From positions 3,043 through 67,042 of the forward strand of contig JAJTYH010000003.1 of the NCBI GenBank assembly GCA_021463465.1: DNA of 64,000 nucleotides, given 5' to 3'. Position 1 is the first letter of the stretch; every line of letters begins with the position of its first letter. The notes below the pieces were generated by a model. It made no database searches, was not told the origin of the DNA, and worked only from the letters and a program-made list of their open reading frames with translations. The position numbers and the translations under genes were made by a program. Positions 1-64,000 of the stretch are shown here, piece by piece. Source of the DNA: a bacterium (GTDB taxonomy: Bacteria > Patescibacteriota > Dojkabacteria > SC72).

Positions 1-2108
1 ACCTTATCGAGGAAATTCATAGTTTCCATAAATTTGGCTACAACTGTATTATATTGAAACCTCTCTAAGGCTGTTTTCGAGAATATATTTACCTTGTTTA
101 GAAAATGAGTTACTTCAGGAGATCCGTCTTCCTTAAACTTCTTCGAATTGTCAGCTACAAAGGAATAAACTCTCGATACAAAGCGCTTAACCCCATTAAG
201 TGCGCTTTCATTCCAAGCCATTGTAGAGTCAAAAGGCCCAATGAACATAAGGTATGCCCTAGCTACATCGGAACCTACTTTGGCTGTTACATCACCAGGA
301 ACAATTACATTTCCACGAGTTTTACTCATCCTTCGATTATCCGAACCCAAAATAACCCCGTGAGATACACGTTGATAGTACGGCTCAGGAGTAGTAACCG
401 CTTTCTGGTCATAAAGAAACTGATGAATAAACCTAGAGTAAAGCAGATGCAGGGTATTATGCTCATCACCACCAATATAAGTATCCACTGGCAACCAGTA
501 ACTCTGTTTGCTAAGGTCGGCAATAAACTCCTTGTTTAAAGGGTCTACATATCTAACAAAGTACCAGTCGCTCCCCGCCCAGTTAGGCATGGTATCCGTT
601 TCTCGCTTTGCAGGACCTTTACATACAGGACATATAGTATTCACCCATTCTTGCATATTCGCCAATGGACTCTCCCCTGTTTCAGTAGGTTCGTAACGCT
701 CTACCTCTGGCAATTTGATGGGCAAATCAGATTTCTTTACAGGAACCCAGCCGCACTTCTCACACTTAATCATAGGAATAGGTTCGCCCCAGTAATGTTG
801 ACGGCTAAAAATCCAATCTCTTAGGTGATACCTAACCGTTTTAGTGCCCCAACCCTGCTTTTCTATATAATCCATCATGAGTTTTGTAGCTTCATTAATC
901 TCTTTACCATCTAAGAAGCCCGAATTAATCATTACTCCAGACTCCTCCTGTACCTGTTTCTTATCAGTTATTTCTGATTGATCCCCGTCCTTGCCCACTA
1001 CAACCCTCAGAATTTCAAGTCCAAACTGCTTAGCGAACTCGAAATCACGAATATCATGACCCGGAACTCCGACTACAGCGCCTGTACCCACACTGCCCAA
1101 TACAAAATCCGTAATCCAAATAGGCATAGGCTTCTTAGTCAAGTGATTAATCGCGTATATACCAGTAAAGACACCTGTCTTTTCACCTTCAGAAACTTCT
1201 TTCTGACGTTCCAACTCAGATTTATCCAAAGTTGCTTTTACATACTTTTGTATTTCATCCAAATCCTGATTTGTCTTAATCTTTCCTTTAATTAGCTTTC
1301 CAACCAAAGGGTGTTCAGCAGCCAAAACAATAAAGGTGGCTCCGAAATTCGTGTCTGGGCGAGTTGTAGCCACTGTTACAGTCTCATCAGTACCTTGAAT
1401 AGGATAAGTGATATCAATCCACTCCTTCTTATCTATCCAGTTGATCTGAGCGGCCTTAACTTTTTCTATAAATGCAGTGTCTTTCAAACCATCAATCAAT
1501 CGATCAGCATAAGCTGTAATCTTTACAATCCACTGACTAATATTTCGCTTACTTGTTTTAGTACCACATCGTTCACAGTTACCATTTACAACCTCTTCAT
1601 CTGCTAACCCAATCTTACAAGAAGGACACCAGTTAATAGGTCGTTCTTCTTTGTAGGCTAAACCTTGTTCAAAGAGTTTAATGAAAATCAACTGAGTCCA
1701 TTTGTAGTAGTTCGGATCTGTTGTATTTACCTCTCGACTCCAGTCAAATGAAAAGCCTAAACTTTTCATCTCTTCCCTGAAGCTGTCCGTATTCTCTTTG
1801 GTTACATCCTGAGGTTTACGCTTCACCTTAATAGCATAGTTTTCTGTAGGTAAACCGAAAGCATCCCAACCCATTGGGAACAACACGTTATACCCTTGCA
1901 TACGCATAAATCGAGCGTAAACGTCACCACCTGTAAATGAAAAAGCGTGACCTACATGTAGCCCGCTACCACTTGGATATGGAAATTCAACAAGCACATA
2001 CTTCTTTTTCCGCCCCTTATCGTTATCGACCGCCTTATACAAATCACCTTCAAACCACTTATCTCGCCACTTCTCTTCTACTTTTTTGAAATCAAATATT
2101 TTTTTCAT
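1..2108 (-). CDS. leuS: Leucyl-tRNA synthetase, partial (C-terminus lies beyond window start). The ATG is at 2106-2108.
   Basis: Manual minus-strand translation from 2108 is open to position 1. It reads MKKIFDFKKVEEKWRDKWFEG...PYPSGSGLHVGHAFS (HIGH motif), the LeuRS editing-domain region, and RMSKTRGN (KMSKS-like). The ORF track omits it because there is no in-window stop. Confidence 0.9.
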   Translation of the reverse strand, partial: MKKIFDFKKVEEKWRDKWFEGDLYKAVDNDKGRKKKYVLVEFPYPSGSGLHVGHAFSFTGGDVYARFMRMQGYNVLFPMGWDAFGLPTENYAIKVKRKPQDVTKENTDSFREEMKSLGFSFDWSREVNTTDPNYYKWTQLIFIKLFEQGLAYKEERPINWCPSCKIGLADEEVVNGNCERCGTKTSKRNISQWIVKITAYADRLIDGLKDTAFIEKVKAAQINWIDKKEWIDITYPIQGTDETVTVATTRPDTNFGATFIVLAAEHPLVGKLIKGKIKTNQDLDEIQKYVKATLDKSELERQKEVSEGEKTGVFTGIYAINHLTKKPMPIWITDFVLGSVGTGAVVGVPGHDIRDFEFAKQFGLEILRVVVGKDGDQSEITDKKQVQEESGVMINSGFLDGKEINEATKLMMDYIEKQGWGTKTVRYHLRDWIFSRQHYWGEPIPMIKCEKCGWVPVKKSDLPIKLPEVERYEPTETGESPLANMQEWVNTICPVCKGPAKRETDTMPNWAGSDWYFVRYVDPLNKEFIADLSKQSYWLPVDTYIGGDEHNTLHLLYSRFIHQFLYDQKAVTTPEPYYQRVSHGVILGSDNRRMSKTRGNVIVPGDVTAKVGSDVARAYLMFIGPFDSTMAWNESALNGVKRFVSRVYSFVADNSKKFKEDGSPEVTHFLNKVNIFSKTALERFQYNTVVAKFMETMNFLDK

Positions 2109-2312
2109 AAAGACATTAATCAATTTAAACTGAAATTGGTTTTAATACAAAAGTTGATCCCCTAAGGGAGGAGGAGTTTTAATGTCTTAGTTGTGTAGAC
2201 AGAAGATTTTTGCATTTACGGGATTATAGCTCAAAGAAAGGAGAAAATAAATAAAAGCGATATCCCTAATTCTTTGATTTCGTCGAGCAGTGAAGATAAA
2301 ACGATTTATCAT

Positions 2313-2389
2313 TGGTGGACCTGGTGGGATTTGAACCCACTACCCCTTCTATGCCATAGAAGTGCTCTAGCCAAGTGAGCTACAGGCCC
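2313..2389 (-). tRNA. tRNA-Ala (anticodon GGC), CCA encoded
   Basis: The reverse complement folds as a cloverleaf with a G3:U70 acceptor pair, anticodon loop aUGGCau, T-loop TTCAAAT, and 3' CCA. Confidence 0.85.
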
Positions 2390-2407
2390 TAAACTATGTT
2401 GTACTCA

Positions 2408-2480
2408 TGGACTCAGCCGGAGTCGAACCGGCGACCTTCGCAATGCGAATGCGACGTTCTACCAACTGAACTATGAGCCC
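2408..2480 (-). tRNA. tRNA-Ala (anticodon CGC), no encoded CCA
   Basis: Cloverleaf with G3:U70, anticodon stem tcgca/tgcga, loop ttCGCat, T-arm gccgg/ccggc. Confidence 0.8.
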
Positions 2481-2509
2481 AACTTCCGCGATTATACCAC
2501 TGCTAAATA

Positions 2510-3934
2510 CTAATACCAACAATAACTAGCGTGTGAAGAAGTTGAGGAGGACTTGAAATACGGAGATGGGTTAACATCGTTCCAACTATCCCATCTACCC
2601 CTAATTAGCATCATGTGTACATGCGTACCTGTGGCATAACCAGTACGGCCCATCTTCCCAATAACCTGGCCACCTGACACTGTTGAGCCACTTCCTACAT
2701 ATATATCGTCCAGATGTCCGTAAATAGTTGAGTACCCATTACCGTGATCAATTGCAACTGTCCAAGCTAAACCAGTCCCTCCCCACGAACCTATGCCCCT
2801 TGGAGGGCAGTTACCACTTTGACATCCTGCAAACACAACCTTACCTGGAGCCGACGCAACAATTTTAGGATAACTACCATTAGTATCTCTAATATCCATA
2901 CCATTATGATACCCATTCCAACATTGGCTTACACCCCCCTGTCCACCCGAGACTGGCCAATTAAGGAATCTATTCGCTGAAGATACTTTAATAGAGCCCT
3001 TTGTAAATGTTACTGGAGGTCTAAACACTCCAGAGTAGATAACCTTAGGAGGTGATTTAATTACAGGTTTTTCTATTGGGGTAGCACCAGGGATAAGGAT
3101 AGTTTCGCCAGATTGAAGCTCATATGGATACTCTTTCAGATTCTTCTCTGCAATAAGCTGTGGGTTAATCTTGTACTTTTTTCCAAGCGTATAGACTGTA
3201 TCACCCTTTTTTGCTTTTACAACAACACCATTGTAAGGAGGAACATTTAATACGTCGCCTGGACGAATTACATCATCTTGAATAAATGGGTTTGCCCATA
3301 AAAGAGTATCAGTTGATATGTCATTGTTCTCAGCTATTTTAAATAGTGTATCACCAGGTTTAACTGTATAATTTAAGAACTCTGTCCTACCTCTTTCCTT
3401 AGGTGAAGGAGTTGTACTTGTCCCCCTTTGTACTAACCTATCTTCTCTGTTTAATGTCGTCGTACCTTGTGCAAATATACTCGTATATCTAACGCCAGAA
3501 ACTGGAGATGACGACTTATAAGCGTAGCCCATAAGAAAGACTAGGAATATAACGAGTACAATAAAATGTAATGAGAATTTGAAGATTCCTCCTCTACCCC
3601 AAAATAGATTTCTAACAAAAAACTTTCTAAAACCCTCTGTATACTGATTTATAAGCTCACCTAACACTCCAACCAATACCAACGCAACTCTCAATCGTAA
3701 TGCAGTGTATGAAAAAAAATCTAGAAAGAACAGTACAATGGCGCTTCCCTTGTATTTCTTCTTAGCATAAGCTACCTGCTGGTTAATTTTTAATCTCCAT
3801 CTAAGGAAGATTGATGTGTCAGAGTAATTAAATGAAAGAGACTCATCTTTAGCAATATCACTATCTTCAACAGAGTCCAGGAGTCGTTTGATACTACGTT
3901 TTGCGATATTTTGTATTGAAGGTTCACCCTTCAT
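2510..3934 (-). CDS. Membrane-anchored LysM-repeat / M23 (LytM-type) peptidoglycan endopeptidase
   Basis: 474 aa with an N-terminal TM segment and two LysM-like segments (YTVKPGDTLFKIA..., YTLGKKYKINPQLIAEKN). The C-terminus has M23 motifs (GIGSWGGTGLAWTVAIDHGNGYSTIYGHL and GTHVHMM). Confidence 0.8.
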   Translation of the reverse strand: MKGEPSIQNIAKRSIKRLLDSVEDSDIAKDESLSFNYSDTSIFLRWRLKINQQVAYAKKKYKGSAIVLFFLDFFSYTALRLRVALVLVGVLGELINQYTEGFRKFFVRNLFWGRGGIFKFSLHFIVLVIFLVFLMGYAYKSSSPVSGVRYTSIFAQGTTTLNREDRLVQRGTSTTPSPKERGRTEFLNYTVKPGDTLFKIAENNDISTDTLLWANPFIQDDVIRPGDVLNVPPYNGVVVKAKKGDTVYTLGKKYKINPQLIAEKNLKEYPYELQSGETILIPGATPIEKPVIKSPPKVIYSGVFRPPVTFTKGSIKVSSANRFLNWPVSGGQGGVSQCWNGYHNGMDIRDTNGSYPKIVASAPGKVVFAGCQSGNCPPRGIGSWGGTGLAWTVAIDHGNGYSTIYGHLDDIYVGSGSTVSGGQVIGKMGRTGYATGTHVHMMLIRGRWDSWNDVNPSPYFKSSSTSSHASYCWY

Positions 3935-3954
3935 AGTCTTTGATTATACCAGAA

Positions 3955-5211
3955 TTAAGCCTCGTGCAACTTGGCTAAGAATTCCACATTATTTTTGGTC
4001 TTCTTCATTCTGGAAACAAGCACTTCAGTTGGCTCTTCATTGTTATCTAAAACCTCAAGCATACGCCTAATTCTCCATGATTGGTTTAGTACTTCCTTAC
4101 CGAGCAAGAACTCTTCATTTCGAGTTCCGGAATTAATAACATCGATTGCGGGATAGATTCTACGGTTAGAAAGATTTCTGTCTAAATGCAATTCCATGTT
4201 ACCTGTACCTTTGAATTCTTCATAAACCAAGTCATCCATCTTGGAACCTGTATTCACAAGTGCAGTAGCCACAATGGTTAAACTACCGCCATTCTCAAAA
4301 TTTCGAGCAGCACCAAAGAATCTCTTTGGAGGATAAAGGGCCACTGGATCAAATCCACCTGATAGAGTCTTACCTGATGTAGGCATAGTAATGTTATAAG
4401 CACGAGCCAAACGCGTAACGCTATCCATAAGGATAACTACATCTTCACCCCACTCAACCATTCGCTTAGCTTTTTCAAGCGCCATTTCGGCAACCTTACA
4501 GTTATACTCTGGCATCTCGTCAAAGTTAGAGGCAAAGACTTCACCTTTAACACTTCGCTGCATGTCCGTGACCTCTTCGGGTCTCTCACCCACTAACACT
4601 ACAATCAATTTAGCCTCGGGATGATTCTTCGTAATACCAGCAGCGATATCTTTAAGTAACCACGTCTTACCTGATTTAGGAGGCGAAACAATCATAGATC
4701 GCTGACCAAAACCGATAGGACTAAGTAAATCGATTACTCTGGTAGAGATAATATCGCTTTCAGTCTCAAGTTTAATCTGTTTGTTTGGAAAGATTGGAGT
4801 TAACTTATGGAAGAAAGGTCTTGCAGCAGCTTCAGCAGCTGGCCTACCGTAAACGGTATCAACCCTGAGCAAACTCAAATACTTTTCTTTATCCTTTGGA
4901 AGCCTTGCAGGACCAGCAACTACATCTCCTGGTCTTAAGCTAAACTTTTTAATCTGTGAACCGGAAATATATACATCGTTTTCCCCTTGTAATGGACCAT
5001 CGGTTCTCAAAACACCATGTGAACCATCGTTCATCACTTCAAGAAGCCCCTCAACAAAGATAAAGCCTTCTTTTTCAGTAGAAAGCTTTAATATTTCAAT
5101 AATCAAATCTCTCTTGGGTAATTCCATGAAATCTTGCATGCCAATTTCTTTGGCTTTGGTGCGCAACTGAGCCAGCGTTTGCTGCTCCAAATCTTTTATT
5201 GATACGTCCAT
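3955..5211 (-). CDS. rho: Transcription termination factor Rho
   Basis: 418 aa with an N-terminal Rho_N-like region ([10 protein letters not shown]), a cold-shock-like RNA-binding domain, and an ATPase with Walker A GKT and the RecA-like core of Rho. Confidence 0.9.
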
Positions 5212-5724
5212 AATGGGAAAAAATAAATAATGAAAATAAAGATAATGGGTTCGACAGGTAAAGTATATGTAACAGAAAAATTAATGTCAAACTTGAGAAT
5301 AAAAGGGTGGGATCGGTACTGCCCCGACCGACCCCGATCTCTTAGTACAGAGAGTACAAACAAATCGGCGTGCAATAGTATTGCATCCACAATCCCCTTT
5401 TCCGAGGGCCCAGTAAATGGGTTTACCAAACCAAACCCTGGGAAAAAGAGACTATTTTCTTTATGAATTTTTCCTGTTGCCCAGCAGTGTTTAGCACCCC
5501 AGACAAAGGGAGAAATCCACAAAGATTTACACGCCTTTTGAAAGATCTATTCGAAGTATATCCCAGTTAAGGTATATTGTCAACCTATAAGAATAGTCCT
5601 TAAGCAGACCTTCCTGTTTAAAGCCGTGCTCGTGGGCTAAGTTCCTTGGTACTACCGCATATGTTACGATTACAATAAGGCAGCGTTATTGTTACGAAAA
5701 GTGTGGAAACATGGACGCAAAAAT
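5212..5724 (-). promoter_or_regulatory. Long noncoding region upstream of rho (putative rho leader/promoter; possible structured RNA)
   Basis: A 513 bp stretch with no credible ORF lies between radA and rho. rho genes commonly carry long autoregulatory leaders. The GC-rich hairpin gatcgg...ccgatc sits at about 5306-5340. Confidence 0.3.
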
Positions 5725-7023
5725 TTATAACTGCTTTATATTCGTTGAACCTGACATGCCCGAAACAAGCTTGTAGCCGAGTCTTTTAGCCTCTTTGGCT
5801 ACTGTTTTGTATGTGCCCCCTCGCCTTATTTCACCAGTCAACCCTACTTCCCCGAAATACACAGACTTAGAGCTTAACGTTTCATCTCTGGATGCCGACT
5901 TGATCGCCATGCATAGAGCAAGGTCTAAAGAAGGATCGCCGACCTCCACACCTCCGACAACATTTACAAACACATCTTTGTCGCCTAAATAAACGCCGCC
6001 TCTACGCGACAACACCGCACATAACATATCCAATCTTTGCTTCCTAACGCCATTAGCCACGCGCCTTAAAGGGCCGAATTCACTTCCCCTATCAACCACT
6101 AACGCTTGAACCTCTACAAATACCACCCTAGATCCCTTTAATATAGAGCCAATCGCTGTACCTTCCCCCCAGTTCTCATCATCTAAAAAGGCTTGGGAAG
6201 GATTTTCAACCTGAACCATACCCTCTGAACTCATTTCGAATACTCCTATTTCATCTGTCGCTCCAAACCTATTCTTCCCAGCCCTAAGTATCCTAAACTG
6301 CGAATATTCACCTCCTTCAAAAAACATTACAGAATCAACAATATGCTCCAATACTTTAGGGCCAGCAACGCTACCCTCTTTTGTAATCTGACCGATAACA
6401 AAAACTGCGGCATTATAAAACTTAGCTATACGTGTTAACTTCGCACCGCAAACCCTTACCTGACCTATACTTCCAGCATAACTCCTTACGGTTTCAGAGG
6501 AGAGCGACTGTACGGAATCAACTATCACCAAATCAGGCATTTCCGCTTCTACCAAAGCATCTATAGCTTCCACTACAACATCTTCAGAAACTAATAAGTT
6601 ACTATAGGAGTTTGCTTTTGATATACGTTTTATCCTAGAGTAAATTTGGCTAGCTGACTCCTCTCCTGAGATGTAAAGAACCTTTTTAGTTTGTGATAGA
6701 TTGACCGCAATCTGAGATAAAAGCGTTGATTTACCTATACCAGGTTCACCCGCAATTAAAGTTATACTGCCAGGTACAATTCCACCTCCCAAAACTCTGT
6801 CAAACTCAGTAAAACCACTAAGTAGCCTTGCAGATGGAGCATTAGACTTTCTGCTTATTTCATTGAATTTATAAGCCTTACCAACGTATTCTTTCTTTTT
6901 ACTTTTGCCTTCAGCTTTCGAATCTTCTACAGCCTCCTGAAGACTATCCCACTCACCACAAGCAGAGCACCTTCCTGACCATTTTAAATACTCAGCATTA
7001 CAGTTAGTACAAAAGTATTTCAT
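5725..7023 (-). CDS. radA: DNA repair protein RadA/Sms
   Basis: 432 aa with an N-terminal C4 zinc finger (CTNCNAEYLKWSGRCSACGEW), a RecA-like ATPase (GEPGIGKST) and a C-terminal Lon-like domain. Confidence 0.9.
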   Translation of the reverse strand: MKYFCTNCNAEYLKWSGRCSACGEWDSLQEAVEDSKAEGKSKKKEYVGKAYKFNEISRKSNAPSARLLSGFTEFDRVLGGGIVPGSITLIAGEPGIGKSTLLSQIAVNLSQTKKVLYISGEESASQIYSRIKRISKANSYSNLLVSEDVVVEAIDALVEAEMPDLVIVDSVQSLSSETVRSYAGSIGQVRVCGAKLTRIAKFYNAAVFVIGQITKEGSVAGPKVLEHIVDSVMFFEGGEYSQFRILRAGKNRFGATDEIGVFEMSSEGMVQVENPSQAFLDDENWGEGTAIGSILKGSRVVFVEVQALVVDRGSEFGPLRRVANGVRKQRLDMLCAVLSRRGGVYLGDKDVFVNVVGGVEVGDPSLDLALCMAIKSASRDETLSSKSVYFGEVGLTGEIRRGGTYKTVAKEAKRLGYKLVSGMSGSTNIKQL

Positions 7024-9506
7024 TTCGCTATATATATCTCAGAGTTTTTGATATCTAAAACAACTTCTTTAAGCTTCTTATCACCCTCGTTTTCAGGATT
7101 TTCAAGGATATGGTTAGCAAGTACACTTTCAACACTATCCTGAAGCATACGGCGCAATGGCCTTGCTCCATATTCATCACTAAACCCTTCCCTGACCAAG
7201 TGCTCTTTAACTTTATCCTTAATCAGGACCTTAAAACCAACACTCTTCAATCTCTTATTTAGCTGCGAAATAAGTAGATCTACGATTTTTTTAGCATCTG
7301 ATTTTGTTAAGGAACGGAAAATGACAATATCGTCTAACCGATTAATCAATTCTGGCCGTAAAGTCTCCTTCAGTCTCTTAACTAGCTGGTCTCTCATACT
7401 CTCATAAGCGCCCTCAGTCTTACTATCAGTCCTATTATCACTCTCTCCTCGATCTGCAACAAATCCTAAAACTTTATCTCTTCTTATATCTTCAGCACCA
7501 ATGTTGGAAGTAAGTACTACTACGGTATTCTTAAAGTCTACACGTCGCCCTTTCCCATCAGTTAGATGGCCGTACTCTAAAATCTGTAGCAGAATATTAA
7601 GTACATCATTATGAGCTTTTTCTATTTCATCAAACAAAACTACCGAATGTGGATGCTGACGAATCTTCTCAGTTAATTGACCACCTTCGCGATACCCAAT
7701 ATAGCCAGGGGGTGAGCCAATAAGCTTGGATACACTATGCATCTCCATAAGCTCACTCATATCAATTTGTACCAGCCTATCCTCATTTCCAAAAAGTTCC
7801 TCGGTAAGAGCCTTTGCAAGCTCCGTCTTACCTACCCCAGTTGGACCCAGAAACAAGAAAGATGCCCATGGCCTATCCTCGTCTGATATCCCTGTTCTGG
7901 CTCTCTTAATAGCATTGGACACGACATCTACAGCTTCATTTTGTCCAACAACTCTCCTATTAAGTGACTTATTTATGTTTATCAGCCCGGATCTCTCATC
8001 ATTACCTAAGGTAGTAATCGGGATACCAGTCCACTTTGAGACAACCTTTCTAACAGTAGAAATATCTACCTCATACTCTTTACTTTTAGCAACTTCTAAC
8101 CTCTTTTTCTCGAACTTATCAATCTCAGATTTGAGCTTGTGCTCTTTTGACTTAAGGACCTGAGCCTCTTCCATAAGATCCTTTTTAATAGCTGATACCT
8201 TCTCTACTTGAACTGTCCTTAGCTCACTTAAAAGATCAGAAATACCTCCGTATTCAGCCTCAGCCTCAAGCTTCATAGTAGCTGCGGCCTCATCAAGTAG
8301 GTCGATTGCCTTATCAGGTAGAAATCTTTCACTGACATATCTATCTGATAATTTAACTGAACCTTCTAGGGCTTCTTTGCTAATCCTTACACCGTGGTGA
8401 GTTTCAAGAATTGGTTTAATCCGTTTTAGAATTTGAATCGTATCTAATACAGAGGTTTCCTCAACAAATACTGGCTGGAACCTTCTTACTAAAGCATTAT
8501 CCTCTTCAAAATACTGTCGGTACTCGTTACTCGTTGTTGCACCGATACATCTAAAATCATTACGAGTTAAAGCTGGTTTTAGTACCGCAACAATATCCGA
8601 AGGCATACCAGGAATTCCGCTGCTTAATATGTTATGAATTTCATCGATAAAAACAATAATGTCAGAGGAAGACGTCACTTCTTTAACTATAGCCATCATT
8701 TTCTCCTCCACATCCCCTCTCATTTTGCTTCCCGCCATGATACTTGAAATATCCAGAGCAATGATTCTAGATTCTTTTAAAGCTTGAGGTACGTTTCCAT
8801 CAGCAATTCGTTGGGACAAAGCTTCAATCAATGCTGTCTTACCTACTCCTGCCTCACCTACAATAATAGGATTATTCTTTTTTCTACGGCTTAGTACATT
8901 GATTATCTTTTCTATTTCAGTATCTCGGCCAATAACAGGATCAAGCTGACCTGCCTCTGCTTCCTTTACTAAATCCCTCCCAAATACGCTAAGTGCTGAC
9001 TGTTCCGGCATTATGGAAGGTACATTATCAGGCTTAGAAAGAATCCCCATAGGATAGGTAGCATAGTTAAACAATGCTTCTTCAAAAGCTTTGTAATCCA
9101 AACCCTTCTTACCCAGGTTTAATGTGAACTCATCTTGTTGCTTAAGTAGTGATAATAGTATATGTTCTGTTCCCACATATACATGCGAGAGCTTACTAGC
9201 TATTGAATACGCACCCCTAATTATCTTCTTGGTGGATTCTGATAAATTGAAATCTAACCGAGTCTTTGAATCTTTTTTAAACTCAAATTGCTTATCATTT
9301 ACTATATACTTTAAAATATCGCCCATATCTACTCCCATAGTATATAGCGTGCGAGTACCCAATGATGCCTTGTTGTGTATAATGCCTAAAAATATATGAA
9401 TAGGTTCAATCTCATGTGAGAACATCTGAATAGCTATTTCAGCCGCTAGATTGATCGACTGTCGAGCATTTTCACTTAGTTTTGTAAGAATGTTGCCTTT
9501 AGTCAT
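7020..9506 (-). CDS. ClpC/ClpB-family AAA+ chaperone (Clp ATPase)
   Basis: 828 aa with a Clp_N repeat domain and two AAA+ modules (GEAGVGKTA and GPTGVGKTE), separated by a coiled-coil middle domain. There is a 4-nt overlap with radA. Confidence 0.85.
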   Translation of the reverse strand: MTKGNILTKLSENARQSINLAAEIAIQMFSHEIEPIHIFLGIIHNKASLGTRTLYTMGVDMGDILKYIVNDKQFEFKKDSKTRLDFNLSESTKKIIRGAYSIASKLSHVYVGTEHILLSLLKQQDEFTLNLGKKGLDYKAFEEALFNYATYPMGILSKPDNVPSIMPEQSALSVFGRDLVKEAEAGQLDPVIGRDTEIEKIINVLSRRKKNNPIIVGEAGVGKTALIEALSQRIADGNVPQALKESRIIALDISSIMAGSKMRGDVEEKMMAIVKEVTSSSDIIVFIDEIHNILSSGIPGMPSDIVAVLKPALTRNDFRCIGATTSNEYRQYFEEDNALVRRFQPVFVEETSVLDTIQILKRIKPILETHHGVRISKEALEGSVKLSDRYVSERFLPDKAIDLLDEAAATMKLEAEAEYGGISDLLSELRTVQVEKVSAIKKDLMEEAQVLKSKEHKLKSEIDKFEKKRLEVAKSKEYEVDISTVRKVVSKWTGIPITTLGNDERSGLININKSLNRRVVGQNEAVDVVSNAIKRARTGISDEDRPWASFLFLGPTGVGKTELAKALTEELFGNEDRLVQIDMSELMEMHSVSKLIGSPPGYIGYREGGQLTEKIRQHPHSVVLFDEIEKAHNDVLNILLQILEYGHLTDGKGRRVDFKNTVVVLTSNIGAEDIRRDKVLGFVADRGESDNRTDSKTEGAYESMRDQLVKRLKETLRPELINRLDDIVIFRSLTKSDAKKIVDLLISQLNKRLKSVGFKVLIKDKVKEHLVREGFSDEYGARPLRRMLQDSVESVLANHILENPENEGDKKLKEVVLDIKNSEIYIAK

Positions 9507-9570
9507 AGCTGATGCTTACGCCATTAATTATACCATAGAGGTCAACAACGACTTCTTTAATAATTACAGA

Positions 9571-10833
9571 TTATTCTTTAGGAAGTTCCGCCTCAATCGC
9601 CTCTTCAACAGCTGCGGCCAACTCCTTTTTTGAAATCTTCTTAACTTTCTTTTCAGTCTGAACTGCTTTGATACTAAGTCCCAAATGACGTTCAGTTGAG
9701 CTGATTGAAAGAATCTTAACTTTAACTGGATCGCCTTCTTTAACTATATCTTCAGGGTTTTTAACCAACATATCTGACATTTCAGAAATGTGAATCAAAC
9801 CGTTAAGGCCTTCGCCCAGTCGGACAAATGCACCGTAAGGTACGACTCTTTGCACACTACCTTCAACCACATCACCAACCTTGAACTTAGAAATAGCTTC
9901 AGACCAAGGGTCTTTTTGTAGTCGCTTAATACTGTAAGCAACACGCTTACCACTATCAAACATCCCAATTACCATAACATCTACTGGATCCCCTACTTTA
10001 TAGATATTGCTAATGTCTTCAACCTTGTCCCATGAAAGCTCAGATAAATGAACTAAACCTTCCAGTCCAGCTGCGTTAACGAATACACCAAACGGCGCAA
10101 TACCACTGATATGACCTTTAAGGGTATCACCTTCCTTAACCTTCTTAAGGGTGTCTTCTCGCTGCTCAATATCTCGGGCCTGTGTGACCATTTTCTCGGA
10201 AAGGATAATCCTATTCTTCTCACGATCAAGCTCAATAATCTTAGTCTTAATCTTGGTACCAATAAGAGAAGTAAGTTTCTTTTGAACTTTCTCGTTAATA
10301 TCCTTACCAACTCTCCTTACCCCATCTGCATAAACGCGCGAGGCATCAAGCTGAGAAGTGGGGATAAATCCACGAATATCCTTGCCTAACTCTACTATAA
10401 GTCCACCGTTATTAGACTCAACAACAGTAGCGTCAACAACATCATTCTTTTTCTTTGCTTCATCCAATTTCAACCAGGTACCTGCCTGCTGAGTTCTTCT
10501 AACAGAAAGAATCAACTGACCTTCTTCATCTTCGGGCTTAACCACGTACACCAAAAGCTTATCTCCAACCTTTTGATCCAGAGGGTTAAATCCATCAGCC
10601 TTAAGTTCTCTCCCAGCAACAATACCTTCTGATTTGTAACCAACATCTACTACAATAATTCCAGGTCTAACATCAACAATAAGACCTTCTACAATATCTC
10701 CACGGTGGAGAATCTTAGGTTGATTAGCTGAATCTGAAATGAATTTCTGCAGTGCAGAATATAACTTCTTGTCGTCCATAATGATAAAAAATGGCCCAGA
10801 CTGGCGGAACAATCTAAAGGCGTACATCTTCAA
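9571..10833 (-). CDS. rpsA: 30S ribosomal protein S1 (four S1 domains)
   Basis: 420 aa containing repeated S1 RNA-binding domain signatures such as G..V.G.V......G.FV. Confidence 0.85.
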   Translation of the reverse strand: MKMYAFRLFRQSGPFFIIMDDKKLYSALQKFISDSANQPKILHRGDIVEGLIVDVRPGIIVVDVGYKSEGIVAGRELKADGFNPLDQKVGDKLLVYVVKPEDEEGQLILSVRRTQQAGTWLKLDEAKKKNDVVDATVVESNNGGLIVELGKDIRGFIPTSQLDASRVYADGVRRVGKDINEKVQKKLTSLIGTKIKTKIIELDREKNRIILSEKMVTQARDIEQREDTLKKVKEGDTLKGHISGIAPFGVFVNAAGLEGLVHLSELSWDKVEDISNIYKVGDPVDVMVIGMFDSGKRVAYSIKRLQKDPWSEAISKFKVGDVVEGSVQRVVPYGAFVRLGEGLNGLIHISEMSDMLVKNPEDIVKEGDPVKVKILSISSTERHLGLSIKAVQTEKKVKKISKKELAAAVEEAIEAELPKE

Positions 10834-10889
10834 AATATTATTTACCCGCGGTCAGAGTATACCACAAAGTCCCTACTGAGGAAATATTC

Positions 10890-10918
10890 TTGACTTAAAG
10901 GGTTTAATTGAGTAGTAT
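10890..10918 (+). promoter_or_regulatory. Sigma70-like promoter for greA (TTGACT-17-TAGTAT); transcript would be near-leaderless
   Basis: The -35 is at 10890-10895 and the -10 at 10913-10918, with a 17-nt spacer. The ATG is at 10927, only ~8 nt after the -10. Confidence 0.4.
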
Positions 10919-10926
10919 CTGGCTCC

Positions 10927-11388
10927 ATGGAGCAGATTGAGAGGCCCTTAATAACCAAAGTAGGACTTGAGAAGCTCAAGGCAGAACTATACCAAAGGGA
11001 GAATGTCAAAAAACAATCCCTCGTCTCTACCCTAATATCCTCAAAAGAAGCTGGTGACGAAAGAGAAAACGACGGCTTCAGCCTAGCATTTGAAGATTTC
11101 CAAATCAACGAACAGAGGATCCTCGACTTAAAGGAAACTATAAAATTCCATCAATTGGTTATCCCTAAACAGAATAACTTTGTGGAACTGGGGCATAAAA
11201 TAATACTTAAAGACCTGAAAGGGAAAGAACGTATACTGCAATTAGTACCTCCAATAGAAGTCGACCCTTTCTTGGGTAAGATTTCAGATAAATCGCAAAT
11301 CGGTGAAATGCTTCTCAAAAAGACAGTTGGTACAAAAATAGTTTTAGGAGGTAAACTTTACAAAATTATAAAGATTGTTACCTTTTAG
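10927..11388 (+). CDS. greA: Transcription elongation factor GreA
   Basis: 153 aa with an N-terminal coiled coil (LEKLKAELYQ...) and a C-terminal FKBP-like GreA domain. Confidence 0.8.
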   Translation: MEQIERPLITKVGLEKLKAELYQRENVKKQSLVSTLISSKEAGDERENDGFSLAFEDFQINEQRILDLKETIKFHQLVIPKQNNFVELGHKIILKDLKGKERILQLVPPIEVDPFLGKISDKSQIGEMLLKKTVGTKIVLGGKLYKIIKIVTF

Positions 11389-11941
11389 CCAAGTATGCAT
11401 ACTTCTTTATCAAATGTCTAGTTGAAAAATCCTTAAGTTTACTCTTACCAATTTCCAAGATAGTTGCAACTTCCATTATACGGGCCTCATTTGGAGCTTC
11501 AATCTCCATAAACTCAGGTATATGACTAAGTGCTCCAAGATACCTATCAAAAACAATACTAGCATCACCTAACTTCCATGACCTTCTGATTTTTTCATCT
11601 TCCCTTACAACCCTTTTAAAACCCAACTTTTCAAGAAGAGTTCTTGTTGTATCAAAGCTTGAAACACTTATTTCAGTTTCAATTCTCTTTTTAACCTTAC
11701 TACCCTTTTTCTTATTTCCTGGGACTTCTTTAAGCGTCAGCACAGTACTTTCACCCTCTTGCCTAAGTCTTAAGGTCTTATGTGAAGCCTGAACGTCATT
11801 TTGATTATTATCTAGGCTCAGTGCATGGAATTTTAACTCAAATTCAAACTCTGCCCCAAGTATTTTGAGTTTATCTTCTATCGCTTTTCGATTTATTTCT
11901 AATACTTTTACTTCTATCTCTTCCATTATTTGTCTTTGCAA
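11378..11941 (-). CDS. CYTH-domain protein (class IV adenylyl cyclase / triphosphatase fold)
   Basis: 187 aa beginning EIEVKVLEI, with alternating charged beta-strands typical of CYTH. It is convergent with greA and overlaps it by 11 nt. Confidence 0.5.
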   Translation of the reverse strand: MQRQIMEEIEVKVLEINRKAIEDKLKILGAEFEFELKFHALSLDNNQNDVQASHKTLRLRQEGESTVLTLKEVPGNKKKGSKVKKRIETEISVSSFDTTRTLLEKLGFKRVVREDEKIRRSWKLGDASIVFDRYLGALSHIPEFMEIEAPNEARIMEVATILEIGKSKLKDFSTRHLIKKYAYLAKR

Positions 11942-12552
11942 TATGAACAGTACTCTTTAAGTATACACCTTGATTCATTCATCCTAGCTTTACAGACATA
12001 TCTACCATAAAGTACGAATGTCGAATTTACTCTATGCCAGACTTCTTGAGGGTAAAGCTTTTGTAAATCCAAAGCTACTTTCTTTGGGTCCGAATGTTTG
12101 GTTAGTCCCATTCTCTGCGCAACTCGAATCACATGAGTATCAGCACCTATACCTTCATTCTTTTTATACAAATCATTAAGAAATACATTGGCTGTCTTTA
12201 TACCCACACCTTTAAGCCTAATCAGTTCATCAACTGTATCGGGTACCACCCCACCAAAATTAGTCTCAAGCGTCTGTGCAGTTTCAACGAGATACTTAGC
12301 CTTAGATTTAAAATAGTTCACCCCAGCTATCAGTTCTTCAATGTCCGAAATATTAGCCATTGACAGTTTTTTAGAGGTTGGATACTTATCAAAGAGTTTC
12401 GATGTCACTGTATTGACTTTTTTATCAGTCGTCTGAGCCGAAAGAATTATACAAATCAGGAATTGAAAAGGCGTTTTCCAATTGCCAAGTTCAGATTTAG
12501 CATCAGGAAATAAGCTTTCTATCTTTTTTAATATTGTTTGTGATTTATTCAT
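11926..12552 (-). CDS. nth: Endonuclease III (Nth), HhH-GPD glycosylase with [4Fe-4S] cluster
   Basis: 208 aa with an HhH-GPD motif (LKGVGIKTANVFL) and a C-terminal C-x6-C-x2-C-x5-C cluster (CKARMNESRCILKEYCSYC). Confidence 0.85.
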   Translation of the reverse strand: MNKSQTILKKIESLFPDAKSELGNWKTPFQFLICIILSAQTTDKKVNTVTSKLFDKYPTSKKLSMANISDIEELIAGVNYFKSKAKYLVETAQTLETNFGGVVPDTVDELIRLKGVGIKTANVFLNDLYKKNEGIGADTHVIRVAQRMGLTKHSDPKKVALDLQKLYPQEVWHRVNSTFVLYGRYVCKARMNESRCILKEYCSYCKDK

Positions 12553-12574
12553 ATAAACTTTTTAAATCCAGTTA

Positions 12575-13810
12575 CTAATAAAACTTTGGGTTTTTAACAA
12601 CAACCTCTCGAAGATCTTTTGCAAGGATAACCTCTGATTCATATAAACTTTCAGTACGTCTCTTAAATCTCATCCCTTTATATATTATTCCGACATCGCC
12701 AGTGTAGTAAAGTAACGGGATATCGTTATAAAAGTATCGTGGCTCAGGTCTCTCATAAAACGCACTGAACGTTTCAGATACATAAGATGCTGGTACAAAT
12801 GGATTAAGTCCCAAATTTCCTATACGTTCCAAAACATCTAACAGATTTATTTTAATGCTGTTTATCCCATCTCCCTCATCAAACCAATTCAAAGACCCTT
12901 GGTAGTTCCTTAAGCATATAATTAAAGCTATAACAAAAGGGAGATGATTAATATGAAAATCAATTCCAGACGTATCATTCTCTATATATATTATATCTTT
13001 TGAGAACTCAAATCCTAATCGGTTTCTTAAATTTAAGTAATTTTGTAATTGCGTTATTCTTAATTTATCGTGAATATCTTCATCATGACTTCTGACACTA
13101 AGGCTTCGCAACCATCTTTCACTATTATTCGGAACAACGACAAATGTTACATCCTCCTTAAGTAATTCCTTATTCTTGTATAACGCTTTAACCATCTCTT
13201 GTACTTCTGTGTCGTCACCTTGAAACACATCAGTAGATGCGGTTCCTCTATCTTTAATTAAAACACGACTAAATTCATTTCTTTCATTAACCCCAAAAAT
13301 ATCGGGTAACATTTTGACAAATGGAGGTAGTCTTTCTGTAAAAGTCCATGAGAAAACCTCATTCATAAAGTTTTCCAATATACATCTTGAAGTAAGAAAT
13401 CCTTCTGCAAATCTGGCGTTTTCAGAACATGCTCTACTCCCATTAAGTAAAACATCCCCATTAATACCTTCCTTCAAAACCCTCCTCCAATTAGGATACT
13501 CAACATCTAGATTTAGAGTTACTTCTATAAGGCTTTTCCAGTACTCAGGTCCTAAAGACTTTCTGATTTCTGAAAACAATTGGGGTGTATTTAGCTCTCT
13601 CTCAGAATAACTTCCATTACGATGTGGAAATACAATGGGTAAATCTGGAGGTTCAATTACAGAAGCGACTTTAAATGGGATTTCTCCATTTTCTTGGCAA
13701 ATTTTAGACATAAATGACACTATGAAATGAATCCTTTCTAATAAAGTGCCTTTGCCTATTTGATTTGGCCCCTCAATAGATGTAAGCAAAAATTTCTCAT
13801 CCGATACCAT
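12575..13810 (-). CDS. Hypothetical protein with N-terminal P-loop (deoxynucleoside/nucleotide kinase-like) and uncharacterised C-terminal domain
   Basis: 411 aa. A Walker-A-like motif IEGPNQIGKGTL resembles the dNK/dTMP kinase motif IEGxxGxGKST. An ERW motif lies downstream. The C-terminal ~180 aa are unassigned. Confidence 0.5.
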   Translation of the reverse strand: MVSDEKFLLTSIEGPNQIGKGTLLERIHFIVSFMSKICQENGEIPFKVASVIEPPDLPIVFPHRNGSYSERELNTPQLFSEIRKSLGPEYWKSLIEVTLNLDVEYPNWRRVLKEGINGDVLLNGSRACSENARFAEGFLTSRCILENFMNEVFSWTFTERLPPFVKMLPDIFGVNERNEFSRVLIKDRGTASTDVFQGDDTEVQEMVKALYKNKELLKEDVTFVVVPNNSERWLRSLSVRSHDEDIHDKLRITQLQNYLNLRNRLGFEFSKDIIYIENDTSGIDFHINHLPFVIALIICLRNYQGSLNWFDEGDGINSIKINLLDVLERIGNLGLNPFVPASYVSETFSAFYERPEPRYFYNDIPLLYYTGDVGIIYKGMRFKRRTESLYESEVILAKDLREVVVKNPKFY

Positions 13811-13852
13811 AAAGCATTATAGCAACAATAATGGGATAAATAGAGAAACAAA

Positions 13853-13875
13853 AAACCCACCTTTCAGGTGGGTTT
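13853..13875 (-). terminator. Rho-independent terminator of the rRNA operon (after 5S)
   Basis: The hairpin aaacccacc-tttca-ggtgggttt is followed on the minus strand by a U-run. Confidence 0.6.
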
Positions 13876-13879
13876 AATG

Positions 13880-14001
13880 ACAGTCCCGGCGACGACCTAT
13901 CTTCCCAGATCCGTACGGACCAAGTATTTTAGGCGCTGGAGCGTTTTACTTCTGAGTTCGGGATGGAATCAGGTAGTTCCACTCCGCTACAACCGCCAGG
14001 C
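13880..14001 (-). rRNA. rrf: 5S ribosomal RNA
   Basis: The reverse complement begins GCCTGGCGGTTGTAGCGGAGTGGAACTACCTGATTCCATCCCGAACTCAGAAGT..., matching the 5S consensus. Confidence 0.85.
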
Positions 14002-14504
14002 ATAAGTCCTAAAAATTTTAGAACTCGTGCCTGGCCTCTTCTTACGAAGAAGTCAGGACTAAATTCATAAAGAGCAAAAGAGTGTTTGCACACTCAAAAC
14101 TGAATAGAAATATACCTACCTAAAAATATCAAAGCTTTTGATTTATTAGTACTTCTAGGCTGAACACATTACTGTGCTTACACCAGAAGCCTATCAACGT
14201 GGTCATCTTCCACGAATCTTCCGCTAGGTCAAGCCTAGCAAGCAAATTTCATCTTAGGACGAGCTTCGCACTTATATGCTTTCAGTGCTTATCTCTTAGC
14301 GACTTAGCTACCCTGCGATGCTCTTGGTAGAACAGCAGGTGTACTAGAGGTCACCTCGCCCCGATCCTTTCGTACTAGGGGCCACCTCCCTCAAATTTGC
14401 AACGCCCGCATCGGATAGAGACCGACCTGGCTCACGCCGGTCTGAACCCAGCTCACGTACCGCTTTAATGGACGAACAGTCCAACCCTTGGGTGCTTGTC
14501 CACA

Positions 14505-14536
<32 letters not shown>

Positions 14537-15107
14537 GAACGGTGCCGTCAATATGAACTATCGGGCACCACCAGCCTGTTATCCCCGGGGTAACTTATCT
14601 CCGTTAAACAATAGCGATTCCACATTCTGCTAAAGGGTCACTTAGACCTGCTTTCGCAACTGCTCGGGGTGTCCCCCTCACAGTAAAGCATCCTTATGCC
14701 TATGCACTCTTCATCCGATTTCCATCCGGATTGAGGATACCTTAGTGCTCTTGCGATACTCTTTCGCAAGAAACCGCCCCAGTCAAACTGCCTGCCGTGC
14801 ACTGTTCCTTGGCTAGATCATAGCCACAGGTAAGAAATAAAACGTTAAAAGGGTGGTATTACACTTGGCGCCTCCGCTAGACCTGACGATCCAGCTTCAA
14901 AGGCTCCCACCTATACTCTACATCCAAAGTTTTATCCCAATGCAAAGCTGCAGTAAAGCTCCACGGGGTCTTTTTGTCCTTATGCGGGTAGGCCGCATCT
15001 TCACAGCCATTTCAATTTCGCCGGGCACGTTGTCGAGACAGTGAAAGAATCGTTACGCCTTTCATGCAAGCCACTAATTAAGTGGCGAGGTATTACGCTA
15101 CCTTAGG

Positions 15108-15898
15108 CATTCCTGTTACTTATATCTAGAAAAACTAGATGACCTAATTACTTAGGCGGATACATGTTCATGTATCTCACTACATTGCTGTAGTGGTCGG
15201 ACTATATCTTCACATATTACTATGTGTCTAACATTTAGCCTCTGAGGATTCTATCAATTACTATTTTTCTGTCCCACTTTTTACCTTTACCTAACCGATT
15301 TATCTTGTAAGCATAATCAACTAGCTTTAAAAAACCAGTACGATTGAGATGCTTTTTGTAGTACATCAGAGTAACTGCTTCTGAAAAAATTTCAAAAGCT
15401 TCTGACTTTACAATTAACGGATATTTCTTGAAGAAAGGTATGACTTTAGTAAAACATGGAGTAATTCCAGATATTTGATAGGTAAACACATTAGAAGGAT
15501 TACTCTTTCTATGTATAGAACCAGTATCAAACATACTTTGGATTAATTTAAGAATATCTAAACCTTTCTCATGTTGATAAACATAAAAAGCCGGTTCAAT
15601 TCTTAAACCATATTTCACATTATTTCTATTCTTAATATTAAGACAGAAACTACCTTCTCCATCAATAAATCCTGAGATAAACCAATTAATGTAATGCGTA
15701 TTTGCGGGAACTGTATTTGAAAGTCTTTCCTGCTGATTGTCCAAAAGCATAAAATTTTTACTCTTTAAAAAGTATTTATACCGTTTAGGATGTCCCAGCA
15801 TATAGTTAGATTTTATAACGGCCCAATATCTTGTAGCAACACACTTAATTTCTTTGAAATGAATTTCTAAGAAAATTAAGAGTAGATATTTATCTACC
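15108..15898 (-). mobile_element. Group I-type intron inserted in 23S rRNA between ...AACGGU and CCUAAGGUAGCG... (E. coli site ~1917), carrying a homing endonuclease ORF
   Basis: Exon sequence ...GGCUGUAACUAUAACGGU ends at 15899 and resumes CCUAAGGUAGCGUAAUACCUC at 15107. The inserted 791 nt end in G (omega G) and follow an exon U. Confidence 0.7.
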
Positions 15899-15921
15899 AC
15901 CGTTATAGTTACAGCCGCCAT
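15235..15921 (-). CDS. LAGLIDADG homing endonuclease (intron-encoded); functional start probably internal (M41 or M58)
   Basis: The motif NWFISGFIDGEGSFCL is a LAGLIDADG motif. The annotated ATG at 15921 lies in the 23S exon, so the real start is likely downstream. Confidence 0.75.
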   Translation of the reverse strand: MAAVTITVVDKYLLLIFLEIHFKEIKCVATRYWAVIKSNYMLGHPKRYKYFLKSKNFMLLDNQQERLSNTVPANTHYINWFISGFIDGEGSFCLNIKNRNNVKYGLRIEPAFYVYQHEKGLDILKLIQSMFDTGSIHRKSNPSNVFTYQISGITPCFTKVIPFFKKYPLIVKSEAFEIFSEAVTLMYYKKHLNRTGFLKLVDYAYKINRLGKGKKWDRKIVIDRILRG

Positions 15922-18111
15922 TGACCAGGGCTTAAGTCGTCCGCTTCACAGCAGCTAGGACACCGAAGTGTACCTAGGAGCCGATCACAAACTTCCTTAA
16001 CCTTCTGGCATTGGGCAGGCGTCAGCACTTATACATCTTCTTACGAATTTGCAAGCGCCTGTAGTTTTGTTAACTAGTCGTTCTTTCCAATTTCATGCTG
16101 CCATAATCAACACTAGATAAATCTTGTGTTGTATGGCCCTCCTTCTCGCGAACTTACGGAGTTAATTTGCCGAGTTCCTTAACAACGCATCACCCGTACG
16201 CCTTGGTGCATTCACACCAGTCCACCAGTGTCGGTTTGCAGTACGATTGCAAGTAAATTTAGTATCCCCGAAGGGATACAGTTAGAAGTTTTTCCAGGAG
16301 GATTAAATACGACAAATCGGCTTCCCGAAGGTTACCTTTACGTCACAGCTCACATACGTTTACCCGAAGGTAAACACGTCTCCCCGGATTTACCTGAGAA
16401 GACTAGTTCACTGCTTGTGCCCCAATCCTTAAGGGGCCTGCCTTTTCAATCCCCGAACTCCATCACAATACTAGCAGTACAGGAATATTAACCTGTTGCC
16501 CATCGCATACGCCTTTCGGCCTGTGCTTAGGATCGACTAACCCATGGATGACTGACATAGCCATGGAAACCTTAGACATTCGGCGAGCAGAGTTTTCATC
16601 TGCTTTGCGCTACTCATCCCTACATTCTCACTTCTATGCGCTCCAGAAACTACTTACGTGTTCCCTTCACAGCGTTGTCTAACCTGCTAAGGCTAGCATG
16701 CATAGAACGCTCCCCTACCGCCCATATCCGTCGAAACGGAAATGTACTTGTAACTTCGGAATCTACCTTCAGCCCCGTTAAATCTTAGGTGCAAAGTCTC
16801 TTGACTAGTAAGCTTTTACGCACTTTTTAAAGGGTGGCTGCCTCTAAGCCAACCTCCTAGCTGTCTGAGAATCTTTACCGCCTTCTCCACTCAGGTAGAA
16901 TTTAGGGTCCTTATTTGACAATCTGGGCTGTTTCCCTCTTGAGCATAGGAACTTAGCTCCCTAGCTCTAACTGCTGCAATATACATACCGGTATTTGGAG
17001 TTTAACAAGACAAAGTACGATTACTCGCCTTCGATCTTATTAGTGCTCTACCCCCAGTACTTAAATTGCAACGCTAGCCCTAAAGCTATTTCGGGGAGAA
17101 CCAGCTATAACCAGGTTCGTTTGGCATATTACCGCTAACCACGTCTCATCTCATAGATTCGCAAGTCTAATGAGTTCGGTCCTCGATCCTAATTTCTTAG
17201 GACTTCAACCTGGACGAGGCTAGATCACCTGGATTCGGGTCCAGTGCATACGACTCAAATCGCCCTATTCGGACTCGCTTTCGCTTCGGCTCCACCGTTT
17301 CCGGCTTAACCTTGCCGTACACAACTGACTCGCAGGGTCATTCTTCAATAGGCACGCCGTCACGGGATATACCCGCTCCGACTGTTTGTAAGTATATGGT
17401 TTCAGTATCTATTTCACTCCCCTAACAGGGGTTCTTTTCGCCTTTCCCTCTCGGAACTTTGTTCACTATCGGTCGTAGAAAGTGTTTAGCCTTGCCAAGT
17501 GGTCTTGGCAGCTTCCCACAGAATTTCACTTACTCCGTGGTACTTAGGAAAATTAAAAGAAGATGTACTGATTTAATGTACGCAACTGTCATGCTCTACG
17601 GTCTACCTTTCCAGGTATGTTCCAATATCAGTATATTTTGTAACTTCTCAAGAACCTTGCTGTGTTCTTATATAATTCCCTACAACTCCAATGTCGCACG
17701 AACAGCAATTTACGGACTCTCCGCATCAATCATCGCAACGCGAATCATGAATTAGATACTCCTTACACGACATTAGTTTAGGCTTCTCCCTTTTCGCTCG
17801 CCACTACTAAGGGAATAATCCTGTTGGTATTTTTTCCTCCGGTTACTGAGAGGTTTCACTTCACCGGGTGCCTTTCCTAGCAGCTATGAATTCACTGCTG
17901 GATGATCAGACATGACTCTGATCGGGTTACCCCATTCGGAAATCTCCGGGTTCTAATGTTTGTTTGGCAACTCCCCGAAGCATATCGCAGCCTACCACGT
18001 CCTTCTTCAGCTTTCTACGCCAAGGCATTCACCATATACCTGTAGCATCGCTTTATATATTTTTATTAAAATGGTTGTATTATTTCTATTCAGTTTTTAA
18101 AGTGCAAAATC

Positions 18112-18186
18112 TTGGACCTGGGTGGACTCGAACCACCTACCTCTTCATTGCAAATGAAGTGTTCTAGCCAGCTGAACTACAGGCCC
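18112..18186 (-). tRNA. tRNA-Ala (anticodon TGC) in 16S-23S spacer
   Basis: Cloverleaf with G3:U70 and anticodon loop ttTGCaa. There appears to be one extra nucleotide between the T-stem and the acceptor stem. Confidence 0.75.
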
Positions 18187-18207
18187 ATACCTATCTATAG
18201 TTTTCAA

Positions 18208-18281
18208 AAAAGAGCATCTGGGCGCACCAAGAATCGAACTTGGGACCTCAGTCTTATCAGGACTGTGCTCTAACCAGCTGA
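18208..18281 (-). tRNA. tRNA-Ile (anticodon GAT) in 16S-23S spacer
   Basis: Cloverleaf with anticodon loop ctGATaa. This is the classic 16S-Ile-Ala-23S arrangement. Confidence 0.85.
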
Positions 18282-18370
18282 GCTATGCGCCCTCTGATTC
18301 TAGATAATTTGATAAAGATCTAACTTTGAAAACTAGATAGTGGTAGGAAGTACTTTTTGGGTACTCCTTA

Positions 18371-19920
<1,550 letters not shown>

Positions 19921-20202
19921 GCATTGTTTCCTGTACAAAAGAGTACAAGAAAACTGTTGACGCTACCCAACAGATTTTTCACTCACAAGGACATTACGTT
20001 TGCGTATTCAAATTTTTAAAAATGAATTTGCAGGAAATGTCAAAAAATTACTTTTGACTTCCTACCACTATTTAATTTTCAAAGCGCAAAATGAATTGGT
20101 GCATACCATATACAAACTTTGCGTGTAGTAAGAAATTCGTTAGAAATCTAAATTTCTAAGAGGAATTCTGATTCTCAAGTATCCCAAACTCAATGTGGGG
20201 GT

Positions 20203-20231
20203 ATTATACACACAAAAAACCGATGACACAA
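20203..20231 (-). promoter_or_regulatory. Candidate rRNA operon promoter (TTGTGT-17-TATAAT with upstream TG)
   Basis: The minus strand reads TTGTGTcatcggttttttgtgtgTATAAT. It lies ~285 nt upstream of the 16S 5' end and just downstream of the ligase stop. Confidence 0.45.
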
Positions 20232-20254
20232 GTGCTTAAACCAGAAATATTTAC

Positions 20255-22048
20255 CTAAGCAAACATGTGCTCTAACTCTTCCACAGTAGTAACCTGATTT
20301 ACTGCTTTCTCCCTATCAAATTCAATCATTCGGGGGAACCTCAAGGACAAACCGCGGGCAGGCGTATCTGCAACCCCCTTAGTTGTTATTGCCTTCGTTA
20401 TATCATCCGCTTCAATAGTACAGACCACCTCAGGGATTACCCACACATCTGGCTCCAAGATTTTACTAACTATGACATTTCTCGGGATTTTCTTAACAAC
20501 CAAAGGCTTCAATCTAACCAAAATCTTCTCCCATAGCTCATCTGTAACCCCAGTACCCAAACGTGTCACTGACTCAAAAAGCTCTTTTTCATGGTTGTAA
20601 ACTCCACAAAGTAGCGCTCCTATACCAAAAGTCGCACGCTTACCCGACCCTAGGTAGTACCCAAGAATAACTACGTCAATCGAATCACTCAAACCAGACA
20701 TGAACGATTTTTTGAGCTTAATCCATTCAAAGTTTCTACTCCCTGGGGTATATCCTCCAGAGGGTAACTTAGCTATTAAACCCTCTAACCCGGCTTCTAC
20801 CCACCTGCTAAAATTCTCTTTCAAGGCACCCTCGTCAGTTATCCGCACACTTTCTGCCTCTAAAATATCAGTATTCGCACTCTTCAAAAGCAAACTCAAC
20901 TTACCTATACGACTTTCCGTACCCTCATTAATCTGATTTTGACCATCTAAGTACATTAAATCAAAAGCAAAAGACTTTACAGGGATATCCGCAGATATTT
21001 TACTAACCGCATACTTACGTTTTCTTAACATTGTATCTTGGTAAGACTTAAAGTGAGCCCTCTGCGAGTCCCACCCTATTACCTCACTATCTAAAATAAA
21101 GGATTCTGATTTAAGCCGTTTTGCAGCCTCTACAATCTCAGGAAACATCTGAGTGACGTCTTCCAGATTACGTGTAAACAACTTTACTTGAGTCACGTCG
21201 CCACCAAATAGCCCTGCCTGGCTTTCCTGCTTTAAGTATTTAAACCAGATTCGATCTGAATATATAGCGCCGAAACCTTTGACTGACTTATGAATTTGAA
21301 GCCTCAAACCGTCAAACTTAGGTTGGACAACATAACTTTCTCCCATCCGAACTGTAATCTCTTCAAAACTTTTAGCTCGTTCTACTAATCTCGAAAGAAT
21401 TGGTATGCCAGGTTTAACTTCAATCTTTCTCAAATCATCAATTGACCTATTTTGGCATACAACCTGCGCTATATATCCAATATCCGCACTCACTCCATAC
21501 GCCTTATCTAACTCTTCTCTGACACTCTTATCCCCTTTGAACAAAAAGGAGAAGACATCTAGCAATGTCTTAACACTCGCCCCTAATCTCAAACTTCCGC
21601 AAACTATCCGAGCGAAAAACTTACCTTCAAGTTTTGAGAAATCAGAAAGAGCTTTAACCAAAATTAGCTGCTTCCTTTCAGCCGAACCTAAACCTCTGGC
21701 ATTAACAATACTCCACAGCAACTCATAGACTTCCATTACCTCCATATTCGAACCATTACTCTTTAATACATAATAAACGACTGTGCCTATATCCCCGCGG
21801 GCTTTACGCAAATCCAAAACACTCTCTGAAGTTAAACTTTGAAGAGCTTTCAAAAAGGTTTTTTCGGATGTTTGGAATTCACTATCTACAAACAATGGAG
21901 CAACACGACCATCAAGCATATACGAGACAACAGTGACTTCCTGCAAGTTAAGGCTATTGTAAAGTTCAACGAGCTTAGCAGTCATTTCATTACGCGACGA
22001 TACAGCTTCAATCGATTCCAACACCGAAACTAACTGAGAAAATTTCAT
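20255..22048 (-). CDS. ATP-dependent DNA ligase (Lig1/LigB-type)
   Basis: 597 aa carrying the adenylation KxDG motif (KFDGLRLQIH). There is an N-terminal DNA-binding domain, and nucleotidyltransferase and OB domains in canonical order. Confidence 0.85.
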   Translation of the reverse strand: MKFSQLVSVLESIEAVSSRNEMTAKLVELYNSLNLQEVTVVSYMLDGRVAPLFVDSEFQTSEKTFLKALQSLTSESVLDLRKARGDIGTVVYYVLKSNGSNMEVMEVYELLWSIVNARGLGSAERKQLILVKALSDFSKLEGKFFARIVCGSLRLGASVKTLLDVFSFLFKGDKSVREELDKAYGVSADIGYIAQVVCQNRSIDDLRKIEVKPGIPILSRLVERAKSFEEITVRMGESYVVQPKFDGLRLQIHKSVKGFGAIYSDRIWFKYLKQESQAGLFGGDVTQVKLFTRNLEDVTQMFPEIVEAAKRLKSESFILDSEVIGWDSQRAHFKSYQDTMLRKRKYAVSKISADIPVKSFAFDLMYLDGQNQINEGTESRIGKLSLLLKSANTDILEAESVRITDEGALKENFSRWVEAGLEGLIAKLPSGGYTPGSRNFEWIKLKKSFMSGLSDSIDVVILGYYLGSGKRATFGIGALLCGVYNHEKELFESVTRLGTGVTDELWEKILVRLKPLVVKKIPRNVIVSKILEPDVWVIPEVVCTIEADDITKAITTKGVADTPARGLSLRFPRMIEFDREKAVNQVTTVEELEHMFA

Positions 22049-22050
22049 AC

Positions 22051-22449
22051 CTATTTAGCCAGAGTATAGTTGACAGACTTTGTACTCCCATTACGCTTAA
22101 CAAACCCCATTTTTTCAAGCTTATTCAAATCTCGTCTCAAAGTTCGATCTGTCTGAGCAAACAGCTTTACCATATCCGAAACCTTACCCTCTCCTCTCTC
22201 AGATATATAGTCCATAACTCTCATTTGACGATCGTTTAGACCGTTCGAGGCAAAAGTTGACTCCGGTTTAAGGTTCTCTACTTTAAGCGCTTCTTGGACT
22301 TTAACTTTAGGAGGAAAGACTCTTCTTACAATTACAGGTCTACGAGCACCGCGCTTCTTCATGAAAAGATAGTAGATTACCACCACTGGTACTAACAAAA
22401 GGAAAAGAAGATACCCGTAGTTTTGTTTTTTCATGAAAATAAAGCTCAA
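22051..22449 (-). CDS. Membrane-anchored winged-helix (HTH) DNA-binding protein
   Basis: 132 aa with an N-terminal TM helix (LLFLLLVPVVVIYYLF) and a C-terminal wHTH resembling the DeoR/ArsR type (MRVMDYISERG...DLNKLEKMGFVKR). Confidence 0.5.
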   Translation of the reverse strand: MSFIFMKKQNYGYLLFLLLVPVVVIYYLFMKKRGARRPVIVRRVFPPKVKVQEALKVENLKPESTFASNGLNDRQMRVMDYISERGEGKVSDMVKLFAQTDRTLRRDLNKLEKMGFVKRNGSTKSVNYTLAK

Positions 22450-22491
22450 TTTACATTGAATTCTACAATAATTTCCATATGGATGTAATAC

Positions 22492-23952
22492 CTACTTCAG
22501 TTCGCTCATATTGCTTCCAGAGGAGACATTCACTTCCAGCGGAACATTGAGTTTAACGACATTTTTCATAATATCTTTAACCTTCTCACTGAATTCCTCT
22601 ACAAGTTCTTCTTTTACCTCAAAAATCAATTCATCATGAATCTGTAGGAGCATATAAGCTCTATCCCTGTATTTCTTCTGAATCATTTCATCTATCTCGA
22701 CCATTGCAAGCCTCATAATATCAGCTTCACCTCCTTGGATAGGCATATTAACAGCTTCGCGAATTGCCGCATTAAGCATATTTCGATTGCGAGAAGATAG
22801 TCCAGCAATATGCCTTGTCCTCCCAAACATTGACTGAGCGTATCCATACTTAAGTGCTATCTCCTTAGCCCGATTAATATAGTTACCTACCCCCGAGTAT
22901 GTTTTGAAATACTCTTCAATATACTGCTGAGCCAATTCACCAGAAATCCCAGCCAATCGAGATAATCCATACTTGGTTTGACCAAAAAGAATTGCAAAGT
23001 TAATAGTTTTACCCAAATTCCGCTCATCTTTTGTTATTTCACCCTCAGGTTTACCCATAACCCTTGCTGCCGTAGACATATGGATATCCTTCCCTTTAAT
23101 GAAATCTTCGACAAGCGCACTATCCAGAGAAATATCAGCCATAACCCTGAATTCAATCTGCGAATAGTCGGCCCCTACAATTTTAAAACCTTTTCTTGGC
23201 ACAAACACTGAGCGTATCTTCGACGCAAACTCACCTCGTGCTGGGATATTCTGCATATTAGGATTAATAGAAGAGAAACGTCCAGACGAAGAACCAGTCA
23301 TTTTAAAATCGGTATGAACGACAAAACCTTCACCTTCTGATTCAATCGCCATCAAAGGTTTGACATAAGTACTGTGAATCTTAGTAACTTCCCGATACCT
23401 AAGAACTAATTCAATAACCGGATGCAAAGATTTAAGCTCATTAAGGATTTCCTCTCTGGTACTGCGCTTCCGACCGCTCACAGGCAATGAAAGTTCCGTA
23501 AAGAGCACATCAGCCAACTGCTTTGGGGAATTCACATTAAATTCATGACCTATCTCTTCATAAATCCTTTCAGTGACAATCACCGTTTCTTTAGAAAGCA
23601 GTTTATCTATCTCAATGAGCCTATCCCTTCTTAATGTAACACCTCTCTTTTCCATCCTGGAGAGCACCCGTGCAAGCGGTATATCAAGAAAATTAGAAAC
23701 GACTTCGTAAGGAGTTAACCCTCTGCTTTTAAATCTATCCACTAAGAACTCAAACCATTTCTCGACATACTCACTATTTTCCGTATTCTTCATCTGAGCT
23801 TTCAACGCGTCAACAATTTCAATAAATGCTTTCCCTATTTTATTGGCATCACCCTTGTCCAGCTTGTCAGGCAAGGCTTTAGCTACAAACTCAAAAGCGA
23901 TTGAAGGCAAGTCGTATGATTTCTTACCAGAAGAAAGTAAATGGGAAAGCAA
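22492..23952 (-). CDS. polA: DNA polymerase I, C-terminal fragment (family A polymerase domain); frame stays open upstream to 24021
   Basis: Motif A is DYSQIEFRVMA, motif B is KTINFAILFGQTKYGLS and motif C is QIHDELIFE. The ORF track places the start at a TTG. Confidence 0.8.
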   Translation of the reverse strand: MLSHLLSSGKKSYDLPSIAFEFVAKALPDKLDKGDANKIGKAFIEIVDALKAQMKNTENSEYVEKWFEFLVDRFKSRGLTPYEVVSNFLDIPLARVLSRMEKRGVTLRRDRLIEIDKLLSKETVIVTERIYEEIGHEFNVNSPKQLADVLFTELSLPVSGRKRSTREEILNELKSLHPVIELVLRYREVTKIHSTYVKPLMAIESEGEGFVVHTDFKMTGSSSGRFSSINPNMQNIPARGEFASKIRSVFVPRKGFKIVGADYSQIEFRVMADISLDSALVEDFIKGKDIHMSTAARVMGKPEGEITKDERNLGKTINFAILFGQTKYGLSRLAGISGELAQQYIEEYFKTYSGVGNYINRAKEIALKYGYAQSMFGRTRHIAGLSSRNRNMLNAAIREAVNMPIQGGEADIMRLAMVEIDEMIQKKYRDRAYMLLQIHDELIFEVKEELVEEFSEKVKDIMKNVVKLNVPLEVNVSSGSNMSELK

Positions 23953-23987
23953 CTTTATATCGAAAAAGCTTTTTCCTTTAGCAAAGT

Positions 23988-25148
23988 CTACCTGTTCCCC
24001 TTTCCCACAGCTTCTTCGTAATTATAAAACCAGGTTTCACAGCTTTCATCGTCCGTGAAACTCGGAATAATCTCTGTGGATAAATTCCCCTCCTTATCCG
24101 CGATACATTTTAACCAAAAAGGCTCTACAGCTACCTCTTCCCGAGGAAAGTAGCCATATATAACAGTTCTCGGAGTGCCGACAGGTACAAAACCCTGGGA
24201 CTCACTATCGACCTCAACGCCAAACATCCCTAATTGCTCGCCCCTACTTTGCCTATTTGCCGATTTAGGAATTTTGGTGATTAAAGACCTAAATTCGAGT
24301 TTTTTAAATATTGTCGCCACTTCGTTTTCATCAAAATCACTTAACAAACAACTTTCGAGCTGTAAGTTCAAATCCACACTTTTATTTATTGTAGCTAGAT
24401 CCTTACTAAACTCAGCCTGCTCTACACCTTCCTTTAATAAAGTTGCTACTCTAGGCGTTAAAGAGGTTAAGTTTTTGTATATACCCCCTAGGGTACCGTA
24501 CTTATCCAAAAGATCTTTGGCCGTTTTATCCCCCACGCCTTTAATGCCCGGAATATTATCCGAAGCATCCCCTACAATAGCCTTATACTCCACAACCTGC
24601 TCTGGGTAATAACCATATTTATTAAAAGCAGCATTTCTATCGAAAATACTGAGATTACTAAAACTTCCCTGAGGGATACAAACCTTAACTTTCTTACCGA
24701 TAAGCTGCAAAAAATCCCTATCGCCTGTTATTAAATACGTATCAGTATCGTAATTCGTCCATTTTCCCCTCTCAACCCACTCTGAAATGGTACCTAATAT
24801 ATCATCTGCCTCATATCCATCTTTCTTAAGAATAGGAATATTCATCGCCTTAACTACCTCTTCCACTATTGGAAATTGGTCAATCAGCGATTGATCGGTT
24901 GGTTTACGGTGTGCTTTGTACTCTACATACTTTGCATGTCTAAAAGTTGGCTTACTTGTATCAAAAGCACAGACCACGTACTTAGGATCAAACTGTTTCA
25001 ACACCTGCAAAAGCATCACTGTGAACCCGTACACAGCATTTACCTGAACTCCATCAGACGTAGTTAGTGAAGCGGGATATGCGTGGAATGCTCTGTGAAT
25101 AATTGCGTTTGCATCAATCCCAATGAACAAGTCTTTACCCTTTGCCAT
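23988..25148 (-). CDS. polA: DNA polymerase I, N-terminal fragment (5'-3' exonuclease / FEN domain plus start of vestigial 3'-5' exo region)
   Basis: 386 aa with a 5' nuclease domain, conserved acidic residues and an H3TH. The ORF ends with TAG 35 nt before the downstream polymerase-domain ORF, which is in the -1 frame. Confidence 0.8.
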   Translation of the reverse strand: MAKGKDLFIGIDANAIIHRAFHAYPASLTTSDGVQVNAVYGFTVMLLQVLKQFDPKYVVCAFDTSKPTFRHAKYVEYKAHRKPTDQSLIDQFPIVEEVVKAMNIPILKKDGYEADDILGTISEWVERGKWTNYDTDTYLITGDRDFLQLIGKKVKVCIPQGSFSNLSIFDRNAAFNKYGYYPEQVVEYKAIVGDASDNIPGIKGVGDKTAKDLLDKYGTLGGIYKNLTSLTPRVATLLKEGVEQAEFSKDLATINKSVDLNLQLESCLLSDFDENEVATIFKKLEFRSLITKIPKSANRQSRGEQLGMFGVEVDSESQGFVPVGTPRTVIYGYFPREEVAVEPFWLKCIADKEGNLSTEIIPSFTDDESCETWFYNYEEAVGKGNR

Positions 25149-25172
25149 AGCGTATTATACTCTACCAACCAG

Positions 25173-27047
25173 TTACTTCTCAATAACCCTGTTAAATTCC
25201 TCCCTGCTAAGCTCTTCTTTCTCCATCAGTTTGGCCACTAATTTGTCTACATCAACCTTATGGTCGCTGAGAATCTTACGGGCATTTTTCTGAGCCAAAT
25301 CAATGATAGACTTAATCTCATTGTCGATAAGTTCCGCCGTTTTATCGCTATAATCCCTATCGCCCCCATACGAATATCCCAAATGAGTAGTCTCTTCCAT
25401 ATTTCCATATTTAACAAAGCCCAACTTTTCACTCATCCCCCAACGACGAACCATCAATTTAGCGATATCTGTAGCATGTTCAATATCCGAAGCGGCACCA
25501 TTACTCATCTCACCAAACCATATCTCTTCAGCAATTTTTCCACCCACAGAAGACTGAATTGCGGCGAAAAGCTGAGTCTTCGTCTCGTTCGATCTATCTT
25601 CTTCTGGTACATAAACAGTGACACCACCGGACATTCCTCTGGAGATCATAGAAACCAACTCCACAGGAGAAGATCCTTCAGTGAATTTGGCAACAACTGC
25701 ATGCCCCGCCTCATGATAAGCAACTCTTTTAAGGTCTTCTTCGGTTCGTTTGTTTTTAAGCTGCCTTCCAAGTTTAACTTTAAGATATGACTCCAAAAGA
25801 TGCGACTGAGTAATCTCTTTTTTGTTCTCTTTAGCTGCCATAATTGCAGCTTCGTTCAAGAGATTTTCTAAATCTGCACCCGAATACCCCACTGTTTTCT
25901 TCGCAACAATCTCCAAGTTTGTTTTTTCAGCAAACTTTTTATTCACCGCATGGACCTTTAATATATCCAATCTCTCATGGAAGTCTGGCATTCGAACAGT
26001 TATAGTACGGTCAAAACGACCTGGACGAAGAATCGCTGGATCCAATACATCTGGACGATTTGTAGCAGCAAGGACTATTACATTCTCGCGATCTTCAAGT
26101 CCGTCCATTTCAACCAAAATTTGGTTTAGAGTTTGCTCTCCCGCTCCAGAATGGAGCACAGTACCTCTCTTTTTTGCCACAGCATCTATTTCATCAATAA
26201 AAACGATACAAGGAGCGGCTCTTCTAGCTTTTTGGAACAAGTCTCGAACCCTAGAAGCACCTGCGCCAACCAACATCTCTTCAAATTCTGAACCAGAAGT
26301 ATGGAAAAATGGTACTTTAGCCTCACCTGCTACGGCTTTAGCTAAAAGTGTTTTGCCTGTACCAGGTGCACCAGCAAGCAGAACACCCTTAGGGATTCGT
26401 GCGCCTGCATCAGTGTACTTTTTAGGACTTTTCAAAAAATCAACTATCTCAATCAACTCTTCTTTAACGTCTTCAATTCCAGCAACACTATCAAAGGTTA
26501 CTCCAACCTTTTTACCAAAAAGCAGTCTAGCTTTTGACTGACCAAAATCCATAAGTTTACCCCCTGATTGCTGCATCCCGCGAATCATGTTGTACATCAT
26601 CACAAGTCCAACGCTAAGTAGAATCATCCAAATGATATCTGCAATAGAAATCTGAAAAGATGGCTGGTAAAAGTCATTTTTAAGTGTCTTAATGTCCACC
26701 CCAGCATCTGCTAAAACTGAATAGAAATCAGTACCTGGTTGCACCAAAGCAAACGAACGTTGCGTAGTCTTTATCTCAGTTCCGCCAACATTCTGGATAG
26801 CTTCTTTTGAGAGGATAACCATCTCATCTTTGATGGCAACTTTACTGTAATCACCTCGTGAAATATCACTAACGATTGCACTCAATGAAACCTCTTTCCC
26901 TCTTGCTTGTGCACCAAGAAAAAATGACCAGCATGTGAAAACAACAGCAAATATAATAAGCGAAATTAAGAGATTTGTCAGATTAAAGACCTTACTCTCA
27001 GGTTTAAACTTTACGATATTTGGGCTATTTTTTTCTTGTTGAGGCAT
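25173..27047 (-). CDS. ftsH: ATP-dependent zinc metalloprotease FtsH
   Basis: 624 aa with an N-terminal TM, an AAA module (GAPGTGKTLLAKA) and an HEAGHAV zinc-binding motif. Confidence 0.9.
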   Translation of the reverse strand: MPQQEKNSPNIVKFKPESKVFNLTNLLISLIIFAVVFTCWSFFLGAQARGKEVSLSAIVSDISRGDYSKVAIKDEMVILSKEAIQNVGGTEIKTTQRSFALVQPGTDFYSVLADAGVDIKTLKNDFYQPSFQISIADIIWMILLSVGLVMMYNMIRGMQQSGGKLMDFGQSKARLLFGKKVGVTFDSVAGIEDVKEELIEIVDFLKSPKKYTDAGARIPKGVLLAGAPGTGKTLLAKAVAGEAKVPFFHTSGSEFEEMLVGAGASRVRDLFQKARRAAPCIVFIDEIDAVAKKRGTVLHSGAGEQTLNQILVEMDGLEDRENVIVLAATNRPDVLDPAILRPGRFDRTITVRMPDFHERLDILKVHAVNKKFAEKTNLEIVAKKTVGYSGADLENLLNEAAIMAAKENKKEITQSHLLESYLKVKLGRQLKNKRTEEDLKRVAYHEAGHAVVAKFTEGSSPVELVSMISRGMSGGVTVYVPEEDRSNETKTQLFAAIQSSVGGKIAEEIWFGEMSNGAASDIEHATDIAKLMVRRWGMSEKLGFVKYGNMEETTHLGYSYGGDRDYSDKTAELIDNEIKSIIDLAQKNARKILSDHKVDVDKLVAKLMEKEELSREEFNRVIEK

Positions 27048-27064
27048 TAATATAGAGATAAATG

Positions 27065-27138
27065 TTAAAAATATGGTGACGACAGGAATCGAACCTGTGA
27101 CCTTGGGTTTATGAATCCCATGCTCTAACCTTCTGAGC
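27065..27138 (-). tRNA. tRNA with CAT anticodon (elongator Met or lysidine-type Ile2), CCA encoded
   Basis: Cloverleaf with anticodon loop ttCATaa and a G1:C72 pair, so it is not an initiator. The anticodon stem has an A31-A39 mismatch. Confidence 0.75.
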
Positions 27139-27181
27139 TACGTCACCAAGTGTCTGAAATTATATCATCAAAGGAAGCTTT

Positions 27182-27745
27182 CTAGCTATTGACCCGACCA
27201 GAATACTCTCCTGTCTCTGTATTCACAATAACAATATCTCCCTCATTAACAAAAAGTGGTACATTTATTTTTAAACCTGTTTCGAGAGTAACTGTTTTAG
27301 TCGGATTACCTGCGGTATTCCCCCTGACTCCATCTGCAGCTTCTGATACTTTTAAATTCACAGATGGTTTACGTCTAACATCCAGGACTTTACCCTCATA
27401 TTCAACTACTAAAGTTTTATCCCCCTCTTTAAGGAACGGTACATAATCTCCAATCATTGCAAAAGACAAAGATACCGTTTCAAATGTTTCTGAATTCATA
27501 AAATACGCACTCTTACCATCATTGTATAAATACTGTACAGACTTAGTTTCTGGTTCAAAAACTTCGACTTTAACTCCAGCTTTAATTGTAATTGTTGAGT
27601 TGTTACCTGTCTCAACACTTCGAAGCTTCAGTGTAAGGAGTCCGCCCTGTCTCCCTTGAGTCTTATACGCCCGGTCCATGATGTAATAATCCTTACCTTC
27701 AAGGCGCATATACATATCTTTTCTTGGCTGATCAGTAAATGGCAT
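27182..27745 (-). CDS. efp: Elongation factor P (true start probably M11/M13)
   Basis: Three-domain EF-P pattern, including ...YLYNDG..YFMNSETFE... and GNTAGNPTKTVTLETG..INVPLFVNEGD.IVVNTETGEY.GRV. Confidence 0.8.
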   Translation of the reverse strand: MPFTDQPRKDMYMRLEGKDYYIMDRAYKTQGRQGGLLTLKLRSVETGNNSTITIKAGVKVEVFEPETKSVQYLYNDGKSAYFMNSETFETVSLSFAMIGDYVPFLKEGDKTLVVEYEGKVLDVRRKPSVNLKVSEAADGVRGNTAGNPTKTVTLETGLKINVPLFVNEGDIVIVNTETGEYSGRVNS

Positions 27746-27816
27746 AAATTACGGTATCAAAACATTATGAAAAACCTTATATTCTACTATTATATCGCAA
27801 AACCTTGCAACTGGGT

Positions 27817-28728
27817 TTATTTTATAACAAGATTCACAGACGCTTCATGGCTAGCGTCAATTGCTCCAGATTTGGAAATTTGTTTATGTTGACCCGTGCA
27901 AGCACTACCTTTTTTATGCGTTACAGACACATTTATCGTAATTTGTTCTGGGAAACTTTCGGCGACAAAGTGGTTGACTGATACATCCTCACAATTTTGA
28001 GACGCGCCTGTTAATGTGTAGTGCCATTTAGTACCGTCATGTGAATAATGTAGAGTATAACCATGTGAAGTGATTTCCTTTTCAGTCGCCTGACTCGGTT
28101 TGTAATTTTTCAAATCATTAAAACTTCCACCAGTATCATGAGGTTTATTTGCTACAGGTGTACTATCTGGTGAATAGATATTGCAAACTGCCTCGCATGA
28201 AAACATATCTCCACTAAGTGGGTTATGAGGAGGCAGATACTTGCATCCATCAACCTTAGATTTATATCCAACACTTGAAATTGACTTATCCAAAGAAGAT
28301 ATCAAAGAACGAATTGAAGATTTAACAGCATGGCTTGACGTTGAGTCCGCTCCTAATTCTTTTAAGTACCTTGCTAAATCTTCACGGATATCCGCCATTT
28401 TCTTAACTTTAGGATCAGTTTTTGTTGCGTCCTCTACTTGGCATTTTACATATTTATCTGTATTAGGGACGCACACATTAGAATTTGCTTTCGCCATTAC
28501 AACACTTCCGCCATGTTTGCAGACACACTTCGTAGGCAAACATACTGACTTTTCACCAGCACCACATGCCCTGCCTTGACTACAAGTACTAGGTAAGAAT
28601 GCAGCATTAGAGTCACTTGCCCCCAAAAAACCAGAACTGTTCATATACCATCCAGCGCACAGCAATAAGATAAAAAGTACCCCACCGATTATCATTACAA
28701 TCTTTGACTTTTTGCTCACTGTCTTCAT
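27817..28728 (-). CDS. Secreted/membrane-anchored cysteine-rich hypothetical protein
   Basis: 303 aa with an N-terminal signal or TM anchor and many Cys residues. Confidence 0.5.
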   Translation of the reverse strand: MKTVSKKSKIVMIIGGVLFILLLCAGWYMNSSGFLGASDSNAAFLPSTCSQGRACGAGEKSVCLPTKCVCKHGGSVVMAKANSNVCVPNTDKYVKCQVEDATKTDPKVKKMADIREDLARYLKELGADSTSSHAVKSSIRSLISSLDKSISSVGYKSKVDGCKYLPPHNPLSGDMFSCEAVCNIYSPDSTPVANKPHDTGGSFNDLKNYKPSQATEKEITSHGYTLHYSHDGTKWHYTLTGASQNCEDVSVNHFVAESFPEQITINVSVTHKKGSACTGQHKQISKSGAIDASHEASVNLVIK

Positions 28729-28790
28729 CTGTTAATGCTTGAAAGTTAAGTTAAGAATAAAGTAACAAAAGGGACATGGTTATGCAATCC

Positions 28791-29825
28791 CTATTTTAAG
28801 CTTATTGTTCCAAAAAATGTTAATACTTTGGAGTACGCAGTAACGATAAAGGTATCAATAGCTAAAAGCCAGTCAACCCCTTTATCAATAACTGCAATTG
28901 CATCGATGGTACCCTGTAACTTTTCAGTGTCAATACCTAAAACATCATCTTGAAATAGAACAAGCTGGTTTGGATTATCCTGGGTTCCAAGTACCTCTTT
29001 ACCTAGTACGCTGTTTTGAAGTTCCTCTTCAGCCGTCGTTACTCTTTCCGAAGTGATTATATATGATATGACAGGAAACTCTTTAATAATATTTGTGCCT
29101 TTACCGTCATTGGCTAATACCATTGAAGTTGGGAGGAATTCTACCTGCGTAAGTCCAGCACTTTTCGATTTAAAATATACTGTACCAAAAACCCCACTCT
29201 CTTTATCAAATCCAGGATGTGGTAATCCGCCAGTAAGTCGAGAATAGCCAGTTTCGTTATTAATCTCTTTCTGAATAAATACATTGGCAAAAGATTCTGA
29301 AGTGGTAATATCTACTACTTCAATTTTTTCAGGGTCAAAAGCTAAATCGGCTTGTACTGCATTAATTGGAGTCTTAACGCCAGAAATCTCAATTTTCATT
29401 GGAAATATCTCTCCTATCTTATACTGTGACTTATCAGGAATCACGAAAGAAACTGTCTTTGGTACTTTAATCAAACCAAGCGATTCAATTACCTGACGCT
29501 CAATAAACACCACAGCAACTGAAAGGACTGTTACCATAAATACTAGGAGCCCATTATAAAGAGATGAGGTTAATGTCTTTGGTTCAACGCCTTGAGATTT
29601 GAGGACTTTTTCATGGCACAATCTACACATCTGCCCATCTTCACGTGAACGACACGAGAAGCATACTAACGATTTTGGGAAAAATAACCACCATATTGGA
29701 TAGGCTGCCGCTACGAAAAGTCCGAAGATACTAAATAAGTGAACAAGCACCCATGATAATGGTATGTATAGCACAAAACGTAAAAAAGATAGGAAAAGTG
29801 CTGGTTTTAACTCGAGTTTTTCCAT
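28791..29825 (-). CDS. Membrane protein with CxxC pairs and a cohesin-like beta-sandwich ectodomain
   Basis: Two N-terminal TM helices are followed by CFSC...CRLC and a further TM. The ectodomain segment VSFVIPDKSQYKIGEIFPMKIEISGVKTPINAVQADLAFDPEKIEVVDI resembles a cohesin module. Confidence 0.45.
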   Translation of the reverse strand: MEKLELKPALFLSFLRFVLYIPLSWVLVHLFSIFGLFVAAAYPIWWLFFPKSLVCFSCRSREDGQMCRLCHEKVLKSQGVEPKTLTSSLYNGLLVFMVTVLSVAVVFIERQVIESLGLIKVPKTVSFVIPDKSQYKIGEIFPMKIEISGVKTPINAVQADLAFDPEKIEVVDITTSESFANVFIQKEINNETGYSRLTGGLPHPGFDKESGVFGTVYFKSKSAGLTQVEFLPTSMVLANDGKGTNIIKEFPVISYIITSERVTTAEEELQNSVLGKEVLGTQDNPNQLVLFQDDVLGIDTEKLQGTIDAIAVIDKGVDWLLAIDTFIVTAYSKVLTFFGTISLK

Positions 29826-30403
29826 TCGGAGTAGTATAACAAAATTGAGAAATCAAAGATATCACACTTCCTATCCCCATTTACATCACATCCAGTCCAC
29901 ACAACTTCTTGAGGCGAAGTCAGTGTTTCCTTTGATATAAAAAGGTTCCAGCTACTATTCCAAGACTTCACAAATCGAATAAACTCGTCAGCAACCAACC
30001 AACCGTCCCTATTAATATCATAAGATCTAAGTAATAATGGCAACCTTAAAAGTGGTATGGGTTCAAACGTTGATGTCACAGGTGGCGATAATGTGGGAGA
30101 TGAGACAGGTGGGTTTGGAGTAATTGGAGGGTTTGGAAAAACACATGCACTGAAATCAAACGCACAGCTAGCATCACAAAAAGTCTCTCCCTTACCCATA
30201 CCGTAATCTTGGCAACTATACTGCAAGCCCAGAACTTGCTCACATTCCTCTTGCCCTTCCACAACCCCGTCGCCACACACACTAAGATCAACCGATGCTC
30301 CAATAGTGGAATCAGACTGCGCAAGGATAGAGGATATATATGAAAAAACCGAAAAGAATAAAATTGCCAATACACTAATTAGAGCTGTAATACTTCTGCT
30401 CAT
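29807..30403 (-). CDS. Secreted Cys-rich protein with two dockerin-like Ca-binding repeats
   Basis: Signal peptide, then a CGDGVVEGQEECE Cys-rich repeat and a Pro-rich linker. Two dockerin-like repeats follow: DINRDGWLVADE and DVNGDRKCDIFD, with Ca-binding positions 1, 3, 5, 9 and 12 filled by D/N/D/x/D(E). Confidence 0.5.
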   Translation of the reverse strand: MSRSITALISVLAILFFSVFSYISSILAQSDSTIGASVDLSVCGDGVVEGQEECEQVLGLQYSCQDYGMGKGETFCDASCAFDFSACVFPNPPITPNPPVSSPTLSPPVTSTFEPIPLLRLPLLLRSYDINRDGWLVADEFIRFVKSWNSSWNLFISKETLTSPQEVVWTGCDVNGDRKCDIFDFSILLYYSEWKNSS

Positions 30404-30408
30404 GAATA

Positions 30409-31017
30409 CTACTTTTCATCTGATTTCTTAGCCTTAATCTCGATATTAAAGTACTTTTTGAACAATAGCATACCTACACCTGCGCCTAGTAAGATTGAAA
30501 CTCTTTGTGGCCAAGGAGCATACAGATTCCATAAGGATACAGCGCGATAGTACACTCCCATTACAACATTCGCTGGATCAACTACAAAATATAACTTCGA
30601 AGCAGCTGCAATCCCTACAGTAGAGCCTTCTCCATTAACTTTCTTAACAGGAGAAGCTTCAAGGTAAGCGAAATAATCACCAGGGACTACTTTAAGAGGT
30701 ACATCCAAGGTTATTTCAACTACCTGAGATTCGTTGGGTTTAAGGTGGAATTGAGAAGGACTAAAAGAAAACCATTCCGCTGCGGGTTTTTGTTCTGGTT
30801 GCTGCTCATGATAAGTCACAGAAACCGTATAATCACCTTCTTCGTCCCCTGTATTCAAGACGGCAATTTGAGGTAGTTTGTAAATAATTCCAGGTTTTAG
30901 TTTTTCCTCCACAACTATTTTACCCGTTCCGACTCCAACGCCGATAGAGGCAAAAATATTGCCAGAAAACACAAATACCATTAGGAAGACTAGGAGAATC
31001 AGACCGTATTTATTCAT
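30409..31017 (-). CDS. Cell-surface protein with signal peptide and C-terminal TM anchor
   Basis: 202 aa with an N-terminal signal, a beta-rich domain and a C-terminal hydrophobic anchor followed by a basic tail (KKSDEK). Confidence 0.5.
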   Translation of the reverse strand: MNKYGLILLVFLMVFVFSGNIFASIGVGVGTGKIVVEEKLKPGIIYKLPQIAVLNTGDEEGDYTVSVTYHEQQPEQKPAAEWFSFSPSQFHLKPNESQVVEITLDVPLKVVPGDYFAYLEASPVKKVNGEGSTVGIAAASKLYFVVDPANVVMGVYYRAVSLWNLYAPWPQRVSILLGAGVGMLLFKKYFNIEIKAKKSDEK

Positions 31018-31031
31018 ATACTAACTATTCT

Positions 31032-31544
31032 TTAATCCGCAACAGCCTGTACTATAACATCAACGGATTGCGATGTATAGGAAGAAGAAGATGAAGGAGT
31101 TAATAGCTGTAGATGGAAAGTTTGAGTACCACTTGTAGCAACCGAGTTGGCAAGTGTCTGATAGCTTGTCGTTAGAGCAGTATAGTTGGTGGGTGGTGTA
31201 TTGCAGGTAGCAACACAAAATCTATGCACATATTGATCAGCTCCAATAGAGGATGCAAGCGTCCAAGCAGTACTATTTTGGCCCCTTATGTTGAAATCTT
31301 CAGCGACATTACCGTTATTTGTTGCTGTCTGCATGTCATTGACATCACCAGTAATTGTCGATCTAGAAGTGCTGACTGCCATTATACCGTAAGCAATACT
31401 ACCATCGCTAACCGTTACTGAGATATTTTGAGCAGTTACAGTCGCAGCAACAGTGCCAGTATCAGCAGCGTATGCCATAAATCCTGAAAACATAGTAACT
31501 AGTATTAGATAACCAGCAATAATTTTCTTCGAAAGCTTCATATT
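31032..31544 (-). CDS. Secreted S/T-rich protein (WxL-like motif AWTL); start taken at internal MKLSKK signal peptide
   Basis: The ORF-track start (31655) overlaps the tRNA. The internal Met gives a canonical signal peptide (MKLSKKIIAGYLILVTMFSGFMAYA). Confidence 0.4.
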   Translation of the reverse strand, partial: NMKLSKKIIAGYLILVTMFSGFMAYAADTGTVAATVTAQNISVTVSDGSIAYGIMAVSTSRSTITGDVNDMQTATNNGNVAEDFNIRGQNSTAWTLASSIGADQYVHRFCVATCNTPPTNYTALTTSYQTLANSVATSGTQTFHLQLLTPSSSSSYTSQSVDVIVQAVAD

Positions 31545-31628
31545 CAAAAAATAAAAGTAAATCTGACGCTTAAAATTATCTGAATAACGAGAGTTAGTCA
31601 ACAAGCAAACTTTATAGGGTATTAAGAT

Positions 31629-31703
<75 letters not shown>

Positions 31704-31762
31704 TTAACAACTACGCTACGAGATTATATAGGAAATTTCTCGTATCTTCAATTAAATATTAA

Positions 31763-32215
31763 CTACATACCGTAAATAAAAAAATCTTTCCACGTTTCGG
31801 AAACGCTCTTTTCCTCAGGAATCTTTGCAACTCCAAGTTTTAGAATACTCTCTAATTCTTTTTTAGCTAGATTTAAGGATTGATCTGATAGAACAAAGAT
31901 AACCTCTCCTCTTTTCGAGTAATTCAGCCGATTACGAATATCAGTTTCTGTATAATCATCCGTCTCGATACGTGTTTTATCCAATATCAGGGATATATTT
32001 TTTAATCTCAGATCAGTAACTTCTTCCCTTGCCCTATTAAGTATAGCCATTTTATCTTTGGCAATTTGAATCGAGCGAAAGCTGTTAAATAATAAGAAAA
32101 TTGAAAACACAATAAATCCAATCAAAATAAGTAAATTAACAAAGTATGAAAACCCAGAAGCGCTTTGCAGTGTAGAAGACTGATTTTTCTGTTTCTTAAA
32201 AAGTATTTCCTGCAT
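31763..32215 (-). CDS. Small bitopic membrane protein with coiled coil (FtsB/DivIC-like?)
   Basis: 150 aa with a single TM near the N-terminus, followed by heptad-like periodicity. Confidence 0.4.
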   Translation of the reverse strand: MQEILFKKQKNQSSTLQSASGFSYFVNLLILIGFIVFSIFLLFNSFRSIQIAKDKMAILNRAREEVTDLRLKNISLILDKTRIETDDYTETDIRNRLNYSKRGEVIFVLSDQSLNLAKKELESILKLGVAKIPEEKSVSETWKDFFIYGM

Positions 32216-32278
32216 ACTTTCAAATAGTAGCTTAAAGCTTGTTTTAATACAACAAAGTGTTAAAATGCACCCTATAAA

Positions 32279-33055
32279 ATGCTAGACCTAGGACAAACAG
32301 AAATAATAACGCAGATTGATTTCAGACCACAGACAAGAGAAGCCCTCCTGCTTGCATTATGCCAGCGAATCGATGTATTCGATGAAGTCATTCTGAATAA
32401 CTCAGATAAAGACAGTAACCTCGAGCTATCATCACTTAGCACACCAATGAATATAAAAAATGAGGTTGCATTATTATCAAGAATCCTAAAAAATGGAGAT
32501 ATAACCGATGGATTAATGGGACTTAGATCCGCAATCTATATTATTGAGAATAAAGACATCACCAAAATTGCACCAGATACAGTTTACAATTTTATCGATG
32601 CTTTAATTGAAAATAGTGATAATAAGCTTCGCTTTGGAATTTGGCTATATACGCTATACAAAATCTCATCAACATTAGGCAAAAGCCTTGTAAAGAGCCC
32701 TTTTGACCCAGCAATACCTGTATTCTTAAAGCTTTCCGAGCTACCAAGTAAACTACATTACGAAGGCGACGAAAGCGAAGTAATTACAACATTACTCCTC
32801 TTAACAACGATAAGAATATACGATTACCAAAATCTATTACGAGCACCAATCGAAAGTTTTAATTTACAAATTACAGGTAAACTTGGCGAAATTTTGACTG
32901 GAATAACTAATCCTGAATGCCAAAGAGAGATTTACAAAGCACTATTCACTACCTTCAAAAAAAGTATCCACGAATTAAAGGCGAAAATACCTACACTAAA
33001 AGAGTGGTCGCTAAAAGAAGAAGATATATTAAAAATACAGAAGGAATACCTTTAA
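32279..33055 (+). CDS. Hypothetical protein
   Basis: 258 aa ORF with no recognisable motifs. It is the first of a plus-strand block in an otherwise minus-strand region. Confidence 0.5.
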   Translation: MLDLGQTEIITQIDFRPQTREALLLALCQRIDVFDEVILNNSDKDSNLELSSLSTPMNIKNEVALLSRILKNGDITDGLMGLRSAIYIIENKDITKIAPDTVYNFIDALIENSDNKLRFGIWLYTLYKISSTLGKSLVKSPFDPAIPVFLKLSELPSKLHYEGDESEVITTLLLLTTIRIYDYQNLLRAPIESFNLQITGKLGEILTGITNPECQREIYKALFTTFKKSIHELKAKIPTLKEWSLKEEDILKIQKEYL

Positions 33056-33063
33056 AACTTTTG

Positions 33064-33092
33064 TTGACCCTTCTATTTCACAATGCTATAAT
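33064..33092 (+). promoter_or_regulatory. Strong sigma70-like promoter (TTGACC-17-TATAAT) upstream of recombinase gene
   Basis: The -35 is at 33064-33069 and the -10 at 33087-33092, with an exact 17-nt spacer. Confidence 0.5.
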
Positions 33093-33134
33093 CCCTATAG
33101 TATAGCCCATGCGGTTAACTTATATTGACATAGA

Positions 33135-34025
33135 ATGAGCGCAATAAGAAATCCAGAATTCGCAAAATATCACACTATTTTCGTAGAAGACCTGAAAAAG
33201 AAAAGCAGATCTAACTCAACGGTGATTGCTTACGCAAAAGACATCGAACAGCTTCTAGCGTTTTTCTCTCAAAAGGGTCTACTCGACCTTTCCAAAACAA
33301 CAATAGAAGACCTTGAATCGTACAAGCTCAATCTCCAAGAGAATAACTACACACCAAAAAGCATTTCTCGTAAGATCAATTCGACAAGAACTTTTTACAG
33401 ATACCTTGTTGAGAGAAACCATATCTTAGAAAATCCTTCTGAGAAGCTTGCACACCCAAAATTCGAAATTAAACCTCCACGCGTCCTTTCCGAACTTGAG
33501 TATCGTGCTCTAAGAGACGTCTCACGTATTGACACAAGGCTCTACACTATAATCGAGATATTGCTACAAACTGGAATAAGAATCGGTGAACTAGCGACCT
33601 TAGGCATTGATGACGTTCGTGTATCAAACGATAACAAAATCCCCTACCTTTATGTTAAAGCCCAAGGTAGTCACCCAGCTCGAAAGGTACCATTAAACCA
33701 ATCAGCTTACAAAGCTATTCAGGAGTACCAAAAAATCAGACCAGAGAGCGAAGATGAAACTCTCTTTATTACTAAAAATGGTAAGCCGCTTCTAGTTCGT
33801 AATATAAGAACTACTATTGACAAGGCTTTTGAAAAATCCGGTATTAAGAATGCTAAGGTGAACGACTTAAGGAATACCTTTATCGCCCACCATTTAGCCA
33901 ACGGAATGAGTTTAGTAACTGTTTCCAAACTCGTAGGTCACAAACGACTCTCAACAACCGAAAAGTACCTTAATCTTGTTAATAATAAGCAAGAAGACCA
34001 GGAAAAAGGTTTGAAAGAGCTCTGA
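33135..34025 (+). CDS. Tyrosine site-specific recombinase (XerC/XerD-like integrase)
   Basis: 296 aa with an N-terminal core-binding domain and a C-terminal catalytic domain carrying the R..HxxR..Y signature (DLRNTFIAHHLANG...HKRLSTTEKY). Confidence 0.8.
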   Translation: MSAIRNPEFAKYHTIFVEDLKKKSRSNSTVIAYAKDIEQLLAFFSQKGLLDLSKTTIEDLESYKLNLQENNYTPKSISRKINSTRTFYRYLVERNHILENPSEKLAHPKFEIKPPRVLSELEYRALRDVSRIDTRLYTIIEILLQTGIRIGELATLGIDDVRVSNDNKIPYLYVKAQGSHPARKVPLNQSAYKAIQEYQKIRPESEDETLFITKNGKPLLVRNIRTTIDKAFEKSGIKNAKVNDLRNTFIAHHLANGMSLVTVSKLVGHKRLSTTEKYLNLVNNKQEDQEKGLKEL

Positions 34026-34026
34026 A

Positions 34027-34464
34027 ATGACAAAACTTTTTGGTCATATACTCCCTACTTTTCGTGAACCCTTACCACAGGACTCATTCGAACAATGTCT
34101 TGTGGATTTAAATATCCAATTAACCCCACCAAATATCTTTTTCCTCAATTTCATAGGAAGGAATGCTATTTGGCGTGCAATACAAAGTAAGCAGAGCGAC
34201 AAGCCAATAATCATGAATCACCAAGAAAAGCAGATTATAATTGCCCTCTCTAAATACGAGAGCCCACTTTTAATGGCAAAAGGTGATCCTAAAAACTACG
34301 TCAAACACAATATTCTTAGGCTTGATGATTCATTAGGAAGGCTACTCGTAACAGAGGGTAATGCTATATTAATTGAAAAAGAGGCGGGAGTAACTTCAAT
34401 ATCTGGAACATCGTTTGATAAAGATTTACAGATGTACTTTACATATTCAATTGAACTAAACTGA
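34027..34464 (+). CDS. Hypothetical protein
   Basis: 145 aa ORF tightly coupled to the recombinase, 2 nt after its stop. Confidence 0.45.
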   Translation: MTKLFGHILPTFREPLPQDSFEQCLVDLNIQLTPPNIFFLNFIGRNAIWRAIQSKQSDKPIIMNHQEKQIIIALSKYESPLLMAKGDPKNYVKHNILRLDDSLGRLLVTEGNAILIEKEAGVTSISGTSFDKDLQMYFTYSIELN

Positions 34465-34479
34465 GACGAAGTAACAACA

Positions 34480-34743
34480 ATGGCTTACAATCCTAGTAAG
34501 AATCAAACTATAAGGAAGCACTTTCCACCTTCCATTATCAGTGAAACGCATAATAATCTAAGAAATGAAGTGAGTTCTGCCCGTATTAATAACCCAAGTT
34601 TATGCAGATTATCAGCTCTTTTTCAAAAACCAAATACAACTACTGAACAGTGGTTAAACCCTGATGGCACGATCTATACTGGCGAATTTCTTACCATTAT
34701 GGATAACGTACTAAAGCATGATTTAAATATCCTCCAAAACTGA
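34480..34743 (+). CDS. Hypothetical small protein
   Basis: 87 aa ORF in the same operon-like array. Confidence 0.35.
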   Translation: MAYNPSKNQTIRKHFPPSIISETHNNLRNEVSSARINNPSLCRLSALFQKPNTTTEQWLNPDGTIYTGEFLTIMDNVLKHDLNILQN

Positions 34744-34805
34744 TTTAAAATGAAAAGAGAGACATTCATGAAAGAATTTGCTTACTCTCTGATATACTTT
34801 ACTAA

Positions 34806-35111
34806 ATGAACATAAACGTTTCAGAAGGGACCGCTCATAAACTACCAAACGATTTAAAAAGAGACCTTTTGTCGGACAGAACTGCACTTAAAAAATGGGA
34901 AGGGTTAACACCGGTTGCACGTAATGAATGGATTTGCTGGGTTATATCAGTAAAGAAAGAAGAAACTCGTCAAAATCACATGCTTAGATTAATCTCCGAG
35001 CTTAAAGAAGGGAAACGTAGACCCTGTTGCTGGATTGGATGCATTCACAGGGATGATAAAAGAATTAGCCCTTCAGTAATGGGGATAATAAACAAAACGA
35101 ACAAGCCATAA
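34806..35111 (+). CDS. YdeI/OmdA-like (bacteriocin-protection family) domain protein
   Basis: 101 aa. The segment LTPVARNEWICWVISVKKEETRQNHMLRLISELKEGKRR resembles the C-terminal signature of the YdeI/OmpD-associated family. Confidence 0.4.
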   Translation: MNINVSEGTAHKLPNDLKRDLLSDRTALKKWEGLTPVARNEWICWVISVKKEETRQNHMLRLISELKEGKRRPCCWIGCIHRDDKRISPSVMGIINKTNKP

Positions 35112-35143
35112 CAATTTCAAGCATTCGACTATTCAAAGAAATA

Positions 35144-35217
35144 TGGGGGAGGACGGAATCGAACCGTCGACATCGGCTTTATAAGAACCGCGCTCTAACC
35201 TTCTGAGCTACACCCCC
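35144..35217 (-). tRNA. tRNA-Ile (anticodon TAT), no encoded CCA
   Basis: Cloverleaf with D-arm gctc/gagc, anticodon stem cggtt/agccg, loop ctTATaa and T-arm gacgg/ccgtc. The acceptor stem is gggggtg/ctccccc with one U-U mismatch. Confidence 0.65.
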
Positions 35218-35256
35218 GCCGCTGCAGAATTTTATCAAAATTGCCTGAAATAATCA

Positions 35257-37800
35257 CTATTTAAGCGTTAACGCTGGAGTCCCGCCAGGATTGGTCTGCG
35301 AACCAGGAGCCACGCTCAATTCCGCTCTCTGAGCAATCTCCTCCTCAACTAACTTCACATCCCTACCATACTTTAACCTCGAGAGGTTTTTCACCATCTC
35401 AGCAACCTCTTTATTCACTTTAATATCGAAACCAGAGTCTGGAAAATTAGGACCGTAGGTCGGATCTAATGAGAAAGGCGCTGGGTACTTACCTCCAGAG
35501 ATCATTTTAGCGTAATAATGCATGTTAGGCTGATTCATAAGGTCATTTGCTGTAAACGTAGGCTCAAACTGTGATTCCAAGTACTTAGCATCATCAGGGC
35601 CAGCACGAGCAATTAAGAGCGTACCAACATTACCAAAGACTGCATTCTTGATATCATCGGTTAGCTGTCCTATATACTGGTTGGCAACCGTAAGGTTTAG
35701 TCGATATTTACGGGCTTCAGAAAGAATTGATGCGAACTCATTTGTTGCAAAATTCTGAAACTCATCTACATATAGATAGAAGTCCCGCCTTTGAGATTCA
35801 TCACGGATATCTTCACGACTTAAGGCTGCTGAAACAATTTTAGGGATAATCAAAAGCCCAAGGAACTGAGCATTTTCCTCGCCAATTAATCCTTTCGCAA
35901 GATTTATAATCAGAATCTTACCTTCATCCATCACCTGACGGACATTAAATGAAGACTTTGACTGAGCTACAATATTACGCACAGCCAAGTTAGTGACGAA
36001 TCGGTCAAATTTGGAAGTAATGTAACCTAAGGTTTCTGACTTATGGAAATCACTCGTCTTAGCAATCTGATCGGTCCAGTATCGCTTCACCAAATCATCC
36101 TTAATCAAAGGTACCCACTTCTCCTGTACCCATTTGTCGTCAGTGATAATACGAAGTACCTCAAGAAGGGTTGAACCCTCCTCAGACATAGCTGTCAGCA
36201 TTGAGTTTCTTACTGCGCGCTCCAAAATTGGACCTACAATTCCTTGGTTATGGGGGTCAAAGAGCTTTTTCAACAAATCAATGAAACCGTTAACAATTCT
36301 GTGCTTATCCTGTTCGTTCTGAAACTGCATTAAATTAAAACCCATTGGACGATCGTAGTCAGCTGCATTGAAGTAAATAACATCTTCGGCCCTTTCATGT
36401 GGAATCCTATCTAAAAGCATTTCTGCGGTAGAACCGTGAGGATCAATAAAACAAAGTCCTTCACCATTATAAATATCCTGTATCATCATACGCACCTGCA
36501 GCCACGATTTACCTGAACCAGTCTGACCTAATACATACGCATGTCTTCGACGATCATCCCGCTCAAAGCAGATAGGTTTGGTAATACCCCTATACTTATT
36601 ATTCCCTAGCCAGATTGAGTTTTTAGATTTAATATCAGAGCTTATCCATGTTGCGGCAGGAGCATCTTTGGCCAATAACCAGTTTACGTTGGGCACAGTG
36701 ACATCCTTATTAGGAAAGTGATACATAGAAGCTAACTCTTCGACATTAAAGACTGAACCACCTCGAAGAGGCATTCTTCGATAAAGGACGTCATGCATGA
36801 ACTCACGCTCCTTAAATTTGTTCAACTTATCCTTCTTCAACTCATTGATTCCTGGATTCTTAAACTGATCAAAAGCCGACACAACGTTATTCAAATGCAT
36901 ATTTGCAATATCAGCATTGTTGGCAGTAGCGACAACTCGAACGGCAGCTCTAAAACCCGTCTTAGCAGTCTTCTTGCTTATCGCTTGAATTTGCTCCTGA
37001 CTTACGCTAATCCGACTCTTCTCAGGATCTGAATTATTCTCTTCAACTTTCTGTACAAATTTTCTTCCGTTCTTCTGCCACTTACTCGCAGTTGGAGAAA
37101 TTACAATCTGGATCATTATCCCCTCACCTTTTCCTATTTTGCTAAGTGTAGAAAGAATGTTGGCTAAAGGGTCTCCTTTAAAATCCTCTGCCACTTTCAA
37201 AGGGTAATACTCTTCATCGGTTTGGATTAGACTAGCGTATGCTACCTTCCCACTCTCTTCAAATATATTGTATTCCTCTGATATAGAAACTTCAGCATCC
37301 TGATAAGATCCGAGTATCTGTTGCTCTACTAAATTCGCCAACTTTTTAGGGGCATACACATAGAAACGGATTTCCCCCGGCAACCCTACAATTTCAAAAC
37401 TAACGCTATTACCTACCGTAATGAACTGCTCAATCCCCTTTCCTCCTCCACCTATACCATACAAGTTAGAAAACATCTTCTCTGCGACACCGATTTCAGT
37501 CTCATTACCTCTTGGCACCCTCACCTCAAACAGTACTCCAGATTTAGTCTTTTCGTCACGGTCTTTTTTCTTAAGAAGGTTCATGTAGTAATAGATTAGG
37601 CCACCAATGGCACCTGCAAAAAGTAGTATGAAAATAAACAGTGTGACAATACCTCCCCATTGAAAAGCAGTACCAGGTTGAGGCACATTGTAACTATCCT
37701 GTGGGTAGTTAATAACCTCACCTGGCACAACTCCATCGCCCGGTTGAACCGGCCCTATAACCTGTGAATACACTTGTGAATGTGATGGCAGCTTAAGCAT
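35257..37800 (-). CDS. Type IV secretion-type ATPase (VirB4 / VirD4-TraG-TraD superfamily) with N-terminal TM
   Basis: 847 aa with a TM at ~50-75. It has Walker A HAYVLGQTGSGKS, an IDPHG motif, Walker B YLYVDEFQNF, and the C-terminal motif ANQYIGQL. Confidence 0.65.
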   Translation of the reverse strand: MLKLPSHSQVYSQVIGPVQPGDGVVPGEVINYPQDSYNVPQPGTAFQWGGIVTLFIFILLFAGAIGGLIYYYMNLLKKKDRDEKTKSGVLFEVRVPRGNETEIGVAEKMFSNLYGIGGGGKGIEQFITVGNSVSFEIVGLPGEIRFYVYAPKKLANLVEQQILGSYQDAEVSISEEYNIFEESGKVAYASLIQTDEEYYPLKVAEDFKGDPLANILSTLSKIGKGEGIMIQIVISPTASKWQKNGRKFVQKVEENNSDPEKSRISVSQEQIQAISKKTAKTGFRAAVRVVATANNADIANMHLNNVVSAFDQFKNPGINELKKDKLNKFKEREFMHDVLYRRMPLRGGSVFNVEELASMYHFPNKDVTVPNVNWLLAKDAPAATWISSDIKSKNSIWLGNNKYRGITKPICFERDDRRRHAYVLGQTGSGKSWLQVRMMIQDIYNGEGLCFIDPHGSTAEMLLDRIPHERAEDVIYFNAADYDRPMGFNLMQFQNEQDKHRIVNGFIDLLKKLFDPHNQGIVGPILERAVRNSMLTAMSEEGSTLLEVLRIITDDKWVQEKWVPLIKDDLVKRYWTDQIAKTSDFHKSETLGYITSKFDRFVTNLAVRNIVAQSKSSFNVRQVMDEGKILIINLAKGLIGEENAQFLGLLIIPKIVSAALSREDIRDESQRRDFYLYVDEFQNFATNEFASILSEARKYRLNLTVANQYIGQLTDDIKNAVFGNVGTLLIARAGPDDAKYLESQFEPTFTANDLMNQPNMHYYAKMISGGKYPAPFSLDPTYGPNFPDSGFDIKVNKEVAEMVKNLSRLKYGRDVKLVEEEIAQRAELSVAPGSQTNPGGTPALTLK

Positions 37801-37843
37801 ATCTATCTGGGAAAATATAACACACCAAAGCGATAATAGCTAT

Positions 37844-38395
37844 TTATTCAAACAGACTAAAGATCTTTGCAATCAGAGTTGCAGCCCAAGTTTTGGCGTC
37901 TGAAACAGGAGCATCATTTGAGATACTTTTGGCATTAGTATAGGTAGTAGTTGTGGGCTGATATCCGAAGAAATTGTAGGTTTTAACATTCGCCGTCTTG
38001 GCCTGCTCTGCTTCAACTCTTGCGACTTCTTCAGCTGGCATTACGGGTTTAGCAAAATTTTCACTATTTTTTTTCTCTTCTTTGAGCACGTTTAATGCGA
38101 TTTCAAACTCTTCGTTCTTCTCTACTTTTTGTTCTTGCTGCACAATTACCTCAGGTTTAGTCGACGTTACTGGAGCAACCTCTACTGAAGGAGTAGCTTC
38201 TTCAACCCTAACCTCTTTAACGTATTTCTCATATATTCCGTGTTGCCTTAGCATTTCCTGCTTCTGATCAACAGTGAGAGTTGACCATACAGTTGCAGGT
38301 ACGATATTAACCAACTCGGCAGGAGTCTCTCTTAACCATTCCGCTTGGGGAGGTCCTTTTACCTCGTTGTTATTCTGTAAATCGGTGGGCTGCAT
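37844..38395 (-). CDS. Hypothetical E/K-rich protein
   Basis: 183 aa low-complexity ORF. There is no tmRNA signature despite its position next to smpB. Confidence 0.5.
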   Translation of the reverse strand: MQPTDLQNNNEVKGPPQAEWLRETPAELVNIVPATVWSTLTVDQKQEMLRQHGIYEKYVKEVRVEEATPSVEVAPVTSTKPEVIVQQEQKVEKNEEFEIALNVLKEEKKNSENFAKPVMPAEEVARVEAEQAKTANVKTYNFFGYQPTTTTYTNAKSISNDAPVSDAKTWAATLIAKIFSLFE

Positions 38396-38406
38396 ATTGC
38401 CACAAA

Positions 38407-38847
38407 TTATATCATACTCTCTCGCTTCTCCCTGTGGAATTCACGATTCAAATCACGTTCTTTCTCCTTCAGCTTCTTTTCATAACCTTTTCGACCCCTA
38501 CCTAAACCTATCAAAACTTTTACTTTTCCTCTATTAAAATACATTTTCATAGGAATAATAGTTAAACCACCTTGCTTGCTTTTCGATTGTAAGTTGAGTA
38601 ATTGACCTTTTCTTACTAATAATTTCCTTGACCGGGCTGGATCGTATGTCTCATCACTACTAAATTTGTATCTAGCAATATCCGCATTAACTAACCAGAG
38701 CTCACCTCCAATAACTTTCACATATGCATTCCCCAAGTTGACTCGATTATCTCGAATCGACTTCACTTCTGCACCAGTAAGTACAACACCCGCCTCGATG
38801 CCGTCTTTAACCTCATAGTTACGTAACCCTTTCTTATTTGCGACCAT
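38407..38847 (-). CDS. smpB: SsrA-binding protein SmpB
   Basis: 146 aa aligning with SmpB throughout (GIEAGVVLTGAEVKS..., RSRKLLV..., and a basic C-terminal tail). Confidence 0.85.
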   Translation of the reverse strand: MVANKKGLRNYEVKDGIEAGVVLTGAEVKSIRDNRVNLGNAYVKVIGGELWLVNADIARYKFSSDETYDPARSRKLLVRKGQLLNLQSKSKQGGLTIIPMKMYFNRGKVKVLIGLGRGRKGYEKKLKEKERDLNREFHREKRESMI

Positions 38848-38863
38848 GGCCAGAGTATATCAC

Positions 38864-41215
38864 CTACTTCAGTTTTAGCTTCAAAATTCTATTGCCATCA
38901 AGAATATAGAGGTTCTCCTCATTATAGTCAGCGGCAATCTCTCGAACATCCTTCAACATATCGTCTCTTGCTCCTCTGTACACGTACTGAGCTAACAACC
39001 GCATCTGATTCGGATGCAATACCTCTCCACCTGCTTCAATCGGCTTCTCAAAAACTAACACCCTTTCATTAGTCTTATCGAACACATACATTCGTGCACC
39101 TTCTCGGGTAACGGTATAGGCAGCTGACAATTCTCCTAAGCCTTCGACATCCTCAACTGTTACAGCATTCAAAACAGTTTTATTTCGAGTATAATCAAAA
39201 GAGTATCGCTCAATTCCCCTATCACCTGAGGTCATCACATAAAGGCTGATATCGTTGGCTAGATTATGCGCAGAATCAAATGACTTACCACTTACATATT
39301 CAAAAGGATAACTGTAACCAGCACCAGTTCGCCCTGACTTCATCACAGCCTTTTCAGAAGGACTGAGAAGATATACGTTATCGATATTGGTAATAATCGC
39401 CATATCCACTACAGTCATTCCCCCTATAACATCACGATCCAGACCTGAGAGTACTCCAAACCTTCCGATACTTCCGTCTTTTCCAAAAGGAGCCCTTACC
39501 ATCCCAGCCTGCTCATCAAATACATAAACCCCACCTTCTCCGTAATCTACATATTTAGGTTGTTTCAAAATATTTTTACTATCATCCAAAGGTACTGCCT
39601 TATTATCAGCCAAACTCATTTTGTAGACCTCAGGTCCACCTGCATTTGAAATGAAAAGAAACTCATTCTGAAATTCATCCTTGTAGCTAGTGATATCAGT
39701 AAGGTTTACAGCATCTCCAAACTGAGTTCTACCGTCCAAAACAAATTCCAAAGTGCCATCTTCCTCCGACACACCTACCTTTTTCGCAATCTTATCCATG
39801 ATTGCCTGCAAACGAGTTTTAAGAGAATTCATTCGAACTTGATCATCTAACGATAGAGTCTTGCCTTCAAGAGGTATGAGCAAGCCGTCATTATTGAAAA
39901 GTATCAGCTCTGCATCATCAGAACTTGTAAGGTAAGTTTTTTCAGCTTCATTAAGAACCTCTTCCATACTCTCAAAAATCCCCACAGCCTGTTTATGCAA
40001 ATCTCTACTCTGCTTTGCGGCAATACTTAACCTTGCACCACCATAGATCAAGAAGATTACTAAAAGCGCCAGAAAGAAAATCCCGAACCGCTTATTCCTT
40101 AATCCGACTTCTTTGTACCCATCAATCTTAAGACCTTGTGCCATTTGCTTTTTCCCGAAACTCAAAAGTGATAACCTAGCCATTAAACTTTTAAACCAGT
40201 TCTGCCTACCGTACTTTTCACGAATCAAGCCGTTTACCCTTGCGACTACCCCACCACCTGCAACACCTAATCTATTTACGATATTGGTAGTGACTTCACC
40301 AATCTTAATGACTCCAGGCCTCACCTTTCCTAAAGCACTCTTTAAAATAACCTGAGCCCTTGAGAGGTGTTTCCCAAAGTTAAAATTCAGCTTTTTATCT
40401 GAGATCACTGATTCTTCAACAATTTCGTCGACGAGCTCTTCACGGGTAGGTAGTTCATCTTTAGAAGTCATTGCCGCTGAAGTTTCAACTTCAACCTTCT
40501 CTTCGCCGAGCTTTACCTCTACTCGTTCTTTACGCACCAAAGGTTCAATAGGTGGTCTTTTAATCACCTTAAACTCTTTGCCAGAAAGTAGAAGCAAGGA
40601 CTCACAGCCCCTGAGATAAGCCGAAAGTTTATCAATACCTTTAGCTATATCATCGGCCGAATCTCCAAGTTTCTTATCGGAGGTAATCTGATCAATAAGT
40701 CCTGGTGAACTCATTATAAGCAAATCAGAATCAGACCATGCCATGCTTAAAACCACACCTTTATTCTGATTGACAATCTGGTCCACCTTCACAAATCCAC
40801 CGTTTTTATAAAGCAAAAGTTGCTGTTCACCAAAAACGGTTAAATAAGCACCCTTACCTTTAAACACTGCCAACGCAAAACTTAGATTGACACCCTTAGA
40901 GTCAAGCTCAGGCTGATTCTTAATCAAATCAGAAGCTTTACGTGCACCCACAGCAACAGAGTGTTTAAGACTATCAATAACTGTAGTAAATGGAGAGTAA
41001 AAATAGCTATCAACAATTGCGTCCCACACGAACTTCGCTACACGGTCAGCTTGTATCCCCTCTGACCCAATAACTGTGATTAAACCATGTAATTCCCCTT
41101 TAGCTTCAAGTTCTTTAGGATTACTGGGGGCAAAGCGATTAGTAGAAGTCAGTGCAAAGTTCTGCACATCATTTGCGATGTATCTTAAAGTGTACAGAGG
41201 CATAGCTTTAACCAA
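38864..41215 (-). CDS. Large bitopic membrane protein (cytoplasmic N-domain, one TM near residue 370, ~400 aa ectodomain)
   Basis: 783 aa with the TM FGIFFLALLVIFLIYGGARLSI. The N-terminal domain has weak PP2C-like features. The C-terminal domain is beta-rich. Confidence 0.55.
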   Translation of the reverse strand: MVKAMPLYTLRYIANDVQNFALTSTNRFAPSNPKELEAKGELHGLITVIGSEGIQADRVAKFVWDAIVDSYFYSPFTTVIDSLKHSVAVGARKASDLIKNQPELDSKGVNLSFALAVFKGKGAYLTVFGEQQLLLYKNGGFVKVDQIVNQNKGVVLSMAWSDSDLLIMSSPGLIDQITSDKKLGDSADDIAKGIDKLSAYLRGCESLLLLSGKEFKVIKRPPIEPLVRKERVEVKLGEEKVEVETSAAMTSKDELPTREELVDEIVEESVISDKKLNFNFGKHLSRAQVILKSALGKVRPGVIKIGEVTTNIVNRLGVAGGGVVARVNGLIREKYGRQNWFKSLMARLSLLSFGKKQMAQGLKIDGYKEVGLRNKRFGIFFLALLVIFLIYGGARLSIAAKQSRDLHKQAVGIFESMEEVLNEAEKTYLTSSDDAELILFNNDGLLIPLEGKTLSLDDQVRMNSLKTRLQAIMDKIAKKVGVSEEDGTLEFVLDGRTQFGDAVNLTDITSYKDEFQNEFLFISNAGGPEVYKMSLADNKAVPLDDSKNILKQPKYVDYGEGGVYVFDEQAGMVRAPFGKDGSIGRFGVLSGLDRDVIGGMTVVDMAIITNIDNVYLLSPSEKAVMKSGRTGAGYSYPFEYVSGKSFDSAHNLANDISLYVMTSGDRGIERYSFDYTRNKTVLNAVTVEDVEGLGELSAAYTVTREGARMYVFDKTNERVLVFEKPIEAGGEVLHPNQMRLLAQYVYRGARDDMLKDVREIAADYNEENLYILDGNRILKLKLK

Positions 41216-41459
41216 GAAGAATTAATATTACTGCGAGAGCACTTCCCACAATCCCAACCAGAAGTAGAGCATATGAGAACAGTTTCGAAGTGTTGTTATT
41301 GGGGGTTTTAACAGTATCAGCTAAAATTCTTACCCTTAAAATTAACAGGAAAACATAGATTAGATAACCTATGACAAGAACTAAAAACAGTAGCTTCAAA
41401 ATATCAGCTACTCCGGAAGATCCAAGTTCGATTGTGCCAATTCCCTCTAAGAAGTCCAT
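41208..41459 (-). CDS. Small two-TM membrane protein
   Basis: 83 aa with two hydrophobic helices. It is translationally coupled to its neighbours. Confidence 0.45.
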   Translation of the reverse strand: MDFLEGIGTIELGSSGVADILKLLFLVLVIGYLIYVFLLILRVRILADTVKTPNNNTSKLFSYALLLVGIVGSALAVILILLG

Positions 41460-42082
41460 TAGATTTTACCCTCCTGCTTCAATTCAAGTAGATCTAAAAG
41501 CGTATCTTGAACGTCGCGAGGTCTGGGTACATTATCAAACACAAACTCCCGCTGAGCTCCAGCAGTTTGAATATATACATTTCCATAATCAAAAATCGAA
41601 CTGAAAATACCAACAGGTTTGTGAGTCACATCCTCAATCTTTTCTAGCTGAGCTTCTGCAAATTTATGATAAAGAACATTATTAAAATCGACATCTACAA
41701 TCCTCTGATCAGTAATGATATTAACGGTGTAGTACCACTTAAAGTATATGTCCACCGCCAAAGTTACTGCTAATAACACGAATAAAAGAGAAGATCCTGC
41801 TGACAATCCAAAGTTGCTTCCTTCCAGAAGCGAATCAATTACTCTAGTAAAGACTATTGGAGTAATAAGAAGCAAAAGGAAAAGTAGGAAATGAGGGAAA
41901 AACACAATCGGGTGCTTTCTTACGAGTAGAATTACACTCTCTTCATGATCTTGTCCGTTGAAACTTACATCGGTAGGGAAAGCACAAAACGAGCTTGTAT
42001 TACTGCCATTTTCTCCATTACTAAGTCGATCGATGAAACTTTTTTTCAGTTTGGCGAATTTTTTAGGCACCACCACCTTCAT
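41459..42082 (-). CDS. Membrane protein with bacterial PH (bPH_2/YdbT-like, DUF304-type) domain
   Basis: 207 aa with two TMs followed by an ITDQRIV...FDYGNVYIQTAG pattern typical of the bacterial PH domain. Confidence 0.5.
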   Translation of the reverse strand: MKVVVPKKFAKLKKSFIDRLSNGENGSNTSSFCAFPTDVSFNGQDHEESVILLVRKHPIVFFPHFLLFLLLLITPIVFTRVIDSLLEGSNFGLSAGSSLLFVLLAVTLAVDIYFKWYYTVNIITDQRIVDVDFNNVLYHKFAEAQLEKIEDVTHKPVGIFSSIFDYGNVYIQTAGAQREFVFDNVPRPRDVQDTLLDLLELKQEGKI

Positions 42083-42123
42083 ATAAATATGAAGATAGCA
42101 TAAACACGGGAAAAACTAAACCT

Positions 42124-43920
42124 TTACTTCTTCAAAACGTCTATGAATACATAGTTGTTTTGAGGTATGGAGAGATACCCAGGGGCTCTCATGTTAAAGA
42201 CCTGTTTGAAATCTGCACCGCTTAACTCGACCGCACCTCTATTAGTAACAAAACTCACTTTTGTAGTAGCTCCAGCACCATTTTGGGTAACCACAGGATT
42301 ACCATTAATAGATGTCACTGGGCTACTAAGCAAAGACTTCATCTCGTCCATTGAATACGGGTTACCCGAGAGACCGCTTATTTTGCACTGCGGAAGGGTC
42401 ACAGGAATTATACGGCTTGTATTTACATAACCTGTTACCCCACTACCTTTAAGTACTAAATAAGTGTTTAAAAGATCGGCCATCTCAGCCTGTGAAAGCC
42501 ATGGATTAGGCTGCGCAGAACAGGCTGCAGAACTGTCTGAATATGTTTGACGATACCATGCTCGATAAAACCAAGGGCTATTCGCTTTGCTCTCCCAAGC
42601 ATTAGTAGTCCAACCATTCCCTCCACCTTGTCCATCAGTAGTATCCCATCCGCTGGTCGTGAGGTAACCACCAGAGGTGGCGGAATAGTAAGTAACAACT
42701 CCACTGATTATTTTTCCATTAGTCTCATCCACTGCCTGCTTCCACCTAGAAGGAGGATTGGCCGACTTAGAAGGGTTCCATACCTGGCAACTCTGAGTTA
42801 TGCAGATTGTAGTGCCGTTGTAATAATAGTTGTAAGCATAAGTTCGAGCGGCAACCGCCTGAGCCTTTAAAGCTTCAAGGTCCCAACTGGACGGCATTTC
42901 AGCAATGCCATATAGATAATCAGTCTCAAAATCCATAGAGCCATATCCTTGCACTTTGATATCACCTGAAGTACCTCTAGTTACTGGACTTTTACTGTAG
43001 TACGCCTTCAATATTGTTTTGTAATCCTGGTTTCCAACAACGGCCCTAGCTTGTGCACCGTACTGACTCATACCTAAACGGTGTGTGTAAGCACCGAAAG
43101 AAAAGACAGCAAAGCTGCCTGTTGGAGCACTCTGTTGAAACCCAGCTAGAGTGGCTGCGGAATCGCCAGAAGTTGGCACAGTTCCTACACTCGTTGTGGC
43201 ACCACTTTTAGCGACAAGGATTGCTACCTGTAAATCTGAAATCTCATCTTTGAGTAAGGTAATCTGTTTTTTCAAACTAACACTCTGCGAATTTTTGGCA
43301 TAAATCTGATTCTCGTAGCTGTTCTTCTGAGCTATCAAATCCAATTTGAGCTTCTCTGTATCCTCTCTCTGGCCATCTAAAGCTTTCTTGTCTTCTGCAA
43401 GTGAAAGCTTTTCACTATTTATTTGCGCAAACTCCTCTCGCTTGCTTCTGAAATTAGCAATATGCTGAGAAAGTAGATACTGTTTATAAAAAAGATTCTG
43501 CGCAAAACCTGCAGAGGAACTGTTCAAAAAGAAGTAATCGAGGATACCTACGCGTGTTACTTTATATAGATCATAAGAGACTTGCCCCAATTGTTCTTTC
43601 TGCTTTTCCAGTAGTTGTTCTTGAGATTTAAGCTGTGCACTTTTGTTCCTAAGCAACTTCAAAGTGTCATTAAGGTAACCTTCCACTTTGAGAATCTCTT
43701 TCTCAATTAGTACGATCTTCTCATCCACACTGGCAGAACTCGCATTGATAGCTTCAATCTCTTTTTTGATTTTTTCCAGATCCTTTTGCTTACTTTCTAC
43801 CTGCCCACTCTTATTATCTAACTCATCCTCCAAGTCACCTAATGACTGGGAGTATACTGGAGAGAAAATCACAGAAAAAAGAAGAGTCAACAAAAGGATT
43901 ATGTTTAGGGCATTCTTCAT
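42124..43920 (-). CDS. Secreted coiled-coil protein with SpoIID/LytB-type peptidoglycan hydrolase domain
   Basis: 598 aa with a signal peptide and ~230 aa of coiled coil. The motif YTHRLGMSQYGAQARA resembles the SpoIID motif GHGVGMSQWGA. Confidence 0.6.
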   Translation of the reverse strand: MKNALNIILLLTLLFSVIFSPVYSQSLGDLEDELDNKSGQVESKQKDLEKIKKEIEAINASSASVDEKIVLIEKEILKVEGYLNDTLKLLRNKSAQLKSQEQLLEKQKEQLGQVSYDLYKVTRVGILDYFFLNSSSAGFAQNLFYKQYLLSQHIANFRSKREEFAQINSEKLSLAEDKKALDGQREDTEKLKLDLIAQKNSYENQIYAKNSQSVSLKKQITLLKDEISDLQVAILVAKSGATTSVGTVPTSGDSAATLAGFQQSAPTGSFAVFSFGAYTHRLGMSQYGAQARAVVGNQDYKTILKAYYSKSPVTRGTSGDIKVQGYGSMDFETDYLYGIAEMPSSWDLEALKAQAVAARTYAYNYYYNGTTICITQSCQVWNPSKSANPPSRWKQAVDETNGKIISGVVTYYSATSGGYLTTSGWDTTDGQGGGNGWTTNAWESKANSPWFYRAWYRQTYSDSSAACSAQPNPWLSQAEMADLLNTYLVLKGSGVTGYVNTSRIIPVTLPQCKISGLSGNPYSMDEMKSLLSSPVTSINGNPVVTQNGAGATTKVSFVTNRGAVELSGADFKQVFNMRAPGYLSIPQNNYVFIDVLKK

Positions 43921-43945
43921 AACCTTAATATTATACCTGAAATAT

Positions 43946-44266
43946 TTATCCGCCTAAAAAGTCGAATACGAGTTTGAGAACCCAGCTAAATATGAAAAGG
44001 AATATCAAGCCACCAATAGCCCAAGTCAGAGTACCACGTGCTTGATTAGTCTTAGCTGAATCTCCAGCAGAAATTAGCCAAATGTAACCACCGTACACTA
44101 CCATACCTGTCGCTACCAAACCTCCAATAGGTAGAATCATGTCAAAGAAAGCATCCAGAGAACCTCCAAGTTCTTCAAAGCGTGGAGGTGCAGATTGAGC
44201 ATGAACCAAACCCACAGTAAATAAGAAAACTATAATTGTAGTCAGCGCGTTTAGAACTTTCTTCAT
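43946..44266 (-). CDS. T4SS pilin-like small membrane protein (paralog 1)
   Basis: 106 aa with a signal peptide and two hydrophobic helices. The shared motif is VYGGYIWLISAGDSAKTNQARGTLTWAIGGLIF. Confidence 0.6.
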   Translation of the reverse strand: MKKVLNALTTIIVFLFTVGLVHAQSAPPRFEELGGSLDAFFDMILPIGGLVATGMVVYGGYIWLISAGDSAKTNQARGTLTWAIGGLIFLFIFSWVLKLVFDFLGG

Positions 44267-44290
44267 ATATCTATTCTAACATGTAATACA

Positions 44291-44319
44291 AAAAAAGGCA
44301 GGGTTGCCCCTGCCTTTTC
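44291..44319 (-). terminator. Strong bidirectional intrinsic terminator between pilin paralogs
   Basis: A perfect 8-bp GC stem (aggcaggg-ttgc-ccctgcct) is flanked by A7 upstream and T-run downstream. Confidence 0.65.
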
Positions 44320-44335
44320 CAATTTCAAACCGAGC

Positions 44336-44704
44336 TTATGAAACTTTAAGTAAGTTTGTAAGCACGAAGTTGACTATAAGGACTGAAACGAAACAGATTA
44401 CCAAACCAACAACGGCATAGGTAATACCCTTTGTAGCCTTCTCAACTTTACCCTCATCCCCTGCAGCCATAATATATTGGATACCACTGTAAACCAAGAT
44501 ACCAACAGCTACTAAAGCTGAAAGTGCAATCACTAAGTTTAGCGCACTCTTAATGAAACTTATAAGGTCACCACTTCCTGCACTGGAAATACCACCAACA
44601 AACTGTCCAGCACTCTGTGCAAATACAGCCGATGTAAGGTAAAGAGATGACGAAACAGCAGAAGCTGCTGCTGCAATCTTTGTCAAAGCATTTCTAACTT
44701 TCAT
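44336..44704 (-). CDS. T4SS pilin-like small membrane protein (paralog 2, followed by terminator)
   Basis: 122 aa carrying VYSGIQYIMAAGDEGKVEKATKGITYAVVGLVI. It has the same architecture as its neighbours. Confidence 0.6.
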   Translation of the reverse strand: MKVRNALTKIAAAASAVSSSLYLTSAVFAQSAGQFVGGISSAGSGDLISFIKSALNLVIALSALVAVGILVYSGIQYIMAAGDEGKVEKATKGITYAVVGLVICFVSVLIVNFVLTNLLKVS

Positions 44705-44780
44705 GTTTATGAGTATTAAATTAACACTGCTATATCAAACAAGAGTATTATATTACACATATAACGCTCTTTTCAATACC

Positions 44781-45113
44781 TTACCTCAAAACTTGTTCAA
44801 CTACAAATTTGATAATTGTTCCAGCCAAAAATACAATTAGCATACCGATTGTAGCTGCTTTGATTGTATTCTGACCCTCAACTAAGTGATCAGCTTCTCC
44901 TTGTGCTGAAATTATGATTTTATATCCACCGTAAACATATAGTGCAACTGTGACCAATGCTGAGAAAGCAATCGCTGTATTAATAAGGAAAGTAAGCCTT
45001 TCAACCGTGCCATCCAATGTCGTAAAAGCGTCTCCTCCAAAAGGGTTAGAAATACCGTACCAAGTAGCAAAAAGAATTCCTTTAGTTTTAATGTATTCCC
45101 AAAATTTTTTCAT
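44781..45113 (-). CDS. T4SS pilin-like small membrane protein (paralog 3)
   Basis: 110 aa carrying VYGGYKIIISAQGEADHLVEGQNTIKAATIGMLIV. Confidence 0.55.
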   Translation of the reverse strand: MKKFWEYIKTKGILFATWYGISNPFGGDAFTTLDGTVERLTFLINTAIAFSALVTVALYVYGGYKIIISAQGEADHLVEGQNTIKAATIGMLIVFLAGTIIKFVVEQVLR

Positions 45114-45463
45114 GGCTGAATTCCAGGTATATTAAGTGTGTTTTGAATCAAAAGTAGTATCGCAACCGAAAGAGCAATAAGGGCAAATCCTATGATGGCG
45201 TTAGTAGCCACTTCTCTTGCCTCACCAAGCTTTTCAGGATTTCCCTGACTTGTAATCATAACATATCCTGCATAACTCATTAATGCCATTGCAGCCAAAA
45301 CTCCAAGTGGTACCGATAAACTTACCAACGCATTTACCAACCCAGTAAGGTCCTGTTGTTGAGTCACGTTGTTGATTTGACCAGCAACAATTTCCCCGAG
45401 TGCATCGGCATGAACTTTACCAGTCGGAATCAAGCTAATTATCTTATTTATCAAACTCAACAT
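45110..45463 (-). CDS. T4SS pilin-like small membrane protein (paralog 4)
   Basis: 117 aa carrying SYAGYVMITSQGNPEKLGEAREVATNAIIGFALI. It overlaps paralog 3 by 4 nt. Confidence 0.55.
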   Translation of the reverse strand: MLSLINKIISLIPTGKVHADALGEIVAGQINNVTQQQDLTGLVNALVSLSVPLGVLAAMALMSYAGYVMITSQGNPEKLGEAREVATNAIIGFALIALSVAILLLIQNTLNIPGIQP

Positions 45464-45481
45464 ATTCTGCGCTATTATACA

Positions 45482-48445
45482 CTAGATTAATCCATCATCC
45501 CATATTTGATTCTTCTCGCAAAAAAAGCAGTAATGCCCTTCAGGCACAGAGAAGTCCCCTGCCCTAATTTTTGCAACTATTTCGCGGATATGCGCGAGCA
45601 CCTGAGTTCTACGCGTCAAATCAACTGTCACTTCAATCTTTTTACAGTGCTCAACATATACATACGAAGCTTTTTGAACTACAAATCCCATTGTTTCAGC
45701 AACAATATATGCATAAAGCTGAAGCTGCCAGTCTTTCTGAGCCTCTTTAATGTCCTTAACCTTACCTGTCTTGTAATCCATTATCTCCACATACTTTTTC
45801 CCATCTTTCTCCTCCAAAAGATCAATCCGGTCAATTCTCCCACGAATCTTAAAGTCATCTAAGGCATATTCAAAAGACCTCTCAATATACAAAGGTTTTT
45901 CCTTTAATGAGTAAAATTTATCAAAGTATTCAGAAAGCGACTTTTCCCCCTCCTCGTAGCGTTTAAGCTCGTGATCCTTACTATCATACCCAGCGCTAAT
46001 CCAATTCTTTCTATAGTACCGAATTAAGTCTTCCTTTGTTGGTAAAGTTACAAAACCATCCAAACTTTGCCTCGAAGCAGCCAACTGCTCGTAAACGTTC
46101 TTCAGTGTATTGTGAACCGCACTCCCAAAAGATGATGCACTCGAAATTGGCGATGGTAGTTTCAGAATATATTCATACTTATACTGTCGGGGACACATCT
46201 CATACATATGGAGTTGTGTGTAGCTGAATTCGTTAAGAGTTTTAATCCCAAGCTTTACATAGTCAAGTGCAGGCGCAATAGATTTAACCTTTACCTCTTT
46301 CGATTCGACCTCTGGTACTACTTGCTTGATAACCTCTTCATCTAGGCTTTCAAAGATAAAAGGGCTGAGTTTTTTCTTACGCTTACCCTCACCGTAATAC
46401 TGTGCCCCAGTAAGGTAGAGGATTTCCTTAGCCCGAGTATATGCGACATAAGCTAATCTACGTTCCTCCATAGTATGCTCAGCCTTTGGGTTTTCCGGTA
46501 AAATTTCTTTAATCAGTGCGTCCGGAATTGGAATAGTATCTTGACGATTTCGACTCGGAAATCTTTCAGATACCATATTAGCAACGAAAACCACAGGGAA
46601 TTCTAAGCCCTTTGAAGAATGGATTGTAAGAACATTTACTGCATCGTATTCGTCAAACGAGGAGGCATCTACCGTTGGGCTTTCCCCTACTTCTGCACTA
46701 TACTCGAGATAATCCAGATATTCATAGAGGTTAGTACCAGGATTCTTATGCCAAAAGGTATTGAGCATATCAAAGTATTTACGTACATTCTCTACAATAA
46801 AAGTATTCTTACCACTGTCATCCTCAGTATATTTAGCTTTCAAACCACTATGTTCAAAAAAATGGTAAAGGATTTCACCTGCAGATTTCCCCTTAGCCAA
46901 CATTTCCATTGCTCCATCATATATATCTACCAACTGCTTTATTCCCCCAACAGTCGAGATCTTTATATTGCTAGCCTCAATGCTTTCATCGCTCCCAATC
47001 TTCTTTCCTGCAATTCGTTCCAGAACTTCCAAAGTCGTTTGCTTTTCTAACTTAGCCACTCTCAGAATTTCGACGATATCACGGGGTTTAAGCTGCCATT
47101 GAGGCATGCTCAGTATATTAAAAGAGCTCACAGCATCGCCACTGTTCACCAATGATTTCAGAAAGGAGATTAAGATTACCACCTCAGGCCTTTGGTACAA
47201 ACTTCTTGAACCACCTAATTTGTATGGAATACCCCTATGTCTAAGCGTATCAATAATTTCATCAGCATGTTGATTTGCCCTTACCAGAATAGCGAAATCC
47301 TGAAAGCTGTATTCACCCTCTTTGTGAAGCTGCGTAATCTCTTGCGCAATCTTTTCTGCTTCGCTATCAGAGGTATTTTCGTGTAGTAATCTAACGCTTG
47401 CTTCCCCTCCTTTGCCTACCTCGGACTTCAGCTGCTTGTCGATTTTTTCTTTGACTTCTAACCGGTAAGGATTGTTATGCTTTACCAGCTTGTAGGCCAC
47501 ATCTAGAATGGCCTGATTTGACCGATAATTAGTAGTTAAAACAACGCTTTTTGCCTCAGGATAGCTCTTTTTAAATTGGAGGATATTAGAGATTGCAGCA
47601 CCTCGGAACTTGTATATCGCCTGGTCATCATCCCCAACAACGGTGATGTTAGCACTTTTTCTATCCTTTGCTGTAGCAACAGGTTCTTCCTTTCCTAGAG
47701 CCAATAAGTTGACTAATACATTCTGTGTATAGTTGGTATCTTGAAACTCGTCAACCAGAATATACTTAAACTGTTTATGATATTTCTCAAGAATGTTAGG
47801 TTTTGTTCTGAAAAGTCTCAATACAGTAATTATCAGGTCTCCAAAATCCAATTTTGAATTGACAATCTTTACTTCAGAATACATCTTGTAGGTGGCGCTT
47901 AATTCCATTGCCTCTTCTTTAACCTCTTGTTCCTCTTTAGTGGTAGCTTTTAGGTTGTTGGCATAATCAATGTAATCCTGGGGGCTTACATCTTCATCTT
48001 GAAGCCTGGAAAAGTGGGAAAGGATGTCTGAAATGAACCTCGTAGGGTTACCCAGAGGCCTGAACTTCTTCAAAGGGAAAGCAAAAAGGTTTCTGCGGAA
48101 AAGGATATACGCTTCAGACTGAGTCATCAAACTGTAGCTGCTGTCTAAACCAATATATATACCTTCTTGTTTGAGAATTTTGTCAGCAAATGAATGAAAG
48201 GTAGAAATCCAAGGCTGCTCATAGCCTAAAGGCATCATTACATCTACTCTTTCTTCCATCTCATTAGCAGCCTTTTCAGTGAAGGTGAGCGCCAAGACCT
48301 CAGAGGGTTGCGCCCATTTCTCATTTAAAATATGCCCTATTCGCTCAGTGATTACTTTAGTCTTACCGGTACCTGCACCAGCAATAATAAGGAGCGGACC
48401 AGATTTATGTTTAACAGCTTTAAGTTGATTAGGATTTAAATCCAT
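45482..48445 (-). CDS. UvrD/PcrA-family DNA helicase with C-terminal PD-(D/E)xK-type nuclease domain (AddA-like)
   Basis: 987 aa with Walker A AGAGTGKT and helicase motifs through ~650 aa. The C-terminal domain has a Cys cluster (HYCFFCEK). Confidence 0.8.
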   Translation of the reverse strand: MDLNPNQLKAVKHKSGPLLIIAGAGTGKTKVITERIGHILNEKWAQPSEVLALTFTEKAANEMEERVDVMMPLGYEQPWISTFHSFADKILKQEGIYIGLDSSYSLMTQSEAYILFRRNLFAFPLKKFRPLGNPTRFISDILSHFSRLQDEDVSPQDYIDYANNLKATTKEEQEVKEEAMELSATYKMYSEVKIVNSKLDFGDLIITVLRLFRTKPNILEKYHKQFKYILVDEFQDTNYTQNVLVNLLALGKEEPVATAKDRKSANITVVGDDDQAIYKFRGAAISNILQFKKSYPEAKSVVLTTNYRSNQAILDVAYKLVKHNNPYRLEVKEKIDKQLKSEVGKGGEASVRLLHENTSDSEAEKIAQEITQLHKEGEYSFQDFAILVRANQHADEIIDTLRHRGIPYKLGGSRSLYQRPEVVILISFLKSLVNSGDAVSSFNILSMPQWQLKPRDIVEILRVAKLEKQTTLEVLERIAGKKIGSDESIEASNIKISTVGGIKQLVDIYDGAMEMLAKGKSAGEILYHFFEHSGLKAKYTEDDSGKNTFIVENVRKYFDMLNTFWHKNPGTNLYEYLDYLEYSAEVGESPTVDASSFDEYDAVNVLTIHSSKGLEFPVVFVANMVSERFPSRNRQDTIPIPDALIKEILPENPKAEHTMEERRLAYVAYTRAKEILYLTGAQYYGEGKRKKKLSPFIFESLDEEVIKQVVPEVESKEVKVKSIAPALDYVKLGIKTLNEFSYTQLHMYEMCPRQYKYEYILKLPSPISSASSFGSAVHNTLKNVYEQLAASRQSLDGFVTLPTKEDLIRYYRKNWISAGYDSKDHELKRYEEGEKSLSEYFDKFYSLKEKPLYIERSFEYALDDFKIRGRIDRIDLLEEKDGKKYVEIMDYKTGKVKDIKEAQKDWQLQLYAYIVAETMGFVVQKASYVYVEHCKKIEVTVDLTRRTQVLAHIREIVAKIRAGDFSVPEGHYCFFCEKNQIWDDGLI

Positions 48446-49374
48446 TATTTTGCTATCGATTTAAGTACTTCACACTCTTTTCCAAATGTCTCGGGTTTCT
48501 TCAAGTTCGGAGTTTCAAGAATGAAAGGGATATCCTTCAATTTAGGATGATTAACAATATTTGTAATAGCTTCTAAACCAATCTGGCCTTCGCCTAAGTT
48601 GGCATGTCGATCTTTATGGCTATTAAAAGGTACCATCGAATCATTTAAATGGAAACATTTAATATTCTCCAAACCTAAAATTGACTCTATTTTCTTAATA
48701 ATTCCCTCCAAATCATTTACCCAATCGTAACCACTCACGAACATATGCTCAGTATCAAGCACGTAACCAATCCGTTCTTTCTTTTGCACCCCATCACGCA
48801 TACTGGCCAGTTCTTCCAATGTATCGCCCATAACCGCTCCAGATCCCGCAGAACTTTCAAGCAGAATTGGACATTCTCCCTGGGTGTTATCAATAACCCA
48901 ATCTAATCCATAACTAATGCGTTTTATCCCTTCTTCAGGGGTTAAATCCTTTGCTGAACCAGGGTGAAAGGTAACTCCTATCACTTCAAGGTCAGAACCT
49001 AGCTCTTTGGCATATTTCATGAGATTTGCGCCATAGTTAACGTAAGTTGCTACTGAAAGCTTGCTTAAATGGAACATCTGGCTATCCTGTCTTGCAAGAT
49101 TAATCAGATACACTCCGTGCATCAATACCTTCTTAACACTGCTATTCTTTTGCAGCTCTACAAAAAGCTTAGCGTTCTCCTCAGGAAGTTCTTTAGCACT
49201 CCATCGCATAGGAGCAGAAGGCATAATCTGAACAGTGTTAATACCGTATGTATCAGCCATCTTCATAGTATTAGCTGGACCACCTGCAGAAGTAACGTGA
49301 GCACCTATATATCGCATAAGGCTAAATATAAATTTAGTTACTTTCTTTTTCAAACACTCTATGAATTGTATCAC
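48445..49374 (-). CDS. nfo: Endonuclease IV (AP endonuclease, TIM-barrel)
   Basis: 309 aa with xylose-isomerase-like TIM motifs (HGVYLINLA...HLNDS). There is a 1-nt overlap (ATGA) with the helicase gene. Confidence 0.8.
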   Translation of the reverse strand: MIQFIECLKKKVTKFIFSLMRYIGAHVTSAGGPANTMKMADTYGINTVQIMPSAPMRWSAKELPEENAKLFVELQKNSSVKKVLMHGVYLINLARQDSQMFHLSKLSVATYVNYGANLMKYAKELGSDLEVIGVTFHPGSAKDLTPEEGIKRISYGLDWVIDNTQGECPILLESSAGSGAVMGDTLEELASMRDGVQKKERIGYVLDTEHMFVSGYDWVNDLEGIIKKIESILGLENIKCFHLNDSMVPFNSHKDRHANLGEGQIGLEAITNIVNHPKLKDIPFILETPNLKKPETFGKECEVLKSIAK

Positions 49375-49389
49375 AGGAAAGTAAAAAGA

Positions 49390-49418
49390 TTGATTAGGAA
49401 GGACATTAAATATATAAT
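49390..49418 (+). promoter_or_regulatory. Promoter for tRNA-Ser (TTGATT-17-TATAAT)
   Basis: The -35 is at 49390-49395 and the -10 at 49413-49418. The tRNA starts 17 nt downstream. Confidence 0.45.
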
Positions 49419-49434
49419 TTGCAAGATTTTACGG

Positions 49435-49522
49435 GGAGAGGTGGCTGAGTGGCCGAAAGCGCCTCACTGCTAACGAGGTGTACCTAACGGTACCACGGGT
49501 TCGAATCCCGTCCTCTCCGCCA
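49435..49522 (+). tRNA. tRNA-Ser (anticodon GCT), long variable arm, CCA encoded
   Basis: Acceptor ggagagg/cctctcc, anticodon loop ctGCTaa, variable arm tgtacc-taac-ggtaca, T-arm, and 3' CCA. Confidence 0.85.
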
Positions 49523-49558
49523 TATATTCACGGTAGCGACAAGACCCACCCACCTTCC
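49507..49558 (+). repeat. Direct repeat copy a (tRNA-Ser 3' end plus 36-bp flank; attL-like)
   Basis: The sequence CCCGTCCTCTCCGCCATATATTCACGGTAGCGACAAGACCCACCCACCTTC is shared with copies b, c and d. Confidence 0.7.
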
Positions 49559-49687
49559 TAAGGAAGGCTCACTGGGATTGAGTTATTTCCACCCTTAAAC
49601 CATTGATTTCAAAATAATGGCCTTTGAGTTAAAATGTACCATTCTCAGAGGAGTTTTAGTGTATTCTGGTTTAGTATAAAAATATCA

Positions 49688-50074
49688 TTACGGTTTAAAG
49701 TATGCCTTTGCAATCATTTCCCTATAGGGAAATGATATTTTCATTATCTTAATCTCCTCCTCACTATACCATGAGTACTTATCTGGTAAACTCTTTGTTG
49801 GCTTAAATTTATAAAGCGGTGTGCATGCGTAAACAATAGATATTTGATTGATTTCATCAAAGTTATACGCAGCAATAACACCTAACATTTCTATCGTTAA
49901 TCCAGTGTAATTAAGTAAAAATCTTTTGTAGGCATCTTCAATTCTCTCTCTATCATTTATAGTCGAAAATGGCAGCATAAATTCGTCATTGAGCTTTTCT
50001 AATAAAATTTTATTCTCACTATTAAATAAAACTGCAATTACCTTAATTTCTTTTTTCATAATTAGATTATACAA
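49688..50074 (-). CDS. Degenerate NUDIX-fold protein (Nudix box not conserved)
   Basis: 128 aa. KVIAVLFNSENKILLEKLN...RERIEDAYKRFLLNYTGL resembles the NUDIX beta-strand and box, but lacks the REx2EE residues. Confidence 0.45.
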   Translation of the reverse strand: MYNLIMKKEIKVIAVLFNSENKILLEKLNDEFMLPFSTINDRERIEDAYKRFLLNYTGLTIEMLGVIAAYNFDEINQISIVYACTPLYKFKPTKSLPDKYSWYSEEEIKIMKISFPYREMIAKAYFKP

Positions 50075-50081
50075 CTTTTAG

Positions 50082-50139
50082 TTCCAGACCCGTATGTTCC
50101 GCCATATTTTCACGGTAGCGACAAGACCCACCCACCTTC
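50082..50139 (+). repeat. Direct repeat copy b (degenerate tRNA-Ser 3' half plus flank; att-like)
   Basis: TTCCAGACCCGTATGTTCCGCCATATTTTCACGGTAGCGACAAGACCCACCCACCTTC is about 95% identical to copy a across 42 bp. Its tRNA-like part is diverged. Confidence 0.7.
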
Positions 50140-50352
50140 TTTCAAAATCCTTCCACACTTTAAATTATATACTGGTGGAGGAAAACATCTCGAATTTCGA
50201 GTTAAATTAGTATAACTCAGTTAGAAGGAGTTACCTTTTTTTTCTTGGGCAAGTGTGATCTTCAAATCCGGTTCCTTTTCTATTCCTATCCCAAAGATTT
50301 TGTTGATAAATTAGCGAAAACATATGTACACCACCATATGATAAAATTAATA

Positions 50353-51030
50353 ATGGAAAAGATTGGGATTATAGGGATAACATCAGAAGGAGCTTCTTTA
50401 TGCTATAAAACTATTATCGCTGAATCCACAAAAACGCTAGGTGGATTTAATAATGTAGAAGTCGTACTAGTCCAGCCAAATTTTAATAATATTTTAGAAG
50501 CTCAAAAGACAAAGGATTGGAATAAAGTAGCTACGATTATTATCGATTCTGGTAAACAACTTGAAAAATTAGGAGTAACTAAAATTGTAATTCCAGCAAA
50601 TTCAATCCATTTTGCAATTAAGAAAATCCAAGCGGGACTGGATATTCCTGTGATTAACATATTAGATGTTGTAAAGGATGTTTGTATAAAGGAGAATTAT
50701 AAAAAAGCTTTGATTCTAGGAGTTGGAATTACGATGAGCGATAATCTTTACAAAGCTGTTCTAGAAAGTAATCATGTAACTTACACCCTTCCAAACGAAG
50801 ATGATTGTAATGCTCTAGATAGAATAATTTACGAAGAACTCGTTAAAGGAATTGTAAGCCCAGAATCGACAAGAAAAATCCTGAATATAATACAAAAAGG
50901 CAAGGATAACTTATGTGACGTTGCTATACTTGCTTGTACTGAACTTCCGATGGCTATAAAGAGCACTAATTCTCCTGTACCAACAATTGATACAACGAGA
51001 GAACTTGCATTAGCTTCTTTGCTAAACTAA
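50353..51030 (+). CDS. Asp/Glu/hydantoin racemase-family protein (ORF open from 50245; start taken at MEKIGIIG)
   Basis: Racemase signatures IGIIG...ATxxFY-like at the N-terminus and ...ILACTELP... for the second catalytic Cys region. Confidence 0.65.
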   Translation: MEKIGIIGITSEGASLCYKTIIAESTKTLGGFNNVEVVLVQPNFNNILEAQKTKDWNKVATIIIDSGKQLEKLGVTKIVIPANSIHFAIKKIQAGLDIPVINILDVVKDVCIKENYKKALILGVGITMSDNLYKAVLESNHVTYTLPNEDDCNALDRIIYEELVKGIVSPESTRKILNIIQKGKDNLCDVAILACTELPMAIKSTNSPVPTIDTTRELALASLLN

Positions 51031-52040
51031 TTCTTTACGAGGATTTTAAGTTCGTTTAATAAATTATCCTCAACTTCTATTTCACCAGTGGACAATACTT
51101 TTGCCATAGCATCATCACCTTTTTCGCCTGGGAGCTGAACTTTCTTAACTCCTCCAAGTGTTTTTGCATTATGTATTCTTTCAACAACCATATCCATATC
51201 TTTTTTGAATTCATTTATATCTACAAATGCTGAGGGATCAATTGCAATTACAACATTTCCCCAACCAAGTTCAGATTTAATACCGGTAACAGCGGATCTG
51301 ATAACTGGGCCTGTGAGAAGTTCAACAACAAGGTTTAATCCATATCCCTTATAATTTTTATCAAATGGTCGAATAGCTCCTTCCATTGCTTTTGCAGGAT
51401 CTGTTGTTAAATTTCCTTCTCCATCATACGCAACATCACCTGGAATACTCTGTCCAGCAGTTTTTGCTTGTACTAGACCAAACCATGCCATAGCACTTGT
51501 AGCCATATCAAAGACAACAGGTGCTTTTGTTGTTGGAAAACCATAAGCCATAGGATTTGTTCCAAACTTTGGTTCGTATGATCCAAACGGTGCAACAGTT
51601 TCCGGAGACCCAGAATATATCATTCCTACCATATCAGCTTTTGCAATTTCTCTTGCAAAGTATCCAATAGCACCTGTTGAACTAAATGTATTTGTTAAAC
51701 CTACAATTGAAATCCCAAACTCCTTTGCTCGTTCTATTGCCATTTTAATGGCCTTCTTCATTGGCACCATTCCAAAATTCTTTCCTCCATCTAATAATAC
51801 TGAGGCTTTTCTTTCTTTTAAAACTTTAATCTCAGTCGCTTCGGGACTCTTCGGAATTCCTTTCCCAATTAGTTTAACTATTCCTTGGTTATTTCCTCTC
51901 ATCTGTGCATATAGCAGAACTTCACCAATCACATTTGACTCTTCTTCTGTATACCCATATTTTAATAGTGCTTTATGCACGATTTCCTTTAATTCTGATA
52001 ACTGAATTTTCATATTTATTTTTGTTAATTTATCGACCAT
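51027..52040 (-). CDS. Ldh_2-family (malate/L-lactate/sulfolactate) dehydrogenase
   Basis: 337 aa. Length and motifs (e.g. ...HKALLKYGYTEEES..., GSPETVAPFGS, HKG-like region) are consistent with the Ldh_2 family. Confidence 0.6.
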   Translation of the reverse strand: MVDKLTKINMKIQLSELKEIVHKALLKYGYTEEESNVIGEVLLYAQMRGNNQGIVKLIGKGIPKSPEATEIKVLKERKASVLLDGGKNFGMVPMKKAIKMAIERAKEFGISIVGLTNTFSSTGAIGYFAREIAKADMVGMIYSGSPETVAPFGSYEPKFGTNPMAYGFPTTKAPVVFDMATSAMAWFGLVQAKTAGQSIPGDVAYDGEGNLTTDPAKAMEGAIRPFDKNYKGYGLNLVVELLTGPVIRSAVTGIKSELGWGNVVIAIDPSAFVDINEFKKDMDMVVERIHNAKTLGGVKKVQLPGEKGDDAMAKVLSTGEIEVEDNLLNELKILVKN

Positions 52041-52306
52041 AGTTTATCGCAATTACTCCTAAATGACGAATTTGTAATCTGCTGACCTCTTCACCTATGG
52101 TAATGAGGTTTGAACATTTTTCTTTAAAATTCCTTAACAGCTAATAATACTTTCACACGGTTGAAATCCAGCCCTCTCCTCCATAACCGCTCTACAATGA
52201 CAGGGCTCACCATCTTTAAGATTGCTTACAGGAATGTGATTCGTTACATACTAAAAAAGTAGTTCCCAAATCTAATTCTTCAATACTTAGTGGTATAATA
52301 ATCCAA

Positions 52307-52813
52307 ATGAAATATATAACCAAAGAACAATTTGAAACCATTAAGAATATTCCAAGGGCACGATTAACAGCACGATTTTTTGTATACACCGGAATAATAA
52401 TTCAAGCAGGAAACAAAATTTTACTCTGTAAACCGAAAAAATCTAAATACCTTGGTTGGCAATTACCTGGAGGAAAGGTTCTGTGGAGCGAAAAATTCAC
52501 AAAATGCATCCAAAGAGAAGTACTTGAAGAAACAGGAATGGAAGTGACATTAAAAGGGATAGTAGGTGTATATCAAAGAAAAACAACACCTGAAGATGAA
52601 GAATTTATTAGAATAATTTATTGCGCCAATACTTTTAAAAAGTTACATCGTAAGCCAATTGATCCCGAAATTGAGAAAGTCCGCTGGTTTGATATTCAGG
52701 AAGTTTTAGAAGGAAAAGTTGAAATTCAATCACTCCAAATCATTAAAGAAATAAAATACTACCTGAGAAACAAGGTTTATCCTTTAAATTTTATTAAGGC
52801 TTATAAATGGTAA
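52307..52813 (+). CDS. NUDIX hydrolase
   Basis: Canonical Nudix box GGKVLWSEKFTKCIQREVLEETGMEV. It is preceded by an extended -10 (TGgTATAAT, 52291-52299) only 7 nt from the ATG, so it is leaderless-like. Confidence 0.75.
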   Translation: MKYITKEQFETIKNIPRARLTARFFVYTGIIIQAGNKILLCKPKKSKYLGWQLPGGKVLWSEKFTKCIQREVLEETGMEVTLKGIVGVYQRKTTPEDEEFIRIIYCANTFKKLHRKPIDPEIEKVRWFDIQEVLEGKVEIQSLQIIKEIKYYLRNKVYPLNFIKAYKW

Positions 52814-52843
52814 GAGTTTCGCACATGCTTATAAAAATCTTAA

Positions 52844-52903
52844 TCTCCAGACTCGTATGTCCCTCCATATTTTTATGGTAGCAGCAAGACTCAACCCTCC
52901 GCA
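52844..52903 (+). repeat. Direct repeat copy c (diverged)
   Basis: TCCAGACTCGTATGTCCCTCCATATTTTTATGGTAGCAGCAAGACTCAACCCTCCGCA is about 75% identical to copy b. Confidence 0.6.
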
Positions 52904-52954
52904 CAAAGATTCATTAAAAAATTAAGTTAAGGCTCTATAACGTTAAGCTTCAGA

Positions 52955-53015
52955 CACATATACCCTTCGATGCTCTCACTGTAGTGACAAGGAGCATTAT
53001 CTTTCTTTCAAAACC
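52955..53015 (+). repeat. Direct repeat copy d (strongly degenerate)
   Basis: TTCAGACACATATACCCTTCGATGCTCTCACTGTAGTGACAAGGAGCATTATCTTTCTTTCAAAACC shares the blocks CAC-GTAG-GACAAG and CTTTCTTTCAAAA-CC with copy b. Confidence 0.4.
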
Positions 53016-53189
53016 TTTTGCCAATTTAAGTTAGCTTTCTCCTAGAATCACTCACTAAAAAGCAGAACCTTGATAAACGAAAATATTAGAAATCGTTTCT
53101 ACTTGTTTCAGGTGGATTGCCACAACTTGATTCGTATGAATAGACTACAAATCCAGTTTATGCCAATTCATTTTCAAACAATCTACTAG

Positions 53190-53744
53190 CTACTTCTTAA
53201 AAATATCCTCAAAAAGTTTTTCAAAGTCGGAGTATCCGGCATCAGTTGTAAAATGTCCTGCATCTTTAACAAACACATACCTCGCTTTAAAAGTCTTTGC
53301 AATTTTTTCACCGTGACTGACCGGAATATAACTATCATTACTGGATTGGTACACAACAAACTTCTTACACTGTCCTTTTATTTTTTTAAAATCAAAAGGT
53401 TTTGCAAAGAAAGTATCTAACAAGCCATTTTCCTTTGGATACCAGAGATAATCAATAAAACCGCCAACCATATAAAGAGTATCAATTTGATAATCAAAAT
53501 CAGTTAGAAGATTTAAAACAAACGATACACCTCTGGAGTGAGCAATAAAAACAGTTTCCTCATTTATTTTATCTTTGTATTTATCTAATTCCTTGTACCA
53601 CCGACTTAATTGATGACCGTCTTCACAAGGAAAATCAGGGACAACACATTGATAACCCTGCTTCTCTATCTTGCTTTTCATCCAAGGAAACCAGTGTACT
53701 TTAGATGAATCATCAGAGCCATGGATTATAAAAAAGTTTTTCAT
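53190..53744 (-). CDS. Alpha/beta serine hydrolase (YdeN/RBBP9-like esterase)
   Basis: 184 aa with IIHGSDDSS...W and FIAHSRG, a nucleophile-elbow-like motif. Confidence 0.55.
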   Translation of the reverse strand: MKNFFIIHGSDDSSKVHWFPWMKSKIEKQGYQCVVPDFPCEDGHQLSRWYKELDKYKDKINEETVFIAHSRGVSFVLNLLTDFDYQIDTLYMVGGFIDYLWYPKENGLLDTFFAKPFDFKKIKGQCKKFVVYQSSNDSYIPVSHGEKIAKTFKARYVFVKDAGHFTTDAGYSDFEKLFEDIFKK

Positions 53745-53767
53745 ATAGTTTTTAAATCGATTATACT

Positions 53768-54685
53768 CTAGTTCATTGATAATCTTTCAAGCCTAGCAAT
53801 CATTTTAGTAAATGTATCCAAATCATCAGATCTTTTAAGTCTTTCAAATGTAAGAAGAGAGTAATACGATTCTTCAACTAAAAATAAAATCTCACTCAGA
53901 ATCCTATATTTACAGTACTTTTCTAACAACGAAAGCCTCTCCCAGGCCTCTAAAAATCTTTCGAAGGTTTTCCTTGATAGAAACAGCTCAGACTCAAAAA
54001 TATCATAGAAGGGTAACGTTGAGTGAACATCATCAAAATCAATAATCCCTGCGTATAAATTATTATCCATATACACATGCCCAGGTATATCTGCATGTAC
54101 TAATCGACCAACTTCTAACTCAACTGAACTATCAATAAGTCCTTTATACTTGTTCTTTAACTTGTCAAAAATAGTAGTTTCGCCAATTTGATAGGACAAG
54201 AGCCCAACAAATGTTTCAAACTTTGAAAGAAAATAATCTTTATAATAACGATACTGACCATATAAGCTCTTACCCTCAACTCTTATATTCCCAAACCCGC
54301 TGACATCTACCCCATTTATAATGGAGAGCTGTTCTGCAATTACCTCTAATTGTTTGTTCCATTGAGATGGCGTACCTGAATCACCTTGTAGTTTATCGAT
54401 AATAAGCACGTGTTTACCGTCAAAAGCACTAAACCTATCTACAAAAGTTATTTCAGGTGTACTAACACCCTTTGCTCTTAGCTGATCAGTGATAAACTTC
54501 TGAACCAGATAATCAGAACTGTTATCATGACTAATCTTTAGATAATGGGAAGTACCGTCAATAAAGCGTAAAATAAACACATTCGAAGATACACCTTTAT
54601 TTAATACTGGGTCGATACTCTCAAGTTTGAAGCCCTTTTGGAACAGGTACCGTTTTACTTCTTCAATATCAATTTTATCAATCAC
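53768..54685 (-). CDS. Aminoglycoside/small-molecule phosphotransferase (APH-family kinase fold)
   Basis: 305 aa. The motif LVHADIPGHVYMDNNLYAGIIDFDD matches the APH catalytic loop HxDxxxxN and a DFD metal-binding motif. Confidence 0.6.
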   Translation of the reverse strand: MIDKIDIEEVKRYLFQKGFKLESIDPVLNKGVSSNVFILRFIDGTSHYLKISHDNSSDYLVQKFITDQLRAKGVSTPEITFVDRFSAFDGKHVLIIDKLQGDSGTPSQWNKQLEVIAEQLSIINGVDVSGFGNIRVEGKSLYGQYRYYKDYFLSKFETFVGLLSYQIGETTIFDKLKNKYKGLIDSSVELEVGRLVHADIPGHVYMDNNLYAGIIDFDDVHSTLPFYDIFESELFLSRKTFERFLEAWERLSLLEKYCKYRILSEILFLVEESYYSLLTFERLKRSDDLDTFTKMIARLERLSMN

Positions 54686-55348
54686 TATTATATACAGCTC
54701 TTAACTTTAAGATTTAATTATAGTTTAATAATACCTAAATATCACTTCCCAAAGAATTACAGTCTCTGGAAACAAAAGGAAAACTAGATGACATGACACA
54801 GGCATATCCAATATAGAAAGCATAATTACAACTGATAAGTAAAACTTTAAAAATAAGTGCTGTTATTTTTGATAGAGTTGGGGTAACTATCAATAGCGAG
54901 TACACGGTAATTAAATCCGTTACGTCTATTTTTCAAAAGCTAGGATTTAATATAATGAAAAATGATTAAAGTATCTCGTAGGGATAAGTTAAAACACTAA
55001 TAAGAACTACTTTCTAAACAAATCGGGCTTCAACCTTGAAGAATACTAAATACTCTCTTCTACTGGTTATTAGGATCAAGTCCATTATTCAATGAAATCA
55101 TAATGGGAATCAATAACCCCTGCTGGATACAATACAACCTCAACAGTGATTAGATGCTAAATCTTCTAAATAAATTCAACGTGATTGAGGCAAAAGAAGA
55201 TCTTACGAGATCAAAACCTAGCCCTGAACCATATCTAATAACTGTAAAAAGTTAGACTTCCAACTATGCCATGTATTGCGATTGATGATACGGCTGATTC
55301 TTGCAAACCCTTCAATTTAACGAGTTTTTAGATTTCAACATATACAAA

Positions 55349-55374
55349 AAACGCCCGGTAAAAACCGAGCGTTT
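55349..55374 (-). terminator. Intrinsic terminator downstream of RRM gene
   Basis: The minus strand reads aacgctcgg-ttttta-ccgggcgtt followed by TTTTGTAT. Confidence 0.5.
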
Positions 55375-55396
55375 CAAGTTCAAGAGTCGAAGTGAA

Positions 55397-55723
55397 TTAG
55401 AAACGTCTGTCGTTTCTGTATCCACCGTTATCTCTTCGACCACCGAAATCTCTTCGGCCGCCACCAGAGAAACTTCTTCGAGGTCTCTCTTCTCTTGGCT
55501 GAGCAAAGTCAACCTTAAGAGTTCGACCATCCAACTCCATGCCATTCATGGCATCGAGAGCTGCTTGAGCCTGCTCTGCTGTCTCGAAGGTAAGGAATCC
55601 GAATCCCTTTCCAACGGGCTTGTATGAGTCAACAACCTTACCATGAGCAGAAGCAACCTCTACCAATGTCTCAATTGTTGTATCGTAGGATAGATTTCCT
55701 ACAAACAATTTTACTTTATCCAT
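55397..55723 (-). CDS. RRM-type RNA-binding protein with RGG/Gly-rich C-terminal tail (start at MDKVKLFVGNL)
   Basis: RNP2 motif LFVGNL and RNP1 motif KGFGFLTF. The C-terminal tail is RRSFSGGGRRDFGGRRDNGGYR. Confidence 0.75.
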   Translation of the reverse strand: MDKVKLFVGNLSYDTTIETLVEVASAHGKVVDSYKPVGKGFGFLTFETAEQAQAALDAMNGMELDGRTLKVDFAQPREERPRRSFSGGGRRDFGGRRDNGGYRNDRRF

Positions 55724-55833
55724 TAAAGATAAAAAATAAATTATATACCTTACAATACCAACTAATTGAAACACTAGTTACGATCTGTAAGCAGTGCATT
55801 ATACCATGAAAGTAGTATAATGAAACTATTAGA

Positions 55834-56538
55834 TTGTTTTTACCTAAAATGAAAAGCCGGCATTTACAGTTTCTTCTGCTCGGACTATCTGCAGTGACCT
55901 CGGTGATTATGTATTTCAACTTACCGAATCGAATCCCTTCTCACTGGAATTACCTTGGACAAGTTGATGGATTTAGTTCGAAATTAGCTGTATTAGCAGC
56001 ATTTCCCCTCTTAACCCTGTTCATCTACTCACTTTTAATGCTGATTCCTAAATTTGACCCTCTCAATAAAAATATCAAAGAGTTCTCTGTTGAGTTTGAG
56101 AAATTTATAACCGTGATGATGCTCTTCTTTTTAGTAATACAGTACCAGGTTATTCTGTGGGCGGTAGGGATTAAGCTTTCACCTAATACTCTATTCCCTC
56201 TGATTATCTCAATTCTCTTCTACTCTATCGGTGGGCTTTTATCAAAATCAAAACCCAATTGGAGCATTGGTATAAGGACACCCTGGACATTAAGCAGCGA
56301 AAAGGTATGGGAAAAAACACATTCACTTGGCGCCAAGCTCTTTAAACTATCACCTTTAGTTTTGCTACCCACCCTACTCTTTCCTCGTGCCGCCTTCTTT
56401 GTATTAATCGCTTATATACTTCTTATTACAGCGACATTAATAGCTTACTCGTACCTACAATACCAGCAAACTACAAAAGCTAAAGTTATAGAGATGAAAA
56501 CACGGCCTAAAAAACGGAAAAGAGTTAAGCGAAGCTAA
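55834..56538 (+). CDS. SdpI/YhfL-family polytopic membrane protein (DUF1648 N-terminus)
   Basis: The N-terminal IPSHWN...G.VDGF and the motif NWSIGIRTPWTLSSEKVWEKTH match SdpI signatures. Multiple TM helices are present. Confidence 0.6.
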   Translation: MFLPKMKSRHLQFLLLGLSAVTSVIMYFNLPNRIPSHWNYLGQVDGFSSKLAVLAAFPLLTLFIYSLLMLIPKFDPLNKNIKEFSVEFEKFITVMMLFFLVIQYQVILWAVGIKLSPNTLFPLIISILFYSIGGLLSKSKPNWSIGIRTPWTLSSEKVWEKTHSLGAKLFKLSPLVLLPTLLFPRAAFFVLIAYILLITATLIAYSYLQYQQTTKAKVIEMKTRPKKRKRVKRS

Positions 56539-56540
56539 AG

Positions 56541-56693
56541 CCACTTACCATCTTCAAATACTTTCTTACCATCAACGTAAATCTGGCTACCTTTCTTTCT
56601 CATATCTTTAACCTTATCCCCCTTCTTTACTTTAAGTGAGTGATCTACAAAAACTTTAGCAAGTTTAACATTACGCGGATCAGTAAACATAGT
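56541..56693 (-). pseudogene. 51-codon remnant resembling the N-terminus of an M29-family aminopeptidase (AmpS/PepS)
   Basis: The manual translation MFTDPRNVKLAKVFVDHSLKVKKGDKV... follows the AmpS N-terminal pattern x-KLAK-x-V-x-x-SL-x-V-x-x-G-x-x-V. It stops after 51 codons. Confidence 0.3.
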
Positions 56694-56731
56694 GCGATTC
56701 ACTTAAGTTATTACTCCATTCTACACCTAAA

Positions 56732-56760
56732 TTTTCAAAAGAGTTATAGGGTGCTATAAT
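56732..56760 (+). promoter_or_regulatory. Candidate promoter (TTTTCA-17-TGcTATAAT, extended -10)
   Basis: The -35 is at 56732-56737 and the extended -10 at 56752-56760. It faces the 3' end of the giant minus-strand gene. Confidence 0.35.
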
Positions 56761-56766
56761 CTCAAC

Positions 56767-56895
56767 GTTTGAAGCCGCAGGGTTTCATTCTCCTCCCAGG
56801 CGGGAGCCCTTGTTGGGCGACATGGGTTCCCGACCTGGAGTGGTGTGAGTAATGGCTTCTAAGCCAACGACTTATGTCGTCACTCACACCACTTA
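56767..56895 (+). ncRNA. Candidate small structured RNA (unclassified)
   Basis: A ~130 nt GC-rich region contains a 9-bp-closed hairpin (ggtgtgagt...actcacacc, 56842-56890) and internal helices. No ORF is present. It lies between a promoter and the giant gene's stop codon. Confidence 0.25.
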
Positions 56896-56905
56896 CCAAA
56901 TGAAA

Positions 56906-59900
56906 TTATTTCTTTTTTACGATAATCCCCCGATCCACTACTATTTCTTTAGCTTTACGCTTCTTGGTGATTATACTGCTACCACCTTCGTATCTAACTG
57001 CCTTGTATCTTTCATCCATGACTCCAAGTTGATAAGTATCATTTGGCATTACAAATTGATACTGACCCTCTTTGTCTGTAACCCTTTTACCGACATATCT
57101 ATCAAACTTCATCTCTTTCAGAGTTACTGTGACACCCTCTACTGGACTGCCACTCTTTTCAACTACCATTCCAAACGACTGTTTTTTAATAGTTATGTTC
57201 TTAATTAACAACATTGAAGCAGGTAGATACAACAATACAGCGGTGAGATTAAGTGGGCTTGGGAATTTAAAGTAGGTATAGGCACCTAGGGCTAAACCAC
57301 CAAAAAATAGCGTTATATGGAAGATCTTTACGAGGATTGACGCAGAGCTCAAAAACTGTGCAAACACTTTTGAAATAGGAGAGAGAGCCTTTGGATCCAT
57401 CGGTACTACAATATTAAACATACTTTTACGCATAAAATTCACCAACTCTCCGTGGTAAACAGGCTCAAGAGGATAATCCACATGACCAGGCACAATCTTT
57501 GATGGATAAGTGTAGCCTGGTTTAACGACTAAGACCTTATACTTTCCTGGAGGGAGGCTGGCCCCAAATGTTCCAAATGCACTAGTTACATCTGTCCAAA
57601 CTAATCGCTCGCTTGTATTATAAATCCTCACTACAGCACGATTAATTGGCTTTTTGCTCACTGCATCATAAACCAAACCGTAAGGTCTACTTTTTTTAAT
57701 AAAACCGAAGAAGGAAAGTATGCTTACAAGTAATTGAATAAGGAAGTATGGAATATTTGTAAAGCCACCAGCAAATACTGCTATTCCAACAGAAACAGTT
57801 GTAGCAGTAGCGGCTGAAGCAACTACACTTAACTGAGGTTCTGACAGTTTTCCAACAGGTGTAGCATCAATAATTTTCGAAACTTTCTTCGCAGCAACAA
57901 TGGTAGCCTTAGGCGCCTTAACCAATACCGCATCTGCAACCTTTTTAACAGTTGGATTATTGATGCCTTTTACTAGCGACTCTGTAGGAATAACAATATC
58001 TTCCTCAGTCAGTTCTTCCTCAGTTGGAGTAACCTGATTTCCCTCTGTAGGCTCACTAACAGGTGACTCAACTTCAACAATCTCACCCATACCACCAGTT
58101 CCACTCAAGCCAGAAGCTACCCAGTAATCGATATTGCCAATTTTTTCTTTATGAACAACAACATCTTCACCTTCAATCTTTTTTGTCTGTGGGAACACAC
58201 CTTCAAAAATCACTCCTCCCTCACAATTACTATTAACGTCCGCAAGTGTAAGACTCCCTGGACACAGCCTGAATCTAGTTGTTTCACCAGCGGGTGTATA
58301 AAGCGTGAAGTTACCCGATAAACCCTGTTGCTGTGTAATCTTAAATACTGCCTTATTCTCCAACTTACTTGAATCCGCCCTTACGCTGCTCCAGTCTTTA
58401 TCCGAATCAAATAAGACTGGTAGATCAGCAATCAATAAATCTCCTTTAGTGACTTTCAATTCTTTTTCACCCCTTTGTGCGCCTTCAAACTGAGCTACAT
58501 TCACCTCAGGCAAATCTTTCAATACAACTGTAACACCAGCAGGAGCGCTGAATACCACCGCGTTGGTTTTTACAATAATCTTTGTACCATAAATAGTTTC
58601 TACGTTATTTCCGTTTCGTGCCTTTACCTTGAATTCAAAATCAGATGCAGAAGGCAAACCTTTTATTAAAAAACCATTATTGCCGCCAAACTCTTCATAA
58701 GTACCCCATGAAGCAGTGCTTTTAAGCGTTCCGTCTTCTTTCGAAACAAACTTCCCACTTGCAACCTCAAAAATAGCATATAAAACAAGGCTGTCGTTGC
58801 CTGGGTTTACAAGGCGAATTCGACCCCCTGTTGTTGATTGAGTGTTAAATGTAGGCTCTCCTGGTACCAAAGCATTAGTATGCGCCGTTGCCGCATCAGA
58901 ATATTCAGTTTCAACATTCTGTTGGTTTCTTGATTTCACCAAGAAAGTGTAAAATTTGCCAGGTACAAGCTGGGTCACAGTTACACCACTACTCCCACCC
59001 CACTGTGCATATGTTCCCCAAACAGGTGAATCTACCTGCGCACCAGAAAGGTTAACAAATTTATCCAATCCATCAATTTTAATACTAAAGCTACTTGTAC
59101 TAGACGAATACTGATTATCTAACTTCAATTTTATTGAGTTTGTTGAAAGGTTAGACAAACCTAATGGAACAGGGCGCGGCGCAAGGGTTGTAACTTGAAC
59201 ACCTTCAGTTTCAAACGACACAACTTCATCGCCATTTCGAACATAAACTTTGAAAGTGTAAGTTGCATTTGGAGTCAAACCCGTTACAACAACACCATTA
59301 CTCGACCCGAATTCAGAGTATGTACCCCAAATAGCGCTATCACTTAAGTTACCACCAGACTTAGGAACGTATTTAAGCGAATTTTCTCTAATACTAAACT
59401 GGGTTGCTGGAGGATTACCACCATTACTCACCTTTATCCTTACTGAGGTATCAGATACAGCTTCAAGAATTGGAAGGTCAAGAGGTGCTGCATGGGTGTA
59501 CTTTTGACCAGTTAGCGATACATCTGTTTCTACATTATCACTATTTTTTGCCTTAACTGCGAATGTATATTGAGCATTAGCAAACAAACCTACCACATTT
59601 ACCCCTGTTGTTTGACCAAAGTCACTATATGAGCTCCAGGTAGGGGTAGTTCCTAAACTTCCATTGCCTGGATTCACATACAAGCCAGAAACTGTTTCAA
59701 GTAAGGCATAACTTGTTGTTGTATTATTACTTCCAGTATTAATCTTAACGTTAATTGAGGTATTGGAGACCGCACTCACATTAGGGGCATCTGGAATGTT
59801 AGCAAATGTCGTTATAGTAGCTGTGCTAGTGAAATCGCCATTACCATTAGAATCGTAAGCAGCTACTTTACGCGTGTATGAGGTGTTAGCAGTCAGACCG

Positions 59901-62900
59901 AATTCATCACAGTATGTGATATTGCTACTTGCGCACTGTGCAACCTGTACTCCGCTCTCGTCAAAAACCCTAAAGCCTACCTCGTTGGTTAAATCCTCAG
60001 TAAATTTCCATCTGATACTTGTACTGCTTAGCACCTCTGGGGTACCCATAGTTGGAGCGCCAAGTGCCTCGTATTCGCCTGAAGCATTGCTATATGAAGT
60101 TTCTTCACCGTCGTTATTTCTAGCTTTAACCCTAAATGCATAACCAACACCAGGTTCTAAGCCAGAAGCTATAAACCCACTATCTCCACCGTAATCAGCA
60201 AACTGATCCCAAGCTTCATTCTGTACAAAGTTGCCAGATGAATTAACATAATCCCCACTATTAACTTCTTGTACAGCATATGTAACAGAAGCAGGGTTAC
60301 CGTTACTATCAAGTGTTACCCTAGCCGTTGCAGAGCTAATCCTCTGAACATCTGGAACGCCTGGGGTATTTGCAAATGTATATTTCGTAGCCGAACTTCC
60401 AAATACAGTGACCACCTGATCTCCATTTCTTGCCATAACTTGGAAGGTATAGCCATTATTAGGGGATAATCCTGATACACCTAAACCGTTAGACCCTCCC
60501 CACTGAGCATATGTAGCCCAATCTGCGCTGCCCTGTGCCACTCCCGTTTGATGGTTTATATAATTACTACCACCTACCTGAACTGAAAACTCTGTATTAG
60601 AAGGGTTATTGTTAACATCCAAAACAAGCTTTAAAACAGTAGTAGATAGTGCGCTTAAAGTCGGGGCATTTGGTGTTTTAGATCGTGTATAAATAGAAGA
60701 TCCTGTTGATAATGCCCCCTCTATATTATTTATGTTCCTAGCTTTTACCTTATATGTGTACTGAGTATTACTACTTAACCCTATCGAGTCTACCCCGCTA
60801 GTACCGCCCCACTGTGCGTAGGTCCCCCACTGTACCTCCGAAACCAACTGGCCATTAGCTGGATTAAGATATTGATCAGTTACATCCTCAAATACCGCAA
60901 ACTCAGTATTAGAAGGATTTGTTTGAGGGTTAATTTTCACATTAATAACTGTTGATGAAAGCGAGGAAACGGAAGGTGCTACACTATCAGCAGCTAAAGT
61001 AACAAATTGACCTTGTGAGGATTGCGAAGTTTCAACATTAGATTCATTTCTTGCTATAACTGTGGCGAAATACGACGTATTAGGAGTTAAACTTGTAATA
61101 GTAATACCCTCCCACTCTGCTTCGGTTTTCCATGTCGCAGGTGAAGTTACAAGACTTCCGTTCCCATCAACGTAATAAGTATCATCAATTAGTATTTTGA
61201 ACTTAGTATAAGTAGGATTGCCACCTGGATTAATCCCAATTGTTGCCGTAGTTTGGCCAGCAGTAATTGAAGGGGCATCAGGTGTAACCGACAGCGTATA
61301 TAAAGTAGAACTTGAGCTTTTAGAACTCTCAGTTCCTCCATTGTATGCACTTAGTTTTCGAGTGTACGAAGTATTTACATTCAAACTGTTTTCAACACAC
61401 TCGTAAGTATCTCCACTAACTAAATTAGCAGTACAATTAGCAATAAAAGAATCCCCTCCATCATAAAGTTTAAAACCCGTTTCATTAAGACCATTGTTAT
61501 TAAACCTCCAGGAGATGGTATCTCCATCTACAGCTACAGGGGTTAAAATATTAGGGGTTAAAAGATTAGTATAAGTTGAGATACTGCTGCTGTACGCTGT
61601 TTCAGTATTTTCAGAATTCCTAGCTTTTACCTTAAAAGTATACTGTAATCCCTCATCAAGATTATTTACCTGAAAGTTAGTGCCCCAGGAACTTGCTGTA
61701 TACCAGAACGGCGCAACTTGGAGTTGATTCGTTGTACCGTTAACGTATTTGCTACTAGACTCCTCAAAAAATGCATATTCTGTTGAGGTTGGATTACTAT
61801 TTAAATCTGAATTTAAGGCAATCTTTACATAGTTGCTACTAACTTCGGCAAAGGAAGGTACCAATGGAGTATTCGCGGCTGAATATTTATTTGAGGTTGA
61901 AGAATACGCTGTCTCAATACCGTCACCATTTCTTGTTTTTACTCTGAACGTATATTGAGTATTAGGAATTAAACCTGAAATTATTTCAGCGCCATCACTG
62001 TCCCATGATCCACTCTCATTGCAACCGGCAGTAGTACAATCAAACATTACAGCAGACTGACCTTGTCCAAGATTACTTGTACCACTTGTGAGAACTTCAA
62101 TAGATGTAGGTCCTACAGATCCATAAGAGATTGAAGGTACTGATGCTAAAGTATAAATGGTCACATTAGACGAGTATGCTGTCTCTACACCATCACCATT
62201 CCTACCTTTTACTCTAAATGTATATTGCGTATTGTCGGACAAAGATGTGGCAGTCGCATTCATTGACGTTTGCCATGCATTTAACCCTGTGTCACAACTG
62301 GTTCCTGTACAATCAAAATATATACCTGAGCTTCCTTCAGTTTCGTTTGATACCCCACTGGCTGTAAGCGGAATTTCAGATGTCGTTATTGTACCTAATG
62401 CAATCGAAGGGGTCTGGATAAGTGTATACCTACTTATACTTGATGAGTACGTTTGGCTATCGCCATTTTCATTGTATGCTTTTAACTGCCTCTGATACGA
62501 GACATTAGGAGAAAGTCCCGTTTCATCACAGTATGCAATATCAGCGCCGACACAAGTAGCTTTCAGATTGCCTAACATATCAAACACTTTTACTCCATCC
62601 TCATTATCTGCATTATCAGTAAACGTCCACCTGATTGAAGTTGTAGAAAGGGCCGAAGGTGCTGTTGCAGTAGGGGTATCAGGGACATTTAGTTCTTCTG
62701 ATCCAACTGTAAAAGATACAGAGTCCCCTGAATTATCTTTTCGTTGTGCGTATATAACCTGCAAGTAAGGGGGTAAGCTTGATTGAGAGTCAGTTATTGC
62801 GCTACAGCTATGTGTATGCGATGCAGAGGCTGTTGTTGTGACTGTTCCGTAGCTTGTAACCTTATTACTACCTGAATCAACAGATGTTGATAGATTTAAA

Positions 62901-64000
62901 GCGTGTGTATGAGTAGCGGCCCCACCCGTACCACCTGGCGTTGCATTTCCTCTAGGGAATTTACCATCAAGGGCTGTATATCTTTGCCAGCCAAGCGGAG
63001 GGAGTTGATTTACAATAATGATCGAACCTGAAGGCAATTGACCTGCACTATCTTTAGAAGCAAAGAGTAGGTCTAGGTATGGAGGCAATGTGCTTGCATT
63101 TTCAAGGCTACCTGATGGAATTGAATGGAGGTGAGCGAGCTTCACCTCGCTGCTTGAAAGCTGATAAAAGTTCGCTGCAGGTGAGGTTGACCCTGTGTAT
63201 CCAGATCCATAGTAAATAGCGATTCTTCCGTTACCTCCAGTAGCGGTATCAGCAGCACTACCTCCTGTAGCCGTTACTAGACTACTACCCAAAGTAACTG
63301 AATCACCTTTTATAAGTATTCCTCCACCAGCGCCACCTCCTCCATCTCCTCCATAAGCATTTGGGGCTGCAGTTCCAGCGCCACCATTACTTGTTACGCT
63401 TGCGCCAGAGTTAAGGCTTACCGTTGACCCATAAATCATTATAATTCCTCCGCCTCTCCCACCTGCACCACCAAATTGACCTGTACCATTACCACTTTCA
63501 CCGCCGCCACCACTACCACCACCAGATCCAAGGAATATACTACTAAGATTTGCTGGACCAACACTACCACCACCACCACCACCTCCCCCATAATCAGTAT
63601 TTCCTAAATCCTGGCCGGCACCACTACTTCCCGAAGCACCATTACCATCGGAATTCGTTGTACCATTTGACCCTGAGTTTGCACCAGTGTCGCCACCATA
63701 CCCACCTTGTCCAGCAGTCCCATATCCTCCTCCTCCTCCATCACCACCATACCCATTTTCTGAGGCTCCTGTACCAAAAGCAGCACCTCCTCCTCCACCA
63801 GTACCTCCTGACGATGAACCTGATTTAGAAGGATATGCTGTCGTATCAGAACTGCCACCACCACCTCCTCCACAAGTTCCTGAGGCATTGTTTTCTATAC
63901 CTCTATCACCACCCTGTCCTCCCCAATTAGAAGGATTACAAAGCGATCCGCCTCCCCTACCACCTCCGAAACCATCATCCCCTTCAACTGCACCTTCATG
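56906..64000 (-). CDS. Giant surface protein, partial (N-terminus beyond window end): Gly-rich region, tail-collar-like motifs, ~14 FN3/Ig-like repeats, C-terminal TM helices plus CarboxypepD_reg-like domains
   Basis: The frame is open from 64000 to the stop at 56906-56908 (>2364 codons). HTH and PPY motifs are present (GGAATHTHALNL, SHTHSCS, LPPYLDLLF, LPPYLQVIYAQRK). Repeats of ~95 aa end ...YTF.VKARN...ETAYSS..YT. Near the C-terminus there are 2-4 TM helices and two transthyretin-like domains. Confidence 0.85.
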   Translation of the reverse strand, partial: HEGAVEGDDGFGGGRGGGSLCNPSNWGGQGGDRGIENNASGTCGGGGGGSSDTTAYPSKSGSSSGGTGGGGGAAFGTGASENGYGGDGGGGGYGTAGQGGYGGDTGANSGSNGTTNSDGNGASGSSGAGQDLGNTDYGGGGGGGGSVGPANLSSIFLGSGGGSGGGGESGNGTGQFGGAGGRGGGIIMIYGSTVSLNSGASVTSNGGAGTAAPNAYGGDGGGGAGGGILIKGDSVTLGSSLVTATGGSAADTATGGNGRIAIYYGSGYTGSTSPAANFYQLSSSEVKLAHLHSIPSGSLENASTLPPYLDLLFASKDSAGQLPSGSIIIVNQLPPLGWQRYTALDGKFPRGNATPGGTGGAATHTHALNLSTSVDSGSNKVTSYGTVTTTASASHTHSCSAITDSQSSLPPYLQVIYAQRKDNSGDSVSFTVGSEELNVPDTPTATAPSALSTTSIRWTFTDNADNEDGVKVFDMLGNLKATCVGADIAYCDETGLSPNVSYQRQLKAYNENGDSQTYSSSISRYTLIQTPSIALGTITTSEIPLTASGVSNETEGSSGIYFDCTGTSCDTGLNAWQTSMNATATSLSDNTQYTFRVKGRNGDGVETAYSSNVTIYTLASVPSISYGSVGPTSIEVLTSGTSNLGQGQSAVMFDCTTAGCNESGSWDSDGAEIISGLIPNTQYTFRVKTRNGDGIETAYSSTSNKYSAANTPLVPSFAEVSSNYVKIALNSDLNSNPTSTEYAFFEESSSKYVNGTTNQLQVAPFWYTASSWGTNFQVNNLDEGLQYTFKVKARNSENTETAYSSSISTYTNLLTPNILTPVAVDGDTISWRFNNNGLNETGFKLYDGGDSFIANCTANLVSGDTYECVENSLNVNTSYTRKLSAYNGGTESSKSSSSTLYTLSVTPDAPSITAGQTTATIGINPGGNPTYTKFKILIDDTYYVDGNGSLVTSPATWKTEAEWEGITITSLTPNTSYFATVIARNESNVETSQSSQGQFVTLAADSVAPSVSSLSSTVINVKINPQTNPSNTEFAVFEDVTDQYLNPANGQLVSEVQWGTYAQWGGTSGVDSIGLSSNTQYTYKVKARNINNIEGALSTGSSIYTRSKTPNAPTLSALSTTVLKLVLDVNNNPSNTEFSVQVGGSNYINHQTGVAQGSADWATYAQWGGSNGLGVSGLSPNNGYTFQVMARNGDQVVTVFGSSATKYTFANTPGVPDVQRISSATARVTLDSNGNPASVTYAVQEVNSGDYVNSSGNFVQNEAWDQFADYGGDSGFIASGLEPGVGYAFRVKARNNDGEETSYSNASGEYEALGAPTMGTPEVLSSTSIRWKFTEDLTNEVGFRVFDESGVQVAQCASSNITYCDEFGLTANTSYTRKVAAYDSNGNGDFTSTATITTFANIPDAPNVSAVSNTSINVKINTGSNNTTTSYALLETVSGLYVNPGNGSLGTTPTWSSYSDFGQTTGVNVVGLFANAQYTFAVKAKNSDNVETDVSLTGQKYTHAAPLDLPILEAVSDTSVRIKVSNGGNPPATQFSIRENSLKYVPKSGGNLSDSAIWGTYSEFGSSNGVVVTGLTPNATYTFKVYVRNGDEVVSFETEGVQVTTLAPRPVPLGLSNLSTNSIKLKLDNQYSSSTSSFSIKIDGLDKFVNLSGAQVDSPVWGTYAQWGGSSGVTVTQLVPGKFYTFLVKSRNQQNVETEYSDAATAHTNALVPGEPTFNTQSTTGGRIRLVNPGNDSLVLYAIFEVASGKFVSKEDGTLKSTASWGTYEEFGGNNGFLIKGLPSASDFEFKVKARNGNNVETIYGTKIIVKTNAVVFSAPAGVTVVLKDLPEVNVAQFEGAQRGEKELKVTKGDLLIADLPVLFDSDKDWSSVRADSSKLENKAVFKITQQQGLSGNFTLYTPAGETTRFRLCPGSLTLADVNSNCEGGVIFEGVFPQTKKIEGEDVVVHKEKIGNIDYWVASGLSGTGGMGEIVEVESPVSEPTEGNQVTPTEEELTEEDIVIPTESLVKGINNPTVKKVADAVLVKAPKATIVAAKKVSKIIDATPVGKLSEPQLSVVASAATATTVSVGIAVFAGGFTNIPYFLIQLLVSILSFFGFIKKSRPYGLVYDAVSKKPINRAVVRIYNTSERLVWTDVTSAFGTFGASLPPGKYKVLVVKPGYTYPSKIVPGHVDYPLEPVYHGELVNFMRKSMFNIVVPMDPKALSPISKVFAQFLSSASILVKIFHITLFFGGLALGAYTYFKFPSPLNLTAVLLYLPASMLLIKNITIKKQSFGMVVEKSGSPVEGVTVTLKEMKFDRYVGKRVTDKEGQYQFVMPNDTYQLGVMDERYKAVRYEGGSSIITKKRKAKEIVVDRGIIVKKK

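What the first reader, a model, noticed from the sequence alone, without database searches (positions are those of the whole stretch)
56906..64000. Giant (>2360 aa, partial) surface protein: Gly-rich N-region, tail-collar motifs, ~14 FN3-like repeats, C-terminal TM anchors
This is a single open frame of 7.1 kb that continues past the window end. The N-proximal part is a Gly/Ser/Tyr-rich low-complexity region of about 200 aa. It is followed by segments with HTH and PPY motifs (GGAATHTHALNL, SHTHSCS, LPPYLDLLF, LPPYLQVIYAQRK) characteristic of phage tail-collar (MdpB-like) domains.

Then come ~14 tandem ~95-aa repeats ending ...YTF.VKARN...ETAYSS..YT, which are FN3/Ig-like. The C-terminal part carries 2-4 TM helices interleaved with two transthyretin-like (CarboxypepD_reg-type) domains.

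The protein is therefore anchored by its C-terminus and projects a very long repeat stalk tipped by receptor-binding-like collar domains. This is a plausible host-attachment adhesin.
Basis: partly seen in the sequence, partly recalled or inferred. Interest (0 to 1): 0.55.

Follow-up and report, generated by a model that had tools for sequence, protein, structure and literature searches.

The report
Giant surface fibril with phage-fibre-like head
This is a real 3,474-residue cell-surface protein gene of an ultra-small (CPR-type) bacterium; its "tail-collar motifs" belong to an unannotated three-unit histidine-motif domain related to phage tail-fibre tips, carried on a stalk of 14 FN3 repeats and held in the membrane by its C-terminus, so it is probably an attachment fibre.

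Summary
A minus-strand frame (56906..64000) stays open for 2,364 codons. It is the exact C-terminal part of a 3,474-aa database protein, P0004. P0004 adds a probable signal peptide, DUF2341 and two LamG domains.

All 14 FN3-like repeats and both CarboxypepD_reg domains between hydrophobic segments are confirmed.

The "collar" call is only partly right. Pfam Collar does not match, and comparison with MdpB profiles is marginal. The motifs belong to a ~105-aa unit with two HxH motifs and a terminal PPY strand, found in more than 1,000 protein clusters.

- In cellular proteins, mostly CPR bacteria plus some DPANN archaea, the unit comes in threes or sixes within one chain.
- In viral contigs it is the C-terminal end of tail-fibre or tailspike proteins, as one gene or three tandem genes.
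- AlphaFold folds a three-unit protein compactly (pTM 0.83). I read this as a single-chain pseudo-trimer.

The "low-complexity" Gly-rich region is a conserved ~430-aa cassette inserted inside unit 2.

Best reading: a C-terminally anchored fibrillar adhesin with a phage-receptor-binding-like head. This function is inferred, not shown.

The parts
56906..64000 (-). Partial giant ORF: 2,364 codons plus TAA stop. It equals residues 1111-3474 of the 3,474-aa protein P0004.
   Evidence: exact substring; P of an open frame about 1e-70; WS6 ortholog P0012 is 40% identical over 2,089 aa.
63179..64000 (-). Window residues 1-274: the C-terminal two-thirds of a conserved ~430-aa Gly-rich cassette (P0004 960-1384). 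The cassette is inserted inside HxH unit 2.
   Evidence: 11 homologues, either as an insert or as a free-standing C-terminal module; about 70 invariant columns, mostly Gly; no Pfam hit; AF2 pLDDT 62, pTM 0.70, beta rungs confident, centre below 50; weak Foldseek hits to phage tailspikes.
63053..63178 (-). Window residues 275-316: the resumed C-terminal piece of HxH unit 2, containing AHLHS and the LPPYLDLLF strand.
   Evidence: matches unit model positions 35-106. In one search, when joined to P0004 633-709 it classifies as a position-2 unit (99.9 bits against 74 and 79).
62738..63052 (-). Window residues 317-421: the complete HxH unit 3 (LPPLGW, LDGKFPRG, GGTGG, THTH, variable loop, SHTH, LPPYLQVIYAQRK).
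   Evidence: 1,048 cluster representatives at E <= 1e-3; E 3.5e-40 to the unit HMM; position-3 class, 128 bits; invariant columns.
58565..62683 (-). Fourteen FN3-like repeats (window residues 440-1812) in three subtypes: short, Cys-pair, and ~103-aa with a W..Y..WGG insert. This is the stalk.
   Evidence: fn3 2e-41; 14 domains, 14-43% pairwise identity; no DNA tandem repeat; homologues carry 5-20 repeats.
58082..58564 (-). Window residues 1813-1973: a membrane-proximal beta-rich domain of unknown family, with a Cys pair, conserved in the WS6 ortholog.
   Evidence: no Pfam hit; no PHROG hit; conserved in P0012.
57854..58081 (-). Window residues 1974-2049: an acidic, then Lys/Val-rich, linker before the anchor.
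   Evidence: variable in length and sequence among 12 homologues.
56909..57853 (-). Window residues 2050-2364: the C-terminal anchor module. Hydrophobic segments: A 57761-57832, B 57701-57754, C 57269-57337, D 57203-57253. CarboxypepD_reg 1 lies at about 57491-57679 and CarboxypepD_reg 2 at about 56996-57175.
   Evidence: PF13620, 1e-17; hydropathy; the module sits at the extreme C-terminus of 12 of 150 family members; alignment and charge distribution.

Best explanation
**What it is.** The gene encodes a 3,474-aa cell-surface fibril of a Patescibacteria (CPR) bacterium, probably related to WS6/Dojkabacteria.

**Inferred organisation, N to C**
1. A Sec signal peptide, probably cleaved just before the DUF2341 domain.
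2. A head of about 1,500 aa. Its core is three ~105-aa HxH units that pack as a single-chain pseudo-trimer. This is the same unit that phages place at the C-terminal end of trimeric tail fibres.
   - Each unit supplies two HxH motifs, so three units could build two six-histidine metal sites, as in T4 gp12 and gp37.
   - The linker between units 1 and 2 carries a second DUF2341-like region and a LamG domain.
   - The variable loop of unit 2 carries another LamG domain plus the ~430-aa Gly-rich cassette.
3. A stalk of 14 FN3 domains, roughly 50 nm if extended.
4. A membrane-proximal domain of unknown family.
5. An anchor of 3-4 membrane segments with two transthyretin-like domains.

**Proposed mechanism.** The anchor holds the fibril in the cytoplasmic membrane. 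The stalk pushes the head beyond the cell wall or S-layer. The head's variable loops and inserted cassettes bind a glycan or protein on another cell, most plausibly the host of this presumed episymbiont.

**Shown versus inferred.** Shown: domain content, the conserved architecture, the rule of three for the units, viral tail-fibre homologues, and a compact AF2 model. Inferred: signal cleavage, membrane topology, metal binding, three-fold geometry and the adhesin function.
For: **The gene is real and conserved**
- The window ORF is an exact C-terminal substring of P0004.
- The WS6 ortholog P0012 (KKR06470.1) is colinear at 40% identity over 2,089 aa.

**The architecture recurs**
- Twelve family members share signal, DUF2341, three HxH units, 5-20 FN3 repeats and the same C-terminal anchor.

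**The HxH unit comes in threes**
- Of the 150 best hits, 112 proteins have 3 pieces and 15 have 6. Counts of 4, 7 or 8 include split units.
- At least 22 cases have unit 2 interrupted by an insertion of 144-648 aa at the same model position.
- Held-out units classify to their own position in 142 of 150 cases, and P0004's joined halves classify as position 2.
- Twelve near-invariant histidines form six HxH motifs.
- AF2 on the three-unit protein P0043 gives pLDDT 85 and pTM 0.83, indicating one compact body.

**Phage link**
- Twelve IMG/VR contigs carry the unit.
- There the unit ends exactly at the protein's C-terminus, in either a single gene or three tandem genes.
- These proteins match tail-fibre, tailspike and minor-tail PHROGs, and one set lies two genes downstream of a tape-measure gene.
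- Foldseek against BFVD hits phiAsp2 Pas29 and Pas28 (E 5e-15 and 3e-14, TMq 0.59) and a 'tail collar domain' protein (probability 0.93).
- The motif order matches T4 gp12, including HKH at residues 445-447 and the terminal NISLNYIIK strand.

**Signal peptide and setting**
- In 8 of the 10 printed N-termini a small residue sits at -3 and -1 right before W[FY][DN]..W.YR.
- Neighbouring genes are housekeeping genes, not prophage genes.

**Literature**
- Very large FN3, ConA or DUF2341 surface proteins of Patescibacteria are regarded as candidate host-interaction factors (PMC11809585, PMC13059738).
- DUF2341 has been linked to adhesin-like proteins (PMC4858521).
Against: - There is no experimental or expression evidence.
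- I could not read the model coordinates, so the three-fold packing and histidine clustering are inferred from pTM, the rule of three and analogy.
- Foldseek against the PDB found nothing for the three-unit model. This is expected if the solved relatives are intertwined trimers, but it is also what a wrong model would give.
- Homology to Collar/MdpB proteins is not established.
- Signal-peptide cleavage and topology rest on hand rules only. The positive-inside rule suggests the two transthyretin-like domains are cytoplasmic, which is unusual for that fold.
- The host-attachment role is extrapolated from lifestyle. The taxon itself is inferred from the WS6 ortholog, the intron in the 23S rRNA gene and the distribution of homologues, not from a classified marker gene.
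Confidence: 0.55

Rival explanations
1. The protein is a doubly anchored envelope protein. The N-terminal hydrophobic segment is an uncleaved signal anchor, so both ends sit in the membrane. The protein would then form a long loop or a structural scaffold of the cell envelope, such as an S-layer support or spacer, rather than a projecting adhesin.
For: - The N-terminal h-region is long (about 22 aa) and has a long charged n-region.
- No signal-peptide predictor was available.
- The gene is a stand-alone gene among housekeeping genes.
Against: - Small residues at -3 and -1 lie directly before the first folded domain in the 8 homologue N-termini where I identified a site, out of 10 printed.
- The head contains lectin-like LamG domains and phage receptor-binding-type modules.
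- Stalk length varies from 5 to 20 repeats among homologues, as expected for adhesin stalks.
Confidence: 0.15
2. The head is mainly an enzyme rather than a binder. The Gly-rich cassette would be a tailspike-like beta-helix depolymerase that cuts host capsule or cell-wall polysaccharide. The fibril would then be a tethered, contact-dependent degrading tool. This could coexist with adhesion.
For: - Foldseek of the cassette model gives phage tailspikes and depolymerases in 8 of the top 11 PDB hits: 4y9v E 6e-4, 4ru4, 4ru5, 9k4a, 7vul and 7w1c.
- The cassette is a mobile module, also found free-standing behind a signal peptide.
Against: - TM-scores are only 0.13-0.17 with rmsd around 10 A, and the model's central 150 residues are below pLDDT 50.
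- No catalytic family is detected in Pfam or NCBIfam.
- The WS6 ortholog carries a different cassette, Gly_rich_2, at the same site.
Confidence: 0.15
3. It is a genuine phage or tailocin tail-fibre gene within a prophage, not a cellular surface protein.
For: The HxH unit is found in viral tail-fibre proteins. There are weak PHROG 'tail protein' hits.
Against: - The protein has an N-terminal signal sequence, a 14-FN3 stalk and a multi-pass C-terminal membrane anchor.
- No phage genes lie in the 7 kb downstream, and none flank the WS6 ortholog.
- In viruses the unit is C-terminal and single per chain, unlike here.
Confidence: 0.03
4. It is a pseudogene or an assembly artefact.
For: The gene is very long and a Gly-rich stretch is prone to sequencing error. 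The window shows only part of it.
Against: - There are 2,364 codons without a stop (P about 1e-70).
- An identical 3,474-aa product is predicted independently in the database, held by NCBI and Logan.
- The ortholog is colinear from the HxH units to the last residue.
Confidence: 0.02

Closest known systems
T4 gp12 short tail fibre C-terminus (Pfam Collar PF07484 plus S_tail_recep_bd PF14928) and MdpB-type 'microcystin-dependent / phage tail collar' proteins
   Same: - The motif order is the same: hydrophobic strand, P.GW, a basic R/K-G motif, G..GG, HxH, and a terminal strand (PPY..VIY against N.SLNYIIK or QPYL.LNFII) that ends the protein in viral versions.
- The setting at the tail-fibre tip is the same.
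- The variable, function-bearing region lies between the collar strands. This last point is from my memory of the Pfam description.
   Different: - The Pfam Collar HMM does not match.
- The ~31-aa segment QLL..ALFSLLGTTYGGDG.TTFALP, which is the core of the Collar model, is absent.
- Each unit has two HxH motifs, against one in gp12.
- Three units are fused in one chain instead of three separate chains.
- hhalign support is marginal.
HxH iron- or zinc-binding segments of trimeric phage fibres (T4 gp37 tip, R-pyocin fibres, P2 spike apex)
   Same: HxH motifs are conserved and occur in sets of three, which in phage fibres form six-histidine octahedral metal sites on the three-fold axis (PMC11705849, PMC6116203).
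   Different: Here the three motif sets would come from one polypeptide. Metal binding was not tested. There is no sequence match to solved fibres.
Fibrillar adhesins of Gram-positive bacteria, and giant FN3/LamG/DUF2341 surface proteins noted in Patescibacteria
   Same: The layout is signal peptide, ligand-binding head, a stalk of repeated Ig/FN3 domains, and a cell anchor. Stalk length varies among homologues. Such proteins are proposed to mediate host interaction (PMC11809585, PMC13059738).
   Different: - The anchor is a conserved multi-pass module with two CarboxypepD_reg domains, not LPXTG/sortase or a single transmembrane helix.
- The head is a phage-fibre-like three-unit domain with nested cassettes.
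'Split-domain' ligand-binding inserts of RTX adhesins (Graham et al. 2024, cited in PMC13059738)
   Same: A binding module is inserted into a loop of a companion domain, so that it projects outward from the fibre.
   Different: The companion domain here is the HxH unit rather than a bacterial Ig-like domain. The inserts are Gly-rich cassettes and LamG domains.
Actinoplanes phage phiAsp2 proteins Pas28 and Pas29
   Same: These are the best structural matches to the three-unit model (Foldseek E 3e-14 and 5e-15, TMq 0.58-0.59). This suggests that some phages also carry the single-chain form.
   Different: Sequence identity is only 18-19%, and the sequences could not be retrieved. tblastn against INPHARED found nothing. 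Their function is unannotated.

Membership tests
Pfam Collar (PF07484, phage tail collar domain) | Match to the family HMM at or above the gathering score | tested here: not met
   There was no hit on the whole protein at E <= 1 or on the isolated segment at E <= 10, and none on six viral homologues at E <= 0.1. As a positive control, T4 gp12 gives Collar 7.4e-14.
Pfam Collar / MdpB | Profile-profile similarity to bona fide Collar proteins | tested here: inconclusive
   An alignment of 513 units was compared by hhalign with 106 real PF07484 proteins. The score was 25.7, P 5.6e-4, probability 30%, colinear over unit positions 7-105 against MdpB 5-164. Column shuffles scored 8.5-13.6, but 1 of 20 eight-column block shuffles scored at least as high. 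A2 against gp12 aligned only 20 columns, at the start of the Collar domain.
Phage tail-fibre C-terminal HxH unit (family defined here, not in Pfam) | The ~105-aa unit with P.GW, FPRG, GGTGG, two HxH motifs and a terminal PPY strand; occurs in tail-fibre proteins | tested here: met
   Window residues 317-421 score E 3.5e-40 to the unit HMM. There are 1,048 representatives at E <= 1e-3. Viral members are tail-fibre, tailspike or minor-tail proteins by PHROGs and by position next to a tape-measure gene.
Trimeric or pseudo-trimeric HxH metal-binding fibre fold | Three units or chains packed around a three-fold axis, with six-histidine metal sites | not testable with these tools
fn3 (PF00041) | HMM match above the gathering score; tandem ~90-105-aa beta-sandwich repeats | tested here: met
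   fn3 scores 2e-41, 140 bits against a cutoff of 25. The self-built HMM finds 14 domains.
CarboxypepD_reg (PF13620, transthyretin-like) | HMM match above the gathering score | tested here: met
   The score is 1.1e-17, 64.6 bits against a cutoff of 32.3, in two stretches.
Fibrillar adhesin (architectural class) | Secretion signal, stalk of repeated domains and a cell anchor | tested here: met
   The stalk and anchor are shown. The signal peptide is inferred from the N-terminus of P0004 and homologues.
Fibrillar adhesin (architectural class) | A demonstrated adhesive domain or binding activity | not testable with these tools
   There are only lectin-like LamG domains and phage receptor-binding-like modules.
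Gly_rich_2 (PF21722) | HMM match of the Gly-rich region | tested here: not met
   The window cassette has no Pfam hit. The WS6 ortholog P0012 does carry Gly_rich_2 (E 4.8e-10) at the same insertion site.
Phage tailspike beta-helix (depolymerase-type) | Structural match of the Gly-rich cassette to tailspike beta-helices | tested here: inconclusive
   Foldseek against the PDB gives 4y9v E 6.3e-4 and 4ru4 E 1.9e-3 (probability 0.99), but TMq is 0.13-0.17. The model has mean pLDDT 62 with an unresolved centre.

The most novel reading that the evidence does not exclude
Ultra-small symbionts (CPR bacteria and DPANN archaea) carry a cellular 'tail fibre'. In this reading, the C-terminal knob that phages build from three chains, or from three tandem genes, has been fused into a single-chain pseudo-trimer with two six-histidine metal sites. 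One loop of its middle unit serves as a swap-in site for alternative binding or enzymatic cassettes: the Gly-rich tailspike-like module, Gly_rich_2 and LamG. The whole is mounted on an FN3 stalk and held by a previously undescribed multi-pass anchor carrying two transthyretin-like domains. This would be a phage-style host-recognition device used by cells to find their hosts.
Probability: 0.35. Interest if true: 0.75.

Novelty: new variant of a known kind. Interest (0 to 1): 0.58.

Why it matters
How episymbiotic Patescibacteria recognise and bind their hosts is described as largely unknown (PMC12206443). Giant surface proteins are repeatedly named as candidates, but without any mechanistic handle (PMC11809585, PMC13059738).

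This analysis gives such a protein a concrete and testable anatomy:
- a widespread, un-annotated three-unit HxH domain (more than 1,000 protein clusters) that links cellular surface fibrils to phage receptor-binding fibres;
- a defined loop in which variable cassettes are displayed;
- a conserved anchor module.

If the single-chain pseudo-trimer is confirmed, three consequences follow. It would be a clear example of the same fold being made as a homotrimer, a three-gene heterotrimer and a fused chain. It would provide a marker for candidate host-specificity determinants in CPR and DPANN genomes. It might also offer a monomeric scaffold for engineering phage-like binders.

Tried and rejected
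**Sequence searches that failed or were uninformative**
- The search for homologous proteins with the first 440 aa was swamped by glycine words and returned 3 hits.
- The same tool with the HxH segment alone returned nothing, although the exhaustive HMMER search found 1,048 hits.
- The look-up of encoding contigs had no record for P0004.
- PDB sequence searches with the segments and with profiles A1 and A2 gave either nothing or only FN3-type hits.
- tblastn of P0043 against INPHARED phages found no match even at E <= 10.

**Structure searches**
- Foldseek of the three-unit model against the PDB gave nothing below E = 1.

**Genomic context**
- The metagenome scan for upstream context found only 46-51% identical relatives, not the source genome.
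- I looked for a functional operon. Genes flanking the window gene and the WS6 ortholog are unrelated housekeeping genes.
- A conserved neighbourhood around a shorter family member turned out to be recG-thrS-pheS-pheT, which is core-genome synteny and not a pilus or secretion operon.

**Other ideas rejected**
- The viral three-gene sets do not map onto the cellular unit positions 1, 2 and 3. Their scores are similar against all three position-specific HMMs, so a simple gene-fusion origin is not shown.
- Repeat-number instability by slippage is unlikely, because the repeats are only 14-43% identical and there is no DNA tandem repeat.
Full report
**1. The observation**

The open frame lies on the minus strand, 56906..64000. 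It has 2,364 sense codons followed by TAA and is open to the window edge. At the local base composition, the chance of no stop over that length is about 1e-70.

The window is a bacterial chromosome with almost all genes on the minus strand. It holds an rRNA operon and eight tRNA genes. The genes downstream of the giant ORF are ordinary: an SdpI-family membrane protein, an RRM RNA-binding protein, APH, a serine hydrolase, NUDIX, Ldh_2, a racemase, AP endonuclease 2 and a UvrD/PD-(D/E)XK helicase.

An exhaustive HMMER search returned a 3,474-aa protein, P0004. Its last 2,364 residues are identical to the window translation. So the gene is real, and about 1,110 codons lie beyond the window.

**2. 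Full architecture**

Domains were mapped with Pfam on the window fragment and on P0004, hydropathy and local HMMs. Coordinates below are P0004 residues unless stated.

- An N-terminal hydrophobic segment at about residues 24-50.
- DUF2341 at residues 98-163.
- HxH unit 1 at 155-261.
- A second DUF2341-like stretch and a first Laminin_G_3 domain.
- The first part of HxH unit 2 at 633-709.
- A second Laminin_G_3 domain.
- The ~430-aa Gly-rich cassette at 960-1384.
- The rest of unit 2 at about 1385-1426.
- HxH unit 3 at 1427-1535.
- Fourteen FN3-like repeats.
- An unassigned beta-rich domain of about 160 aa.
- A linker.
- A 315-aa anchor with four hydrophobic segments and two CarboxypepD_reg domains.

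NCBIfam finds nothing. The 14 repeats are confirmed exactly. They are 14-43% identical to one another, fall into three subtypes, and leave no DNA-level tandem repeat.

**3. The 'collar' motifs**

Pfam Collar does not match the protein, the isolated segment at E <= 10, or six viral homologues. It does match T4 gp12 at 7e-14.

The segment is nevertheless a strongly conserved domain. There are 1,048 cluster representatives at E <= 1e-3 and 110 at E <= 1e-30. Iterating within the 150 best hits defines a ~105-aa unit with the pattern P.GW..[FY]..LD..FPRG....GGTGG..THTH, a variable stretch of about 25 residues, then HTHS......LPPY..VI[FY].

*The unit obeys a rule of three.*
- 112 proteins have three pieces and 15 have six. 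The counts of 4, 7 or 8 include units that are split.
- In at least 22 cases a unit, usually unit 2, is interrupted at the same model position (about 88) by an insertion of 144-648 aa.
- Position-specific HMMs trained on half of the contiguous triplets classify 142 of 150 held-out units to their own position.
- They assign P0004's pieces to positions 1, 2 (the two halves joined) and 3.

The window therefore contains only the tail of unit 2 and all of unit 3. The Gly-rich region is not an N-terminal low-complexity tract but part of the insert within unit 2.

P0004 has exactly six H.H and three PPY motifs in its 3,474 residues, all of them inside the units. Twelve histidines are nearly invariant across 50 family members.

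**4. Link to phages**

A scan of IMG/VR found 12 viral contigs carrying the unit.

- In these contigs the unit ends precisely at the protein's C-terminus.
- It occurs either in one protein of 430-640 aa, or in three consecutive genes of 180-220 aa (L041, L044, L048, L050, L051).
- The L045 protein matches tailspike, tail-fibre and minor-tail PHROGs and sits beside a virion structural protein.
- The L041 triplet matches tail-fibre and tail-protein PHROGs and lies two genes downstream of a tape-measure gene.
- The same single-unit or three-gene patterns appear in Elusimicrobia, Omnitrophota, Saccharibacteria and Nanoarchaeota genome contigs. These are possibly prophages.

AlphaFold2 on a three-unit protein (P0043, 328 aa, 50-sequence alignment) gives pLDDT 85 and pTM 0.83, with the same strand pattern in each unit. 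A pTM that high indicates one compact body rather than three independent beads.

Foldseek results for this model:
- Against the PDB there is nothing below E = 1. That is expected if the solved relatives are intertwined trimers stored as single chains.
- Against BFVD it hits phiAsp2 Pas29 and Pas28 (E 5e-15 and 3e-14, TMq 0.59).
- The third BFVD hit is a 'phage tail collar domain containing protein' (E 6e-3, probability 0.93).

Taken together, I infer that the unit assembles in threes. Phages appear to make the assembly as a homotrimer or a three-gene heterotrimer, and cells make it as a fused single chain.

By analogy with T4 gp37, pyocin fibres and gp12, the six HxH motifs would form two six-histidine metal sites (PMC11705849, PMC6116203; the gp12 HKH at 445-447 is seen). 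Neither the geometry nor metal binding was testable here.

**5. Relation to Collar/MdpB proteins**

I recalled an MdpB-like sequence from memory and used it only as bait. It retrieved real proteins annotated PF07484, 'microcystin-dependent protein' or 'phage tail protein', at about 70% identity.

hhalign of 513 units against 106 of these proteins gave a colinear alignment (unit 7-105 against MdpB 5-164), with score 25.7, P 5.6e-4 and probability 30%. In that alignment MdpB has an extra ~31-aa segment (QLL..ALFSLLGTTYGGDG.TTFALP). That segment makes up most of the Pfam Collar model, which would explain why the HMM fails.

The controls temper this result. Column shuffles scored 8.5-13.6 and a reversed template scored 14.3. 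However, eight-column block shuffles scored 15.6-26.3, and one of 20 beat the real score. The signal is therefore mainly shared short motifs, and the colinearity is not statistically secure.

The motif order can also be read directly in gp12: IPVGAIMMW..LP..W, then PDMRGLFVRG, G..GG, HKH, and NISLNYIIK at the C-terminus.

Verdict: the domain works like, and is plausibly a shortened relative of, collar-type fibre tips. Membership in PF07484 was tested and not met.

**6. The Gly-rich cassette**

The ~430-aa module spans P0004 960-1384, and window residues 1-274 are its last two-thirds. Locally it has 11 homologues.

- Seven are inserts in unit 2: P0042, P0066, P0075, P0148, L005, L010 and L035.
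- Two are free-standing C-terminal modules behind a signal peptide: P0001 and P0002.
- About 70 columns are invariant, mostly glycines, plus a Cys pair.

The module has no Pfam match. The WS6 ortholog carries a different glycine-rich domain, Pfam Gly_rich_2 (E 4.8e-10), at the same insertion site. The site therefore behaves as a cassette-display loop.

AF2 with only 7 sequences gives pLDDT 62 and pTM 0.70. The beta parts at cassette-model residues 1-150 and 330-431 are confident, while the central 150 residues are unresolved.

Foldseek places phage tailspikes and capsule depolymerases at the top of the PDB list (4y9v E 6e-4, 4ru4, 4ru5, 9k4a, 7vul, 7w1c). TM-scores are only 0.13-0.17, so this is a hint and not an assignment.

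**7. Ends of the protein**

*N-terminus.* Family members share a basic n-region, a hydrophobic core of about 22 aa, and then small residues at -3 and -1 (VES, AQS, VVA, GVA, VSS, TEA, VSG, TAS). These lie immediately before the conserved W[FY][DN]..W.YR start of DUF2341. I infer a cleavable Sec signal peptide, but no predictor was available.

*C-terminus.* The 315-aa anchor module is conserved at the extreme C-terminus of 12 of the 150 best family members. All twelve share the signal, DUF2341, three-unit, FN3 (5-20 repeats) and anchor layout.

Net charge in the flanking stretches is as follows:
- -2.6 in the 15 residues before segment A;
- 0 in the 4-residue A-B turn;
- +3.3 after segment B;
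- +2.6 before segment C;
- +0.8 in the C-D loop;
- +2.5 after segment D.

The positive-inside rule therefore favours three membrane passes, with A and B acting as one, and both transthyretin-like domains in the cytoplasm. A four-pass model puts them outside but violates the rule. This remains unresolved.

**8. Organism and distribution**

The closest full-length relative is KKR06470.1 of candidate division WS6 (Dojkabacteria) GW2011_GWF2_39_15. It is 40% identical over 2,089 aa and is annotated only as 'hypothetical' or 'FN3 domain-containing'.

A scan of GTDB species-representative genomes with one unit pattern found 38 loci. Most are in Saccharibacteria, Dojkabacteria/WS6 and other Patescibacteria. 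There are also hits in Aenigmatarchaeota, Nanoarchaeota and Pacearchaeota, and single contigs of Omnitrophota, Elusimicrobia and Anaerolineales.

The window's 23S rRNA gene carries a ~1-kb insertion encoding a LAGLIDADG endonuclease. From my own knowledge, this is a CPR hallmark. I did not classify the rRNA, so the taxon is an inference.

**9. Function**

No operon partner was found. The function is therefore read from the anatomy alone: a secreted head of lectin-like and phage receptor-binding-like modules, a stalk of variable length, and a membrane anchor. That is the layout of a fibrillar adhesin.

Published work already treats giant FN3, ConA or DUF2341 surface proteins of Patescibacteria as candidate host-interaction factors (PMC11809585, PMC13059738) and links DUF2341 to adhesin-like proteins (PMC4858521). 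The mechanism of host recognition is stated to be largely unknown (PMC12206443).

I put about 0.55 on 'C-terminally anchored attachment fibril with a phage-fibre-like head'. The rivals are a doubly anchored structural protein, a tethered depolymerase, a true phage gene and a pseudogene, scored 0.15, 0.15, 0.03 and 0.02.

**10. Novelty and score**

The class, a giant CPR surface adhesin candidate, is known. New here, within the limits of my searches, are:
- recognition of the three-unit HxH domain and its rule of three;
- its phage tail-fibre relatives;
- the nested cassette site in unit 2;
- the conserved anchor module.

I rate this a new variant of a known kind, with interest 0.58.

Noticed in passing
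window 14125..18057 (-), ORF 15235..15921 (-): The 23S rRNA match spans 3,933 nt against a 2,925-nt model, so it carries an insertion of about 1 kb. The 228-aa ORF inside it is a LAGLIDADG_1 homing endonuclease (E 7.6e-20). This is probably an intron of the kind described in CPR rRNA genes.
   Followed up: partly
window 56760..56905 (-): The 146 nt immediately after the giant gene's stop codon fold into a very stable multi-branch structure (-63.1 kcal/mol, z = -5.3, 0 of 200 shuffles as stable). There is no Rfam hit at E <= 1, no canonical terminator, and no similar sequence in any fetched locus. It may be an unannotated structured RNA or a complex terminator.
   Followed up: partly
window ~56535..56690 (-): A ~51-codon ORF (MFTDPRNVKLAKVFVDHSLKVKKGDKV...GSQIYVDGKKVFEDGKWL) looks, from memory only, like the fused N- and C-terminal ends of an M29/AmpS-type aminopeptidase. 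If so, it is a gene remnant with a large internal deletion.
   Followed up: no
window 35144..35217 (-); 2313..2481 (-): There is a tRNA-Ile with anticodon UAU, and two adjacent tRNA-Ala genes (GGC and CGC) in addition to the tRNA-Ala(UGC) in the rRNA spacer.
   Followed up: no
L041 7694..9727; also L044, L048, L050, L051 (IMG/VR contigs); L024 9249..11484 (Nanoarchaeota MAG): Three consecutive small genes (about 180-220 aa in the viral contigs) each end in one HxH unit. In L041 they lie two genes downstream of a tape-measure gene. This looks like a three-gene heterotrimeric fibre tip. The three genes do not map onto the cellular unit positions 1, 2 and 3.
   Followed up: partly
L036 8204..16117 (WS6 GW2011_GWF2_39_15, protein P0012 residues 345-560): The ortholog carries Pfam Gly_rich_2 (E 4.8e-10) at the same insertion point in unit 2 where the window protein carries LamG plus an unrelated Gly-rich cassette. 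Cassettes are evidently swapped at a fixed loop.
   Followed up: partly
L004, L005, L010, L014, L022, L028 (Patescibacteria genome contigs): A ~1,265-aa family member with the same Gly-rich cassette sits in a conserved block: recG, a small ORF, the HxH protein, then thrS, pheS and pheT. It is therefore a stably inherited core-genome gene in these lineages. The neighbours are housekeeping genes.
   Followed up: yes
BFVD entries Q6J802 and Q6J803 (Actinoplanes phage phiAsp2 Pas29 and Pas28): These are the best structural matches to the three-unit model (E about 1e-14, TMq 0.59). They suggest that some phages also encode the single-chain three-unit form. The sequences could not be retrieved with these tools.
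   Followed up: no
P0001 and P0002 (620-734 aa): These are free-standing secreted proteins in which the Gly-rich cassette is the C-terminal domain. It follows a Cys-rich N-terminal region that contains a VPDADADGW motif. Their function is unknown and there is no Pfam match on P0002.
   Followed up: partly
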